A DNA stretch of 64,000 nt from a virus (Duplodnaviria; Caudoviricetes): positions 13,459-77,458 of the IMG/VR virus record IMGVR_UViG_2922715855_000002. One strand, 5' to 3'. Positions 1 through 64,000 of this stretch are shown piece after piece. The notes below the pieces were generated by a model. It had not been told where the DNA came from. It made no database searches and saw only the letters and a program-made list of their open reading frames with translations. Positions within the stretch are counted from its first letter, which is position 1, and each line of letters begins with the position of its first letter. The translations under genes were made by a program, and so were the position numbers.

Positions 1-7
1 AATTCGA

Positions 8-412
8 GTGGATGACAGCGGAATCGGTGGTGCCGTAACGGATCGTTTGAATGAAATCAACACAGAGCAAAACCTTGGGTATACGATCATCCCCGTGAAC
101 AACGGCTCCGCTGCACAAGATAAACATTACGGCAACTTTGGATCAGAATTATGGGGCCATGTTAAGGATCTGCTTGAAGAGAACATGAGCAACTTTATAT
201 TAGGCATGCCAGGAGTACTCGAATTGCCTAATGACGAGAAGTTGATTACGCAGCTTACAACAAGGAAATGGCGAATGGGTAGTAACGGCAAGATAATGCT
301 AGAACGTAAAGAAGATATGAAAAAGCGCGGGTTACAGTCACCGGACCGAGCGGATGGATTTATTTTGGCGTTTGCAGAAATTGAGCAAACTTCGGGGTTC
401 GCGTTTGGGTAA
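8..412 (+). CDS. terL: Terminase large subunit, C-terminal nuclease part (5'-partial)
   Basis: xDxxGIGGAVTDRL and KEDMKKRGLQSPDRAD motifs; upstream of portal. Confidence 0.85.
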   Translation: MDDSGIGGAVTDRLNEINTEQNLGYTIIPVNNGSAAQDKHYGNFGSELWGHVKDLLEENMSNFILGMPGVLELPNDEKLITQLTTRKWRMGSNGKIMLERKEDMKKRGLQSPDRADGFILAFAEIEQTSGFAFG

Positions 413-492
413 ATGCATTTACGTATTGGAAGAACTATGTAATAATTTATTAGGAGATTACGACAAATTATTACATACAGGGAGTTATAGCA

Positions 493-1305
493 ATGCAAAA
501 ACCAAAAGTACAACTTAGAAGTGTTGGAGAAATTGATAATATTATTCTAGCAAATGATGTATATAGTTCTATGAGCGTTGTCGGGCGGGATTATTATGAA
601 TCTAAATTAGAAAAATTAAAAATTGACAGAATAGCTCTAAAAAAGAGAGATTATCTATTCAGATCAGTGTATGGCTTTCTTGCAGCTTCTGGATTAATTG
701 GTATAGTCATGAATATCTCCATACCTTTTACAATTGCTTGCGTGGTTGTATTTCTAATCGGATTAACAGTTGTTATAGCTTCTTATTTAAGTAGTAAAGC
801 GGATACCATGGATGTAGAAATCAAAACGTTAGAGAACAAGGTAACTAAAGTTAAAAGTAAACCAGATAAATCTAAAAATACAGATCGATACTTCGATACA
901 CTTGTTGGTATTAACTTGAGGAATTTGGAAGAATACTATGATCTCGTTAAAAAAAGCAATAAAAAATCTTTTAACGCTTCACTAATTGCTTGTTTTATGG
1001 GTTTCTTTCTTATTGCAGGTGGCTTAATAGCTCCATACTTCATGGATGGGGCGAAAGAAATTACTTATGTAGCATCAGCGGCTGGTATTGTTGTTGAAGT
1101 GGTAGCAGGTTTGATGTTTTATCTCTATAGCAAAACGATTCTGCAACTAAAGGATTATCATGATAGCTTATTAAATGTTCAAAATATGCTGTTATCATTT
1201 AAGTTATTCGAAGATCACAAAACTGATAATGATAGCTCGGAAATATTGAAACAAATGATAGGTTATCTATTGAACAAAGAAAAAAATAGTAAAGAGTCAA
1301 CATAG
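493..1305 (+). CDS. AT-rich membrane protein (moron), about 4 TM segments; resembles TRADD-N-associated membrane domain proteins
   Basis: Two hydrophobic hairpins separated by a coiled coil; GGAG RBS; interrupts terL-portal. Confidence 0.75.
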   Translation: MQKPKVQLRSVGEIDNIILANDVYSSMSVVGRDYYESKLEKLKIDRIALKKRDYLFRSVYGFLAASGLIGIVMNISIPFTIACVVVFLIGLTVVIASYLSSKADTMDVEIKTLENKVTKVKSKPDKSKNTDRYFDTLVGINLRNLEEYYDLVKKSNKKSFNASLIACFMGFFLIAGGLIAPYFMDGAKEITYVASAAGIVVEVVAGLMFYLYSKTILQLKDYHDSLLNVQNMLLSFKLFEDHKTDNDSSEILKQMIGYLLNKEKNSKEST

Positions 1306-1332
1306 TAATACATAACGATATTTCGATTGCGG

Positions 1333-1370
1333 AGAAGGTAGGATGATGTACATCCCACCTTCTTTTTATT
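1333..1370 (+). terminator. Intrinsic terminator after moron
   Basis: AGAAGGTAGGATG/CATCCCACCTTCT stem plus T-tract. Confidence 0.75.
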
Positions 1371-1386
1371 TTGTCCATGAAAGGAG

Positions 1387-2718
1387 GTGGTTTTTTTGGG
1401 AGTTAGACAATGGGTCATTAATTGGCTTGAGGCAGGACGTTCAAAGAATGAGCCCGTCAGACAGACAGAATCATACCCGTATCCGTTCGGAGTGATAGGG
1501 TCAATAGGAAATAACCAACCAATACCAAAGAAGACAGAAACGAATCTAAGGTCTTTGAGTGAGTCACCAATTCCACGACGAGCGATTAACGTTATAAAGG
1601 ATGGCATAACAAAACTGAATTGGTCTGTAACAACCATTGATGAGAATGACGCCGAAAAGTATCAAGAGCTATGTAAGATCATCGAACGGGCGTTATTAAA
1701 ACCAAACCAAGCGGATTCATTCCGATCATGGGTTGAACAGATCATTGAAGATATGCTTGTTTGTAGTGCTGGTTCATCGGAGACGGTCAAATCCAATGAT
1801 CTGAAACGTCCATTTCGAATGTATCCGGTCGATTCGTTCTCTATCGAACTTTACCCCACATGGGATGGACAACCGGAATCATACCGATATGCACAAAGAG
1901 TCAACGGGAAATATGTTCACCTAACTGATTCTGAGATGATGTATATTCGCATGAATCCGCGAACAAATACGCCATTCGGACTTGGGCCGCTCGAAACGGT
2001 ATGGGAAACAGCAACAAACTTCGTTATGTCACATCGAACGGCAGGGAAACAAACGATAAATACATTCTTGAGAAGAATTCTAAATCTCGGGAAGAATGCC
2101 AACAGTACCGATGTTAAAGCGTTTCGTGCTTATTGGGAGAACGAAGTAATGGGCCGCGGTATAACACCGATTATCTCAGGCGAGAGCCCGAGCATACTGG
2201 ATCTCGGAGCGACAGATGATAAAGCCTTATTCATCGAGTGGCAACGCTTCTTGATTGAAATCGTTGCTATCGCATTCGGGATATCGCCAAAGAAGCTCGG
2301 GCAGACCAAGGATGTTAATCGAAACACCGCAGACAGCGAAGATGAAGATACAAATTCAACGATTCAATCCATTGCGGAAAATATCGTCGAGCATATCAAT
2401 AACCACATCATCGACGGAATCTTTAAAATGGGTGGAATCATCGAATTCAAGTTCCATTACGCCACGTCTCTAAAGGATTTGAAGACAAAAGCAGATATAG
2501 ACGCAATTTATTTAGATCGCGGCGTGGATACGATTGATGAAGTCCGAGATAGCAAAGGAAAGAAGGCTCACCCTAACGGGCATGGCGAAAGGATTCTTGT
2601 TCCCAAAGAAAAAGCGATCGACATCAATAAAACGATGGAACAGCAGACTCAAACAACGGAACATGTAAACAAAAAAATAGATCCGAATAGCAATGACCCT
2701 AACACCACGCCAACGTAG
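1387..2718 (+). CDS. Portal protein
   Basis: Position; PFGLGPLE motif; 'IVAIAFGISPKKLG...NR' portal-like segment. Confidence 0.85.
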   Translation: MVFLGVRQWVINWLEAGRSKNEPVRQTESYPYPFGVIGSIGNNQPIPKKTETNLRSLSESPIPRRAINVIKDGITKLNWSVTTIDENDAEKYQELCKIIERALLKPNQADSFRSWVEQIIEDMLVCSAGSSETVKSNDLKRPFRMYPVDSFSIELYPTWDGQPESYRYAQRVNGKYVHLTDSEMMYIRMNPRTNTPFGLGPLETVWETATNFVMSHRTAGKQTINTFLRRILNLGKNANSTDVKAFRAYWENEVMGRGITPIISGESPSILDLGATDDKALFIEWQRFLIEIVAIAFGISPKKLGQTKDVNRNTADSEDEDTNSTIQSIAENIVEHINNHIIDGIFKMGGIIEFKFHYATSLKDLKTKADIDAIYLDRGVDTIDEVRDSKGKKAHPNGHGERILVPKEKAIDINKTMEQQTQTTEHVNKKIDPNSNDPNTTPT

Positions 2719-2754
2719 GTGTTTTTATTTTGCCTGGAGAGGGGGTGAAACAAT

Positions 2755-3759
2755 ATGCTCGCAACCTTAAAAATGAGCAAGGAATCTTTACGGGTCCAAG
2801 AATTCAAAATGTCGAGTGTCAGTGAGCATCCGAATAAAGTACCTTTCAAGTGTGCATTATTTGCAGTTGATCAGCCGAGTGACGGATCACCACATGGTGC
2901 AGGCGGTAAGAAGATTCGTATATCGTCAGCGGTGTGTGATAAGTACCTACAGACCTTCGTAGGAATGGCGTTGAATATCGACTACGTTCACGGTATGTCT
3001 GACCATGACCCACGGTTCAAAGTCGCCGTGATTGAAAAGGCGTATCGTTCCATGGACGGATTCGCTTGGGTCGAAGGGTACATTTTCGGTAAGGACTTCC
3101 CCGATGTCGTCGCAACCATTCGATATTACAACAGCTTAGCGTCAGAAAACCAATGGTCAGAATATCAATTTGGTGCATCGCTGGAGATGGAAGCAGCGGT
3201 TCAAGATGCCATGGATACGAACGACGTTCTAGACGTCATCGAGTTTTGCGGTACGGGTGCAGCGATTCTTTTCGCGGATGCCGCCGCTTATACAACAACA
3301 AGCTTTGCAGCTAAAAACAATTCAAAGGAGGTTGTCAATACCATGACACCAGAAGAAAGTAAAGCCCTTCAAGATGCAATGATTGCACTTACGGCAAGTA
3401 TGCAATCGGTCGTAACCGATATGGGGACAATCAAATCGGATGTAGAATCCATGAAAGCAGCTCAAGCGGAGGGGGAACAACAAGCCGCCGAGCAAACAAA
3501 AGAAGCAGAATTGACCGCCGCAAAAGAAGAAGCAGAGAGATATAAGCAAGAGCTTGCAACCTTGAAAGCGGGGAACAGCGCGGCTCAGGAACCACAACGT
3601 AAAACAGTTTCCGCAGCCCAATTGCTGAATAAGATCGATGCTTCCAATGGTGCGGATGGCCTTGATTATACTTCGTTCTGTGCAGCCGTAGATAAGATGA
3701 ATCTTCCGACGGTTGAATCTATGAAATTAAAACTACAAGCCAAATCTGAGCTTAAATAA
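2755..3759 (+). CDS. Prohead protease/scaffold-like protein
   Basis: Between portal and capsid; globular N-terminus plus Ala/Glu/Lys coiled-coil C-terminus. Confidence 0.65.
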   Translation: MLATLKMSKESLRVQEFKMSSVSEHPNKVPFKCALFAVDQPSDGSPHGAGGKKIRISSAVCDKYLQTFVGMALNIDYVHGMSDHDPRFKVAVIEKAYRSMDGFAWVEGYIFGKDFPDVVATIRYYNSLASENQWSEYQFGASLEMEAAVQDAMDTNDVLDVIEFCGTGAAILFADAAAYTTTSFAAKNNSKEVVNTMTPEESKALQDAMIALTASMQSVVTDMGTIKSDVESMKAAQAEGEQQAAEQTKEAELTAAKEEAERYKQELATLKAGNSAAQEPQRKTVSAAQLLNKIDASNGADGLDYTSFCAAVDKMNLPTVESMKLKLQAKSELK

Positions 3760-3775
3760 AAGGAGAATCTAATCG

Positions 3776-4777
3776 ATGAGTGAACGCGTAGGACAAGCAC
3801 AGTTTGTATCCATGTCGGCAGCAACCCAATTCCAAGGACCAGGTACTTTGATCACAGATGATTACCAAAAGGAGATCACCGATGTACTCCGTCGGAATTC
3901 TATTCTGGATGGTAGATTGAATTACGTTCCTGCAACTGGTGATATTTCAACTTACTACGAACAAAACACGGTTAACGGTGGAGATTTTGTTGATCCAAGA
4001 AATCCATCGGCTACAGCATCAAGTAATGAACGCACACCGCACGGTGTGAAGATTAAGGCGATTACAAATCAAGTGAATTTCGGTCACTATGACACGACAC
4101 TTGGGCAGCAGCAAAACAACTTCCCCGAATTAAAAGCAAAAGATTTAAACGATATGCTCAATGCCGTTGGTTTGACGCACGGTAAAGGATTATGGAGAGG
4201 CACGGATACGAATTTGGTTATTCCAAAAACCTTGTCGTATGTCGGAATTCCGAAGCAAATCACAAATACATTCGTTGTCAGCCCGACATCTTCAATCGTA
4301 TCTGCAATTCGCGCCAAAGTTGCCGCTATGGTGGCGAGTGAGAATTACGAGTTAATGCCGACCGCCATTTATATTCATCCTATTGGTCATCACTACCTGG
4401 AAGAAGAAGAACGTCAAGCATCAACAAATCAGACACAAATCAACAATCTACGAAAAACGACGGTCGCTGGTCTCGAAGTGCTTGCTATTATGACCGCCGC
4501 AGGAATCATTCCTATTATTCCTGAACCATTCATGCCATCAGAAGTAAATGGTTCGGATTCGACTTTGACGGATTATGGCATTGCGATTCTTACAGAGCCT
4601 ATGATCGAATACCATTATGTCGGTCAAAAAGGGATCTATCTATTTCAGTTAGGCACTGTTTCAGATCTACAAGAGAAGTTTATCGGTATCAAATACGGCG
4701 CACCTGTCGCTAAAGGTCCGAGCTATGCACATGCATACGGTAAAATCGAACGGCCAACCATGGTTCCGGTTGGTTAA
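3776..4777 (+). CDS. Major capsid protein
   Basis: 333 aa, follows scaffold, strong RBS, followed by terminator. Confidence 0.75.
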   Translation: MSERVGQAQFVSMSAATQFQGPGTLITDDYQKEITDVLRRNSILDGRLNYVPATGDISTYYEQNTVNGGDFVDPRNPSATASSNERTPHGVKIKAITNQVNFGHYDTTLGQQQNNFPELKAKDLNDMLNAVGLTHGKGLWRGTDTNLVIPKTLSYVGIPKQITNTFVVSPTSSIVSAIRAKVAAMVASENYELMPTAIYIHPIGHHYLEEEERQASTNQTQINNLRKTTVAGLEVLAIMTAAGIIPIIPEPFMPSEVNGSDSTLTDYGIAILTEPMIEYHYVGQKGIYLFQLGTVSDLQEKFIGIKYGAPVAKGPSYAHAYGKIERPTMVPVG

Positions 4778-4837
4778 ATACTTTTCAAGAGGTAGCGTAA
4801 TCGCTGCCTCTTTGATATAGAAGGAGGAACGAAGCCA

Positions 4838-5260
4838 ATGGCTAAATCAAAGAAAGAAAAAGCTATGACGTTAATAGAAACCGCGATATCTTTTCGGGAT
4901 GCCGCTGTAATTGGGACTGAGGCGGGTAACTTCTCGAAAGATGCTGTTGATCTCTTGAATACAGAGATTGAAACAGCGCAAAAATTTATCGAAGATGAAT
5001 CCACCGATGATGGTCAACTGGATACATTGCTCACGTCGCTCAATGGAGCGTTAAAGGTATTCCAGGCATCGGAAATCCCACCATCCACAGATGAACCACA
5101 GGTAAATACTAGAATCGTCACACTGAAAGGTTCTGAGAGCGAGAGAAAGGGCGTTCATTCGCTTCATTTGGGCAAACAGATCATTACATTCATTGACGGT
5201 AAAGCCGAGCTTACAGACGCAATAGCGTTGGAATTAGAAAATGCTGGTTATATCGAATGA
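4838..5260 (+). CDS. Head-associated protein with FIVAR-like helical domain
   Basis: IGTEAGNFSKDAVDLLNTEIETAQ...LNGALKVFQAS pattern; follows capsid. Confidence 0.55.
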   Translation: MAKSKKEKAMTLIETAISFRDAAVIGTEAGNFSKDAVDLLNTEIETAQKFIEDESTDDGQLDTLLTSLNGALKVFQASEIPPSTDEPQVNTRIVTLKGSESERKGVHSLHLGKQIITFIDGKAELTDAIALELENAGYIE

Positions 5261-5823
5261 GTACTTATTTAACCATCGATGATTCAGATTATGTAGCGAA
5301 TGGCGTTCAATTAACCATGCCGTTGATTATTCGCGCTTCTGCCATTATTGATGGGGTGTGTAAGCGATCGATTGCTATAACGTCGTATACAGAGCGTGTA
5401 CCGTTGACTGATAACCAACGAGGGCATTTGTCTTATTACCCTGTAAACGATGTGACAGCGGTCAGGGGGCGTCCTACGCACGGAATAACTGGAATTGATA
5501 TATTTGGACCGCCTACATTCCAAGACGTCTCTACGGACATTCTGGATGTCGATAAACCCATTGGGACATTATGGTGCGGATATTCTTTGTTCGGGGTTCC
5601 ATATTCAGAATTAGAAGTCACCTATACAAGTGGATGGGAAGACATACCGGAGAAGGTAAAGGTGGCTTGTGGATTGATTATCAATCAATTGGCAAGCAAC
5701 CCTAATCCGAATGTTAAAGCAAAGAAGGACTTCGATTTATCCATTGAGTATTTCAGTAGAAACATGGTTACACCGGAGATTTCCGAGCTGCTATCTGAAT
5801 ATGTACTTCGATTCTTTAGGTAG
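5257..5823 (+). CDS. Head-tail adaptor/connector
   Basis: EVTYTSGWEDIPEKVKVAC motif; position. Confidence 0.7.
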   Translation: MSTYLTIDDSDYVANGVQLTMPLIIRASAIIDGVCKRSIAITSYTERVPLTDNQRGHLSYYPVNDVTAVRGRPTHGITGIDIFGPPTFQDVSTDILDVDKPIGTLWCGYSLFGVPYSELEVTYTSGWEDIPEKVKVACGLIINQLASNPNPNVKAKKDFDLSIEYFSRNMVTPEISELLSEYVLRFFR

Positions 5824-5832
5824 GTGAAATGA

Positions 5833-6405
5833 ATGTTTTATGAATTCACGCATCGTCACACCCCTTGCTATGTTGATAATCAACATGATCTCGTCATCCT
5901 TTCGCGGGAAAACAAAGCAACGACGGTCGCAGGAAAGGAATATGTCTATAACGGCATGTTCTCTCCAGTGTCGAAAGTACATCAAGGTTCCTTGGTCGAG
6001 ACAATTGATTCATTCCTGGTCCAGACAATGCGGTCCACGACGGATAAAGACAAATACTGTAGTTTGATTAAAACCAATGCGGTCATTGAAGTGCAGCGGT
6101 ATACACAAATCTACGATAAACATGATAATCCGTTAAAAGCTTCCTTCGATTCGGTCGAAAAAGATATTAAAGCCAATGTACAGTATGTAACGGCACAACT
6201 GAGGCAAAATGATGCAGGTTTGCTTCCCACAACTGTCTACGTGCTGCAAATACAATCAACCGTTGATGTAAAAAGACCAAGCGATAGAGCATTAGTCCTT
6301 CCGGACAGAATCATAATTAATGAGCGGCCTTATCAGGTGGATGTTGTCGATGATTTGAAATTTCCAAATCTGTATCATGTCCAGTTATCCGAGGACAAAC
6401 GATGA
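5833..6405 (+). CDS. Head-closure/neck protein (putative)
   Basis: Gene order in head-tail joining block. Confidence 0.55.
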   Translation: MFYEFTHRHTPCYVDNQHDLVILSRENKATTVAGKEYVYNGMFSPVSKVHQGSLVETIDSFLVQTMRSTTDKDKYCSLIKTNAVIEVQRYTQIYDKHDNPLKASFDSVEKDIKANVQYVTAQLRQNDAGLLPTTVYVLQIQSTVDVKRPSDRALVLPDRIIINERPYQVDVVDDLKFPNLYHVQLSEDKR

Positions 6406-6983
6406 TAACCGGATACGATTATGCGAAAGCCTCCGCAGATTTAGAACATGATTTAGGTGTTGAGATTGCAGGTTTGACCAAGTTGGTCCTACTTACTGCC
6501 AAAAGCGGCATTCGCTATTATCCAGAAGTGCGGGATTACATGCATATGCAAATGACGGTACTAGCTCATGAGATGGTCGAGGGTGAAATTACGGCCGAAC
6601 ATTGGCAAGCTTGGTTAGAACAGTTTGGTAAAGGTTCCAAAATGGCTAATAGCATCGATAATCCGGGATTGGTATCTTACATAAACTCAGATCAATGGAA
6701 TCCGCTACGATCCCAAGGAAGTAAAAACGTCGTAGGCCGTGGTGAGGGTAATTATCGCAGCATTGATGGCACTACGCATTATTCAGGTGGTGGATATGCG
6801 GGCGTAGATTTAGAAGAGTTGGCAGCAAGGGGCGATATTGATAAATCATATGGCCCTACACCGCCATCCTATTTTTTGCGAATTGCTCTCCAGGCCAATA
6901 GAAACCGAATCCTAGAAGGCATTAGCCGCGTGCTCACAACATTCCCATATCATAAATACTTCAAGGAGGTAAAAGATTCATGA
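6402..6983 (+). CDS. Tail completion/neck protein (putative)
   Basis: Gene order; overlapping ATGA junctions. Confidence 0.5.
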   Translation: MITGYDYAKASADLEHDLGVEIAGLTKLVLLTAKSGIRYYPEVRDYMHMQMTVLAHEMVEGEITAEHWQAWLEQFGKGSKMANSIDNPGLVSYINSDQWNPLRSQGSKNVVGRGEGNYRSIDGTTHYSGGGYAGVDLEELAARGDIDKSYGPTPPSYFLRIALQANRNRILEGISRVLTTFPYHKYFKEVKDS

Positions 6984-7414
6984 GCTTACAGCTTATCAAT
7001 GCTATACAAGATACTCATAAAAACGATCCAACGTTTATGACTCTCGTTAGCCTGAATCCTCAATCCCCTCCAGAAGACATTGTAAAGAGATTTACGAAGG
7101 GGATGGAAGCTGATATTACACTGTCATCCTCAACGGTCCCGCATATATGCGAATACATTATGCCTGGGAGGTTTTCTAGGAATCCATTGGTGTTTGAAGG
7201 AAAGTTTTGTTTAGATTTTTACGGTAAGACATCTTACGAAGCAAAACTAATGTTCGAGCGGTCGTTCGAACTACTCCACGATAAGCCTATTCACACATCG
7301 GATTTTAGATCCTATTTGTGCGTCCTTGCTTACGATGTGGATTTCGCGACAGGTATTCGTGATGTGAAGGGGTACAAAGCAATCTATGATGTGGACTATC
7401 TCAGAATGAATTGA
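6980..7414 (+). CDS. Tail terminator (putative)
   Basis: Gene order before major tail protein. Confidence 0.5.
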   Translation: MSLQLINAIQDTHKNDPTFMTLVSLNPQSPPEDIVKRFTKGMEADITLSSSTVPHICEYIMPGRFSRNPLVFEGKFCLDFYGKTSYEAKLMFERSFELLHDKPIHTSDFRSYLCVLAYDVDFATGIRDVKGYKAIYDVDYLRMN

Positions 7415-7415
7415 G

Positions 7416-7619
7416 GTGAATAAGATGCCGAGTAAGAAAAATATCGAGACAGAACATGAAGAAGAAACAGAGCTTAGTAAGTTAATTAATCGCAAGATCG
7501 AATTAGCCAATAAGCTTGGCATTATGGACGATTACAATCCAATCGATAATTATCAAGGTACTGAAGAATACAAGGAACTACAAGAAATCGATAAACGTTT
7601 ATGGGAACTGGTCAAATAA
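7416..7619 (+). CDS. Small acidic hypothetical protein
   Basis: GAGGTGA RBS; fills gap in operon. Confidence 0.6.
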   Translation: MNKMPSKKNIETEHEEETELSKLINRKIELANKLGIMDDYNPIDNYQGTEEYKELQEIDKRLWELVK

Positions 7620-7657
7620 TCTGACGAGTTCTTTTTTTATTTGAAGGAGGAACACAA

Positions 7658-8440
7658 ATGAATCCAATAGTATTTGATGGCGTAGGTACAATGGAAATTA
7701 CAGAGTTGGACGGCACACTGAAGCTAATTGACGATAAAATCACTAAAGTCAATTTCCAAGCACAATTAGATTGGCAAAAGGTCATGGGTGGCGACAGCGG
7801 ATACGCATTCCACTACACAGCCCAGGATCTGCAAGACAAGGTTTCGATTGAACTACCGCGATTCTCTACGGCTCTTGCTGAGATTTCACAAGGAGCAGAT
7901 ACGATCAATGGTACGGTAGAGTTTAACGAGACTGAGGAAGGTATTCTAAGCCCGACAAATGGGTATTCCATCAAAGCCACCACGAAGTTCGGCGGCACTT
8001 TGGTAGATAAAAGTGATTCGGTCTATTTGAAAGATCCAAGCACAGGAGAATTAAAGAAGCTTGAACGTGTCGCAGCGACGCCAACAGCCACACAATATAT
8101 GATTGCAAACGGGAAAATCACATCGAACGCAAGCAATGACAACAAGAACATTGTTGTTCGATTAAAATGGTCTACAACAGGTACGAAGAGTGCCTTGAGC
8201 GGCAAGCGCCGTCCTAAACCGTTTAAATTCACCCATCGGTTCGAGTTAGTGGATGATAGATCAGGCAAGCCCGTTCAATGTCAATTGACAATTCATAAGG
8301 CGCTTGGCGGTGGTACACTCGACGTATCTCAGGAGCGCAAGAAACCATCTACTAGCACATTAGCTCTTGAAATTATGGAACCGGATATCACACCAGATAA
8401 CCCGAATGGTTATGCTGCGGAATTGATTTTTGGAATCTAG
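7658..8440 (+). CDS. Major tail (tube) protein
   Basis: 260 aa, AAGGAGG RBS, followed by terminator and chaperones. Confidence 0.7.
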   Translation: MNPIVFDGVGTMEITELDGTLKLIDDKITKVNFQAQLDWQKVMGGDSGYAFHYTAQDLQDKVSIELPRFSTALAEISQGADTINGTVEFNETEEGILSPTNGYSIKATTKFGGTLVDKSDSVYLKDPSTGELKKLERVAATPTATQYMIANGKITSNASNDNKNIVVRLKWSTTGTKSALSGKRRPKPFKFTHRFELVDDRSGKPVQCQLTIHKALGGGTLDVSQERKKPSTSTLALEIMEPDITPDNPNGYAAELIFGI

Positions 8441-8501
8441 TCTACGAAATAATATCCCCTACCTCTGCGGTGGGGGATATTCAATATAAGGAGGAATTAC
8501 C

Positions 8502-8834
8502 TTGGAAGAAACATTAGATCAAACATTGAATATCGGTTCAGAAATTCGGTTGGCTGAAGGGATTACCAAACGTATTCAAATTGGTAGTATCGGGTTAATT
8601 CGTAAGGTCCGTTCGATCATGAAAGGCAATGAATATAAATTCTCTTTCTCCATCGGACGTGGTAAATGGGAAGCAACCGAGAATCGAAAAGAAATTGATT
8701 TTGATGCTGTTGAGGAAGCGTATAAGGAGGCTTTTAACCTTGTCTTGGTTGAAGGTCTAACCGATGAAGAGTATGAGCAAGTAGATGAGCAAGGAATTAA
8801 GGAGCTGGATGAGCTCCTGGAACGATTTCTATAA
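8502..8834 (+). CDS. Tail assembly chaperone (gpG-like)
   Basis: Acidic 110-aa ORF between major tail and TMP. Confidence 0.75.
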   Translation: MEETLDQTLNIGSEIRLAEGITKRIQIGSIGLIRKVRSIMKGNEYKFSFSIGRGKWEATENRKEIDFDAVEEAYKEAFNLVLVEGLTDEEYEQVDEQGIKELDELLERFL

Positions 8835-9123
8835 TGAATCATTCCCTCCAGATCCCGACGAAGATATGGATGAAGATACCGACGAGGAAGCAGACGGGGA
8901 AAGCAGAAAAGATACCGATTGGATGGGGATGTGGGCGCTCTGTGTATCCAACGGCATAACAGATAGTGAATGGATCAATATGACCATCCCCAAGGTACGA
9001 GCGCTCATGAAAGCAAAGAACCGTAAAGAAGAATTTGAAATCATGCTTCATGGCGGTAAAATTGAAAACAAGAAACCGAAGAAAGCGAAATACCTCTCTG
9101 ACCTTGGTTTCTATCCGAAATAG
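8827..9123 (+). CDS. Tail assembly chaperone extension (gpT-like), probably expressed by +1 frameshift
   Basis: Open +1 frame overlapping the end of gpG; no good own RBS; acidic linker. Confidence 0.6.
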   Translation, partial: FYNESFPPDPDEDMDEDTDEEADGESRKDTDWMGMWALCVSNGITDSEWINMTIPKVRALMKAKNRKEEFEIMLHGGKIENKKPKKAKYLSDLGFYPK

Positions 9124-9190
9124 ACCCTTCTTAATAAAGGGTCTATTTGTATTGGCTCTTACCTCAGCGATGGAAAGGGGTGAATGATCA

Positions 9191-12100
9191 TTGACAGAGC
9201 TAAACAAGGATGTAGTTGGCGCCAAGATTAACTTGGATGTGACCAAGATCCTTCCAGCGTTTAAAGCAATCGACGAGGGAGCGAGAGGGAACGCCGCATC
9301 GTTTCAATCATTGAATGCTGAATTGGCAATTACACAAAAGAACTTTGCATCCATGGGGAGTGCAGCGGATAAATTCGCTCTGACTTCCGAAGAGCGTCGC
9401 AAAAAGATACTTGCGGAGTCCGAGGCGTTAATCAAGCAAAGATTAGCGCAAACCGAATTAATTAATGCGAAGAAGAATCAACTGGATCAAACGAACAATA
9501 TCGTGGAATCGAAGCTAAAGGCCCAACAAGCCATCGTGAAAAAGCGCGAGGATGCGATTGAGCAACAGGAACGAGAACATCAACTGAAGATGGCGGCTCT
9601 TCAACAAAAAACGTCTGCGGCAAGCGGGTTAGACAATCTCATGCAAGCTAAAATAGACCGTCAATTTCAGATTATGAAAAACGGTGATGCGAAGCTTGAG
9701 ATGGAAGCAGAGCGACACGCGGCGAAAATGCAGATATTGAATCAATCAGCACTTTCACCGACGAAACAGACGCAACCATTAGTGAGTTCAGAAAACATAT
9801 TTGGTCGCATCGAAAAGTACGCCGAGCATGCTGTTGTATTCCATACAATCACCACTGCAATTAATACAGCTCAACACGCATTAAAAGAGGGTCTTGTCGG
9901 TATTGAAACCAACATGGCCGGGTATGTACAAACGAATGAGCATTACTTTCTGGAATACAATGCTGGAACGAAAGAAATGGTCATGAACACGGAAAAGCTC
10001 CACGATGAGACGACAAAATTCCTCCATACGGCACATGACTTAGGTTCGGAAATCATGGATGTGACCGAATCCGCTAGATTATGGGGTCGAATGTACAAAG
10101 ATGTTAATGTTGTGCAAGAGCTTGTTCGGCAATCCACGGCGCTATCTACGGTAGATATGGTTGAATTAGAAGCTTCTACAAAATCCATGGAATCGGTTAT
10201 GGCGCAGTATGCTGTTCATATCCAAAATGCTAATGATGCGATGGTTATTGGTAACCGTGTTCTGGACAGTTGGTCAAAAGTTGCCCATGATACGATGGCA
10301 CCAGCAAGAGACTTAGGGGCAGCTTTCGAGAGAACGGGTAAAATTGCCGCAGAGACAGGTGTTTCTTTCGACTTCATGAATGGGCTCATATCGACAGGGA
10401 TTAGAAATACAGCTCTTTCAGGAGAAAACCTAGGGAACATGTGGAAGACCGTCCTCGGTACCATTCGAACAGAAAAAGCTGTGAATGAGATTGAACGCTT
10501 AGGCGTCAAAACAACCGAGCTGGTTGATGGTACCGAACAATGGAGAAAAGCAGAAGATATCCTGTTAGATCTATCCACGAAGGTCATTGATAAAAACTAT
10601 GATCTCACGCAATCGTATGCAGATATTTCGCGTGGTGTGTACCAGTTCGCAAAATTGGCCGCATCATTGAACGCTGGTGATATTCTCTTAGGTACTGCAA
10701 CATCTATTGGTTCGACAGGCAGCACCATGGAGTACCTAAAGGTCCAGATGGATACGATCCAGCGGAAAGCAGCTCAAGCAAAAGCGTCATTGCTCGAAGT
10801 ATTTAACAACGCAGGGGACGATGGTCTACGTCGGAGTATTAAAGATGTGCTGGATGTCATCGATCGATTGCTAATTGGTCTAACAAAGCTTCCGAAAGGC
10901 ACGCTTGAAGTTGCCGCGGGAATCGGTGGCCTCATTGTTGTAACGAAATCCTTACAAGGGGTTTTGAATCTTACGTCCGGTGCAATAGCCGCCTTGTCTG
11001 CAATCAAATCTAAAAATACGATTGCAACAGTAGCTAATACCGCAGCGACGGTTGCGAATACAACAACCAATCAAGCGAATGTCGTTGCTACAGAAGGGGT
11101 CATATTGTCCACGGTCTCTAGAACGGCTGCAACGGAAGGCGCGTCACTAGCTCAAACGACCCTTTCCACGACAACCAAAGGGGCAGCGGTTGCAACAGGG
11201 ATTTTGACAACGGCTCAAGCGGCATTATCCGTAACCATGGCGGCAGCTACCGCAGGGTTATCTTTAGTTATGGCGGGGTTGGCCGCATTTGCCTTCATGT
11301 CCGGTAAAGCTGAAAAAGCTGAGAGAGATCGGATTCAGGCCATGAAGGATGAGGATTCGGCGAGTCAACAGATGATTAGCCAATACGAGCGGCAAATCGA
11401 GCTATTACCAAAGCTAGTCAATGCTCATGTGTCACTTGAAAACTCATTAAAGAGTGGGACATTCTCGTCCGAGAAACAAATCCAAGTCAAGAAGCAGTTG
11501 GATGAGGTATCTAAAGCCCTTGTTGTAACATTGGGCGAAGAAGGAGCGAAGCAGTTAGATGCTGCGAAGTACACGGACGAAGCGGTTCGAATCCAAATTC
11601 AAGCCTTGAATGACTTGATCGTGAAGCAGCAAGAGGCGCGTAAAAACGTGCTCTTGGATCAACAAGATGAGATAACGAAGCAACAGGTTGATAAGCAAAA
11701 AGAGCTAAAAAAAGCTTTGAAAGACTTAGAAGATGCACAGAAAACCGCTTACGATCCACAATACGCACTCGTTCAAGTTCAAGCGATTGAAAAGCTTAGG
11801 GAAAAGGTTCAGTCACTCGAAAAAGAAAGTCATAAACTAGATGATGCAATGGCAGGAGTTAGCGTACAAATTGGTCAACTTGCCGTGGATAGCATCGATC
11901 AGTTCTCGGGTGCGGCCGGGAAGGCGACGGAGAGCGTCAAGGACCAAGAAGATGCGTTGAGCTATTTAAGGGATGAAATCAAGGATAACACTTCTGCGAT
12001 CAGTGAATTGAATCAAGTGTCCCATGATTTATCTAAAGGGCAATCCATGAATGCGGAGTCTGCAACGGAATTAATCCTTAAATATCCCCAGCTCGCAGAC

Positions 12101-14203
12101 AAGATTTATAAAGTGGCTGATGGTTGGAAGTTTGAGACTGGCGCGGTGGACATCCTTCGCAAAGCGAAGATCCAAAAAGCGATTGATGATTTGAAATCCG
12201 AGCAAGATTCTCAATTTAATACCAAGGTAGCAACCGATGCTCGGTTGCAGTCTTATGGGATTGAAGCTCAAGCGATTAAGAGTCTAGCAGACCTCAAAGC
12301 TAAATTAAATAGCGCTCGAACTAACGATCTAAGCTCCGGTGACGACTTAAAATACTTCAAACCTGCCTTTAAACAACAAGGGCTTGGTGTCATGGGAGCG
12401 AAAGAAGCCGCTGAATCCGATTTGGATAGCATCCTGAATGAGTATGAAAAGGATATGAAGGCTTATGACGATAAAATCAAGTCACTTTCTAAGTTATACA
12501 ATGATCCGAAGTTTGGTGTTTCTAAAGACAGTTCCAAAGAAAAATCCAAAAGCAAAAAGGATGATCCGTTAGCGAAGGCGTTTGATGCTTCGTCGAAATA
12601 TATAGAACATCAAAAGGCGATTGGTAAGTTGAATACCAGTCAAGAATTAACAGCGTGGCAGCGCGTCCAGTCCCAATATGCTCAAGGGACCGAACAGCGC
12701 ATGAAAGCAGATGAGAAAGTCTATGCCTTGAAGAAAACTCTATCGGATGAAGCGCAAAAGAAAGAGAAAGAAGCCTATAACGCTTCGATAAATTGGATTT
12801 CGCATCAAAAAGGAATCCGTGAGGTCTCAGCAGCGCAAGAGCTTGATATGTTGTTGCGTGTCCAATCACGATATAAAGTTGGTTCGGAAGAACGAATGCA
12901 GCTTGACGAGAAAGTTTATGCTGCTCGTAAGGCGAAGGACCAGGAGTATTTCGCTGACTTTCAAAGGCAGCTCTCGCACAAGAAAGCGATGGAACAAATA
13001 AGCACCGAGGATGAAATCAAAGCTTGGATCAAGATACAGGGGATGTACAAAGAAGGCACAGACCAACGGATGCAAGCCGATGAACAGTTATATACCTTGA
13101 AAAAGAAATTGCTTGATGATGAACAAAAAGCCGTGGGCGACTACACGAAGACCACTAAAACGATCTTAGATCAATCGAAGAACGACGCCATTAAGCGCAT
13201 TGAAGAAGAACGTGACGCATTTCTTGCATCCCAGGATTTGAAAATCAAAGCTATCGACGATGAAATTAAGAAGATGGACGAAGCTAATAACATCGATGAT
13301 TATGAACGTGCCTTAGCGGAGAAGAAAGCAAGGCTCGAACTATTGCAATCCGCTGTTGGTCCGGAAGGAATCAAGGAACGCGAACAAGTCCAAAAAGATA
13401 TCGAGGAAATGGAGCGTAAACACCAACGAGAGCAAGCGAAGAAAAGTCTCGAAGACCAGAAACAGCAATTACAGGATGAGAAAACGCAGAAGGAGAATGA
13501 TTATAACGATCAGATCCAGAAAACGAAAGAACATTATGATCAATTATCCAATGCGTTCGATACCTTCTCGTCACAAATTGAGTTTAAAGCCGAAGACTTG
13601 AAACAACTTCAAATCTTGAAGGAGTCTGAGAAGAATGAAGAGATCCTTAAACAACTGGATCAATTCATCTTGGATTATCAAGCAAGAATGGGCAAAATTA
13701 GTTCCGTATCGGCTTCCATTTCTCAAAGAGAGCTAGATTTACAAGAATACAATAGCAACAAAGACGCCTTCGATGCTGCAAAGGCTCGGGGTGATCAAGC
13801 GGAGATGGCGCGCTTATCGTCAAGGAATCAACAAATTCGTGATCAGTATGGCATAAAACAGGATACAGGTAAGCTTCAACACTTCAAAAATGGCGGCTTG
13901 GTACAAGGTCAGCGTGGGGAAGCTGTTCCGGTCGTTGCTCATGCAGGAGAAATGTTCCTGAATGAATCGCAACAGGGGGTGCTATTCAAACTATTGAATT
14001 TCAACTTTCCACAATTAAGCTTCTCGATGCCGCAGTTCTCCATGAATTCAGGTAGCGGCCAATCTGTAACCAATTATAATTATTATTCTGTTTCATCGGG
14101 TGATGTGCATATCTCTGATGATTCTACAGCCCGAACATTCTGGTCGGAAAAAGATAATCTTGTGCGGAGGATGCAATCCAAGGGAGGGAAAAGGAAAGCA
14201 TGA
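9191..14203 (+). CDS. Tape measure protein (1670 aa)
   Basis: Long helical ORF; TP901-like TMP core (...GENLGNMWKTVL...); coiled coils; C-terminal GGLV...AVPVVAHAGE motif. Confidence 0.9.
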   Translation: MTELNKDVVGAKINLDVTKILPAFKAIDEGARGNAASFQSLNAELAITQKNFASMGSAADKFALTSEERRKKILAESEALIKQRLAQTELINAKKNQLDQTNNIVESKLKAQQAIVKKREDAIEQQEREHQLKMAALQQKTSAASGLDNLMQAKIDRQFQIMKNGDAKLEMEAERHAAKMQILNQSALSPTKQTQPLVSSENIFGRIEKYAEHAVVFHTITTAINTAQHALKEGLVGIETNMAGYVQTNEHYFLEYNAGTKEMVMNTEKLHDETTKFLHTAHDLGSEIMDVTESARLWGRMYKDVNVVQELVRQSTALSTVDMVELEASTKSMESVMAQYAVHIQNANDAMVIGNRVLDSWSKVAHDTMAPARDLGAAFERTGKIAAETGVSFDFMNGLISTGIRNTALSGENLGNMWKTVLGTIRTEKAVNEIERLGVKTTELVDGTEQWRKAEDILLDLSTKVIDKNYDLTQSYADISRGVYQFAKLAASLNAGDILLGTATSIGSTGSTMEYLKVQMDTIQRKAAQAKASLLEVFNNAGDDGLRRSIKDVLDVIDRLLIGLTKLPKGTLEVAAGIGGLIVVTKSLQGVLNLTSGAIAALSAIKSKNTIATVANTAATVANTTTNQANVVATEGVILSTVSRTAATEGASLAQTTLSTTTKGAAVATGILTTAQAALSVTMAAATAGLSLVMAGLAAFAFMSGKAEKAERDRIQAMKDEDSASQQMISQYERQIELLPKLVNAHVSLENSLKSGTFSSEKQIQVKKQLDEVSKALVVTLGEEGAKQLDAAKYTDEAVRIQIQALNDLIVKQQEARKNVLLDQQDEITKQQVDKQKELKKALKDLEDAQKTAYDPQYALVQVQAIEKLREKVQSLEKESHKLDDAMAGVSVQIGQLAVDSIDQFSGAAGKATESVKDQEDALSYLRDEIKDNTSAISELNQVSHDLSKGQSMNAESATELILKYPQLADKIYKVADGWKFETGAVDILRKAKIQKAIDDLKSEQDSQFNTKVATDARLQSYGIEAQAIKSLADLKAKLNSARTNDLSSGDDLKYFKPAFKQQGLGVMGAKEAAESDLDSILNEYEKDMKAYDDKIKSLSKLYNDPKFGVSKDSSKEKSKSKKDDPLAKAFDASSKYIEHQKAIGKLNTSQELTAWQRVQSQYAQGTEQRMKADEKVYALKKTLSDEAQKKEKEAYNASINWISHQKGIREVSAAQELDMLLRVQSRYKVGSEERMQLDEKVYAARKAKDQEYFADFQRQLSHKKAMEQISTEDEIKAWIKIQGMYKEGTDQRMQADEQLYTLKKKLLDDEQKAVGDYTKTTKTILDQSKNDAIKRIEEERDAFLASQDLKIKAIDDEIKKMDEANNIDDYERALAEKKARLELLQSAVGPEGIKEREQVQKDIEEMERKHQREQAKKSLEDQKQQLQDEKTQKENDYNDQIQKTKEHYDQLSNAFDTFSSQIEFKAEDLKQLQILKESEKNEEILKQLDQFILDYQARMGKISSVSASISQRELDLQEYNSNKDAFDAAKARGDQAEMARLSSRNQQIRDQYGIKQDTGKLQHFKNGGLVQGQRGEAVPVVAHAGEMFLNESQQGVLFKLLNFNFPQLSFSMPQFSMNSGSGQSVTNYNYYSVSSGDVHISDDSTARTFWSEKDNLVRRMQSKGGKRKA

Positions 14204-14754
14204 TTGAAGCAACAGTGAATGGTGTTTCGTTCAAATCCATTGGACTAGGGTTAAAGAGTCATAATATATCAGTCCTCCCGCCAACGAAAGACAATACGAT
14301 CGAAATTGCCGAGATGGACGGTGAGATCGATTTCGGCAGTACGTATGGACCAAGAACATTCGACTTAGAGTGTATTGTTATGGCTGATGATCCGACTATA
14401 GATTACCATCGCAGAGTCGCCCAAGTGGCGGCTCTTTTTAATATCAAAAAAGGCGATATCGTATTCACTTTTTCGGATTTGCAAGGAAGGAAATATGTTG
14501 GTAGATACGCGGGGACGATGCCCATTGAAAAGTTGATTTTCGACGGTGAGGTAACTATCCCCATAAAAATGTCGAATCCATATCCTGAGAGCGATGAAGT
14601 TATAAATGAAAAGACTTTGTATCAATCCGGTGATATGATCAACGCCTTTTCGGATGGTGGTGTCAGTACAAGCCCTATGATTGTCTTGACCAACACGGGA
14701 ACCACGACCATTCAACGATTTAAGTTAACACATGAATATCTAATTGAGGGGTGA
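14200..14754 (+). CDS. Distal tail protein, N-terminal part
   Basis: Follows TMP; EIAEMDGEIDFGSTYGPRTF motif typical of Dit. Confidence 0.75.
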   Translation: MIEATVNGVSFKSIGLGLKSHNISVLPPTKDNTIEIAEMDGEIDFGSTYGPRTFDLECIVMADDPTIDYHRRVAQVAALFNIKKGDIVFTFSDLQGRKYVGRYAGTMPIEKLIFDGEVTIPIKMSNPYPESDEVINEKTLYQSGDMINAFSDGGVSTSPMIVLTNTGTTTIQRFKLTHEYLIEG

Positions 14755-15155
14755 ATGTTTTGAATATTTCTAATTTTTTAGCTACTTCCTTATTAAACCA
14801 AGTTTTTCGTAATACAAACTATGCGCGTCCAACTACGGTATATGTGGCGCTATATACATCTAATCCAACGGCAGCAGATACAGGGGCAGAAGTTTCAACA
14901 GGGGCATATAAGCGAATGGCGATAACCTTAGGGGCTCCAGTCATTGAGAATAGTAAACAAACAATCAAGAACAGTGCGGACGTTGCATGGAGCGTTGCAA
15001 CTGCCGATTGGGGGCTTGTTTCACATATCGGAATTCGTGACGCATTAACCGGAGGGAATTTGCTTTACTTTGGTTCGCTCGATACACCACGAAGTATTTT
15101 GGTAAATGATGTGTTCAAATTGCTCACAGGGTCCGTAGTATTAACATTAAGTTAA
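14751..15155 (+). CDS. Tail-fibre-associated protein
   Basis: YVALYTSNP...GIRDALTGGNLLYFGSL family pattern. Confidence 0.65.
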   Translation: MNVLNISNFLATSLLNQVFRNTNYARPTTVYVALYTSNPTAADTGAEVSTGAYKRMAITLGAPVIENSKQTIKNSADVAWSVATADWGLVSHIGIRDALTGGNLLYFGSLDTPRSILVNDVFKLLTGSVVLTLS

Positions 15156-15168
15156 GGAGGTATGAACA

Positions 15169-18100
15169 TTGCAAACAATGTATCCTGCCGCGGTAAACAG
15201 CCGACAATCTGAGCTGTCTGCCGCAATAACAGCAGCACAAACAACGATTCCGGTTATAGATATTTCCGTCATTCCCGTGGCCCCCAATCTACTAACGATT
15301 GGGACCGACGAATCAGCAGAGACAATTTTATATACGGGAATCAACGGAAATACGTTAACCGGAGTTACAAGGGGCGTTCAGGGAACGGCAAAATCTTGGG
15401 CAATCGGTACTAAATTAGCTCGATATTTCACCGCTTACGATCATGATACATTCAAAGCGAACATTGATGAGATTTCGAAACAAATAAATGAGGTCATATT
15501 AAAGAAGACCCTCGGACCAGGCGCTAACATCATCAATGCAGATCAAGCTAGTGCATTAGATTTAACTGTATATGGGTCGTCACGGACGAACTTACTTGGG
15601 GATTTGGGTAACTTTGAAAAAGATAGTAACGGGGACGGTCTTGCAGATGGTCTTGCTGCTTCTGGTGGAGTCAGATCTCTGGAACAGAGTGAAAAATACG
15701 GCCTAAAAGCACAAAGAATTACTTCCTTGGCAAGTGACACAGGAGCATCTAGGTATGTTGTGTTTACAGGTATACCAATGCAAGCAGGAAAGTATTATAT
15801 TTTCATTGCCGATGTAGTAACTGATGGAATAGCATCAGCGAAAATGGGTGTGTATCGCGATGGTTCGGCTGCTCCAAACTATATAGGTGAAACGCCTGTA
15901 AGTTACGCAAGTAAAACACATTATATTAAGCACAACCCAACAAGTGATACTCCAGATGCGCGAATTTTTATGTATAACGCTATAACAGTAGGTCAATTAG
16001 GATGGACTCAATGGGATGGAGCAGGAATCTATGAAGTAGACAAGATTCTGTATGATCGAATTGGTGTAGATATAACTGAGGCGAACATACGAGATTATTT
16101 ACCTCATGTAGATGGACGTAAGCCTGTACAGGGTGTTGTGCTTACTAAGCAAGGTAAAAACCTAGTACCACCACTCCGACCAGACGTTTCATTCCCTGGT
16201 GTTAGTTCTTCAATTATCGGATCGTACGAAATGACGATTACAACTACAGCACCTAGTCAGGACAACATTGTTTATAGAGATATTCCTGCATTGCCAAATA
16301 CCGAGTATTCAATGAGCTATGAGGAGAAGATCGGTTGGGCCTCGGTCCGGTGTATTGACGCAAATGGTAATGAGCTTGGCGCCCAAGGCGTGGGTAGATT
16401 TGATATTATCAATAACGTAAATTCTATTAAGTTCACATCTCCACCAGGAACGAAGACTATTAGATTATGGCAAGGAAATTACTCTTCCCCAGCAGGGACT
16501 TACAAGTTCAAAAATCCAATGTTATGTATTGGTTCATCTACATCATTCGAACCACGCGAAGATCAACGCGTCCTCTTGCCTGTATCACTTTGCGAAGTCG
16601 GAGGGGTACGTGATGAAGTAACCGTAAGAGGGGTAGATGCGACGCTAACCAAAAGAATTGAAAGGGTAATGTTAGATACAAGCCTTACTTATGTGGTATA
16701 CAAAAACCATAATGGTCGGAAGTTGATGACTATATCAGTACCCAACTCATTTTCAGATATTTCGGGTTCAAATGATATTCCAGATACTAGCACTAGGCAA
16801 GGAACTGTATTCATAAACCAAGTGGGATTCCCTTTGGTGGTTGCACCTTTAAAAAGCTTAATCGATGCAGTTGATTCCAATAGTTTTGATAACTGTTATA
16901 CGATCGATGATAGAAGGTTATTTGTCCTTTTAAGCAATGATGAAACAGGGTTCAACTTTACAGGATCTCCAACATCAGATGAGATGAGAGCTTATTATCT
17001 AGGTTGGATAATGTGTAGTGCAGACGGATCGAAGTATGTGACTGGAACCAAGTATTGGAAAAGGAAATCTGATGGAGGAGGAATTACATCTAACTTACCG
17101 ATAAGCAGCTATCCCGGCGGTGATGGTTTCCAAGTTAATTATCAGCTTGCTACACCTGTAATTAGCAAAGTAACCGATGCAGATGGGTCTATATCCTTAC
17201 TCGCTGGCGGTAACATGATGACGGTTGAGTCGGGTGTTGTAATTCGTGAAGAAATTACTTTTATGGATGGAAAAGACGGTTATTATTACAGCAACTCCAC
17301 TGCCCCAGCGGAATATTCAGCGACTAAATTTAAGAATAGGGTTAAAAAGATTGTCAGAATAGATGAGGGTATCAAAACGGGCATTCCATTTGAGTTATCT
17401 ACAAACAGCGCAAACGGTTTAGAGAGACCTAAATTAAAGGCGGTAGCTTATAACTCTAAGGCTCAGTATTTTGCGTCTTATCTGACTCTAGATAACTACG
17501 CTTATTCTTCCAACGTTACGCAGACAGATGTGCAGTATAAAGCAGGTCTTAACGGTACTGTATCGGATAACGTCAATAATATCGCACGGCTGACCACCGA
17601 GAATGATGCGCAGAACTACGCTGATACGTACATCCAAGCCATGACGGAGAATAACGCCAAGGACATCAAGGATCATAAGTCCAGCGCATCAGCGCATGAT
17701 GCAACGGCAATTGTCGTCAACGATCCCGACTTTACCGATAAAACCGTGCTAGGGGTGCTTAAGTATTTAAAGTCGCTTGCCAATAACCTCAAGAGTAAGG
17801 TTGCAGGGGCTATTGGCGCACCGCTTGCTGCAACCGATACAGCGGAGCAAATGGAAACGAAGATTAAAGATTTAAAGACGACGTTTGCCGCAAATCTGAC
17901 AGCTAAGAGAATTACAGCAAGTGCAACTGAAACTCTAAAAAGCTTAATAGACAAGGTTAGCAGCATTGTACTTGGTTCTGGAGATGCTGTTGCATCCGAT
18001 CTAAGAGCAGGTAAAACAGCTACAAACAATACTGGTGTTCAATTTACAGGTACTCTAGCTGTACAATCTACTACAGCTCAAACGGTTACGCCAACCGCTA

Positions 18101-18846
18101 CTGATATTGTAAAAGGTGCAGGTATTTATGATGGAGTCATTACCGTGAAAGGTGTTCCAGTAGATAGTAGTAAGGTTTTAGTTGGTACGACAATAGCTGG
18201 GCAAGCTGGGGAGATGCCAAACCTTACAGGTACAAGAAACGCAACAGGCGTTGCTAAATGGCCTGACGGTGCTTTAGCTGTATATCCTGAAAAAGGATAC
18301 CAAAAAGGAGGTGTTGGCGACGGAGAACTTAAAGTGTCCATTGCTCAGATGCAGTCAATTAATCCCTACCTTAAACCTCAATATATTGCGCAAGGCGCTG
18401 ATGTTTTCGGAGTTGTAGGGACGTACACGAATGACGGGACGCTTACTGACCCTGACGATCTGGACGTTAACCGCTCAGCGTACTCAAAGGGCGTCAAGAT
18501 ATCTGGTAAGTCTAGTAGATCAGGTAGAACAGAGTTTGTGACGATACCTCCGAACCACGTACTAGGACCAAATCAGTCGATTTCGCTACCTTTTCCTACT
18601 AAGCAAGTGGTATCTAGAATCGCAACTTTCATTGCTAGGGTTAGGCTGAGAGACGCTAATGGTGCAGGTCACGTAGTGTATCTTGTGAACACGCAAGAGG
18701 GTGTATCACTTAACATCGGTACAAGTAACTACGCTATGGTATCGCTAGGAATTGACCAGACAGCAAAGACTGTGACGATAACCAATAACGCTAACTATGC
18801 CAGCACAACGCTCATAGATGGGGAAATAATGTATCTAATGATCTAA
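15169..18846 (+). CDS. Receptor-binding/tail fibre protein (1225 aa, mosaic)
   Basis: Conserved N-terminal anchor (ETILYTG...VTRGVQGTAKSW), beta-rich middle, segment shared with the prophage 2 fibre. Confidence 0.75.
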   Translation: MQTMYPAAVNSRQSELSAAITAAQTTIPVIDISVIPVAPNLLTIGTDESAETILYTGINGNTLTGVTRGVQGTAKSWAIGTKLARYFTAYDHDTFKANIDEISKQINEVILKKTLGPGANIINADQASALDLTVYGSSRTNLLGDLGNFEKDSNGDGLADGLAASGGVRSLEQSEKYGLKAQRITSLASDTGASRYVVFTGIPMQAGKYYIFIADVVTDGIASAKMGVYRDGSAAPNYIGETPVSYASKTHYIKHNPTSDTPDARIFMYNAITVGQLGWTQWDGAGIYEVDKILYDRIGVDITEANIRDYLPHVDGRKPVQGVVLTKQGKNLVPPLRPDVSFPGVSSSIIGSYEMTITTTAPSQDNIVYRDIPALPNTEYSMSYEEKIGWASVRCIDANGNELGAQGVGRFDIINNVNSIKFTSPPGTKTIRLWQGNYSSPAGTYKFKNPMLCIGSSTSFEPREDQRVLLPVSLCEVGGVRDEVTVRGVDATLTKRIERVMLDTSLTYVVYKNHNGRKLMTISVPNSFSDISGSNDIPDTSTRQGTVFINQVGFPLVVAPLKSLIDAVDSNSFDNCYTIDDRRLFVLLSNDETGFNFTGSPTSDEMRAYYLGWIMCSADGSKYVTGTKYWKRKSDGGGITSNLPISSYPGGDGFQVNYQLATPVISKVTDADGSISLLAGGNMMTVESGVVIREEITFMDGKDGYYYSNSTAPAEYSATKFKNRVKKIVRIDEGIKTGIPFELSTNSANGLERPKLKAVAYNSKAQYFASYLTLDNYAYSSNVTQTDVQYKAGLNGTVSDNVNNIARLTTENDAQNYADTYIQAMTENNAKDIKDHKSSASAHDATAIVVNDPDFTDKTVLGVLKYLKSLANNLKSKVAGAIGAPLAATDTAEQMETKIKDLKTTFAANLTAKRITASATETLKSLIDKVSSIVLGSGDAVASDLRAGKTATNNTGVQFTGTLAVQSTTAQTVTPTATDIVKGAGIYDGVITVKGVPVDSSKVLVGTTIAGQAGEMPNLTGTRNATGVAKWPDGALAVYPEKGYQKGGVGDGELKVSIAQMQSINPYLKPQYIAQGADVFGVVGTYTNDGTLTDPDDLDVNRSAYSKGVKISGKSSRSGRTEFVTIPPNHVLGPNQSISLPFPTKQVVSRIATFIARVRLRDANGAGHVVYLVNTQEGVSLNIGTSNYAMVSLGIDQTAKTVTITNNANYASTTLIDGEIMYLMI

Positions 18847-18856
18847 GGAGGAATCA

Positions 18857-18910
18857 ATGTTAGCCAAGGATCTCCTTACGTACGTCAAGAGTGGAGTCGT
18901 ATCAGAATAA
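18857..18910 (+). pseudogene. 17-codon XkdX-like remnant (MLAKDLLTYVKSGVVSE)
   Basis: Perfect AAGGAGG RBS; fibre-chaperone position; ends at the shared 38-bp element. Confidence 0.4.
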
Positions 18911-18947
18911 AGCGCCGCCGATATGGTAGGCGCTATTATTATGCCCT
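18910..18947. repeat. 38-bp element, copy 1 (identical to 59923-59960)
   Basis: AAGCGCCGCCGATATGGTAGGCGCTATTATTATGCCCT; AGCGCC/GGCGCT stem. Confidence 0.95.
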
Positions 18948-18975
18948 CGGAAGTCCGGGAGCTTAATTATTAAGA

Positions 18976-19752
18976 ATGAGGTATAAGAGCATGTTCAATA
19001 GAGCGTCATTCAATCGTATGGGATTCAATCGTCAGATGACGGTGTTCGTTTTTGGGAGTGCGACAATTAATGTTAATGGCGATATCGCGGCGTTAGCCAA
19101 TGCAGACATGACGGGAATTTCCAACATGTCTGCGGAAGGAACTGCTTCATTTGACTTCATCCGGGAACGCTCTTCTCAAGTCAAAATGCATGCAGAAGGC
19201 GATTTAAAGTCAGACTTCATCCGCGAAATATCTTCTACTTCAATGCTAGAGGCCGACGGAAGTATGAAAGCTTATTTCATTCGAGAAATATCCGATTCTG
19301 CTTTACTACAAGGTGAAGGCAGTATAAGAGTTACAGCATCTTTAGAAAGTACGGGTAAGGCGAGGATGGATGGGGATGGAACGCTACGAGCGAATTTTAT
19401 ACGCGAAATCGCCTTTACCGCGAAGTTAGAAGCGTATGGAGAATTGAAAGCTGATTTTATCCGTGAAATAACTCGTAAGGCTCTATTAAATGGGATTGGT
19501 GGCCTGATAGCTAACGGAAGTCACTATCATATCGAGACGATTGATTTTATAGGACCTTTCAAACCCGGGGATCGCATTGAGATAGATTCAAAGAAATATG
19601 AGATTAAGCATAACGGCGTTAACGCATTCCCACAGATGCAAGGTGATTTCTTTGATTTATCCCCTGGGACAAACCCAATCATGTACACTGATCCCGAAAC
19701 ATCTCGCCAAGTCCTTATACGGGTAACGCACAAGGATAAATACTTGTATTAA
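18976..19752 (+). CDS. Tail protein with ~20-aa repeats and Dit-like C-terminus
   Basis: About 7 repeats, five ending in FIRE; C-terminal GDFFDLSPGTN...HKDKYLY. Confidence 0.7.
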   Translation: MRYKSMFNRASFNRMGFNRQMTVFVFGSATINVNGDIAALANADMTGISNMSAEGTASFDFIRERSSQVKMHAEGDLKSDFIREISSTSMLEADGSMKAYFIREISDSALLQGEGSIRVTASLESTGKARMDGDGTLRANFIREIAFTAKLEAYGELKADFIREITRKALLNGIGGLIANGSHYHIETIDFIGPFKPGDRIEIDSKKYEIKHNGVNAFPQMQGDFFDLSPGTNPIMYTDPETSRQVLIRVTHKDKYLY

Positions 19753-19763
19753 GGAGGTGCTAA

Positions 19764-28471: not shown

Positions 28472-28853
28472 TTGCGTCATAATTTATGACGTGCTATGAT
28501 TGGGGTGTCAAAAATATTGTCGTAAATTCGCGATATGTCAAAAATAGTGGAGGTGACTACATGATAAGAAAAACATTCTCACAACAAAGAGAATTAAAAG
28601 GAGTTTCAACAACTAAAATGGCTGCCGACCTTGGAATTACTGAAAGTCATCTGAGAGGAATTGAACGTGGTCGAAACAATCCAACATTAAAATTAGCCTT
28701 TCAAATCTCAAAATATCTAGGTTCATCACTTGAAGAATTATTCGGAGATGCAAGTTGATGTTTATTTATGCTGTCCTTATCACTAAAGAGAGTATAACAC
28801 GTCAAAAATTATGACGCAATATTTTTTATGTGAATTATGTCAAAAATTATGAC
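28472..28853. promoter_or_regulatory. Lysis-lysogeny switch: promoter and repeated 15-bp operators
   Basis: TTGCGT-17-TATGAT; GTCA(A/T)AA(A/T)TTATGAC at 28476, 28801, 28839; degenerate copies at 28507, 28537. Confidence 0.75.
28561..28758 (+). CDS. Cro-like XRE regulator
   Basis: GGAGGTGA RBS before ATG 28561; IERGRNNPTLKLA motif. Confidence 0.85.
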   Translation: MIRKTFSQQRELKGVSTTKMAADLGITESHLRGIERGRNNPTLKLAFQISKYLGSSLEELFGDAS

Positions 28854-28896
28854 ATTTATTGTTTTTAATTCAAAAATAATGGCAAGGAGTGATTTC

Positions 28897-29208
28897 ATGA
28901 CAACATTAGATTTTATCGGTGAGGTGAAAGAATGCCTGATATCGGAAATAAAACCATGGATAGAGTCACAAGTAAATGAAATGTATAAAAATCGAATCGC
29001 AAAAGCGACATTGACCGTCGAAGAGGCGGCGGAGTACATCGGGGTTTCTGTTTCCATGCTTTACATTATGGCGAGAGAAAAACAAATTGCTTATATACCT
29101 GTTGGGGCGATGAGTTCATTAAAACCTAAAATGAAATTCAGATTATCTACATTGGATAAATGGATGGAGGAACAAGAACGTAAGAGTATGAAAGGAGCAG
29201 GTGCATGA
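28897..29208 (+). CDS. Excisionase-like HTH_17 protein
   Basis: TLTVEEAAEYIGVSVSMLY...LDKWM. Confidence 0.8.
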   Translation: MTTLDFIGEVKECLISEIKPWIESQVNEMYKNRIAKATLTVEEAAEYIGVSVSMLYIMAREKQIAYIPVGAMSSLKPKMKFRLSTLDKWMEEQERKSMKGAGA

Positions 29209-30068
29209 ATCAATCTCAAATATCAAAATCAAATAATCTTAATGAGATTACCGCTGAGATAAACATATACAAGCAGCAAGCCGGACAAGCGGTATTCGAA
29301 ATAGGACGGCGACTAAAATTCGTAAAGGAAAATGATCTGACACATGGTCAATGGATTCCCTGGATAGAGTCGATGGAAATAGATCGAAGCACAGCAACAC
29401 GTTTAATTCAAGCTTTCGAACAATTTGGAAACGATGCGACATCGCACCATTTGCCAACCGGGAAGATATTCGAAATGTTATCACTTCCAGAATCGGTTGA
29501 TCGACACGAATTCATACAAAAGAGTCATTCAGTGCCATCCACAGGCGATGAAAAGACAGTGAATGAAATGAGCGTTCGTGAGTTAAGGGAGGTGAAACAA
29601 AAGTTAAAGGAAGCAGAGCAACGAGAAAAACAGGTTAAGCAAGAAGCAGAGAAAGCGAAGAAGAACGCACAACATTTTGAAGCACTGTGGACTTGCGAAA
29701 AGGATAAACCGCCGCAGTTGATTGTTCAAGAGCCGAACGATTACACGGAACTAAAGTCCACCGCTCAGGAGCTAAATAATAGGGTCGTTCAATTAGAGCG
29801 AGAAAAACGACAAATCGAGTCCAGTTATCAGGAAAAGGTTACTCAAAAAGATCAGTCGGAACATGCTCTTCGCGAGCTAAAAAAGTCATTTAAAAATATC
29901 ATCACATTCGTTACTACGGAACAGATGAATGCGATTTTTAACTATTCCATGGTGGAAGGTCATGTCGAAGCACATAAGGCGGTCGAACAGTTTTTACACC
30001 AATTTGATGAGCAGATAAAAGGGGTATTCGATCATTGGAATGGGCATACGAAAATTATTGATATTTAG
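29205..30068 (+). CDS. DUF3102-like protein with coiled coil
   Basis: EINIYKQQAGQAVFEIGRRL...HGQWIPW motif. Confidence 0.75.
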   Translation: MNQSQISKSNNLNEITAEINIYKQQAGQAVFEIGRRLKFVKENDLTHGQWIPWIESMEIDRSTATRLIQAFEQFGNDATSHHLPTGKIFEMLSLPESVDRHEFIQKSHSVPSTGDEKTVNEMSVRELREVKQKLKEAEQREKQVKQEAEKAKKNAQHFEALWTCEKDKPPQLIVQEPNDYTELKSTAQELNNRVVQLEREKRQIESSYQEKVTQKDQSEHALRELKKSFKNIITFVTTEQMNAIFNYSMVEGHVEAHKAVEQFLHQFDEQIKGVFDHWNGHTKIIDI

Positions 30069-30079
30069 GAGGGATTAAA

Positions 30080-30490
30080 TTGAGCACAGCACTACAAGTT
30101 CCAGAATGGAATCAAGAAGAGCAAATCGAACGTCTTATTGCGATTAGTACGAATTTTGCACATGGGGCGGGCAAGCAAGATAAACGGATCGGTAGCCTAG
30201 AACAGCGAATGAACAGTGTTGAGAGCAAAATGACTTGTGACAGTCGGCATCAGAATAACATTAATGATTTCGCAAAACGCAGTATTTCGAAGGTGTTAGG
30301 ATCAGCAGCACACCCGGATTATCGGAAAACAATCTCCGCATTATGGGCTGATTATAGACGAATTTTCGGGATTAATTCTTACCGCGACACACTAGTTGCT
30401 GATTATGATCGTGCGATAGATTGGATTCGTCTTTGGAGACCAGTAACAAAACGGGAGGGTGAATGCAATGGAAGCAACGCAATTGATTGA
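30080..30490 (+). CDS. ORF6C-domain (antirepressor-associated) protein
   Basis: FGINSYRDTLVADYDRAIDWIRLWRP. Confidence 0.7.
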   Translation: MSTALQVPEWNQEEQIERLIAISTNFAHGAGKQDKRIGSLEQRMNSVESKMTCDSRHQNNINDFAKRSISKVLGSAAHPDYRKTISALWADYRRIFGINSYRDTLVADYDRAIDWIRLWRPVTKREGECNGSNAID

Positions 30491-30947
30491 TGTTGATATC
30501 GAAGAGTCAGTAATAGGTATCGGAGGATTTGAATGGAAAAGTCGAGTTTCATGTGTTGAGAAAATGGCATCTGTATGCATAGAAAGAAAGGTGAAATTCG
30601 ATGAAGTACTTGGGGCTATCAACTTCACGAGTTATTGTTCTAATCCGTTGAAGATGACCAAGAAGCAACTATCAATGCTTAAGCGTGATGTTAACAAACG
30701 TGTAAAGGATTTGCAGCATGAAAAAATGGTTCCAGAAGTGGGTGATCAGGTTCGAGTACCAAAGTTAGTTAAGAACCAATTATTAGGCGGTTACGTGCAG
30801 GATGGTAGAAATTTAGTGGAAGCGATTGTGATAAGTCAAAGGAAAATGACCTCGGGTTATCACTACAAGGTTAAGAGGGTGGCAGACGGAGAAATCCAAG
30901 AAGGCAACGGGCATATGATCAAAGAGATTCTAACTAAGCGTGAGTAA
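30459..30947 (+). CDS. Hypothetical early protein
   Basis: In operon. Confidence 0.6.
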   Translation: MNAMEATQLIDVDIEESVIGIGGFEWKSRVSCVEKMASVCIERKVKFDEVLGAINFTSYCSNPLKMTKKQLSMLKRDVNKRVKDLQHEKMVPEVGDQVRVPKLVKNQLLGGYVQDGRNLVEAIVISQRKMTSGYHYKVKRVADGEIQEGNGHMIKEILTKRE

Positions 30948-30967
30948 TGAGGAAGGGGACAAAGAAT

Positions 30968-31099
30968 ATGGGTAAATATAAATGTGGTAAGCGCGTGGGA
31001 AACCGCTTGTGTGTATTATGTGGCGAAGTTTGGATCGATCTATTAACACTAGCAGAGATAGAAAGGATCTGCATTGATGCATGGGGATTGAAATCATGA
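30968..31099 (+). CDS. 43-aa Cys-containing hypothetical protein
   Basis: GAGGAAGGGG RBS; read by hand, MGKYKCGKRVGNRLCVLC... Confidence 0.45.
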   Translation: MGKYKCGKRVGNRLCVLCGEVWIDLLTLAEIERICIDAWGLKS

Positions 31100-31222
31100 T
31101 TAAAGAAAAGAGATAGGTACGTCGGCAAACGTAACTATCTCACAAGTTAATTACAAATAAAATCAAAGATAGTTTAACACTTATTATCAATTTCGCGCAA
31201 CCCCAAGTTAAGGAGGGGGGAT

Positions 31223-32170
31223 ATGGCAAGCCCGCAGTTAGGAAATGGCTTTGTGAGCATCGCAAATGAATTATGGGATGAAATAATAAGTCGTGACTTC
31301 TCAAAGCGTCAAAAAGAGATTCTATTGCTAATATTGCGATTATCTTATGGATGCAGGAAGAAACATGCACACATACCCAAATTGAAATATTTTTCATTAT
31401 GCGGTGTCGGTCCCACTCATATTTCAAAAGAGTTGAAACTCTTACAAACATACAAGGTGATTACTTGGGAGCGTGAAAATATGAACTTTGCTCTCAATAA
31501 AGATTATGATGTTTGGCAAGTTGCTGCTGTGAAGGATTGGAATCCAGTTGATTTCAACGAGTTACTTCACCTCAACTTAACAGAAAAAAACTTACCAAAA
31601 CGGGAAGTTACCAAAACGGGAAGTTACCAAAAAGGTAACAAGAAACTTACCAAAAAGGTAAGTATAAAGTTACCAAAACGGGAAGTTCGACATGTCCCAA
31701 TGCCTTGGCGCTCTAAGGTGGACCGGATGTCTAAAGACAGTATTAAAGACAGTATTAAAGACAATTGTTGTTGTTTAGGAGAAAACAATCAATTTAATGA
31801 TCTGCAAAAGTATCGTAAGGAAGTAGAAACCAAGTACATCCAACGAAGAGGTGTAGGTTTAGAACTAACCATTTCTGATGAAAGCATGATAGAAGAATTT
31901 TTCACAGAAAAGGTGCCCTTACAAATCGTCTTGGATGGAATCGATAAAGCCTTTAATAATTACAAACCAAGGAATTCACGGGACAAGATAAACAGTTTGA
32001 AATATTGTTCTCAAATCGTGTTTAGCCTTCAAGCTCAACAAAAAGATGCTCCTGTTAATGAGTCGGATTTCATAGAAGAGATTGCAGCATCTACAGAAGA
32101 ACAGCAAAGCGACGAAGAGGTGCTTAGATTGCTTGAAGAGCTTAAAGCAAAGAGGGGTGGAAGTGAGTGA
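31223..32170 (+). CDS. Replication initiator (lambda O-like N-terminus)
   Basis: MASPQLGNGFVSIANEL...IIS..FSKRQ..LRLSYG; internal iterons. Confidence 0.85.
   Translation: MASPQLGNGFVSIANELWDEIISRDFSKRQKEILLLILRLSYGCRKKHAHIPKLKYFSLCGVGPTHISKELKLLQTYKVITWERENMNFALNKDYDVWQVAAVKDWNPVDFNELLHLNLTEKNLPKREVTKTGSYQKGNKKLTKKVSIKLPKREVRHVPMPWRSKVDRMSKDSIKDSIKDNCCCLGENNQFNDLQKYRKEVETKYIQRRGVGLELTISDESMIEEFFTEKVPLQIVLDGIDKAFNNYKPRNSRDKINSLKYCSQIVFSLQAQQKDAPVNESDFIEEIAASTEEQQSDEEVLRLLEELKAKRGGSE
31591..31687. repeat. Replication origin iterons
   Basis: TTACCAAAA at 31592, 31608, 31624, 31647, 31670 inside the initiator gene. Confidence 0.8.
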
Positions 32171-33075
32171 TCGAAGAGATCGTAAAGTACATGCCTAACG
32201 ACTATTCAAAACGGCTTAAAGGCATGCGGGAGGCGTTGAACAATCATCTAGATGTAATTGCCTTGAAAGATTCATATCCAGATAGAAAGGCAAAGGAGAA
32301 TGATTTATTTCATTACGCTCAATCTTGTACGCGATGCAATTCATGTCCGGGCTTAGAAGATTGTCAAAATGAAATGCCAGGGCATCGATTGGTTCCAGTC
32401 CCAGATCAACTAAAACCGGATCAACTAAATTTTGCATTGCGTCCCTGTAAGCTTCAGGAGGCGAAATTGAAACAGCAGCATATTCAGAAATTGATTAAGT
32501 GTCATAACGTGAAAGATTATATCAAAAATTCTGTATTTGATGATTTGGATATTGATTCACAACGAAGATCGGCAATCGTCGAGTGTATTCGGTTCTGTAA
32601 TGACTTTAAACCCAACGAAACCAAGAAAGGTCTTTATTTGTACGGTTCCTATGGGGTCGGAAAAAGTCGTATAGCCGGAGCGATTGCTAATGAATTAGCG
32701 AAGCAAGGCGTAGACGTCGCACTTGTCTACGTGCCGGACTTCTTGGAAGAAATAAAGGATTCGATTAAAGATAATGCAGTACAACAGAAGGTGGACGCTC
32801 TAAAAAATGTCACTGTTTTAATATTTGATGATATCGGAGCAGAACCAAACTCTAATTGGACTCGTGACGGAATTATCAGCTCTATCCTAAACGATCGGAT
32901 GGAGAAGTTCACAACGATCTATACATCTAATTTAACTCTGAACGAACTTAAGAGTCATTTCGCTAAAACTGCAAAGGAAGGGATTGATCCTAAAAAGGCG
33001 GAACGACTCCTTGAACGTATCGAACCGTTTGTGAAGGTTGTGCCTGTTATCGGACGTAATCGGCGAAGAGATTGA
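32167..33075 (+). CDS. dnaI: DnaI/DnaC-like helicase loader
   Basis: Zn site (CxxCxxC), Walker A GSYGVGKS, Walker B LIFDDIGAE. Confidence 0.9.
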   Translation: MIEEIVKYMPNDYSKRLKGMREALNNHLDVIALKDSYPDRKAKENDLFHYAQSCTRCNSCPGLEDCQNEMPGHRLVPVPDQLKPDQLNFALRPCKLQEAKLKQQHIQKLIKCHNVKDYIKNSVFDDLDIDSQRRSAIVECIRFCNDFKPNETKKGLYLYGSYGVGKSRIAGAIANELAKQGVDVALVYVPDFLEEIKDSIKDNAVQQKVDALKNVTVLIFDDIGAEPNSNWTRDGIISSILNDRMEKFTTIYTSNLTLNELKSHFAKTAKEGIDPKKAERLLERIEPFVKVVPVIGRNRRRD

Positions 33076-33265
33076 TTCAATCCTGGGGGGATGACGTACA
33101 TGTGCATGATTTGCAAAGGATCAAAGGTTGATGTTGCATTTAGCAGTTCGATGATGATGGTTGGACCGTGCAAATTTTGTCAAGAGGATGACGATCATCC
33201 GGGAGCTAGAATGGATGGGCCTGGGTGGAATGTCAGTGATTGCGAATCACTTTGGAGGGGTATGG

Positions 33266-34357
33266 ATGCAAATAAAAGTATCGCGACTGTCTCTCATAAA
33301 TAATCTTAAGAATCTGAATCTAACTAATAAATTATTGCTCTTAGAGGCGACGGAAAAAAGCCTAGAAATCACAATATCAAATGAGTTCACGGTCACTCGT
33401 ACATTCATAGTTGAGAATATCGAAATAGTTGCCATTGGGTCGCTTATTATGCAAGCTAATCTATTCTTTGAAATCATTGATAAATTGCGTACGGATGAAA
33501 TAAGTATCGCATGCACAGGCAATAAGGCAAAAATCAAAAGTGGACAAACTCAAATGGATGTTTCGGTCCTGGATGCCATCGCAAAAAGAACAGTGGAGAA
33601 GCCAGAAAATTGGCTCTTCACACTGGATGGGCAGGTATTGAAAAGTTTCATTAAGTGCGTAATGCATGCGGTAGACAAGAAGGATAGTACGAACGTGGCT
33701 CTAACAGGCGTCAGATTAAAACTAGAAAGTGATTGCTTAAGCGTAACGGGCTGCAATGGGTCACAGTTGGCTCATTTGAGAACAGAGATTCAAGATAGTC
33801 CCGAGTTCGAAATCGTTATATCAGAAGAGCATGCGAAGCTATTGCAAGGATTCATTCACGATGGCGATGCACTACGGTTTGCCATCAAGGGTAATGATGC
33901 CGTCTTTGCAACTGATACGCATACATTTTATTTGCGACTTTTAGATGCGAAGTTTCCGCCAGTTGATTCACTCCTGGATAAAGAAGTCATCGCTTCGGCA
34001 ATCGTGAATGTGGATGACCTGGTTAAATCTATAGATATTTCAACCATTGCAGCGCATAGGGCGAAAGGCGGGATCGTTGAAATATTAGTTAAATTGGCGG
34101 ATAACACTCTATCAATTATGTCGAAGAGCCAGCTTGGTAGAAGTGTTGATATTGTTCCATTAAGTAATTGTGAAGGCGCTAATGTTTCAGTGGTGTGTGA
34201 CGCTAGATTCTTAAGGAGTGCGGTCAAATCCGCTGATAGAGAATCGGTAAAAATCGGCTTTGTAGGGCATGAGGCGCCAATAATTATTGATTCGCAAAAG
34301 TTCGGAAAGTTTTTGATACAAGCCAGAAGAAAGGGGCGCGAATGGGATGGAGAATGA
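33266..34357 (+). CDS. dnaN: DNA polymerase III beta-clamp homologue
   Basis: 363 aa from GGAGGGG RBS; ALTGV, GCNGSQLA (ATDxxRLA equivalent), RLLDAKFP, PIII motifs. Confidence 0.75.
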   Translation: MQIKVSRLSLINNLKNLNLTNKLLLLEATEKSLEITISNEFTVTRTFIVENIEIVAIGSLIMQANLFFEIIDKLRTDEISIACTGNKAKIKSGQTQMDVSVLDAIAKRTVEKPENWLFTLDGQVLKSFIKCVMHAVDKKDSTNVALTGVRLKLESDCLSVTGCNGSQLAHLRTEIQDSPEFEIVISEEHAKLLQGFIHDGDALRFAIKGNDAVFATDTHTFYLRLLDAKFPPVDSLLDKEVIASAIVNVDDLVKSIDISTIAAHRAKGGIVEILVKLADNTLSIMSKSQLGRSVDIVPLSNCEGANVSVVCDARFLRSAVKSADRESVKIGFVGHEAPIIIDSQKFGKFLIQARRKGREWDGE

Positions 34358-34426
34358 AAAGCAAATTGAAATGGTTATCGTAGATGATGTTTTGATCATT
34401 GAGGAAACGGATGGTCAGGGGGCTGT

Positions 34427-34702
34427 ATGAATCCTCTTGTCAACAGTAAAGCGATGTTACTTATTCATAGAGCGCTTACTCCTATTATTCATTCCGGGAA
34501 AAAGATAGACCGAATCCATATGCATGTATCTCAAAATTCAGAATTATCTTCAATCAGTTATATAGAAACTCAATTTGGTGATTTGGAAATCATAGTGAAT
34601 CCCCACATACACAAAGGATTTTGTTATTTGATTGAAAGCCCAATCAGTCGGGGTGGCATAGGATTTAACTGGGTATCCAAACCGAAAAAAATGGAGGTTT
34701 AG
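34427..34702 (+). CDS. Hypothetical protein
   Basis: RBS; in operon. Confidence 0.6.
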   Translation: MNPLVNSKAMLLIHRALTPIIHSGKKIDRIHMHVSQNSELSSISYIETQFGDLEIIVNPHIHKGFCYLIESPISRGGIGFNWVSKPKKMEV

Positions 34703-34705
34703 AGC

Positions 34706-34959
34706 ATGGTACAGGGGATGAGGCATGAACTCAAAATATTGCCCGAATACTTTATAGATGTAATCAGTGGAGTGAAAAAATTCGAAGTAAGAAAGAATGA
34801 TCGGAATTATCAGCTAGGTGATGTTGTTGTACTTAAGAGTTTGATCCAACAACGCAGCAGTTTACAGGTGATAGTGTAATCAAATGCGTGTCCTATATAT
34901 TAAATGATCGGGATTATGTAAAAGAGGGTTATGTCATTTTAGGAATGGAGGATTACTAG
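34706..34959 (+). pseudogene. DUF3850/ASCH-like gene with a 1-nt frameshift near 34835
   Basis: HELKILPEYF..KKFEVRKNDRNYQLGD, then the family C-terminus (KEGYVILG) in another frame. Confidence 0.75.
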
Positions 34960-34961
34960 GT

Positions 34962-35339
34962 ATGAATATATGGTTAAAAGAATTCAAAGCAGAAAAGATA
35001 CGGGCGGATTCCGCGGAGTGTCGCGAGTCTCAATTAAAGCAAGCATTAGAATCTGTGATCCATCAATGCAGTGGTTCGCCAGCTTATACAGATGGAGCTT
35101 ATGCGTGCTATTATGCGAACCGAACGTTATTGAATGTGTACGGTGAAGTTTCTCGGTCAAATAACGGTATTGGACAAGTCGATAAGATGCTACATGATAT
35201 TAGACGAATAGCCAAAGATGCAGATATGGATGTGATCGTCACAATCATAGATCAAGATTTAGGTTATCAGATGGGCTATCATCGAATCGATTTGCCATGC
35301 GTCGGGCAGTTACCTAAATTTAAAGGGGTGACAGGGTAA
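34962..35339 (+). CDS. Hypothetical protein
   Basis: In operon. Confidence 0.55.
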   Translation: MNIWLKEFKAEKIRADSAECRESQLKQALESVIHQCSGSPAYTDGAYACYYANRTLLNVYGEVSRSNNGIGQVDKMLHDIRRIAKDADMDVIVTIIDQDLGYQMGYHRIDLPCVGQLPKFKGVTG

Positions 35340-35773
35340 TGGGACAAATGAACATGTTCGTGTTCGATGAAAAAGAGACATGGCGCCGCGTAGAAGAAAG
35401 ACTTGAATCAGCTAGGATATACAAAAAGTTCGGATTCATTCGGCGTGAAATCAAAAGCACGCCTTCATATGCTAACAGAGAACATGGGAACACAAATGCG
35501 ATATCAAAACCAGTTCAAGATATCGCAATATGGAACGTTGACCGGGAAGAAGAAATGTATAAAGAATATGAGGAAGTTATGCGTGCGGTCTCCCGATTAT
35601 CAAAGCTTCAACGGCAAATCATCGAAAAGAGATACCTGGAAGATGAATATGTCTTTGATATTAATGTGTATGTGGAGCTTGAAAAATCTGAACGTTCGTA
35701 TTATTACGCCAAATCAAAAGCAATGTATCGATTAGCGTTCGCCCTTCGTCTTGAAATGTATTGCGAGAATTAA
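35339..35773 (+). CDS. arpU: ArpU/RinA-family late transcription activator
   Basis: RLSKLQRQIIEKRYL...SERSYYYAKSKAMYRLAFAL. Confidence 0.85.
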   Translation: MGQMNMFVFDEKETWRRVEERLESARIYKKFGFIRREIKSTPSYANREHGNTNAISKPVQDIAIWNVDREEEMYKEYEEVMRAVSRLSKLQRQIIEKRYLEDEYVFDINVYVELEKSERSYYYAKSKAMYRLAFALRLEMYCEN

Positions 35774-35781
35774 AAAAACCG

Positions 35782-35847
35782 TTGCAGACATTTTGCAGTT
35801 ATTTTGCAGAGTTCTTGCAGTTCATTAGGTTCTACAGGTGATATTCT
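35782..35847 (+). promoter_or_regulatory. Four phased TTGCAG repeats plus extended -10 (putative ArpU-activated promoter)
   Basis: TTGCAG at 35782, 35793, 35804, 35815 (11-bp period); TGaTATTCT at 35839-35847. Confidence 0.65.
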
Positions 35848-35853
35848 TATAGC

Positions 35854-36004
35854 ATAGAGAATTGAAAAGAACACCCGACACAACAATGTACTCATGTGAA
35901 GGCTACGAGCTGTAAGAGTAGGACAAGCGGGGGAAAGTTGTTTGATTCTCTATCACACTGGTTTCTCTCCTTTCACCATAGCCGCTCCTTCGGGGGCGGC
36001 ATTT
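35854..36004 (+). ncRNA. Candidate ~150-nt structured RNA
   Basis: ATAGAGAAT/ATTCTCTAT long-range stem, nested stems, C(UUCG)G hairpin, no ORF. Confidence 0.4.
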
Positions 36005-36091
36005 TAATTAGAAATGAGAAAACAATTACCATTCATTAGGTCGCTGATTATTCAGCGGCTTTTTTATTTTGCATTGAGGGGGTGACCGACA

Positions 36092-36634
36092 ATAGAGTTT
36101 GTTCAGCCAATCAGAGACCCGGAAATCTTAGCAGACATTAAAGATTATTTACGAGGTACGAATCAACGTAATTACATGATGTTCATGCTAGGGATCAACA
36201 CAGGTCTGCGTATCAGTGATTTGCTTAAGCTTCGGGTACGTGATGTACAAGGGACGCACATCGTTCTCAAAGAACAGAAGACAGGCAAGACAAAGCGAAT
36301 CCTCATTACGCCAGATTTGAAAAAGGAATTGAATGTTTACACGGAAGATAAGCAACCGATTGAGTATCTAGTGAAAAGCCGTGAAGGTATTAATAGACCT
36401 ATCACACGATCTATGGCTTATAAGATTCTCCGCAGCGTCGCTGATGAATTCAGACTCGAAGAAATCGGTTGCCACACTCTTAGGAAAACATTCGGATATT
36501 TTTTCTATCAGCAATATAAGGACCCGGCAATGCTCATGAAACTATTTAATCATAGTTCTGAAAAGGTCACATTACGCTATATAGGCATCGAGCAAGACAC
36601 GATGGACATGCATCTAAAACGCTTCAAAGTGTAA
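36092..36634 (+). CDS. Small catalytic-domain-only tyrosine recombinase; apparent ATA start
   Basis: NTGLRISDLL, HTLRKTFGY, FNHSSEKVTLRYIG; family N-terminus xEFVQPIRD begins at ATA 36092. Confidence 0.85.
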   Translation: MEFVQPIRDPEILADIKDYLRGTNQRNYMMFMLGINTGLRISDLLKLRVRDVQGTHIVLKEQKTGKTKRILITPDLKKELNVYTEDKQPIEYLVKSREGINRPITRSMAYKILRSVADEFRLEEIGCHTLRKTFGYFFYQQYKDPAMLMKLFNHSSEKVTLRYIGIEQDTMDMHLKRFKV

Positions 36635-36635
36635 T

Positions 36636-36752
36636 CAATTACTCATATTGAGCATAGGTGGAACTCGTTTCTGTGAGGTTGGTTAAACTCAATCAGCAAG
36701 CAGGTTTTCGGTTCCTCACTGAGTTCAACAAAATATAACATATGGATAACTC
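36636..36752. repeat. Pair of imperfect inverted ~31-bp dif-like sites
   Basis: 36636-36666 and reverse complement of 36721-36752 share TTA..CATAT...GT.GAACTC. Confidence 0.5.
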
Positions 36753-36793
36753 AAACGTTCACAAAGCGTTCGTGTTTTGAGGGAACAAATATC

Positions 36794-37441
36794 TTGAAAA
36801 GGGGAAATAAAATGAGGTCAGAAGTGGTGAAAAATAAACTTCAATACTTGAGTATATTAAGCGACTTAGCTATTCAATGCTTAAAAAAAGGAACAATACG
36901 GTATAACGGAATCGCGCATGGCGCCATGTTAGATAAAAGATTGATAGATACTTGTAATAGCATCGAGTGTGAATTGGGGATCGGTATTGATGTTGATCCA
37001 TTTGATAAATATGTCTCACAACCGCCAACGATAGAACAACGCATTCGGGCAGCTATGATAGATGAATACCCTTATCAAGTTGTTTATTACACAAGGAGAG
37101 AAGGGGCGACATCCTCCATTATTGAGATTGCGAAGGAGAACGAGTCTATTGTAGTTCTTACTAACTCGGTAATGGAAAGACAATACAAAGAAAAAGGTAT
37201 TCGCTGTATGAATTATCGAAATAGTCATCAAAGATGGTTGTATGGTAAGAAGCCTATAACGCTTATAGCCGATGTCGTACCAGATGAAGCATTGGCTCCA
37301 TGGCGAAGAGAACTTAGAGGACCAATCAATCGCATTATCGCAGTGAAAAGTATTCAAGTTGGTTTAGATGGGTCGGCATCTGTTCAAGGCATCGATCTTA
37401 AGAAAGCTAATAAGAGCTTTGGGAGTGAATGGAGATGCTAA
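36794..37441 (+). CDS. Hypothetical protein (possible degenerate P-loop)
   Basis: ORF with RBS; YYTRREGATSS segment. Confidence 0.55.
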   Translation: MKRGNKMRSEVVKNKLQYLSILSDLAIQCLKKGTIRYNGIAHGAMLDKRLIDTCNSIECELGIGIDVDPFDKYVSQPPTIEQRIRAAMIDEYPYQVVYYTRREGATSSIIEIAKENESIVVLTNSVMERQYKEKGIRCMNYRNSHQRWLYGKKPITLIADVVPDEALAPWRRELRGPINRIIAVKSIQVGLDGSASVQGIDLKKANKSFGSEWRC

Positions 37442-37638
37442 AGTGTCTTATTGGAAAGACCATAGTTTATGCAATGCGATACGTCGATCAGTCATTTGAC
37501 ACTGTGACAATTGAATGCGATGACGGTACCACATTAACCATTACATCAACTAAGTCACATATGGACAATGAAGGATTAGATGTTGAGGTTCACAAGGATG
37601 GTGAAGAGATTGCCTCCGATCGCACAGAAACCATGTAG
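37429..37638 (+). CDS. Hypothetical protein
   Basis: In operon. Confidence 0.55.
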   Translation: MEMLKCLIGKTIVYAMRYVDQSFDTVTIECDDGTTLTITSTKSHMDNEGLDVEVHKDGEEIASDRTETM

Positions 37639-37978
37639 CCACACTGGGTGTCGCATTCTAACAAGAGAGCGTTATTGTTCAGCGCATACTAAGGATAAAA
37701 ATAAGTATGACCGTTATCGTGGAACTGCATCACAGCGCGGATATAACAGCAAATGGCGCCAGGCTCGCGTATGGTACTTAGTTAAGCACCCGTTGTGTGT
37801 ATACTGTGCAATGCAAGACAAGGTAATCGCTGCAACAGTCGTCGATCATATCAAACCACACAAAGGTGACAAGTTACTATTTTGGGACCGAGATAATTGG
37901 CAAGGGCTATGTATCTCATGCCATAATTCAAAAACGGTAAGAGAGGATGGTGGGTTCGGAAATACTCAAAAATGCTAG
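37610..37978 (+). CDS. Packaging-associated HNH endonuclease
   Basis: KPCSHTGC, HPLCVYC, VVDHIKPHKGD, NWQGLCISCHNSKT. Confidence 0.9.
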   Translation: MPPIAQKPCSHTGCRILTRERYCSAHTKDKNKYDRYRGTASQRGYNSKWRQARVWYLVKHPLCVYCAMQDKVIAATVVDHIKPHKGDKLLFWDRDNWQGLCISCHNSKTVREDGGFGNTQKC

Positions 37979-38039
37979 AAAATCTTTCTAATATATAGTA
38001 TATTTTCTATAACTATATGCTATTGAGGGAGCGAATAAT

Positions 38040-38756
38040 TTGATAATCAGTGCGGTTTTTCAAAAGGAGTTAGAAGACTCATTGTGTGGTACATATTTAT
38101 CGGCTGATGATTTTCTTATTTCCGAAGGGAAAGATAACGCTAGAAATCCAATGATTAATATATTCTACAGGTATTTTACTGGTCAACCCAAATATTCTCT
38201 TTTATTATATATAAGAAAGGGTTCTTTTAAAGTCGCTAAGAGACCGGGAAAAGTATTAGAACTAGAGTCAATTGAACTAACTGATAAAGGAGAAGTACTA
38301 CTCGAAATAAGAAAGTGGATAGATAATATAGAAACTGAGTTTAAAATATTTAATGAAGTAAATGAAATTATAAAAAATAGGGAGCAACGCACTGAAAGAA
38401 TAAAAGGGATGGAACAGTCATTATCCGGAATAGGGAATGAACAATTTTCTACTGATGAAGTCAATAAGTTAATTCAGAGAGTATCAACATTAGAAGAACT
38501 TTTTTTAGCTCAATTAGAAGAAGAGATAAAAGACAAAGAACTACTCAGAAACGAAATTAATAAATTTAAAAAAGATATTAGTTTCTTGAAAATGCAAGTC
38601 AGTATTTTGAATAAAAAGAACTGGCTTTTCGCGTTTGACTCTAGAATATCTCAGTGGAGAAAAAGGAACCCTAGAGCTGTTGAAGCATTAGATATTAAGA
38701 ATTTCGAGGTTTTACCAGAGGCAGTAAAAATGTTAACCCATTCTGAAATAGATTAG
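38040..38756 (+). CDS. AT-rich hypothetical coiled-coil protein (moron)
   Basis: GAGGGAG RBS, TTG start; inserted between HNH and cos/terS. Confidence 0.7.
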   Translation: MIISAVFQKELEDSLCGTYLSADDFLISEGKDNARNPMINIFYRYFTGQPKYSLLLYIRKGSFKVAKRPGKVLELESIELTDKGEVLLEIRKWIDNIETEFKIFNEVNEIIKNREQRTERIKGMEQSLSGIGNEQFSTDEVNKLIQRVSTLEELFLAQLEEEIKDKELLRNEINKFKKDISFLKMQVSILNKKNWLFAFDSRISQWRKRNPRAVEALDIKNFEVLPEAVKMLTHSEID

Positions 38757-38798
38757 ATTAATATAAATAGAGAGTTGTTTTTTAGGGGGGGATCCGGG

Positions 38799-39557
38799 AT
38801 GGTTGATAAAGTAAAAAAAGTAAGCAATCCACTTACTATTGTTGCTATTTTTGCTGGTTTAGCAGAGGTTGCTAGTACAGTAGCATTAGGGCTAATAAAT
38901 GAAGAAATACAGCTTATTTTTATTTGGTTCGTTATGGTGTTCCCTGTTCTATTGGTTGTTATATTTTTCTTAACATTAAATTTAAATCCAAAAGTTTTAT
39001 ACTCTCCAAGTGATTTTAAAGATGAGGATAACTTTTTGCAAACACTAGCAGGAAGCTATACATTAAAAAAACAATTTGATGAGATGAACAATATTATTAC
39101 CGAATCTAAAGCGGAAATTATATCACTTGCTAAAGAGGCAACAAAAAAACCTTCCGAGCAAAATACAGAAATTTCAACGCCTACAAATGGTGAATCATCA
39201 GTTTCAGGGGTTATAGAAGTCAGCAAAAAAGAAGACCCTTCGAAATCAGTGGAATCACTAATAAATGAGAAGTTTAGTCCTATTGAAGAAAAAATAAAGG
39301 ATTTCAAGATATCTACTGAATTACTAACTATGGATAATATAAACAGTAATACATCTTCACTCCAATTACAGATTATCAATTTATTGATAAGCCGAGGAGC
39401 ATTAGATGCAGTTACGATTTCAAATGTCTTAAGTATTACTGTAAAAAGAGCACTGGAATCTTTAGAGAAACTCAGAAGAAGGGGTTTAATAGATGTAAAT
39501 TATTATGACGATGAGAAGAAGTATTATGTAAAAATGAATAGCTGGACAGCTTCTTAG
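38799..39557 (+). CDS. AT-rich 2-TM protein with C-terminal winged helix (moron)
   Basis: NPLTIVAIFAGLAE...LYSPSDFKDE; C-terminal ...ITVKRALESLEKLRRRGLI. Confidence 0.75.
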   Translation: MVDKVKKVSNPLTIVAIFAGLAEVASTVALGLINEEIQLIFIWFVMVFPVLLVVIFFLTLNLNPKVLYSPSDFKDEDNFLQTLAGSYTLKKQFDEMNNIITESKAEIISLAKEATKKPSEQNTEISTPTNGESSVSGVIEVSKKEDPSKSVESLINEKFSPIEEKIKDFKISTELLTMDNINSNTSSLQLQIINLLISRGALDAVTISNVLSITVKRALESLEKLRRRGLIDVNYYDDEKKYYVKMNSWTAS

Positions 39558-39579
39558 AGACTCCCGTCCTACTATATGA

Positions 39580-39657
39580 ATAGACCCCCCATGGGGTCTA
39601 TTTTTATTATTAAGAAATTGCGAGACCGCGTGTCCCTCTAATGTGAAAAAAAGTCCC
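39580..39657. other. Putative cos region
   Basis: ATAGACCCC/GGGGTCTAT inverted repeat, then GAGACCGCGTGTCCC...GTGAAAAAAAGTCCC just before terS. Confidence 0.5.
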
Positions 39658-39695
39658 CGACAGAAGTTTTAGAGGGAGAAGGGAGGTGGACACAC

Positions 39696-40178
39696 GTGAA
39701 TGAGGTCATTGACTTCAATCATATGAGGATTGGAAAAAAGGGCGGCGGTAAACATTGGACAAAAAAAGAAGTTGAAAACCGCGAAGCAGCGGCAAAGAAA
39801 TTTGAGCGCAAAAAGAAGAGGAAGCTTAAGGTCCCGGATTGGTTGACAGATGAAGCACGAAAGGTTTGGCGTAAGACTGTCAAGGACATGGAAGAGTTCG
39901 ACGTATTGGATAAAGTGGATGAAGATGTTTTGGGAACGTATTGCGATGCGGTCGCAAAATATCAATATGCAAACACGCTAATCGAAGAACACGGTTACAC
40001 CGAAGTAAATGCTCAAGGGAATTCGGTTGTAAGTGCTCATGTCAAACTAGCGCAAGGATATTCACGAATCATACTTGCTTACTCCAATAAACTCGGATTG
40101 AACGCCGATGCCCGCGCCCGACTCGCCAAGAAAATAGCGGACGGGGAAGGTGATCCGAATGAAGACCTATTCGACTGA
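39696..40178 (+). CDS. terS: Terminase small subunit (P27 family)
   Basis: PDWLTDEARKVW...LGTYCDA...LGLNADARARL. Confidence 0.9.
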   Translation: MNEVIDFNHMRIGKKGGGKHWTKKEVENREAAAKKFERKKKRKLKVPDWLTDEARKVWRKTVKDMEEFDVLDKVDEDVLGTYCDAVAKYQYANTLIEEHGYTEVNAQGNSVVSAHVKLAQGYSRIILAYSNKLGLNADARARLAKKIADGEGDPNEDLFD

Positions 40179-41949
40179 ATGGGAAGACGTTCACCCCACA
40201 CATCGTTACGCGGCGGAAATTATAACCGGGAAGCGCAAGGGATGTGAATTAGAGCAATTAGCATGTAGACGTCATTTGAACGATCTTAAGCGACAAGGGA
40301 CGGATGAGTTCCCTTACGTATTTGATGAATCACGTGCAGATCGCATATTTGATTGGTTCGAAAAGTGTTGCCGACATGTGCGAGGACCATTCTCCGGGCA
40401 GCTCATTGAGTTACTACCCTTTCAAAAGTTTGATTTAGGTGTTGTGTTCGGTTGGGTGCATCGCGAGTCAGGAAAACGAAGATTTAAAAAGGCATTTCAT
40501 TTACGCTCCCGCGGTAATGTCAAATCAACCGAAATGAGCGGACTTGCCCTGTATGGCATGTGTGGCGATTGTGTTTATCCGCCTGGGAATCCTGCATTTA
40601 AGCGGTACGAGGACAGCCCGGAGGTTGAATGTGCTGCGGTAGATAAGACGCAAGCAAAACGGGTATGGGGCGACGCGCAGAAGATGGGCGAGCACAGCCC
40701 GGATATTATGAAACGCTTGCGAATTAAGCGAACATACATTGAGCATTCGACCCGCGGTGGGTGGATGCGTCCACTTTCGAGGGATACGAAAAATAAAGAC
40801 TCGGGCGCGCCTTGTTTAGTTATCATCGACGAATATCATGCGCATCCAACTTCGGATATTCTTGATGTCCTTTTCTCCGGATTTGGTAAGCGACTGCAAT
40901 CTCTCATGATGATCATCTCGACAGCGGGGAAGGATGCAGAGAACAGTCCATGTAAGAAGGAATATGATGCCCTTTGTAAGATGATGCGAGGTGAAAACCC
41001 TATGAACGAGACAATTTTTGCGATGATTCGTGAACTGGATAAAGGTGATGATCCGCACGATGAATCCAATTGGGTAAAAGCAAATCCGATTCTTCAAGAA
41101 GAAAACGAATACGCAGAAGAATTGTATAACCAGATTAAAGCAGAGCATGACGAAGCTTACAATACTGGTGACCCGGCTAAAATTCGGGAATGGTTGACGA
41201 AACGCGTTAACCGATGGCAAGCAGACAGTGAAACAAAATATATGTCCGGTATTATGGATAAATGGAAGGCGCTCGGTATTTCTCGGGACGCTTTTTTGGC
41301 GTTGGTTCGCAACCATAAAACTTGGAGCGGTTTGGATTTAGCAAAAACGACGGACCTTACCGCAGACGCAAATGTCTTCAAGCTAAGTGACGGAAGGTAT
41401 GCAGTCACGGCTCATGGCTTTATGCCGAAAGAACGAGCCACGCAGCACGAACACTCTGATAGGGTGCCGTACAATACCTGGGCAGAAGAAGGTTGGTGTA
41501 CGCTGACCGAGGGAGCCGTGACAGACTATAGATTCATCAAGAGCCACATGCAGCAATTAGAAGCCGATGAGGGCTGGACGATTGAAGAGATATGTTATGA
41601 CCCGTACAATGCAACACACTTCACCCAAGAACTTGAAGCAGAAGGTTATCAACGGGTGGAGATTCGCCAAGGGGTTCAGACGCTATCAGAGCCGACGAAG
41701 TTCTTTAGAAATCTTGTGCTCAAAGGATTGATTGTTCATGATGGCAGTCCTTTATTGACTTGGTGCCTTTCTAATGCCGTCGAGGTTGTAGATAACAACG
41801 GTAATATCAAACTGAGCAAGAAACACAAGGACGATAGTCAGCGGATAGACTTGCTTGCCGCAATCATAAATGCGTTTGTTCGAGCGATGTTGGATGAAGG
41901 CGACACAGATTTGAACGAGCATATCTTAAGCGAAGAATTTTCATTCTGA
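40150..41949 (+). CDS. terL: Terminase large subunit
   Basis: RSRGNVKST, VIIDEYHAHP, ISTAG, GLDLA, YDPYNA, RIDLLAA. Confidence 0.95.
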   Translation: MIRMKTYSTEWEDVHPTHRYAAEIITGKRKGCELEQLACRRHLNDLKRQGTDEFPYVFDESRADRIFDWFEKCCRHVRGPFSGQLIELLPFQKFDLGVVFGWVHRESGKRRFKKAFHLRSRGNVKSTEMSGLALYGMCGDCVYPPGNPAFKRYEDSPEVECAAVDKTQAKRVWGDAQKMGEHSPDIMKRLRIKRTYIEHSTRGGWMRPLSRDTKNKDSGAPCLVIIDEYHAHPTSDILDVLFSGFGKRLQSLMMIISTAGKDAENSPCKKEYDALCKMMRGENPMNETIFAMIRELDKGDDPHDESNWVKANPILQEENEYAEELYNQIKAEHDEAYNTGDPAKIREWLTKRVNRWQADSETKYMSGIMDKWKALGISRDAFLALVRNHKTWSGLDLAKTTDLTADANVFKLSDGRYAVTAHGFMPKERATQHEHSDRVPYNTWAEEGWCTLTEGAVTDYRFIKSHMQQLEADEGWTIEEICYDPYNATHFTQELEAEGYQRVEIRQGVQTLSEPTKFFRNLVLKGLIVHDGSPLLTWCLSNAVEVVDNNGNIKLSKKHKDDSQRIDLLAAIINAFVRAMLDEGDTDLNEHILSEEFSF

Positions 41950-41970
41950 GGAAGGAGGTGAAACAAAACT

Positions 41971-43239
41971 TTGGCTAAACGATGGTGGAAGTTTTGGAGT
42001 AAACGCTCCATCGAATGGAATGGTGGCAGATTTGATGGGGGCGGTCGCACAAGAAGTGGTGAGTTAATCACAACAGAAACCGCCATGCTGAACAGCAACG
42101 TGTATACGGTCGCTTCGATTCTGGGCGGAGATATCGGAAAGTTTCCTCTACAGGTATTTAAACGTGTTGGTGACAACATTCGCCGCGATACGAATCACCC
42201 CGTATCAAAGCTGCTTGGCAAACGATCTAACCCACACATGACCGCCTACACGTTTAAAGAAACGATGAAGCTGCACTGTGTGGTTTGGGGAAATGCTTAC
42301 GCAGAAATTGAATTCGGCGAAGATGGTTATCCCAAAGCTCTTTGGCCTCTTGATCCCGGACGTACCGATGTGATGACAGACCTTGAAGGGAATGTTTGGT
42401 ATGTAACTACATTACCAAACGGTTCGCGTCGGAAATTAACGGTTGATCAGGTACTACACTTTAAAAGTATAGGTCGCAGCGGATTAAAAGGGATTACGCC
42501 TATTGAAGTCATCCGCGAGGAATTAGGGATTCAAAAGGCGCAGAAGAAATTCCTAGGGTCCTTCTATGGGAACGGGACAACCGTCGGCGGAGTACTTAAC
42601 GTTGAATCAGATAAGCCTTTAACAGGAGCAGCAAAGGACCGTATTCGTGACGAATGGGCAAAGATTAACTCCGGTTTAGATAATATGGCGCGCGTTGCGA
42701 TATTAGATAACACAACGAAATACCAGGCATTAGGTATGCCCCTCAAGGATGCGGAATTTATCGATTCATCGAAATTCGGTATTGCCGAGGTCGCCAAAAT
42801 TTATAAAGTGCCAGGTTACAAGCTAGGTATTTCGGATGTGAAGTACTCCAATATGGAGAATCAATCCTTGGAGTACGTGAAGAATACGCTGCAACCTATC
42901 GTAACCAATTGGGAAATGGAAATCGATACGAAACTATTCACTGAAACAGAACAAAAGAAATACTACGTCAAATTTAACATGACAAGCGAATTGCGGGGCG
43001 ATTCAGCCACGCGCGCCGCCTTCTATAAGGCGATGTTAGAAATTGGTGTCCTGACTATCAATGAGGTTCGTCTTATGGAAGAACTAGACCAGATCGGACC
43101 TGACGGAGACAAGCATTTCATTAATTTGAATTTAGTGAATTTGGCGAATATGGACCAATATCAGAATGCAAGGGCAGGAACGAAGGGGGGTGAGGACGAT
43201 AAAGAAGGAAATACGGTACCTAACGATCCAGCAGCTTGA
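41971..43239 (+). CDS. HK97-family portal
   Basis: VVWGNAYAEI, LHFK, GITPIE, EIAKIYKVP-like motifs. Confidence 0.95.
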   Translation: MAKRWWKFWSKRSIEWNGGRFDGGGRTRSGELITTETAMLNSNVYTVASILGGDIGKFPLQVFKRVGDNIRRDTNHPVSKLLGKRSNPHMTAYTFKETMKLHCVVWGNAYAEIEFGEDGYPKALWPLDPGRTDVMTDLEGNVWYVTTLPNGSRRKLTVDQVLHFKSIGRSGLKGITPIEVIREELGIQKAQKKFLGSFYGNGTTVGGVLNVESDKPLTGAAKDRIRDEWAKINSGLDNMARVAILDNTTKYQALGMPLKDAEFIDSSKFGIAEVAKIYKVPGYKLGISDVKYSNMENQSLEYVKNTLQPIVTNWEMEIDTKLFTETEQKKYYVKFNMTSELRGDSATRAAFYKAMLEIGVLTINEVRLMEELDQIGPDGDKHFINLNLVNLANMDQYQNARAGTKGGEDDKEGNTVPNDPAA

Positions 43240-43798
43240 GACACGATCAACAAGTGAAGGATCGGATTCGATTACCATCGTGGGGTATGCTGCGAAGTTC
43301 AATACACGATCAAGGCTTTTGTATGGCGAGTTTTTCGAAAAAATCGCACAAGGTGCCTTTACGCTCACGTTACGAGAGGACACGATCAAAGCGTTATGGA
43401 ATCACAACAGCGATATGGTCCTTGGATCAACCAAAAGCGGCACATTAAGGCTTTATGAGGATCAAATTGGATTGCGTATGGAAATAGATTTACCTAACAG
43501 TACATGGGGACACGATGCCTATGAATCCGTGAATCGCGGAGACGTAGACGGCGTGTCCTTTGGTATGTATGTGCGACGAGATTCAGTCGTGTACCTCCCG
43601 GATGAGGATGTATATGAACGCACGTTACTTGATATCGAACTATTCGAAGTATCGCCCACGGCTTTCCCTGCCTATGAAGACAGTGAGGTCGAAACAGAAT
43701 CCAGAACCTTAGAGGATTTGGGCATTGTCCCGAAAGAAATACGAAATCTTGCTGAATTAGAGCAATTATTAATACAAATCGAATTGATGGGGGTTTAA
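43190..43798 (+). CDS. HK97 prohead protease (start GTG 43190 or ATA 43199)
   Basis: GYAAKFN, ALWNHN, LRLYEDQIGL, GVSFGM, LFEVSPTAFPAYEDS. Confidence 0.9.
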   Translation: MRTIKKEIRYLTIQQLETRSTSEGSDSITIVGYAAKFNTRSRLLYGEFFEKIAQGAFTLTLREDTIKALWNHNSDMVLGSTKSGTLRLYEDQIGLRMEIDLPNSTWGHDAYESVNRGDVDGVSFGMYVRRDSVVYLPDEDVYERTLLDIELFEVSPTAFPAYEDSEVETESRTLEDLGIVPKEIRNLAELEQLLIQIELMGV

Positions 43799-43801
43799 TC
43801 T

Positions 43802-44977
43802 ATGAAAAATAAAGTACGTGAATTACGCCAGTTATTAGCTGCGAAAAAAGAGGCTGCAACGGTAGCCGCGAACGAAGGAAGAACCGAAGAAGCACGTTCA
43901 ATGTTATCCGAAATGCGAAGTTTACAGGAACAGATTCAAACGTTGGAAGAATTGGACGATGTTCAAGTTCCGATCCCAGGAACGGAAGTCCCTGTTATCG
44001 AGAATGAAGAAGAAACGCGTTCGATGAAAAAGGTAAAAACTATTGTTAGCAGCAAAGAGTATAGAACGGCGTTTTTCAATCGAGTATTAGGTGAAGCGAC
44101 GAACAAAGATCGCCAAATGCTTGAAGAAGTGCGGACTCTCTCGGGCATTACAGGAAAGGATGGAGGCTACCTAGTTCCGAAGGATGTTGAGACAGAGATC
44201 ATTCGATTGAAGCGCGATTTACCACAATTAGAAAAACTCGTTCGCGTAATTCCGGTGAAATCGAATACTGGTACGCGAAATATTGAGACGGGTTCTCGCT
44301 TTACAAAGTTCCTCCCATTAGCTGAACTACAGGATATGAAAGAAGGTGGAAGCCCTCAATTTTCTCAAGTTCCTTTTTCTGTTGTGGATAAAGGTGGGTT
44401 TTTCCCGATTCCAAATGATTTACTTGATGATTCACCAGAAGATATTGAGGCTTATTTGGCTGAATGGATCGCCCGCGGCGTAGTTGGCACGAGGAATGGT
44501 GAAATTTTGGTATTACTAGGTGCAATTGAAAGTAAGGTTCCGATCGCTAACATTCAAGATTTGAAAAAAATCTTGAATGTTACTCTTGATCCAGCCATTT
44601 CAAAGATCGCCTCGATTATTACGAACCAAGATGGTTTCAATCATTTGGATAGTCTTGTTGACGGTCAAGGGCGTCCTTTACTTCAACCTAATCCATCTGA
44701 TTCGACCGGGAGATTATTACTTGGTAAACCTGTTGAAGTTGTGTCTAACGAATATTTACCTTCCACAGGTACAACCGAGAAAAAAGCTCCAATTTTTATT
44801 GGCTCTTTCTCTGATTTCATTGTTATTTTCGAGCGTCAAGGCTACCGGATTGATACAACAAATGTCGGCGGCAATTCATGGCGTAACAACAGTACCGAAG
44901 CACGGGTAATTTACCGGGATGATACTGAGAATCTTGATAGCGCAGCGGTAGTTGCTGGTGAGATCACGCTTGCATAA
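43802..44977 (+). CDS. HK97-type major capsid protein
   Basis: Delta-domain coiled coil; GGYLVP; HK97 core. Confidence 0.9.
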   Translation: MKNKVRELRQLLAAKKEAATVAANEGRTEEARSMLSEMRSLQEQIQTLEELDDVQVPIPGTEVPVIENEEETRSMKKVKTIVSSKEYRTAFFNRVLGEATNKDRQMLEEVRTLSGITGKDGGYLVPKDVETEIIRLKRDLPQLEKLVRVIPVKSNTGTRNIETGSRFTKFLPLAELQDMKEGGSPQFSQVPFSVVDKGGFFPIPNDLLDDSPEDIEAYLAEWIARGVVGTRNGEILVLLGAIESKVPIANIQDLKKILNVTLDPAISKIASIITNQDGFNHLDSLVDGQGRPLLQPNPSDSTGRLLLGKPVEVVSNEYLPSTGTTEKKAPIFIGSFSDFIVIFERQGYRIDTTNVGGNSWRNNSTEARVIYRDDTENLDSAAVVAGEITLA

Positions 44978-45001
44978 CTCAAGGGGCTTTAAGCCCCTCC
45001 T

Positions 45002-45535
45002 GTGAGGTGTAGAATGTTAACGACCATCGAACGATTAAAGCAATCAGTTTCAAACGTCGAGGATCAGCAACTTGAATTTTTAATCAAGGCGGCATCATCG
45101 TCAATCATCCGATATATCAACCGCCCACTCGAACAAAAAGAATTGGGAGAGTTCCATAATGGGCATGCAGAATCAAAATTTTTGAACTTGGAACTCTATC
45201 CGCTACATGAGGTAACATCGGTTGAGATGGACGGTGAGACAATCCGGGACATTAAGTTGATTCCGGAAATTGGGCGCTTGTATAGAGAAAAAGGTTGGAC
45301 TCCAGGCTTCCGAAATATCGAAGTTCGCTATTCGGGCGGGTACGTGTTGCCTGGTAATGAGAACGCAAATTTGCCAGAGGATATTGAACTTGCTTGTATC
45401 CTTCACGTACAAGACCTCATGAGAACGCCGGGTGTTGTATCTGAGCGCGTTGGAGATATATCGGTAACATATTCACAGGATCGAATGTCAAACGCAGTGA
45501 GAAGCCTTCTAGAAGGTTACAGGCGGTACTTATGA
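45002..45535 (+). CDS. Head-tail connector (gp6-like)
   Basis: VRYSGGY...LPEDIELAC. Confidence 0.8.
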   Translation: MRCRMLTTIERLKQSVSNVEDQQLEFLIKAASSSIIRYINRPLEQKELGEFHNGHAESKFLNLELYPLHEVTSVEMDGETIRDIKLIPEIGRLYREKGWTPGFRNIEVRYSGGYVLPGNENANLPEDIELACILHVQDLMRTPGVVSERVGDISVTYSQDRMSNAVRSLLEGYRRYL

Positions 45536-46014
45536 GTAAGGCAAGACGAACAAGATCACGGAGAGCGAACGTGGAGGTCACCGAAGTTACTTATTTACCG
45601 GATATTCTTCGCAAGCTTGAAGAGTTGACAAAGCATGAAGTGCATATCGGTGCTAGTGGGGATCAAGAAACGGCGATGATTGCCGGAATCCATGAATATG
45701 GCTCCTTGAAGGCGGGCATCCCGGCTCGTTCGTTCATTGGTACCGGGAAGAAGAAAGCACAGGCGGCTATTTCCAAGCTTGCTAAATCCGGTGTGAATGC
45801 GATTGTTCAGAAAAGCGAAACCGCTAGGGGGTTGCTGGAATCGATCGGGCAAGAAGGGGAATCACGCGTTGTTAAAAACTTCGATAAGATTCGCACGCCT
45901 TCATTGTCGCCATTGTACGCACGTCGAAAGGGTAACGGTAAAATTCTGGTACAAGAACAAAAGTTGAGGGATTCTATCACATTTATTGTGATTCCTAAAA
46001 AGGGGCGTAGGTGA
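45532..46014 (+). CDS. Neck/virion morphogenesis protein
   Basis: IHEYG...IPARSFI motif. Confidence 0.7.
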   Translation: MSKARRTRSRRANVEVTEVTYLPDILRKLEELTKHEVHIGASGDQETAMIAGIHEYGSLKAGIPARSFIGTGKKKAQAAISKLAKSGVNAIVQKSETARGLLESIGQEGESRVVKNFDKIRTPSLSPLYARRKGNGKILVQEQKLRDSITFIVIPKKGRR

Positions 46015-46361
46015 TGAGGAATTTTCGTTTTGCATCTATCGTCCGTAAATACTTTCGTCCATATGTCCAGGTTCAAGAAAGTGAAGGGAAGAGGGATGAA
46101 GACGGCGTATGGATTCCGTCTGAACCCATCCTTAAGAGTTTGCAAGGGCATATCCAGCCGATCAGTGCTGAATTGCAGCAGGTCGAAGGTGGCCGCTATA
46201 CGAAAACGGACCGGATGCTCTTCACGGAATCAAGTCACGAATCCGGCGATATTATCGGATACCAGGGCAATCGATATACCGTAGGGACCGAAGTGGAACG
46301 AGAGTATAGTGACATCAATCAATACGTCATTAAGAAGGTGATCGTCAGTGATACAGTTTAA
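46011..46361 (+). CDS. Head-closure protein (putative)
   Basis: Gene order. Confidence 0.6.
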   Translation: MMRNFRFASIVRKYFRPYVQVQESEGKRDEDGVWIPSEPILKSLQGHIQPISAELQQVEGGRYTKTDRMLFTESSHESGDIIGYQGNRYTVGTEVEREYSDINQYVIKKVIVSDTV

Positions 46362-46842
46362 GTTGATTCGTTCAACGATCATTCGGAACCTAAAAGCATA
46401 TCTTCATCTTGAGATCATAGAAATGAATGGTGGCGGAGACATTCCGAAAACAGCTTTCCTGACCTATGACTTCACAGAAGGGATAGGAGATGCCAAAGGT
46501 TTCCCTATCGTTTACGCGGAAGAAAACAAAATTAAGTATGTCGAGACGGTGCCTTTTACCGTCTCTTTTTTGTCTTACGCAGATGATAAAGCGACCAGTT
46601 TCGAGAATGCGATAAAGGCTCGGGATTGGTTCAAAACTATTGGACACGACATATTAAAAGATTTGGCCAATGTGATTGTGGTGGATACGGGTCCTGTTGA
46701 AAATCGAGATATCGCGATTGGGATTGAGTGGGAACGAAGACAGGGTTTTGAGGTCATGTTCCGTACGCTGGACATTATCGAAACAGAGCTGAACCCCATC
46801 GAGAAAGTAAATATAAAAGGAGCTGAGAACCTTGGCAGTTAA
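46348..46842 (+). CDS. Tail terminator/neck protein
   Basis: Gene order before sheath. Confidence 0.6.
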   Translation: MIQFKLIRSTIIRNLKAYLHLEIIEMNGGGDIPKTAFLTYDFTEGIGDAKGFPIVYAEENKIKYVETVPFTVSFLSYADDKATSFENAIKARDWFKTIGHDILKDLANVIVVDTGPVENRDIAIGIEWERRQGFEVMFRTLDIIETELNPIEKVNIKGAENLGS

Positions 46843-47836
46843 AGGTGATGTAACAGTAACGATAGACATGCAACGCCCTACACCAAAATTAGGTTTTGGG
46901 AAGCCTCTTATCATTGGATCGAGCGCTACAGGCATGGAGTACACGACGTATTCTGATTTAGAAGGCGTCGGGAAAGATTTTGCTGCTAATTCAGACGTTT
47001 ATAAAGCTGCATTAGCATTATTAAGTCAAGGCGATAATTCACCTGCGGAAATTGCCATTATGTTATATAAGACCGAGGGAGAAACATTACAGACTTTTCT
47101 TCCCAAAATTTTCGCGAAAGATTGGTACTTCCTTATTTCGACAAGCAGCCAGGTTACCAATATTACCGCGATTGCGGACGCCGTAGAATTGGATAAATCC
47201 CGCCAGTTCTTCGCGAGTACGAGCAGTTTAGAAGACTTGGCGAAAATCTATGCAAAGAAATACGACAGAACGACTCTTTTCTATCATACGGATACAGATA
47301 ATTACCCGGAAGCCGCTTGGATTGGGGAGGCTGCTTCGGCAGAACCCGGAAGCCTGACATGGAAATTCAAGACATTAAAAGGGATTGCTCCATTGGATAT
47401 CGATACGACAGAGCTAATGGAGATTGAAGCGTTAGGTGCCAATACCTATGTCACGAAAGCAGGGGATGACGTGACAAGTGAGGGTAAAACGGTCTCCGGT
47501 GAGTACATCGATATTATTCATTCTCGCGATTACCTCGTAACTAGCATTCAGTATGCAATTCAAAAGTTACTCAACAAAGCAAAGAAAATTAACTATGACA
47601 ATGGAGGGATTGCACAACTAGAATCTGCTACTCGGAATGTATTGAAACGCGCGGATTTGAACGGTATGATCGCGCACGATGACGATGGACAAGCGTTGTA
47701 CGCAACTTTCTTCAAGACGCGCGACCAGGTCGATCCTGCCGATAGACAAAACCGGGAATACAACGACGGAACATTCGAGTTTGAACTTGCTGGAGCGATT
47801 CACAGATCGAAAATTAAAGGAATTATCAAACTGTAA
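46832..47836 (+). CDS. Tail sheath protein (DUF3383-like, short)
   Basis: PGSLTWKFKTLKG, SEGKTVSGEYIDII, LAGAIH. Confidence 0.85.
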   Translation: MAVKGDVTVTIDMQRPTPKLGFGKPLIIGSSATGMEYTTYSDLEGVGKDFAANSDVYKAALALLSQGDNSPAEIAIMLYKTEGETLQTFLPKIFAKDWYFLISTSSQVTNITAIADAVELDKSRQFFASTSSLEDLAKIYAKKYDRTTLFYHTDTDNYPEAAWIGEAASAEPGSLTWKFKTLKGIAPLDIDTTELMEIEALGANTYVTKAGDDVTSEGKTVSGEYIDIIHSRDYLVTSIQYAIQKLLNKAKKINYDNGGIAQLESATRNVLKRADLNGMIAHDDDGQALYATFFKTRDQVDPADRQNREYNDGTFEFELAGAIHRSKIKGIIKL

Positions 47837-47852
47837 GGAGGATTGAAAAATC

Positions 47853-48242
47853 ATGAATACGTATGATCCAAAAGATGTGACGGTTGTCGTCGGCGGGACG
47901 TATCTCACGGGTTTTAGTGAGGATATGGTTGAAGCTGAGAAGGACGAGGATAACTATGAGACGAAAGTCGGCGCGCAGGGGGATGTTATCCGTACAAAAG
48001 TGAATAATCCCCTTGGCACCATTACATTAACTTTACTCCCGACCAGCCCTCAAGTGGCATACATGGATAAATTAGCGAATACCGGGGCACTAGTTCCGGT
48101 TTCGGTCATCCATAGCGGTACACCGAAAGAGACGATCACAGTTACAGAGTCTTTTGTGAAGAAACCAGCAACACGCACGTACGGTAAAGATGCCGAAGAT
48201 CGCGAGTATGAATTGCAATGCCTTGATATGGATATCCAATAA
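47853..48242 (+). CDS. Tail tube protein (DUF3277-like)
   Basis: TYDPKDVTV...KVGAQG...GTITLTL. Confidence 0.85.
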   Translation: MNTYDPKDVTVVVGGTYLTGFSEDMVEAEKDEDNYETKVGAQGDVIRTKVNNPLGTITLTLLPTSPQVAYMDKLANTGALVPVSVIHSGTPKETITVTESFVKKPATRTYGKDAEDREYELQCLDMDIQ

Positions 48243-48265
48243 CAAACAAAGGGAGACGATTCACA

Positions 48266-48574
48266 ATGTTTAAACAAAAGAACTTTACAACTAAAGCAGG
48301 AAATAAATTTGTATTCCAACATCCAGGTGTGCGGATGGTATCCAAGATCAATGACGCCAGTAAAAACAAGCATGGCGTTGTATCGGAGGAACGGCTTGCA
48401 GAAGAAATGTTAAAGCACGTGGTTGTTGATCCAAAAATGAAAATCGATGATTTCACTAATTACAAGGAGTACAGCGAAGTAATTAATTCCGCATATGCTT
48501 TTATTTCCGGTCAATCAGACGGTGGTGAGGAAGACAATGACAATCAGCAAGAAGGAAGCGAAACGGAGGGCTAA
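48266..48574 (+). CDS. Tail assembly chaperone
   Basis: Between tube and TMP. Confidence 0.7.
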   Translation: MFKQKNFTTKAGNKFVFQHPGVRMVSKINDASKNKHGVVSEERLAEEMLKHVVVDPKMKIDDFTNYKEYSEVINSAYAFISGQSDGGEEDNDNQQEGSETEG

Positions 48575-48725
48575 GGAACGTTGGTTCCAATGGCGGATAC
48601 TGCTTTCTGATATGAATATCACATACGCGGATTTAATGCTCATGGATGATGATGATCTTGCGGAAGCAAACGCCGCACTTGATATTCATATCGAACAGCA
48701 ACAAAAAGAAATGAATAAGAAGTAA
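48537..48725 (+). CDS. Second tail chaperone
   Basis: GGTGAGG RBS; MDDDDLAEANAALD motif. Confidence 0.65.
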   Translation: MTISKKEAKRRAKERWFQWRILLSDMNITYADLMLMDDDDLAEANAALDIHIEQQQKEMNKK

Positions 48726-48762
48726 CGCAAGCGCCCAACATGGCGCTTGTTTTTGTGTAGAG

Positions 48763-49425
48763 GTGGTGAGGTATTTGGGTGTAATCGGTAACCTGATGTT
48801 TGCCGTTGGCTTCAAAGTCGGCGATAGTGCGCTGAAAAAGGTCGATAAGCAAATGACCGGGTTGAAAGATAATTGGACAAAAGTCGGAATCGCGACCGCT
48901 GCGGTGGGGACGGCAATTATTGGCGTTGGTGTTGCGGCGTTATCAGCTTCAAGTGATTTCAATAAATCTATGGCATCTATTCAAATGGCAACCGGACAAA
49001 CTGCGGATCAAATGGAAGCGACGAAGGATGTCGCTAAAAATCTGTATAAACAGAATTTCGGCGAGAATTGGCAATTACTCAGTGATGCGATAGCGGTAAC
49101 GACTCAAATTACACAGCAGCACGGTAAGGAACTCGAAAACACAACGCGTAACGCCTTGCTATTCCAGGAGGCATTCAAAAAGGATATTCCCGAATCCATC
49201 AAAACTACGGATACCATGATGAGGCAATTTGGGATTACGAGTGATGATTCCTTTAATCTTCTGGCTCAAGGACAGCAGAAAGGGTTGGATAAGTCCGGCG
49301 AGCTGCTAGATACAGCGAATGAATACGCCAATCAGTTTAAAGCGCTTGGGTTCTCTGCTGATGAAATGTTCGACACATTGGCAGCCGGGTCTGAGAACGG
49401 CGCGTTCAATTTAGATAAAGTGGGT
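48763..49425 (+). CDS. Tape measure protein, exon 1
   Basis: TMP sequence ends ...GAFNLDKVG (GGT) at 49425. Confidence 0.9.
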
Positions 49426-50791
49426 TATACGGCTCACTATAAACTCCTCTATTTGCTGGGACGTCTTATGTTGATATTAAATCAAATCATATGTAAAAGA
49501 ATTTGTTTGATATAATACATTTAACAAGATAATCAGCAGGGAAGCTTTTTGGGAGGGACTAATTTTGTTTGATATTTACGTCATTAGAAATATCATTAAC
49601 GAGAAAAAATATATCGGTTACACCTCGAAAGGATATAAAACGAGATTTAGACTTCATATAAAGGAAGCATATGAAGGAAATACTTCGCGTTACCTTTGTA
49701 AAGCCATTCGCAAATATGGTAAAGAAAATTTCACCGTTGAATTACTTGAAACCGTTGAGACTCATGAGCTTGCAGTAGAGAAAGAAATCTACTATATCCA
49801 AAAAATGAACACCTTTGCTCATAAAAAAGGAAGCCATGGATATAATGCAACACTCGGCGGGGAAGGTGTAAACGGTAAGTTAGTTCCCCAAAGTATGAGA
49901 GACAAGATGAGTAAAATAAAAAAGGACCAGTTAGCTTGGGTCGGTAAAAATAATCCTATGTATAAGAAGGGGTATTTGATTGCCGGAGATAAGCATCCTT
50001 TGTTTGGAAAGAATCATTCATCTGAAACAAAATCAAAAATAAGTCAGTCAAATAAAGGACGACATATTGGGATTAATAACCCTGCTTCTAAGCTGACCGA
50101 ATGTTACTCTCTTGAGTGTAAAACAGGAAAAATTGAAATGTTCAGTAGTTTTTATGAAATGCAGCAGTTTTTCATTAGCTTGGGGATGAAGTTGAATAGA
50201 AGTATCGTACTAGGTATTATGCGAATGGATAAAGGTAAGAAAAGCTACAAAAGATATAAGTTTTTTCGAGAAGACGTTACACCGAATGATATTTTTTCGG
50301 AAATAAGACGTAAATATCAAATGAAAATCTTTGAGCCCATAGAATTAAAGGATCATAGGCAAGGTGAAGAACACCCGAAAGCCAAAAATATGATATGTTT
50401 TGCTAGTGAGATTTCAACAGGAAAGATATATAGATTTGAATCATGGTATGAATTGAAAAGAGGACTCGGAATAATTACAGGTAAAGAAATTACATACTCT
50501 AGCCTCTTTAAAGTTCTCACTGGTAAATATAAACAAACGACAGGATATCATGTTTTTAGGGAGGATATTACCGAAAAGTCAACATTCAGTGCCATATCCG
50601 ATAATTATGAAATCCAAAAAGAACCTTCAACGACTAGCCGAGAGGCGTAGGGCGCAAGCTATTGGCGTTCGAAACGGGGAGCATCCAAGCTCTCTTTTTT
50701 TATGCTTGGGTGAAGATATAGTCTGGTCTGCATGGAAACATGCAGCAGCCAAAAGGCGGTACAGAAATAGCGAATCTGTACGAACAAAACG
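49426..50791 (+). ncRNA. Group I self-splicing intron (IA-like, 1366 nt) in the tape measure gene
   Basis: U before 5' splice site paired to G in P1; P, Q, R (TTCAACGACTA 50626), S (AAGATATAGTCT 50713); P3, P7, P8, P9; terminal G 50791; frame restored. Confidence 0.93.
49565..50650 (+). CDS. Intron-encoded GIY-YIG homing endonuclease
   Basis: DIYVIRN..KKYIGYT, YNATLGGEG, NUMOD3-like HPLFGKNHSSETKSKIS, two C-terminal repeats; GGGAGG RBS. Confidence 0.9.
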   Translation: MFDIYVIRNIINEKKYIGYTSKGYKTRFRLHIKEAYEGNTSRYLCKAIRKYGKENFTVELLETVETHELAVEKEIYYIQKMNTFAHKKGSHGYNATLGGEGVNGKLVPQSMRDKMSKIKKDQLAWVGKNNPMYKKGYLIAGDKHPLFGKNHSSETKSKISQSNKGRHIGINNPASKLTECYSLECKTGKIEMFSSFYEMQQFFISLGMKLNRSIVLGIMRMDKGKKSYKRYKFFREDVTPNDIFSEIRRKYQMKIFEPIELKDHRQGEEHPKAKNMICFASEISTGKIYRFESWYELKRGLGIITGKEITYSSLFKVLTGKYKQTTGYHVFREDITEKSTFSAISDNYEIQKEPSTTSREA

Positions 50792-52345
50792 GATGCCGTC
50801 AAAGAATTTAATATCCGTTCAAAGGACGGAAGCAAGACATCGATGGAAGCTTTTGAAATGCTTGGATTGAATGCTGATAAGCTGATGCATACGTTCGCCG
50901 CGGGTGGACCCCAAGCCAAGCAAGCATTTACACAGATCATGCAAATGATCGGCGATGTTGAGGACCCTGTTGCCCGAAATACGATCGGGGTCGCTTTGAT
51001 GGGTTCGCAATTCGAGGATTTAGAAGTTAAGACGATTACCGCCATGGGTAGTGCAAGGACGCAGTTTGATATGACGATTGACAAGATGAGCGAATTAAAT
51101 CAAATCAAGTTCAATTCGCCAGGAGAGGCAGCAGCGCGGATTGGGCGGCAGCTTAAAACCAATTTGATCATTCCGATAGGCGATAAACTTCTTCCCTACC
51201 TTACACAGTTTTCGGTATGGATGGAAAATGCCGGACCACAAATTCAAAAGGTAGGCGGGGCACTTATTGACGGTATAGCAAAAGGTATTAATGCCGTTGT
51301 AGATGGCGTGAAATATCTTGTTGACAATATCGATGTTATTGGTCCAGCTCTGGGGGGATTTGCAACCGTCATTTTGATTGCGTTAGTACCTGCAATGTGG
51401 GCATGGGTAACAGCTCAATACGCTTCGGCTGCCGCAGGTTGGGCGGCTATTGCTCCGTGGCTTCCCGTCATCGGCTTGGCTCTATTGGTTGCCGCAGCAA
51501 TCACGGGTGTAATATTAGTTTTCAAGAATTGGGGAGCTATTAGCACATGGTTGGTCAATGTGTGGAACAATTTTAAAACGTGGGTTATGAATATATTCAA
51601 TAGCATTATCCAATTTTTCAAAACTTGGGGTACAACGATTCTGGTGGTTCTTGGTGGTCCGATTGTGTGGGCTGTTGCGCTTGTAGTGAAGTACTGGAAG
51701 CAAATCAAGACATTCACCATATCTATATTTACGAGTATTGGGAATTGGTTGTCATCGACTTGGAATCAAATAACTTCGAGTGTGTCTAACTCAGTCACAA
51801 ATATATGGACAAAGATAAAAGAAATATGGGACCGGATCATAGGATTCCTTAAAGGCATTAACTTGTTCGATATCGGCAAGAACATCATCGAGGGTTTGGT
51901 GAACGGAATTGGTTCCATGGCGAATGCAGTCGTGGATAGGGTAAAGGATATTGGGAATAGCATCACCGATAAGGTCAAGGGGATTCTAGGTATTCATTCG
52001 CCTTCGCGAGTCATGATGGAAATGGGGGTTTATACCGGGGAAGGGTTAGCCCTGGGGATTGATAGCACGCAAAACCGCGTTGGCGAAGCATCGGCAAGTT
52101 TAGCGAATGAAGTAAAGGGTCAACCCGCCTATGTAAAAACCACGGCACCAGCTCCGGCGAGAGTTGTTTCTTCAAGCGCTTCATCATCGTCACGAATTGA
52201 TTTGAGTATTGCCGTTAAAGTTGATGGAAGTGGATCAAATGAAAAAATGGGTAGTGATATAGCCTTACAGGTCAAACAACAAGTGCAAGAAATACTAGAA
52301 AGCACGATTCGTCGTATGGGGCTAACTCCTGAGGTGGTCGAGTAG
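50792..52345 (+). CDS. Tape measure protein, exon 2
   Basis: Begins DAVKEFNIRSKDGS; C-terminal LGIHSPSRVM. Confidence 0.9.
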   Translation, partial: DAVKEFNIRSKDGSKTSMEAFEMLGLNADKLMHTFAAGGPQAKQAFTQIMQMIGDVEDPVARNTIGVALMGSQFEDLEVKTITAMGSARTQFDMTIDKMSELNQIKFNSPGEAAARIGRQLKTNLIIPIGDKLLPYLTQFSVWMENAGPQIQKVGGALIDGIAKGINAVVDGVKYLVDNIDVIGPALGGFATVILIALVPAMWAWVTAQYASAAAGWAAIAPWLPVIGLALLVAAAITGVILVFKNWGAISTWLVNVWNNFKTWVMNIFNSIIQFFKTWGTTILVVLGGPIVWAVALVVKYWKQIKTFTISIFTSIGNWLSSTWNQITSSVSNSVTNIWTKIKEIWDRIIGFLKGINLFDIGKNIIEGLVNGIGSMANAVVDRVKDIGNSITDKVKGILGIHSPSRVMMEMGVYTGEGLALGIDSTQNRVGEASASLANEVKGQPAYVKTTAPAPARVVSSSASSSSRIDLSIAVKVDGSGSNEKMGSDIALQVKQQVQEILESTIRRMGLTPEVVE

Positions 52346-52855
52346 ATGGCAAAGATTGATGGTTACTATATTCTTGTTGAGAGCGAAGAGCCTAATTACG
52401 AGGTTGACATAACAGATCAGCCCGTAGAAAAGGGAATTAACCTCACGGATCACGTGAAGCGAAGAGCTAGAACCATTTCGCTGAGTGGTTACATTGTAGG
52501 GGAAGACGCAAGCCGTATTCGAACATATTTACTTGACGCCCAGGATAATGGAAAAATTGTTCAATACCAGGGACGAAATACATTTAAGGGCTTGCTCGGC
52601 GGGTTTTCAACAAAGCATGATTATAAAACTGCCGATGGATTTCCCTTTACTTTAAAACTCGTGGAAATCCGGTTTGCTGAATCATCTTATGTTGATACAC
52701 TTCCACCTCCCGTGAAATCACAAGCGGCGCCCGTCGTGAACGCCGGGAGAAAGCAAACGAAGAACGCCAAAAAATCTAAGAAAACTAGCAAGAAAAAAGA
52801 TAGTAAAACGGTCCAGAAAGTGACATTCAAGAAAGGCAGCCCGTGGGCAGAATAA
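52346..52855 (+). CDS. Tail tube initiator/baseplate protein
   Basis: ITDQPVEKG..LTDHV motif; follows TMP. Confidence 0.7.
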   Translation: MAKIDGYYILVESEEPNYEVDITDQPVEKGINLTDHVKRRARTISLSGYIVGEDASRIRTYLLDAQDNGKIVQYQGRNTFKGLLGGFSTKHDYKTADGFPFTLKLVEIRFAESSYVDTLPPPVKSQAAPVVNAGRKQTKNAKKSKKTSKKKDSKTVQKVTFKKGSPWAE

Positions 52856-52864
52856 GGTGACAAA

Positions 52865-53185
52865 ATGGAATATATCGATATCGAAAAGGACCTTGTTCCG
52901 TATCGTTTTGAAATCTCACTCTTAGATGAATTATTTACTTTCGAAGTAAACTATAACCCTGATTTTGATTACTTCACCGTAGATATAGAACGAGATGGTG
53001 AGATATTAGCCCTCGGGGAGAAGATCGTTTATGGTGTGCAGCTCTTCAATGATATCCAAGATAACCGATTTCCGAAAGTGCCTATTGTGCCTTACGATGA
53101 ATCTGAAAATAGTATAGAAGTGACTTGGGGAACACTCGGCCAGAGTGTTTTTTTGTATCTTATTGAAGGTGATGAGGATGCCTAA
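52865..53185 (+). CDS. Baseplate protein
   Basis: Gene order. Confidence 0.65.
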   Translation: MEYIDIEKDLVPYRFEISLLDELFTFEVNYNPDFDYFTVDIERDGEILALGEKIVYGVQLFNDIQDNRFPKVPIVPYDESENSIEVTWGTLGQSVFLYLIEGDEDA

Positions 53186-53966
53186 TTTTGGGCGTGTAAT
53201 TGAAGTGATGACTTCAAACATGAGTTTTAGCAATGATAAATTCACGATCGAGGGTACAATCCCATTCGATAATGATTTACTACCCAACGAAAGCGAAATC
53301 AAGCTTTGGAATCTATCGATGGATACAATCAACAAAATAAAAAAACAAGCGACATTAATGGTGAACGCCGGGTATCGCGGTGATGTTGGGTTGGTGTTGC
53401 ATGGATTTATTTCCAAGGTACGTACAAAGCCGGAAGGTGTAAACCGGGTAACGACTATATATGTCATGGATTCCGTTGATTTATCAAAAGCTAAAATAAA
53501 AGATATTACCTACGCAAAAGGCACAGCGGCAAGTTATATCATCAAAGACATGGCGAAAAGATTGGGATTACCTATCGCACAATTTGAGTTAAACAAAGAT
53601 GTTCGATACGTGGACGGTTTTACGGCTCAAGGCGAAGGCGTGGACATTATTCAGAGCGTTGCGAAGGATTGTGGGACCTCTGCTTTTATCAATAAGGGGA
53701 GGCTATACGTCCGAAGTTTACGACGTGGTGCAGATGGTCTATTTCGTTTATCGCCCGAAACCGGGTTAATAGGTTCGCCGGAGTATTTTGAGGATGATAC
53801 AACGAAGGGGTTTAGCATTACATCACAATTGCAACATCGAATTACAACAGCTTCCGCCATTCAGTTGAAATGCTCGCAGTTCGATGGCATTGTTCACGTC
53901 AGATCGGGCGCCCATCACTTAAGTATTACCGGAGATTTCACAACGGAAGTGGAGGCGATTCTATGA
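53178..53966 (+). CDS. Baseplate hub protein
   Basis: IKLWNLS, VNAGY, LSPETGLIGSP. Confidence 0.75.
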   Translation: MPNFGRVIEVMTSNMSFSNDKFTIEGTIPFDNDLLPNESEIKLWNLSMDTINKIKKQATLMVNAGYRGDVGLVLHGFISKVRTKPEGVNRVTTIYVMDSVDLSKAKIKDITYAKGTAASYIIKDMAKRLGLPIAQFELNKDVRYVDGFTAQGEGVDIIQSVAKDCGTSAFINKGRLYVRSLRRGADGLFRLSPETGLIGSPEYFEDDTTKGFSITSQLQHRITTASAIQLKCSQFDGIVHVRSGAHHLSITGDFTTEVEAIL

Positions 53967-54355
53967 AAAGAGCAAGAGACCCGGCAGCGACAATGGGGAA
54001 ATTATTACACTTATATGGGCAAAAGCAGAACGCGAGCTTACACGTCGGGTTCCCTTGTCGAGTACTTTCGTTTGACCAGGAGACTTGTATGGCAGATGTT
54101 CAACCCTTAATTCTTGCCGGGGTTGATCCACCTTCCATGATTCAGAACGTCCCTGCCTTGGGTCAACGATTGCTTATCAATGGTGCGGAATCGGTTTGTA
54201 AACCTGCCCTTAAGCAAGGGGATACGGTTTTGGTGATTTGCTCAGATCGTGAACTGAAAAATGCATTGAACGGTGACATAGCAGCGGCAGATAGCCAACG
54301 CATGCATAGTTTAAATGATGCAGTAATCGTGGGGGTGTTTCCTTGCAGTCTCTGA
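53963..54355 (+). CDS. Baseplate spike (Gp138-like)
   Basis: ADVQPL, GDTVLVICSDR, RMHSLNDAVIVG. Confidence 0.8.
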   Translation: MKRARDPAATMGKLLHLYGQKQNASLHVGFPCRVLSFDQETCMADVQPLILAGVDPPSMIQNVPALGQRLLINGAESVCKPALKQGDTVLVICSDRELKNALNGDIAAADSQRMHSLNDAVIVGVFPCSL

Positions 54356-54705
54356 AATTGATAGATGGCGATTTGGTCATTGAAGGCGGGGATTTACTTA
54401 TGATTGATGGAGTGGGTGAGGTTATACAATGTGCTGATCTGGTTCTAGGAACTAATCAAAATGAGTGGTTTTTAAATCCGCCACTCGGCATTGACTTCGG
54501 ACTGTTTCGGGGTAAAAATCCCGATGAGGAAATGATGAAAGAGGATATTCGTCGCGCATTGCACGATCATGAGCCAAGAATTCAAAGTGTGGATCAAATC
54601 GATTTTACCTATGATATGAAAAATCGAAATATGGAGATCACATTTTTGGCAACAACAACGGAAGGGAAGCAACTACGAAGCGAGGTGGGTCTTGATGCTA
54701 GATGA
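54343..54705 (+). CDS. Baseplate wedge protein (DUF2634/gp25-like)
   Basis: GEWFLN-like motif; EPRI. Confidence 0.75.
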   Translation: MQSLKLIDGDLVIEGGDLLMIDGVGEVIQCADLVLGTNQNEWFLNPPLGIDFGLFRGKNPDEEMMKEDIRRALHDHEPRIQSVDQIDFTYDMKNRNMEITFLATTTEGKQLRSEVGLDAR

Positions 54706-55798
54706 TAAGGGGTTTAAGCGCAAACGTTTCGCGGACCTCTTAGACGAAATGGAAGCAAAAGCAAAGGAAGCTTTTGGAGTAACGGTTAACACGGCGGAAC
54801 GCTCGCCGTTAGGTATTATATTACGTATTTTTGCCTGGTTTTTAGGAAAGCTTTGGGCACTTACAGAAGATGTGTATCATTCCGCGTTTATCAATACAGC
54901 CCGCGGAGTGAGTATGGATCGATTAAGTGCGAATATGGGTGTCGTTCGATTTCCGGAAAGGTTTAGCAGCGGACCGATAGAGATCACTGGAACGCCTGGT
55001 TATCTTGTCGTTTCGGGCTTTGTGTGTGGAACAAAATCGAATGTGTTATTTTCTACTACACATGATGTCGTGATTGGGGAAAATGGACAGGCATCCGTTG
55101 AAGTTCAAGCGGTCTTAGCCGGATCGGGAGGTAATGTCCCGCCTGGCACGATTACAGAAGTGATAAATCCAGACCCTAATATTAGCTCAATACGAAACAT
55201 TATATCTATCGAGGGTGGTCGCGAAAGAGAGACAGATAATGAGTTTCGGGAAAGATATCTCGTAGAGATTCAAAACCCCGGCACCAGTGGCAATAAAGCG
55301 GATTACATACAATGGGCACGCGATGTTTTAGGGGTTGGTGGTGCGAAGGTCTTTCCCTTATGGAATGGCGGCGGCACCGTCAAAGTGGTCATCATCAATG
55401 ATCAGAAGAAGCCCGCCAGCCAAACGTTAGTAAATCAAGTGCAGGTGTATATCGACCCCGTATCAGGCGAAGGGGAGGGGAAGGCGCCTATCGGTGCGTC
55501 CGTGACCGTAGTTTCTGCAATAGGGAAAAGTATTCATATAACCGCAAATGTTACCCTTGCCCCTGGATATACGATCCAGGGTGTTTATGATGCTTTTCAA
55601 ATTGCCACCATAGCTCATATGAAAGAAATTGCATTCAAAGATTCATATATCAGCTATGCAAAAATGGGTGTGTTGTTATTGAATACCCCAGGGGTCATTG
55701 ATTACACAGTACTTACGATAAACGGCGGAACATCGAATATTCCTCTCGCACCAGAGGAAGTGCCTATTTTAGGAACAGTGAATTTGGGGGTGCATTAG
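54692..55798 (+). CDS. Baseplate J-like protein
   Basis: GGRERETDNEFRER, GNKADY, VFPLWNGGGTVKV. Confidence 0.9.
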   Translation: MMLDDKGFKRKRFADLLDEMEAKAKEAFGVTVNTAERSPLGIILRIFAWFLGKLWALTEDVYHSAFINTARGVSMDRLSANMGVVRFPERFSSGPIEITGTPGYLVVSGFVCGTKSNVLFSTTHDVVIGENGQASVEVQAVLAGSGGNVPPGTITEVINPDPNISSIRNIISIEGGRERETDNEFRERYLVEIQNPGTSGNKADYIQWARDVLGVGGAKVFPLWNGGGTVKVVIINDQKKPASQTLVNQVQVYIDPVSGEGEGKAPIGASVTVVSAIGKSIHITANVTLAPGYTIQGVYDAFQIATIAHMKEIAFKDSYISYAKMGVLLLNTPGVIDYTVLTINGGTSNIPLAPEEVPILGTVNLGVH

Positions 55799-56212
55799 AT
55801 GGCGTATCCCAATGGAATTGATCGCTTTAACGAGAAGTTGAACAAGAAACTTGACGGCACCGTTCATGTGATTGAAGAGAAAATAGCAATGACCGATGGT
55901 GTATATGAAGGACTATTAATACATGACAACATTGAAATTAGTAGTATCAAGGTATACACAGGACCCAGGTTCACAGGGGAAGAGGTTAAAAATTTTATTG
56001 TATCTATTCTTTCGGACACACCTTGGAAGATATCGATCAAGATTTTTTCCAATACTCCAAACGTTTATGTCACCTACGAAACACCAGGAGATACCATCGA
56101 GGCGGATGATATAAATGTGTTGCAGTCGAGTGTGACTGAAACTCAAAAAGAAATTGAGCATTACAAGGAAAATGGTGTGATCGATGGAGGATCATTCGTA
56201 AGGGGGAAATGA
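55799..56212 (+). CDS. Hypothetical baseplate/fibre-associated protein
   Basis: In operon. Confidence 0.6.
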   Translation: MAYPNGIDRFNEKLNKKLDGTVHVIEEKIAMTDGVYEGLLIHDNIEISSIKVYTGPRFTGEEVKNFIVSILSDTPWKISIKIFSNTPNVYVTYETPGDTIEADDINVLQSSVTETQKEIEHYKENGVIDGGSFVRGK

Positions 56213-56213
56213 G

Positions 56214-57236
56214 TTGCCACAAACGATTAAGATCAAAAGAGGAACCAGGGCACAGCTTGATACCTATGGCGCGTTACAAGTGGGCGAACTTGGATTTTGT
56301 ACTGATACCAAGGAAATATATGTTGGTGATGGAACCTCAAATATATTGAGTGGACGAGCAATGTCCGGGACGCTTGCGCTTAGACCTAATCCGGGCACTT
56401 TGGGGCGGTTATACTATGTTTCTAGTGGTACAAGTGTCGGTTATCTTTTTGTAGATGATGGGACAGCATGGAAAACGGTAAATGCATTAAAATTATCAGA
56501 TTTAACCGGGACGTTAGATGACATCGGGGATGGATCAACCTATGCAAAGGTAAAGAAGACTGAAATTACAAACGGCAGTGTGAACAAGGTATCTGATGGC
56601 ACGAATACCAAAACAGCGGCAGAAATAAAGACGCATATTGATAATATCGCTTTGCATCGCCAAATCAATGATTCTGGTATAACAAATATCGATCTTTGGT
56701 CCGCTTTAAAAATTAAAAACGAAATTGAGCTTGCTAAACATAACATTGAGCCGCAAGCGTCTGTAAAAAATCGATCTACTGTGGCGCCGCCAGCTTCTCC
56801 TGTCGAAGGGGATCGGTATATTATCCCTTCGGGTGCAACAGGCGTTTGGGCAGGGAAGACCAATCAAATCGTGGAATATCAATCCGGGATATGGACCTAT
56901 TATAATCCGGCTACGGGTTGGACTTGTTATGTCGATGACGAACAAAAAATATATAGTTGGAACGGTACTGCATGGGTCCGAACAGGTGGAGCGCTTCAAA
57001 CCATCACCGCAGGTAATGGATTAACGGGCGGCGGTCAATCGGATACGGTGACATTAACAATCGGACAAGGTAATGGGATAACCGTTGCAGCGGAATCCAT
57101 TTCCGTTAAACCAGGTAAAGGCGTCTTTGTTGATGCAAATGGAGTGGCAGCAAACGTCGATGGAACCAGTATTTCGTATGATCCATCGAATGGGAATAGA
57201 TTAACGGTGTCCGTCGTAGACGGAGGGACATTCTAG
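56214..57236 (+). CDS. Mtd_N-like plus DUF2793-like fibre protein
   Basis: IKIKRGT...GELGFCTDTKEIYVGDG; PPASPVEGDRYII...W.GK.NQI. Confidence 0.75.
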   Translation: MPQTIKIKRGTRAQLDTYGALQVGELGFCTDTKEIYVGDGTSNILSGRAMSGTLALRPNPGTLGRLYYVSSGTSVGYLFVDDGTAWKTVNALKLSDLTGTLDDIGDGSTYAKVKKTEITNGSVNKVSDGTNTKTAAEIKTHIDNIALHRQINDSGITNIDLWSALKIKNEIELAKHNIEPQASVKNRSTVAPPASPVEGDRYIIPSGATGVWAGKTNQIVEYQSGIWTYYNPATGWTCYVDDEQKIYSWNGTAWVRTGGALQTITAGNGLTGGGQSDTVTLTIGQGNGITVAAESISVKPGKGVFVDANGVAANVDGTSISYDPSNGNRLTVSVVDGGTF

Positions 57237-57249
57237 GAGGGAATCACAC

Positions 57250-57846
57250 ATGGCGAGAAAAGTTTTGATACAAATACGGCGTGGACTTGAGCGCAATATT
57301 GGAGTGCTTGGGGTCAGCGAACTTGGTTACTGTACCGATACAAAAAAACTATATATCGGCTCTGATTCCGGCAATGTGTTACTGGTCGCCGCACAATCTA
57401 CAGGGGACATGCTCAAAAGCATCTATGATACGAATAACAATGGCAAGGTTGATGCTGCGGACAGCATACCGTGGGCAGGTATAACGGGTAAGCCGACATC
57501 TTTTGTTCCGGATGCGCATGAACATAGTAGAGTGCAAACAATAGATGATAGAGATAGAAAACCCGCCGACACATCAAAAGGCTATGCTGAATTCGCCTTT
57601 ACCTCTCTTGGAGGAATGATGGGGGCAGCCAATTCTGATTATCAGGATATGATCGTGCTTAATATGTATAAAGATGTCTCAGGAGGTTTGGTGAATGCCC
57701 TGGTATTTGATAAAAAGCAAATGAAAATATTACATTACCAGGCAGCACAGACAGCAACAACCTGGGGAGAGCCTAAAACACTGGCGTACTTGTCGGATGT
57801 TATGCCTAAAGGACCCATCACGTGGAACCAGTTAAAAGGGGTGTAA
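57250..57846 (+). CDS. Mtd_N-like (hyaluronidase-N-like) fibre protein
   Basis: IQIRRG...ELGYCTDTKKLYIG; YDTNNNGKVDAAD. Confidence 0.7.
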   Translation: MARKVLIQIRRGLERNIGVLGVSELGYCTDTKKLYIGSDSGNVLLVAAQSTGDMLKSIYDTNNNGKVDAADSIPWAGITGKPTSFVPDAHEHSRVQTIDDRDRKPADTSKGYAEFAFTSLGGMMGAANSDYQDMIVLNMYKDVSGGLVNALVFDKKQMKILHYQAAQTATTWGEPKTLAYLSDVMPKGPITWNQLKGV

Positions 57847-57848
57847 CA

Positions 57849-58466
57849 ATGGGATACGGCAATCAAATATATGGCACGAGTCAATATGGCGAAGAACCAA
57901 CAACGGAAAAGCCCAGTGAATCCTATACACCGGATTTAATGAAATACTTGCCCCAGACCTATAAAAGAAAAGGTGTCTTACACACCATTCTGAATATACT
58001 TGGGGAACAAATTGGACTTCTGCATCAATTCATCGAAGAGGTAAGGGACCAGCCTTGTGTGGAACACGCCACGTGGGGGCTTGGTGATTGGGAGCAAGTA
58101 TTGGGTCTGCAAACGGACCCATCAAAATCTTATGAACGACGTCGAGAAATCATCAAAGCAAAATTACGAGGAACAGGGACTACAACTAAAGAAATGATCG
58201 AGCGTGTAGCTTCGACTTTTTCCGGCGGAGACGTTCAGATCATTCAATATCCCGCTCGATATCACTTTGAGGTACGATTCATTGGGATTAAAGGCATTCC
58301 GCCCAATATGGCAGGCTTTATTCAAATGCTAGAAGATATAAAGCCAGCGCACCTTAGCTATGAATTCAGTTATACCTATGCACAATGGGATTCGATTCGA
58401 AATCTCACTTGGAACCAAGTTAAGAAGAAATCATGGAATGAAATTAAAGTTTACGAAGGGAAGTGA
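57849..58466 (+). CDS. YmfQ/DUF2313 baseplate wedge protein
   Basis: ATWGLGDWEQVLG, RREIIKAKLRG, IKPAHL. Confidence 0.85.
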   Translation: MGYGNQIYGTSQYGEEPTTEKPSESYTPDLMKYLPQTYKRKGVLHTILNILGEQIGLLHQFIEEVRDQPCVEHATWGLGDWEQVLGLQTDPSKSYERRREIIKAKLRGTGTTTKEMIERVASTFSGGDVQIIQYPARYHFEVRFIGIKGIPPNMAGFIQMLEDIKPAHLSYEFSYTYAQWDSIRNLTWNQVKKKSWNEIKVYEGK

Positions 58467-58471
58467 CATAG

Positions 58472-59479
58472 ATGAAATTAACCCCAAATCTTTCTTTGAA
58501 GAAGCCGGATGGCACAGAAACCGCAGATATCGATGTGCTTAATGGTAATGCAGATTCACTGGACGCGGCTATTGGTGGACCTCTAACTTCTTTAAAGACT
58601 ACAGATAAAAAAATTGTAGGAGCTATTAACGAGCTTTTTCAATCTGCCAGTGATATAAAGAGTAAGGTTGCCGATGCTGTCACTGGCAAGGGAGTTCCGG
58701 CAAGTATTAACGATACAGGTCAGCAATTAGCTGATAAAATCGGGCAGATCAAAACAGGTACCGATACCACGGACGCAACCGCAGTTGCCGCGGATATTCG
58801 ATCCGGAAAGACCGCGTATGGTAAGAACGCTAAAATTACAGGTACACAACCAGTTCAAGCAACCGCAGCGCAGACGATCACGCCAGGTAAAGCGGATATC
58901 GTTAAGGGCCCAGGTATCTATGATGGAGCGATAACCGTCAAAGGCGTACCAGTAGATGCATCCAAAGTTTTGGTTGGTACAACGATTGCAGAGACTGCGG
59001 GAACGCTTCCAAACCGAAGCGCAGAAAATCAACATATGCCCTCAACAGGTGGTACGGTTTGGGCGGGTGATCGACTATTTTTACAACCACCGCCAGGGTA
59101 TTATAACGGTTCAACATGGGTAACGGTTGCTGCGCCGGATGTGCGACCAGAACATATAAGGTCGGGTAAAAAAGTGTTGGATATGGCCGGGACGTTACAA
59201 CCTGGAAGGAACTTTAGATACTTAGAGTTCGGGGCGACAACAGGGGGCCAAGCCATTGAACTTGGGTGGGAGTGGCAAGCAATAATATTTACAATTGACG
59301 TTGACCCATCAAGAGGAATGGCCCTTATGAGACGACCATCAGATAATGCCGCATTGGAAATAAGTTCAGGCGGGAGGCATCTTCCGTATATAAGTCCCTT
59401 CGATATAACAGCAACAGGGTTCGGGATACAGTACTACGCAGAGGCAGTGAGAACAAGGGTCTATGTATACGGAAAATAA
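58472..59479 (+). CDS. Tail fibre protein
   Basis: LTPNLSLKKP..D..LNGNAD N-terminus; repeats shared with the prophage 1 fibre. Confidence 0.8.
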   Translation: MKLTPNLSLKKPDGTETADIDVLNGNADSLDAAIGGPLTSLKTTDKKIVGAINELFQSASDIKSKVADAVTGKGVPASINDTGQQLADKIGQIKTGTDTTDATAVAADIRSGKTAYGKNAKITGTQPVQATAAQTITPGKADIVKGPGIYDGAITVKGVPVDASKVLVGTTIAETAGTLPNRSAENQHMPSTGGTVWAGDRLFLQPPPGYYNGSTWVTVAAPDVRPEHIRSGKKVLDMAGTLQPGRNFRYLEFGATTGGQAIELGWEWQAIIFTIDVDPSRGMALMRRPSDNAALEISSGGRHLPYISPFDITATGFGIQYYAEAVRTRVYVYGK

Positions 59480-59494
59480 CAAGGAGGTTTAACC

Positions 59495-59764
59495 ATGGAA
59501 GAAACGTTGATTTTTTACGACACAACAGGATATATCATTTATCAAGCATTTGGTAACTTTAGGGAGCCTGTCGGTATTCCATTTTTGAAGGTATCTATAC
59601 CTGACGGGAAACGTGTATCAAAAGTAGACGTATCAGGAGAAACGCCAACGGCTGTATTCGAAGATTTGGCAAAGTCAGATATAGAACTTTTAAAAGTATC
59701 GAATGAAGAGTTGAAAAAGTCCATAGCTGAATTAACGATATTGATTGCAACGCCACAAATTTAA
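59495..59764 (+). CDS. Tail fibre chaperone (XkdW-like)
   Basis: Follows fibre; C-terminal coiled coil. Confidence 0.6.
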   Translation: MEETLIFYDTTGYIIYQAFGNFREPVGIPFLKVSIPDGKRVSKVDVSGETPTAVFEDLAKSDIELLKVSNEELKKSIAELTILIATPQI

Positions 59765-59783
59765 ATAATGGAGAATGATGAAG

Positions 59784-59924
59784 ATGACATTTACAAAAGA
59801 TAGCGGATTGGTAAAGGTTTGGGTTAGCTTGGTGATGGCAGGAACATATAAGCATGAGCAAGTGCCGCAGCTCTCTAATCTTAAGACAGTCGTTACAGAA
59901 GTTATCAACAGAACAGCAGCTTAA
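59784..59924 (+). CDS. 46-aa CD1375-like small protein
   Basis: MTFTKDSGLVKVWVSLVMAGTYKHEQVPQLSNLKTVV; not in ORF track. Confidence 0.7.
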   Translation: MTFTKDSGLVKVWVSLVMAGTYKHEQVPQLSNLKTVVTEVINRTAA

Positions 59925-59960
59925 GCGCCGCCGATATGGTAGGCGCTATTATTATGCCCT
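59923..59960. repeat. 38-bp element, copy 2 (identical to 18910-18947)
   Basis: Exact match. Confidence 0.95.
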
Positions 59961-60002
59961 TAGCATGCGCTAGGGGCTTTTTCATTAAAAGGAGGTCACG
60001 TT

Positions 60003-60431
60003 GTGGAACGTTTTGGAATGATTATAAAAAGTGCTATCGCTATTGGCGGTAGTGCATTAACTTGGGCTTATGGTGGATGGACGCAGACAATGGGTGTTCT
60101 TGTATTACTGGTGGTTGCAGACTATTTGTCTGGTATCGGAGCGGCAGCCGTTGAGAGTGAGAAGGAAGGCAAGAACGGTTTGTCTTCACGTGTTGGGTAC
60201 GTTGGAATTATCAAGAAGCTTGGTATTTTCCTGATTGTTGCCATGGCGCACCAATTAGATGGAATTCTAGGCGGTACAAACGCTTTGAGGGACGCAGCTA
60301 TCTTTTTCTATATGGCGAATGAATTGATTAGTGTTGTAGAGAATGCGGGGCGTATTGGCTTACCCCTGCCCCCTGCCGTTGTGAAAGTTATTGAAGTCTT
60401 GAAGAACAAGGGAGGAAATAACAATGAATAA
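60003..60431 (+). CDS. Holin (Phage_holin_4-like)
   Basis: VADYLSG, SSRVGYVGIIKK, ELISVVENAGRIGLP. Confidence 0.9.
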   Translation: MERFGMIIKSAIAIGGSALTWAYGGWTQTMGVLVLLVVADYLSGIGAAAVESEKEGKNGLSSRVGYVGIIKKLGIFLIVAMAHQLDGILGGTNALRDAAIFFYMANELISVVENAGRIGLPLPPAVVKVIEVLKNKGGNNNE

Positions 60432-61161
60432 AACGGTTGTGCTAGATGCCGGACATGGTGGTAAAGATGGCGGCGCGTGCGGTAACGGACTTAGAGAAAA
60501 GGATATTGCATTGAAAGTGGCTAATGAAATCGCTAAACGATTGAAAGCCGAATATGAAGGCGTTGAATGTATCCTAACACGTTCGACAGATGTTTTCTTG
60601 GAGTTGAAAGAACGTACAGATATGGCAAACAAAACAAAGGCAGATATGCTAGTTTCGATCCATTGTAACGCAGGTGGAGGTGCGGGTGGATTCGAGTCCT
60701 TCACATACAACGGAAGCACAAACGCAGCTACAGCAGCCTTCCAAAACGTGTTGCATGGCGAAATATATAGTCGGTTGAAAGGTTTTGGTGTCAATGATAG
60801 AGGACAAAAAAGAGCTAACCTTCATATGTGCCGTGAATCTAAGATGCCTGCCGTGTTGATAGAAAATCTATTCATTGATGTTGATAGTGACGCAAACAGA
60901 TTAAAACGTACAGAAGTGTTAGAAGCCATAATAAATGGTCATGTTGTTGGTATAGCTAAGTATCTAGGCTTGAAGACCAAGCAAACGGAGAAGCCTACCG
61001 ACGAGGTTTTAAACGTGTTTGTAGATGGTGTCAATGTTGGGCAAGGCGACAATTTAAAGGGCGTTACACGCGGGCCTGTTCGTGCATTAGCGCAGGCTTT
61101 AGGTGCACAAGTTATTTATGATGCTACGAATAAGCGTATTGACGTTATTTCCAAAAAATGA
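60424..61161 (+). CDS. Endolysin, Amidase_3 plus CuAO-N-like cell-binding domain
   Basis: LDAGHGGKDGGA, VSIHCNA, GFES, PAVLIENLF. Confidence 0.95.
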   Translation: MNKTVVLDAGHGGKDGGACGNGLREKDIALKVANEIAKRLKAEYEGVECILTRSTDVFLELKERTDMANKTKADMLVSIHCNAGGGAGGFESFTYNGSTNAATAAFQNVLHGEIYSRLKGFGVNDRGQKRANLHMCRESKMPAVLIENLFIDVDSDANRLKRTEVLEAIINGHVVGIAKYLGLKTKQTEKPTDEVLNVFVDGVNVGQGDNLKGVTRGPVRALAQALGAQVIYDATNKRIDVISKK

Positions 61162-61167
61162 TATATT
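61139..61167 (+). promoter_or_regulatory. SigA-type promoter for post-lysin sRNA
   Basis: TTGACG-17 nt-TATATT with TG extension. Confidence 0.7.
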
Positions 61168-61173
61168 ACCAAT

Positions 61174-61236
61174 AACAAATCCGAAAGAATCGGTAAAAGA
61201 ACCGCTAGGGGCAAATCCCTTGGCGGTTCTTTTTTT
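61174..61236 (+). ncRNA. Candidate ~60-nt sRNA, copy in prophage 2
   Basis: CAAAT-CCGA(AAGAA)TCGG-TAAAA plus 13-bp terminator; homologous to 24067-24129. Confidence 0.6.
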
Positions 61237-61248
61237 GTTTCCACGCTC

Positions 61249-61452
61249 TTATTTAAACAATTTGCGAATGAACTTGAACAAGTCGAAAGTTGTTCGATTG
61301 TATACCTTATTATATATGGCCTTCTTCGGGCTTCTTAGCGCGCCATATCCTCGCGGCATCTTAAGTCCTGCTCTATGTACAATCTGACGTTTAATACTTG
61401 TCCTCGCTGCAATCCTCTTTTTTAAACTCGGTTTACGCATACCGAACTTCAT
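61249..61452 (-). CDS. Very basic 67-aa phage protein
   Basis: GAGGTGG RBS; MKFGMRKPSLKKRIAART pattern familiar from Firmicutes prophages. Confidence 0.75.
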   Translation of the reverse strand: MKFGMRKPSLKKRIAARTSIKRQIVHRAGLKMPRGYGALRSPKKAIYNKVYNRTTFDLFKFIRKLFK

Positions 61453-61520
61453 TATAAGACCACCTCTTGACTTAATAACTTACCCTCATGTTTATTACTG
61501 TTTCAGCATGTAAAGGGATG

Positions 61521-62768
61521 TTATCTAATAGTATTTATGGCAATCTCTCTTTGAATTTTTACATCTTGAATAATTTTATAAACTGATATTATTTTTTCAA
61601 ACATAGACCAACAATTATATACATACTCAAGAATATATACTTCATCCGTTCCGTATTTAACCATATGTTCGTATGGTATGTACTCCCAATTCTCATGTCC
61701 TATTGCATTTCTTATTTTCCTTTCAAACTTAGGCATAAAAATATTGAAGCCTTCATTCAGTTCAACGAATTTCAATTTGTGCGCTTTAGATAATTTTTGA
61801 TATTTTGCTAGTGTATTGATTTCTTTACCATCAATCTTAATATCAGGCATCAGTGAGTGATTTCCTCTTTCTAGAATATTGTTTAACATCAAAAGCAATT
61901 GATACACTTCTATCAGATTCTCATATACAGTGATATAAATGTCTTTTACATCTAAGAAGTTGGTAGTCGTGAGGGTGTAGTCTTTATATATTTGATCTAT
62001 TTCTCCTTCAGGTAAATAATTAAGAAAAGTTGCAGGTATGAAGTAGTAATAGTTACTAAGAATGCTACTTATTGTTCTATATAATTTCTTGTCATTTCCT
62101 AGTAGCACCTCATTGCTGCATTGATCAATGAGGAATTTATTAAACTCTTCATATCGATTGGTTTTCATAAGATTCATTTTCTCTAATATTTGAGAATTGA
62201 ATTCTTCAAAATCACTATTATGAAAGAAAGTATTAAAGTAATTAATATTGTATGAATATAAATGTCTAATTATCTCTTCATTAGAAAAACTATCAGTAAC
62301 TTCTATATCGAGCTGTTTTGCAAGTTCTAAAGATAAATATTTTATATTATTATTCAAATACAATTCGTTGATTCTTTCAAAAATATGATTATGTTCTTTG
62401 TGTATATAGACGGCTCTCATAAAGCTTTCGTGAAAAGCGGCATACTTATCTAGTCCTATCATTTGAGTAGAACGTATAAAAGGAGTATAGCCGGGGATTA
62501 TGTTTTGTTGATTAGAAATTTTGAACGTAAGTAATTCTGATGAAGTTTCAGCATAATATTTCGGTGTGGTTCGTTTTACTGGGGTTGCATTCTTTGATTT
62601 AAGATCGATTGTGACTTCCTCATTGTTTGTATAAAGAGTAAATTTCAATACAGTAAGGCAATCTGGACAAACAATACTTACAGGCGCTTCATCAATATGT
62701 CCTACTTGCCACTTTAAATTTATTATTGCCTCACATACATCGCATTTTACTAGAATATTTGATACCAT
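61521..62768 (-). CDS. AT-rich Zn-ribbon plus HEPN-motif protein (candidate defence)
   Basis: CDVC...CPDC; RNAIGH (Rx4H); AAGGAG RBS before ATG 62768. Confidence 0.7.
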   Translation of the reverse strand: MVSNILVKCDVCEAIINLKWQVGHIDEAPVSIVCPDCLTVLKFTLYTNNEEVTIDLKSKNATPVKRTTPKYYAETSSELLTFKISNQQNIIPGYTPFIRSTQMIGLDKYAAFHESFMRAVYIHKEHNHIFERINELYLNNNIKYLSLELAKQLDIEVTDSFSNEEIIRHLYSYNINYFNTFFHNSDFEEFNSQILEKMNLMKTNRYEEFNKFLIDQCSNEVLLGNDKKLYRTISSILSNYYYFIPATFLNYLPEGEIDQIYKDYTLTTTNFLDVKDIYITVYENLIEVYQLLLMLNNILERGNHSLMPDIKIDGKEINTLAKYQKLSKAHKLKFVELNEGFNIFMPKFERKIRNAIGHENWEYIPYEHMVKYGTDEVYILEYVYNCWSMFEKIISVYKIIQDVKIQREIAINTIR

Positions 62769-62961
62769 AAGCAATCTCCTTTAATTCGATGTCCAATTAA
62801 GTTTTAAATAACGTTTGTGTATATCTTCCTAGCAGACTCACATTCCTCTACGATTACCCTTAATATCTTGCTCAGAACTTCGTAAATTACTTCACATGTT
62901 AAATTATTCGAGGATCTACTTACATATCCTGCCTGTAAACATGAATTATGTTTTATGGATA

Positions 62962-62991
62962 TTGATATGGGAACGTTTATTCGTATATAAT
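62962..62991 (+). promoter_or_regulatory. SOS-box promoter of yolD-like gene
   Basis: TTGATA...TATAAT with GGAACGTTTATTCG in the spacer. Confidence 0.65.
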
Positions 62992-63008
62992 GTGAGATAG
63001 TTATTATT

Positions 63009-63365
63009 ATGCAAATTTACTTGGAGGGAATTATAATAGGTAAGAAATTAGATGGTAACGGTTTATTCGAATCAAGTCGTTTTATTATGCCGCAGCACCG
63101 GGAAGCACTTAATGAACAGGCGAGGCAAAAACTATTAAATTCACGGCCTGAGCTTGACCCGCAGGAACTTGATATGATCGCTCAAGCAATCGATGATTCA
63201 TATTCAGAGGGAACGCAATTGGGTTTAGAATTATTCGATGAGTATAATAATATGGTTATTAATGGAGTCATAATTGGAGTGAATCAACAGCGTGGGATAG
63301 TACAGCTTGATATTAATGGAGAAATTAAGGATATAAAACTTAAAAACATTATAGGAGTGAAGTAA
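63009..63365 (+). CDS. yolD: YolD-like protein
   Basis: GNGLFESSRFIMPQHREAL...RPELDPQE. Confidence 0.85.
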   Translation: MQIYLEGIIIGKKLDGNGLFESSRFIMPQHREALNEQARQKLLNSRPELDPQELDMIAQAIDDSYSEGTQLGLELFDEYNNMVINGVIIGVNQQRGIVQLDINGEIKDIKLKNIIGVK

Positions 63366-63387
63366 CCCGGCTCAACCGGGTTTTTTT
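63364..63387 (+). terminator. Intrinsic terminator
   Basis: AACCCGG/CCGGGTT plus T-tract. Confidence 0.8.
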
Positions 63388-63399
63388 GTGCGGAAAAGT

Positions 63400-63561
63400 A
63401 TGTGTAAAAAATGTGTAAAATGATACGAACTTCTAACGTATTCTCAAAACGCGGTGTATAATATGAGAAAAAGCCGCGAACCCTTATATATCAAAGGTTC
63501 ACGGCTATTTATGTATACAATCAATCCTCATTATTATTGAATAGATGGCGTCCCAGAAGGG
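63400..63561. other. att-like junction: arm repeats, hairpin, and 16-bp tRNA-Arg 3'-end core
   Basis: ATGTGTAAAA x2 (63400, 63411); hairpin 63472-63506; 63546-63561 reverse complement = CCCTTCTGGGACGCCA. Confidence 0.7.
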
Positions 63562-63636
63562 CGTTGAAGACACTAGTGAGATTTTCACTTATAAAATAGA
63601 GACTACGAATGCATAAGCCTTTGTGGTTTTTCGCCC

Positions 63637-63680
63637 TTGAATACGAACATGTATTCCCGTATAATGGGAACAAAAGTTCT
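63637..63680 (+). promoter_or_regulatory. SOS promoter with two LexA boxes
   Basis: TTGAAT-17-TATAAT; CGAACATGTATTCC and GGAACAAAAGTTCT. Confidence 0.75.
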
Positions 63681-63742
63681 TATTTGGTGACGGAAGCTAA
63701 TTAAATCAAACGTGGAAAGCTCAACAACGGGAGGAGTCATAT

Positions 63743-64000
63743 ATGATTGAAGAGATACTAAAGCCATACATCGAGAATCGATGCAATGAGCTTGCAGATG
63801 ATTGTGACAACGAAGAAGATGAAAACTATAAAAAATTCATGTCACTATTAATAGAAGAGAATGTTTCAGGATCAACGCTATATGAGCTTGAGCACTTATA
63901 TAATAGCATCAAATATAAAGTGATAAAGGCGGTGTATCCAGTTGCTCTAAAAGACGGAATAATTATTAGCAATAAGATGATGGAATTTATGAAGAAATAA
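63743..64000 (+). CDS. Hypothetical SOS-regulated protein
   Basis: GGGAGGAG RBS. Confidence 0.65.
   Translation: MIEEILKPYIENRCNELADDCDNEEDENYKKFMSLLIEENVSGSTLYELEHLYNSIKYKVIKAVYPVALKDGIIISNKMMEFMKK

Follow-up and report, generated by a model that had tools for sequence, protein, structure and literature searches.

Anatomy of a probably mobile, self-splicing group I intron in the tape measure gene of a myovirus-type prophage

The interrupted tape measure gene and its junction

The window, a stretch of 64,000 nucleotides (Duplodnaviria; Caudoviricetes; IMG/VR record IMGVR_UViG_2922715855_000002, positions 13,459 to 77,458), carries a tape measure protein (TMP) gene that is divided into two exons by a predicted group I intron with a homing endonuclease gene inside it. 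The TMP was recognized by its PhageMin_Tail domain, its place after the tail chaperone genes and its transmembrane-like hydrophobic middle. Tail gene order is normal (terminator, sheath, tube, chaperones, TMP, hub and wedge) and the neighbours are intact. In this study we establish the anatomy of the intron, its covarying fold and exact junction, the intactness of its genes and its spread across unrelated tail modules. The features of the locus are listed in Table 1.

Table 1. Features of the interrupted tape measure locus (positions in the window)
Feature	Position	Strand	Details
TMP exon 1	48775-49425	+	N-terminal part of PhageMin_Tail; Pfam PF10145, E 6.9e-14
Group I intron, subgroup IA (predicted)	49426-50791	+	1366 nt; Rfam, covariation, relatives
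Intron 5' part (P1, P3-P6)	49420-49552	+	
P1	49420-49437	+	exon GTGGGT 49420-25 pairs with guide GCTCAC 49432-37; 6-nt loop TATACG
P3 5' strand	49444-49449	+	CTCCTC, pairs with GGGGAG 50676-50681
P4	49454-59 with 49533-38	+	TGCTGG with TCAGCA; encloses extended P5 hairpin 49463-49530
Degenerate copy of homing site (putative), P5 apex	49493-49516	+	GTAAAAGAATTT at 49493-49504
P6/P6a 5' strand	49539-49552	+	pairs with 50614-50625 across 1.06-kb loop carrying the endonuclease gene
Homing endonuclease gene	49565-50650	+	361 aa; in P6 loop; Pfam PF01541 (GIY-YIG) and PF07460 (NUMOD3)
3' ribozyme domain (P6'-P9.2)	50614-50781	+	Rfam alignment, covariation, SPbeta/rV5-like identity
P6'; J6/7	50614-25; 50626-31	+	
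P7; P7'	50632-36; 50719-23	+	GACTA; TAGTC
P7.1; P7.2; P3'	50637-46; 50650-70; 50676-81	+	P7.1 with GAGA loop
P8; J8/7	50682-50712; 50713-18	+	
P9; P9.1; P9.2	50728-45; 50748-57; 50759-81	+	P9 with GAAA loop
Omega-G	50791	+	last intron base; invariant in all 10 introns; agrees with protein junction
TMP exon 2	50792-52345	+	517 aa plus stop

Exon 1 ends with ...GATAAAGTGGGT at 49425, exactly where an earlier note on this DNA had placed its terminus. The longest frame runs from GTG 48763, TTG 48775 is the likelier start, and the called protein (P0004) starts with MGVIGN, as do its homologues. Joining of 49425 to 50792 gives a stop-free translation (...NLDKVG followed by DAVKEFNIRSKDGS) of 738 aa from the GTG, the length calculated previously, or 734 aa from the likelier TTG. 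The PHROG tape measure profiles stop at the junction and resume in exon 2 at the very next profile position (414 and 415 in phrog_5218, 401 and 402 in phrog_2337), and exon 2 matches the intronless TMPs of relatives from its first residue. Intronless alleles, which the note had named as a check, were found in L003, L004 and L006, and also in L005 and L009, all reading without a gap through ...DK[VI][GA]/D[AS][VI]KEF..., where the slash marks the junction. The intron-bearing alleles all end in ...GGT, which supplies the U for P1, except for the prophage remnant L034, which has lost exon 1 (GAT), while the intronless alleles have GCA, GGC, GCG or GGG at the same codon.

Translation of the unspliced message would end after 29 intron codons at an in-frame stop 90 nt into the intron, so that ribosomes could traverse P1-P4 before the RNA folds; the published introns of the Bacillus cereus group have their stop within 27 nt (PMC2504315). 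As read from the DNA, a full-length TMP can only be expected from a spliced message. It had been foreseen that standard annotation would take such a gene for a broken one, and NCBI indeed names exon 1 read-through products of 225-253 aa 'phage tail tape measure protein'. Neither a second TMP of the same type nor a second Rfam group I hit was found in the genome.

The ribozyme fold and the endonuclease gene

The G+C content of the intron is 35.5%, compared with 45-46% in the exons. The Intron_gpI search that had been suggested for the window (RF00028) passed the gathering score of 50 with 51.1 bits (E 4.8e-10), by a narrow margin because the model is interrupted by the inserted gene: the P7-P9 portion of the alignment is genuine and the 5' portion is forced onto endonuclease coding sequence. 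The conserved group I core is present (P3-P8, the P7 pseudoknot and the J8/7 and J6/7 consensus), with P7 and J8/7 invariant in the 10 introns of the covariation set, which comprises that of the window and nine related introns, nine of the 10 nuclease-bearing and one (L014) nuclease-less. P7.1 and P7.2 between P7 and P3', together with P9.1 and P9.2, form the signature of subgroup IA. P2 is absent, P1 and P3 being 5 nt apart, so that the intron is labelled IA2-like, rather than IA1 or IA3, only tentatively. In its 3' core the intron shares 71-74% identity with the introns of SPbeta bnrdE and of an rV5-like coliphage terminase gene, and no match to the 5' part was found among isolated phages.

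The 5' splice site is marked by a U.G pair (49425/49432) that is invariant in 10/10 introns, and the neighbouring P1 pair is swapped from G-C to C-G in L035. For P1, the guide GCTCAC(T) at 49432-38 and the U.G pair held as described in the earlier note; the seventh pair, A-T, is not conserved. P3, P4, P7, P8, the P9 GAAA loop and the omega-G at 50791 were all correctly identified there. All six P3 pairs are kept in every one of the 10 introns, with two compensatory swaps in L033 and L034, and P4 is invariant across the set apart from one change of G.U to G-C. All members have a P5 arm that folds into a long hairpin. The pairing of P6a is retained with a different sequence in each relative, and P6/P6a is also recovered when the intron is folded by minimum free energy after removal of its gene. 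Throughout the 3' domain 98% of cells are paired over the 10 introns, against 27-38% with slid partners, and both-side changes occur at 20/40 pairs, a value reached by 0/500 shuffles. Compensatory changes across the 10 introns are strong in P1, P3, P6a, P7.1, P7.2, P8, P9, P9.1 and P9.2. Many group I introns can do without P10, which is weak or absent here. The pairing ACGGC/GCCGT formerly put forward as P10 is not conserved, exon 2 of L015 and L030 opening with GATGGAAT, and no alternative P10 conserved among the related introns was found; a missing P10 still allows membership in the group I introns because this helix is often dispensable.

The earlier note had recognized the intron itself and left out the 361-aa GIY-YIG endonuclease that fills most of it. 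The gene starts at TTG, with GGGAGGG 7 nt upstream, and its last 9 codons overlap P6', J6/7, P7 and P7.1 of the ribozyme. The protein combines a GIY-YIG catalytic domain with a NUMOD3 motif and a C-terminal module that is repeated; it is matched by PHROG homing endonuclease families, and its profile finds the catalytic domain of I-TevI (1MK0/1LN0, E 4e-6). Ten full-length homologues share 43-62% identity, the GIY-YIG residues Y16, R27, H31, E74 and N94 being invariant, and relatives in IMG/VR reach 31-39% identity only. Six further endonuclease homologues could be placed on DNA, five of them immediately following a PhageMin_Tail fragment and one in the remnant L034.

Related introns, insertion boundary and target-site copy

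Nine related introns lie at the same codon boundary in prophages of Paenibacillus, Brevibacillus and metagenomes. L014 is a nuclease-less form of 291 nt at the same site and matches Intron_gpI over the whole model with 76.5 bits. Exact 20-mer scans returned few members plus two chance hits; L018 and L019 are duplicates of L016, and L020 of L030. Two candidates were rejected as members, L017 (a Pseudobutyrivibrio coding sequence) and L021 (unrelated). The same intron occurs in TMPs of differing tail types (E217-like sheath, P2-like and siphovirus-like modules) and shows higher conservation than the gene it interrupts, which together argue for mobility; within this genome, with a single intron copy and no intronless target, homing is not inferable. 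Intronless alleles are the most likely target of the endonuclease, which would cut near the junction so that repair copies the intron in. Unrelated tail modules are occupied at the same site and GTGGGT is common to the intron-bearing alleles, signs that are consistent with cleavage near the insertion site.

One database search alone returned about 30 clusters of TMP fragments that are cut at or beside the Gly/Asp codon boundary. Structural-gene introns had been called uncommon in the earlier note, which overstates the case in view of these clusters and of the 2008 report from the Bacillus cereus group (PMC2504315). Judged by sequence comparison, the insertion boundary is a hotspot for at least two predicted ribozyme families. 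By Rfam, the second family went undetected at E values up to 1 (L038 and L039) or 0.1 (L037), and its fold is supported by a three-sequence RNAalifold prediction only.

Around this boundary, a related IA intron, apparently re-targeted, occupies a second site 13 nt upstream of Gly/Asp, and an unrelated putative ribozyme of about 230 nt, missed by Rfam, uses the Gly/Asp boundary.

The apex of P5 holds a stretch resembling the homing site. In the window GTAAAAGAATTT is identical at 11/12 positions to exon 2 bases 50798-50809, and it is followed by TGATATAAT (49508-16), which from its sequence alone resembles an extended -10 element. Matches of the copy to the own junction amount to 18/21 in L016, 17/21 in L030, 16/21 in L015 and 15/21 in L032, values reached by 0 to 4 of 2000 shuffles; the copy of the window, which matches the family consensus at 12/21, is not significant when taken alone. 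Downstream of the copy, at a distance of 4-8 nt, the members share a TAnnnT hexamer. The copy may be an operator in the style of I-TevI, degenerate in the window.

About even chances are given to the alternative that the P5 copy is no binding site of the enzyme but either a remnant of the recombination event by which the intron acquired its endonuclease gene or simply stem material of P5. The region folds as a hairpin in the RNA, in which the -10-like bases are paired to the copy's 5' half, a consensus scan of the P5 loop found no sigma-70 -35/-10 promoter, the copy of the window is itself degenerate, and the variable positions of target and copy are only moderately correlated (rho 0.54, from sequences that are not independent). 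On the other hand, all nine nuclease-bearing members have the copy in one and the same position despite nuclease identities of only 43-62%, its core T-AAAGA-TT is nearly invariant, its 3' half is lost in the nuclease-less L014, and I-TevI of T4 provides a proven precedent for a self-repression operator (PMC2988022).

For the intron as a whole, the degenerate P5 copy, the frequent decay of prophages and the relative L034 could be taken to indicate a dead relic with an inactive ribozyme, the TMP being effectively a pseudogene and the prophage tail-less. This is improbable given that all core helices of the window's intron consist of standard pairs, that every family-invariant position is retained, and that the two exons and the endonuclease gene have full-length open frames beside intact tail genes. 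Still harder to credit, to the point of being nearly discounted, is that nothing is spliced and that a free-standing endonuclease gene split the TMP into two separately translated, later assembling proteins. Gene callers and NCBI do annotate the pieces as separate proteins, and ATG 50843 opens a 500-aa frame, but exon 2 homology begins 17 codons ahead of this first ATG, exactly at omega-G, the inserted sequence has a full, covarying group I fold in which the last six bases of the exon take part in P1, and L014 shows the same split without any nuclease gene.

In our judgement the sequence from 49426 to 50791 is, with high probability, a mobile, self-splicing group I intron of subgroup IA between Gly and Asp codons of the PhageMin_Tail domain in the TMP of a myovirus-type prophage, and its ribozyme is very likely active. 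The original proposal of a group I intron in the tape measure gene at this junction is supported by the intronless alleles, the covariation and the intact nuclease-less relative. The course of events that follows, from catalysis and homing to a virion assembly that depends on splicing, is our inference. The late tail operon would be transcribed and the intron RNA would then fold, P1 forming when the guide sequence pairs with the six bases that end exon 1, and P3 and P6 closing over the 1.06-kb loop with the endonuclease gene. A guanosine would be bound by the P7/P3/P8 core, and two transesterifications would ligate 49425 to 50792 and yield the mRNA for the 734-aa TMP; if splicing failed, neither a full-length tape measure nor, as a consequence, a tail would be made. 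The endonuclease would cleave intronless alleles near the junction and repair would copy the intron, i.e. homing.

It is conceivable, though on balance doubtful, that all these elements act jointly, the Gly/Asp boundary being contested by the IA family with or without nuclease, by the IA intron 13 nt upstream and by the ribozyme of about 230 nt, and the GIY-YIG enzyme binding the target copy in the P5 loop and thus limiting its own expression. If true, the P5 loop would serve both as RNA structure and as DNA operator.

Comparison with known systems

Tape measure introns of Bacillus cereus-group prophages, mentioned in the earlier note, had been published in 2008 by Tourasse and Kolsto as TMP-IVS1, IVS2, IVS3a and IVS3b (PMC2504315). 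They are likewise group I introns (IA1/IA2) that lie in frame in prophage TMP genes, and IVS1 and IVS2 are similar to the SPbeta nrdE intron (PMC2504315), a resemblance shared by the window's intron. The survey, which was computational and in which splicing was inferred as it is here, described related introns with guide sequences adapted to different sites, and different introns sharing one site (PMC2504315). The nuclease of IVS3a, the one TMP intron there reported to carry a homing endonuclease, is H-N-H and the survey's GIY-YIG example lies in a terminase intron (PMC2504315), whereas the TMP nuclease of the window is GIY-YIG. The hosts also differ, namely the Bacillus cereus group for the IVS introns and Paenibacillus and Brevibacillus for the relatives of the window's intron. 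In a Bacillus thuringiensis plasmid prophage (L037), in which Rfam detected no intron, the insertion lies 71 codons downstream of the window's site. A class-wide sample of 401 genomes contained nrdE introns from a 5-Mb genus and no TMP intron from that genus.

The window's intron adds to the Bacillus-prophage TMP introns already described and leaves the principle unchanged. It extends the hosts of tape measure introns to Paenibacillus and Brevibacillus prophages. Intron-split TMPs are filed as short 'tape measure proteins' or go uncalled, which makes intact prophages look defective, and the exact junction allows the split pieces to be joined in annotation. The ten covarying introns, the nuclease-less form and the graded target copies offer material for studying I-TevI-style self-repression outside T4.

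The P7-P9 core is 73% identical over about 140 nt to the intron of SPbeta bnrdE, a gene annotated in its record as intron-interrupted; the host gene there is a ribonucleotide reductase, and the 5' part shows no detected similarity. The T4 td intron with I-TevI is also an IA intron with a GIY-YIG gene in its P6 loop, a homologous catalytic domain, a modular enzyme (linker and DNA-binding part) and an intron-internal look-alike of the homing site upstream of the gene (PMC2988022). Unlike td, the window's intron interrupts a virion structural gene, the DNA-binding part of its enzyme has no detectable sequence similarity to that of I-TevI, and its look-alike, with a putative operator role, is found in the apex of P5, some 60 nt ahead of the start codon. 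Group I introns of Cluster J mycobacteriophages are likewise found in virion structural genes (capsid and minor tail) and are required for assembly, and their splicing during late expression has been proven experimentally (PMC3706429). They differ from the window's intron in host phylum, interrupted genes and intron sequences.

The interrupted tape measure gene and its splice junction

The tape measure protein (TMP) gene, which lies in the usual gene order within a contractile-tail module, is interrupted between 49425 and 50792 by a group I intron that is very probably functional and mobile, so that tail assembly would depend on its splicing; no other gene of the module appears broken. The called protein and all homologues begin MGVIGN, at TTG 48775. 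The last exon 1 codons are AAT TTA GAT AAA GTG GGT, after which 29 unrelated codons follow before the frame closes with TAA at 49513. Splicing would yield the protein of 738 aa from 48763 that the earlier note had foreseen, or of 734 aa from the likelier TTG start. The coordinates of these and related features are listed in the following table.

Features of the TMP gene, its intron and tail module, and related introns at the same bond (unprefixed positions refer to the window)
Feature	Position	Strand	Description
TMP exon 1	frame opening at 48763, to 49425	+	N-terminal PhageMin_Tail part (Pfam PF10145, E 6.9e-14)
Endonuclease gene	49565-50650	+	361 codons, TTG start, GGGAGGG 7 nt upstream
TMP exon 2	50792-52345	+	517 codons; opens GAT GCC GTC AAA GAA TTT
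Tail terminator	46348		
Sheath	46832		
Tube	47853		
Two tail chaperone frames	48266 and 48495		upstream of TMP gene
Hub protein	53145		downstream of TMP gene
Wedge protein	54692		downstream of TMP gene
L014			Brevibacillus laterosporus; 291 nt, no endonuclease gene
L015, L030			metagenomic
L016			Paenibacillus sp. FJAT-26967
L031, L032, L035			public sequencing-run or metagenome assemblies
L033			P. pabuli
L034	L034:2250-3716		prophage remnant, exon 1 lost

Three independent lines of evidence agree on the junction 49425/50792. PHROG TMP profiles stop in exon 1 and restart in exon 2 at adjoining positions (phrog_5218, 414|415; phrog_2337, 401|402), and the two matches to a further TMP profile, phrog_1272, end and start at 414 and 415. 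Intronless alleles, a check put forward in the earlier note, were found in related genomes: the uninterrupted TMP genes of L003, L004 and L006 align over the junction with no gap (for example GAFSLDKVA|DSVKEFNIRSKDGS), and those of L005 and L009 do likewise. The group I splice rules indicate the same bonds, with U 49425 of the 5' site paired with G 49432 and a terminal G at 50791. On direct inspection the window matched the sequence features described earlier exactly; the original observation is confirmed, and its interpretation is supported in all but two points, P10 and the claim of rarity, both treated below.

The last codon of exon 1 is GGT in all intron-bearing alleles except the remnant L034 (GAT), and GCA, GGC, GCG or GGG at the same place in intronless alleles. 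Translation of exon 1 continues for 29 codons of the intron (49426-49515), covering half of P5 as well as the 5' strands of P1, P3 and P4, and then meets the stop; such ribosome read-through might lower splicing in the window. The intron of two relatives, L031 and L032, opens with an in-frame TAA. The overlapping frames 48266-48574 and 48495-48725 have the usual position of tail assembly chaperones that arise by programmed frameshifting.

Fold, subgroup and relatives of the intron

The intron consists of a 361-codon gene flanked on either side by about 140 non-coding nt, with a G+C content of 35.5% against 45-46% in the exons. Rfam Intron_gpI matches 50392-50745 at 51.1 bits (E 4.8e-10, gathering score 50) and is the sole Rfam family in the 64-kb window and the sole such match in the 6.9-Mb genome. 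The covariance-model check suggested earlier was positive. Its alignment is credible only on the P7-P9 side (J6/7, P7, P3', P8, J8/7, P7' and P9), the 5' part being pushed into coding sequence because the true one is 1.1 kb upstream. When the two non-coding parts were joined by script, with the endonuclease gene removed and no constraints, the minimum-energy fold yielded P1, P3, P4, a long P5, P6, P8, P9, P9.1 and P9.2. P2 is absent because only 5 nt lie between P1 and P3. The 36-nt insert between P7 and P3', comprising P7.1 (GCC-GAGA-GGC) and P7.2, is the mark of subgroup IA. The 3' core is 71-74% identical to that of known phage introns, among them the bnrdE intron of SPbeta, annotated as such in its own record, and the one in the terminase gene of rV5-like coliphages.

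A query with the read-through product of exon 1 retrieved 37 short proteins of Paenibacillus, Brevibacillus and metagenomic origin that are named 'tape measure'; in about 30 of them the homologous part gives way to one of a handful of distinct tails, and the YTAH... class represents the studied intron. Through these proteins and endonuclease homologues nine further introns were fetched, all in TMP genes and at the identical bond. L014 scores 76.5 bits over the complete Intron_gpI model, and the family is therefore unambiguous when the inserted gene is absent. The decayed prophage L034 retains exon 2 and the intron with its endonuclease gene intact, beside an Imm44-family gene, but only a few codons of exon 1; since seven sequences belong to its endonuclease cluster, this remnant is not an isolated case.

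Among ten introns, standard pairs occupied 98% of cells in the 3' domain, versus 27-38% with partners slid by 1-3 columns, and two-sided changes were found in 20 of 40 pairs, values reached by none of 500 shuffles. P4, P7 and J8/7 are invariant, and each of P7.1, P7.2, P8, P9, P9.1 and P9.2 contains compensatory changes. The 6-bp helix P1 includes an invariant U.G, and one of its pairs switches from G-C to C-G in step with an exon codon change from Val to Leu. In P3, two compensatory swaps occur in L033 and L034, and P6a pairs across the endonuclease gene with sequences that differ between nearly all members. The P10 proposed earlier (ACGGC/GCCGT) is not conserved, exon 2 of L015 and L030 opening with GATGGAAT, and no conserved alternative P10 was found among the related introns.

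Endonuclease, probable mobility and the target copy in P5

The intron-encoded protein of 361 aa carries a GIY-YIG domain plus a NUMOD3 motif (Pfam) and also matches PHROG homing-endonuclease families; its family profile matches the I-TevI catalytic domain, as sequenced for the crystal structure. All ten homologues, at 43-62% identity, are full length, and their catalytic residues (Tyr, Arg, His, Glu and Asn) are invariant. The final nine codons (50624-50650; EPSTTSREA, then stop) are read from the P6' strand, J6/7, P7 and P7.1; the same bases thus encode protein and form part of the ribozyme core, and conservation of the RNA accounts for that of the peptide among homologues. The stop codon TAG falls within an invariant GGCGTAG between P7.1 and P7.2. 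The Shine-Dalgarno sequence GGGAGGG (49551-49557) overlaps the final two P6a pairs, and in L016 and L030 the pairing reaches further into it, so ribozyme folding may limit endonuclease translation.

Host TMP genes belong to unlike tail modules (E217-type sheath in the window, P2-type tube and gpD, siphovirus Dit). Identity is 47-56% in exon 1, 59-62% in the endonuclease and 77% (mean column identity) in the ribozyme 3' domain; the intron is better conserved than its host gene. Both findings are consistent with horizontal spread by homing.

At the apex of P5, all nine endonuclease-bearing members repeat the sequence of the intronless junction in the same sense (pattern GGN GAY GCN RTN AAA GAR TTT). 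This copy lies 51-66 nt inside the intron, about 60 nt upstream of where the endonuclease starts. In L016 its 21 bases are identical to the window's spliced junction and 18 of 21 agree with the L016 junction (0 of 2000 shuffles); agreement with the respective own junction is 17/21 in L030, 16/21 in L015 and 15/21 in L032 (0, 4 and 1 of 2000 shuffles). The window retains only GTAAAAGAATTT (49493-49504), which is not significant taken alone, and the nuclease-less L014 just the 5' half. A TAnnnT hexamer follows the copy by 4-8 nt, in the window as the extended -10-like TGATATAAT (49508-16). This layout resembles that in the td intron of T4, where the I-TevI operator, a look-alike of the homing site at 15/20 bases, lies over the endonuclease promoter and is bound but poorly cleaved (PMC2988022). 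A consensus scan found no -35/-10 promoter near the copy, and the bases of the TGATATAAT region belong to the P5 stem in RNA folds. The chances that the copy acts as an endonuclease operator appear about equal to those of a relic or a purely structural origin.

Other introns in tape measure genes

TMP group I introns are already known from Bacillus cereus-group prophages, where Tourasse and Kolsto (2008) described them at three sites, as IA1 or IA2 types, with IVS1 and IVS2 similar to the SPbeta nrdE intron, related introns re-targeted via P1 and different introns at one shared site (PMC2504315). Introns that are spliced also occur in the capsid and tail genes of cluster J mycobacteriophages (PMC3706429). 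With the 2008 report, and with homology in about 30 of the 37 short proteins ending at or a few codons before GAFNLDKVG, the earlier claim of rarity is overstated. A literature search found no paper on Paenibacillus or Brevibacillus TMP introns.

At the same bond, other Brevibacillus and Paenibacillus prophages carry an insertion of a different family (227-229 nt; L038:3646-3874 and L039:3649-3875). It has a terminal G and a separate P1, in which the guide GCCGAC pairs with exon GTCGGT and the U.G lies at the insertion site. A clearly related insertion in a Bacillus thuringiensis plasmid prophage (L037:4703-4930) lies 71 codons downstream of the shared bond, its guide altered to suit its own site. 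Rfam RF00028 did not detect the former up to E 1 or the latter up to E 0.1; the fold of the three sequences has compensatory changes at 19 of 55 predicted pairs. This family of about 230 nt is probably what the B. cereus literature describes as IA1-type TMP introns. In Paenibacillus uliginis, L040:3766-3980 (Rfam 79.7 bits), with a 3' domain like that of the studied family, is inserted 13 nt upstream of the studied bond, after AACCT, within the same TMP domain. Judged from these insertions, the studied bond is a hotspot for intron insertion. Several database proteins with tails FIRALWW... point to the same site as L040. A related prophage in a Bacillus mycoides plasmid (L036:3770-5392) has a truncated TMP gene, beyond which pesticidal crystal protein genes lie on the opposite strand; this suggests that its tail module was cut through by insertion of a toxin island.
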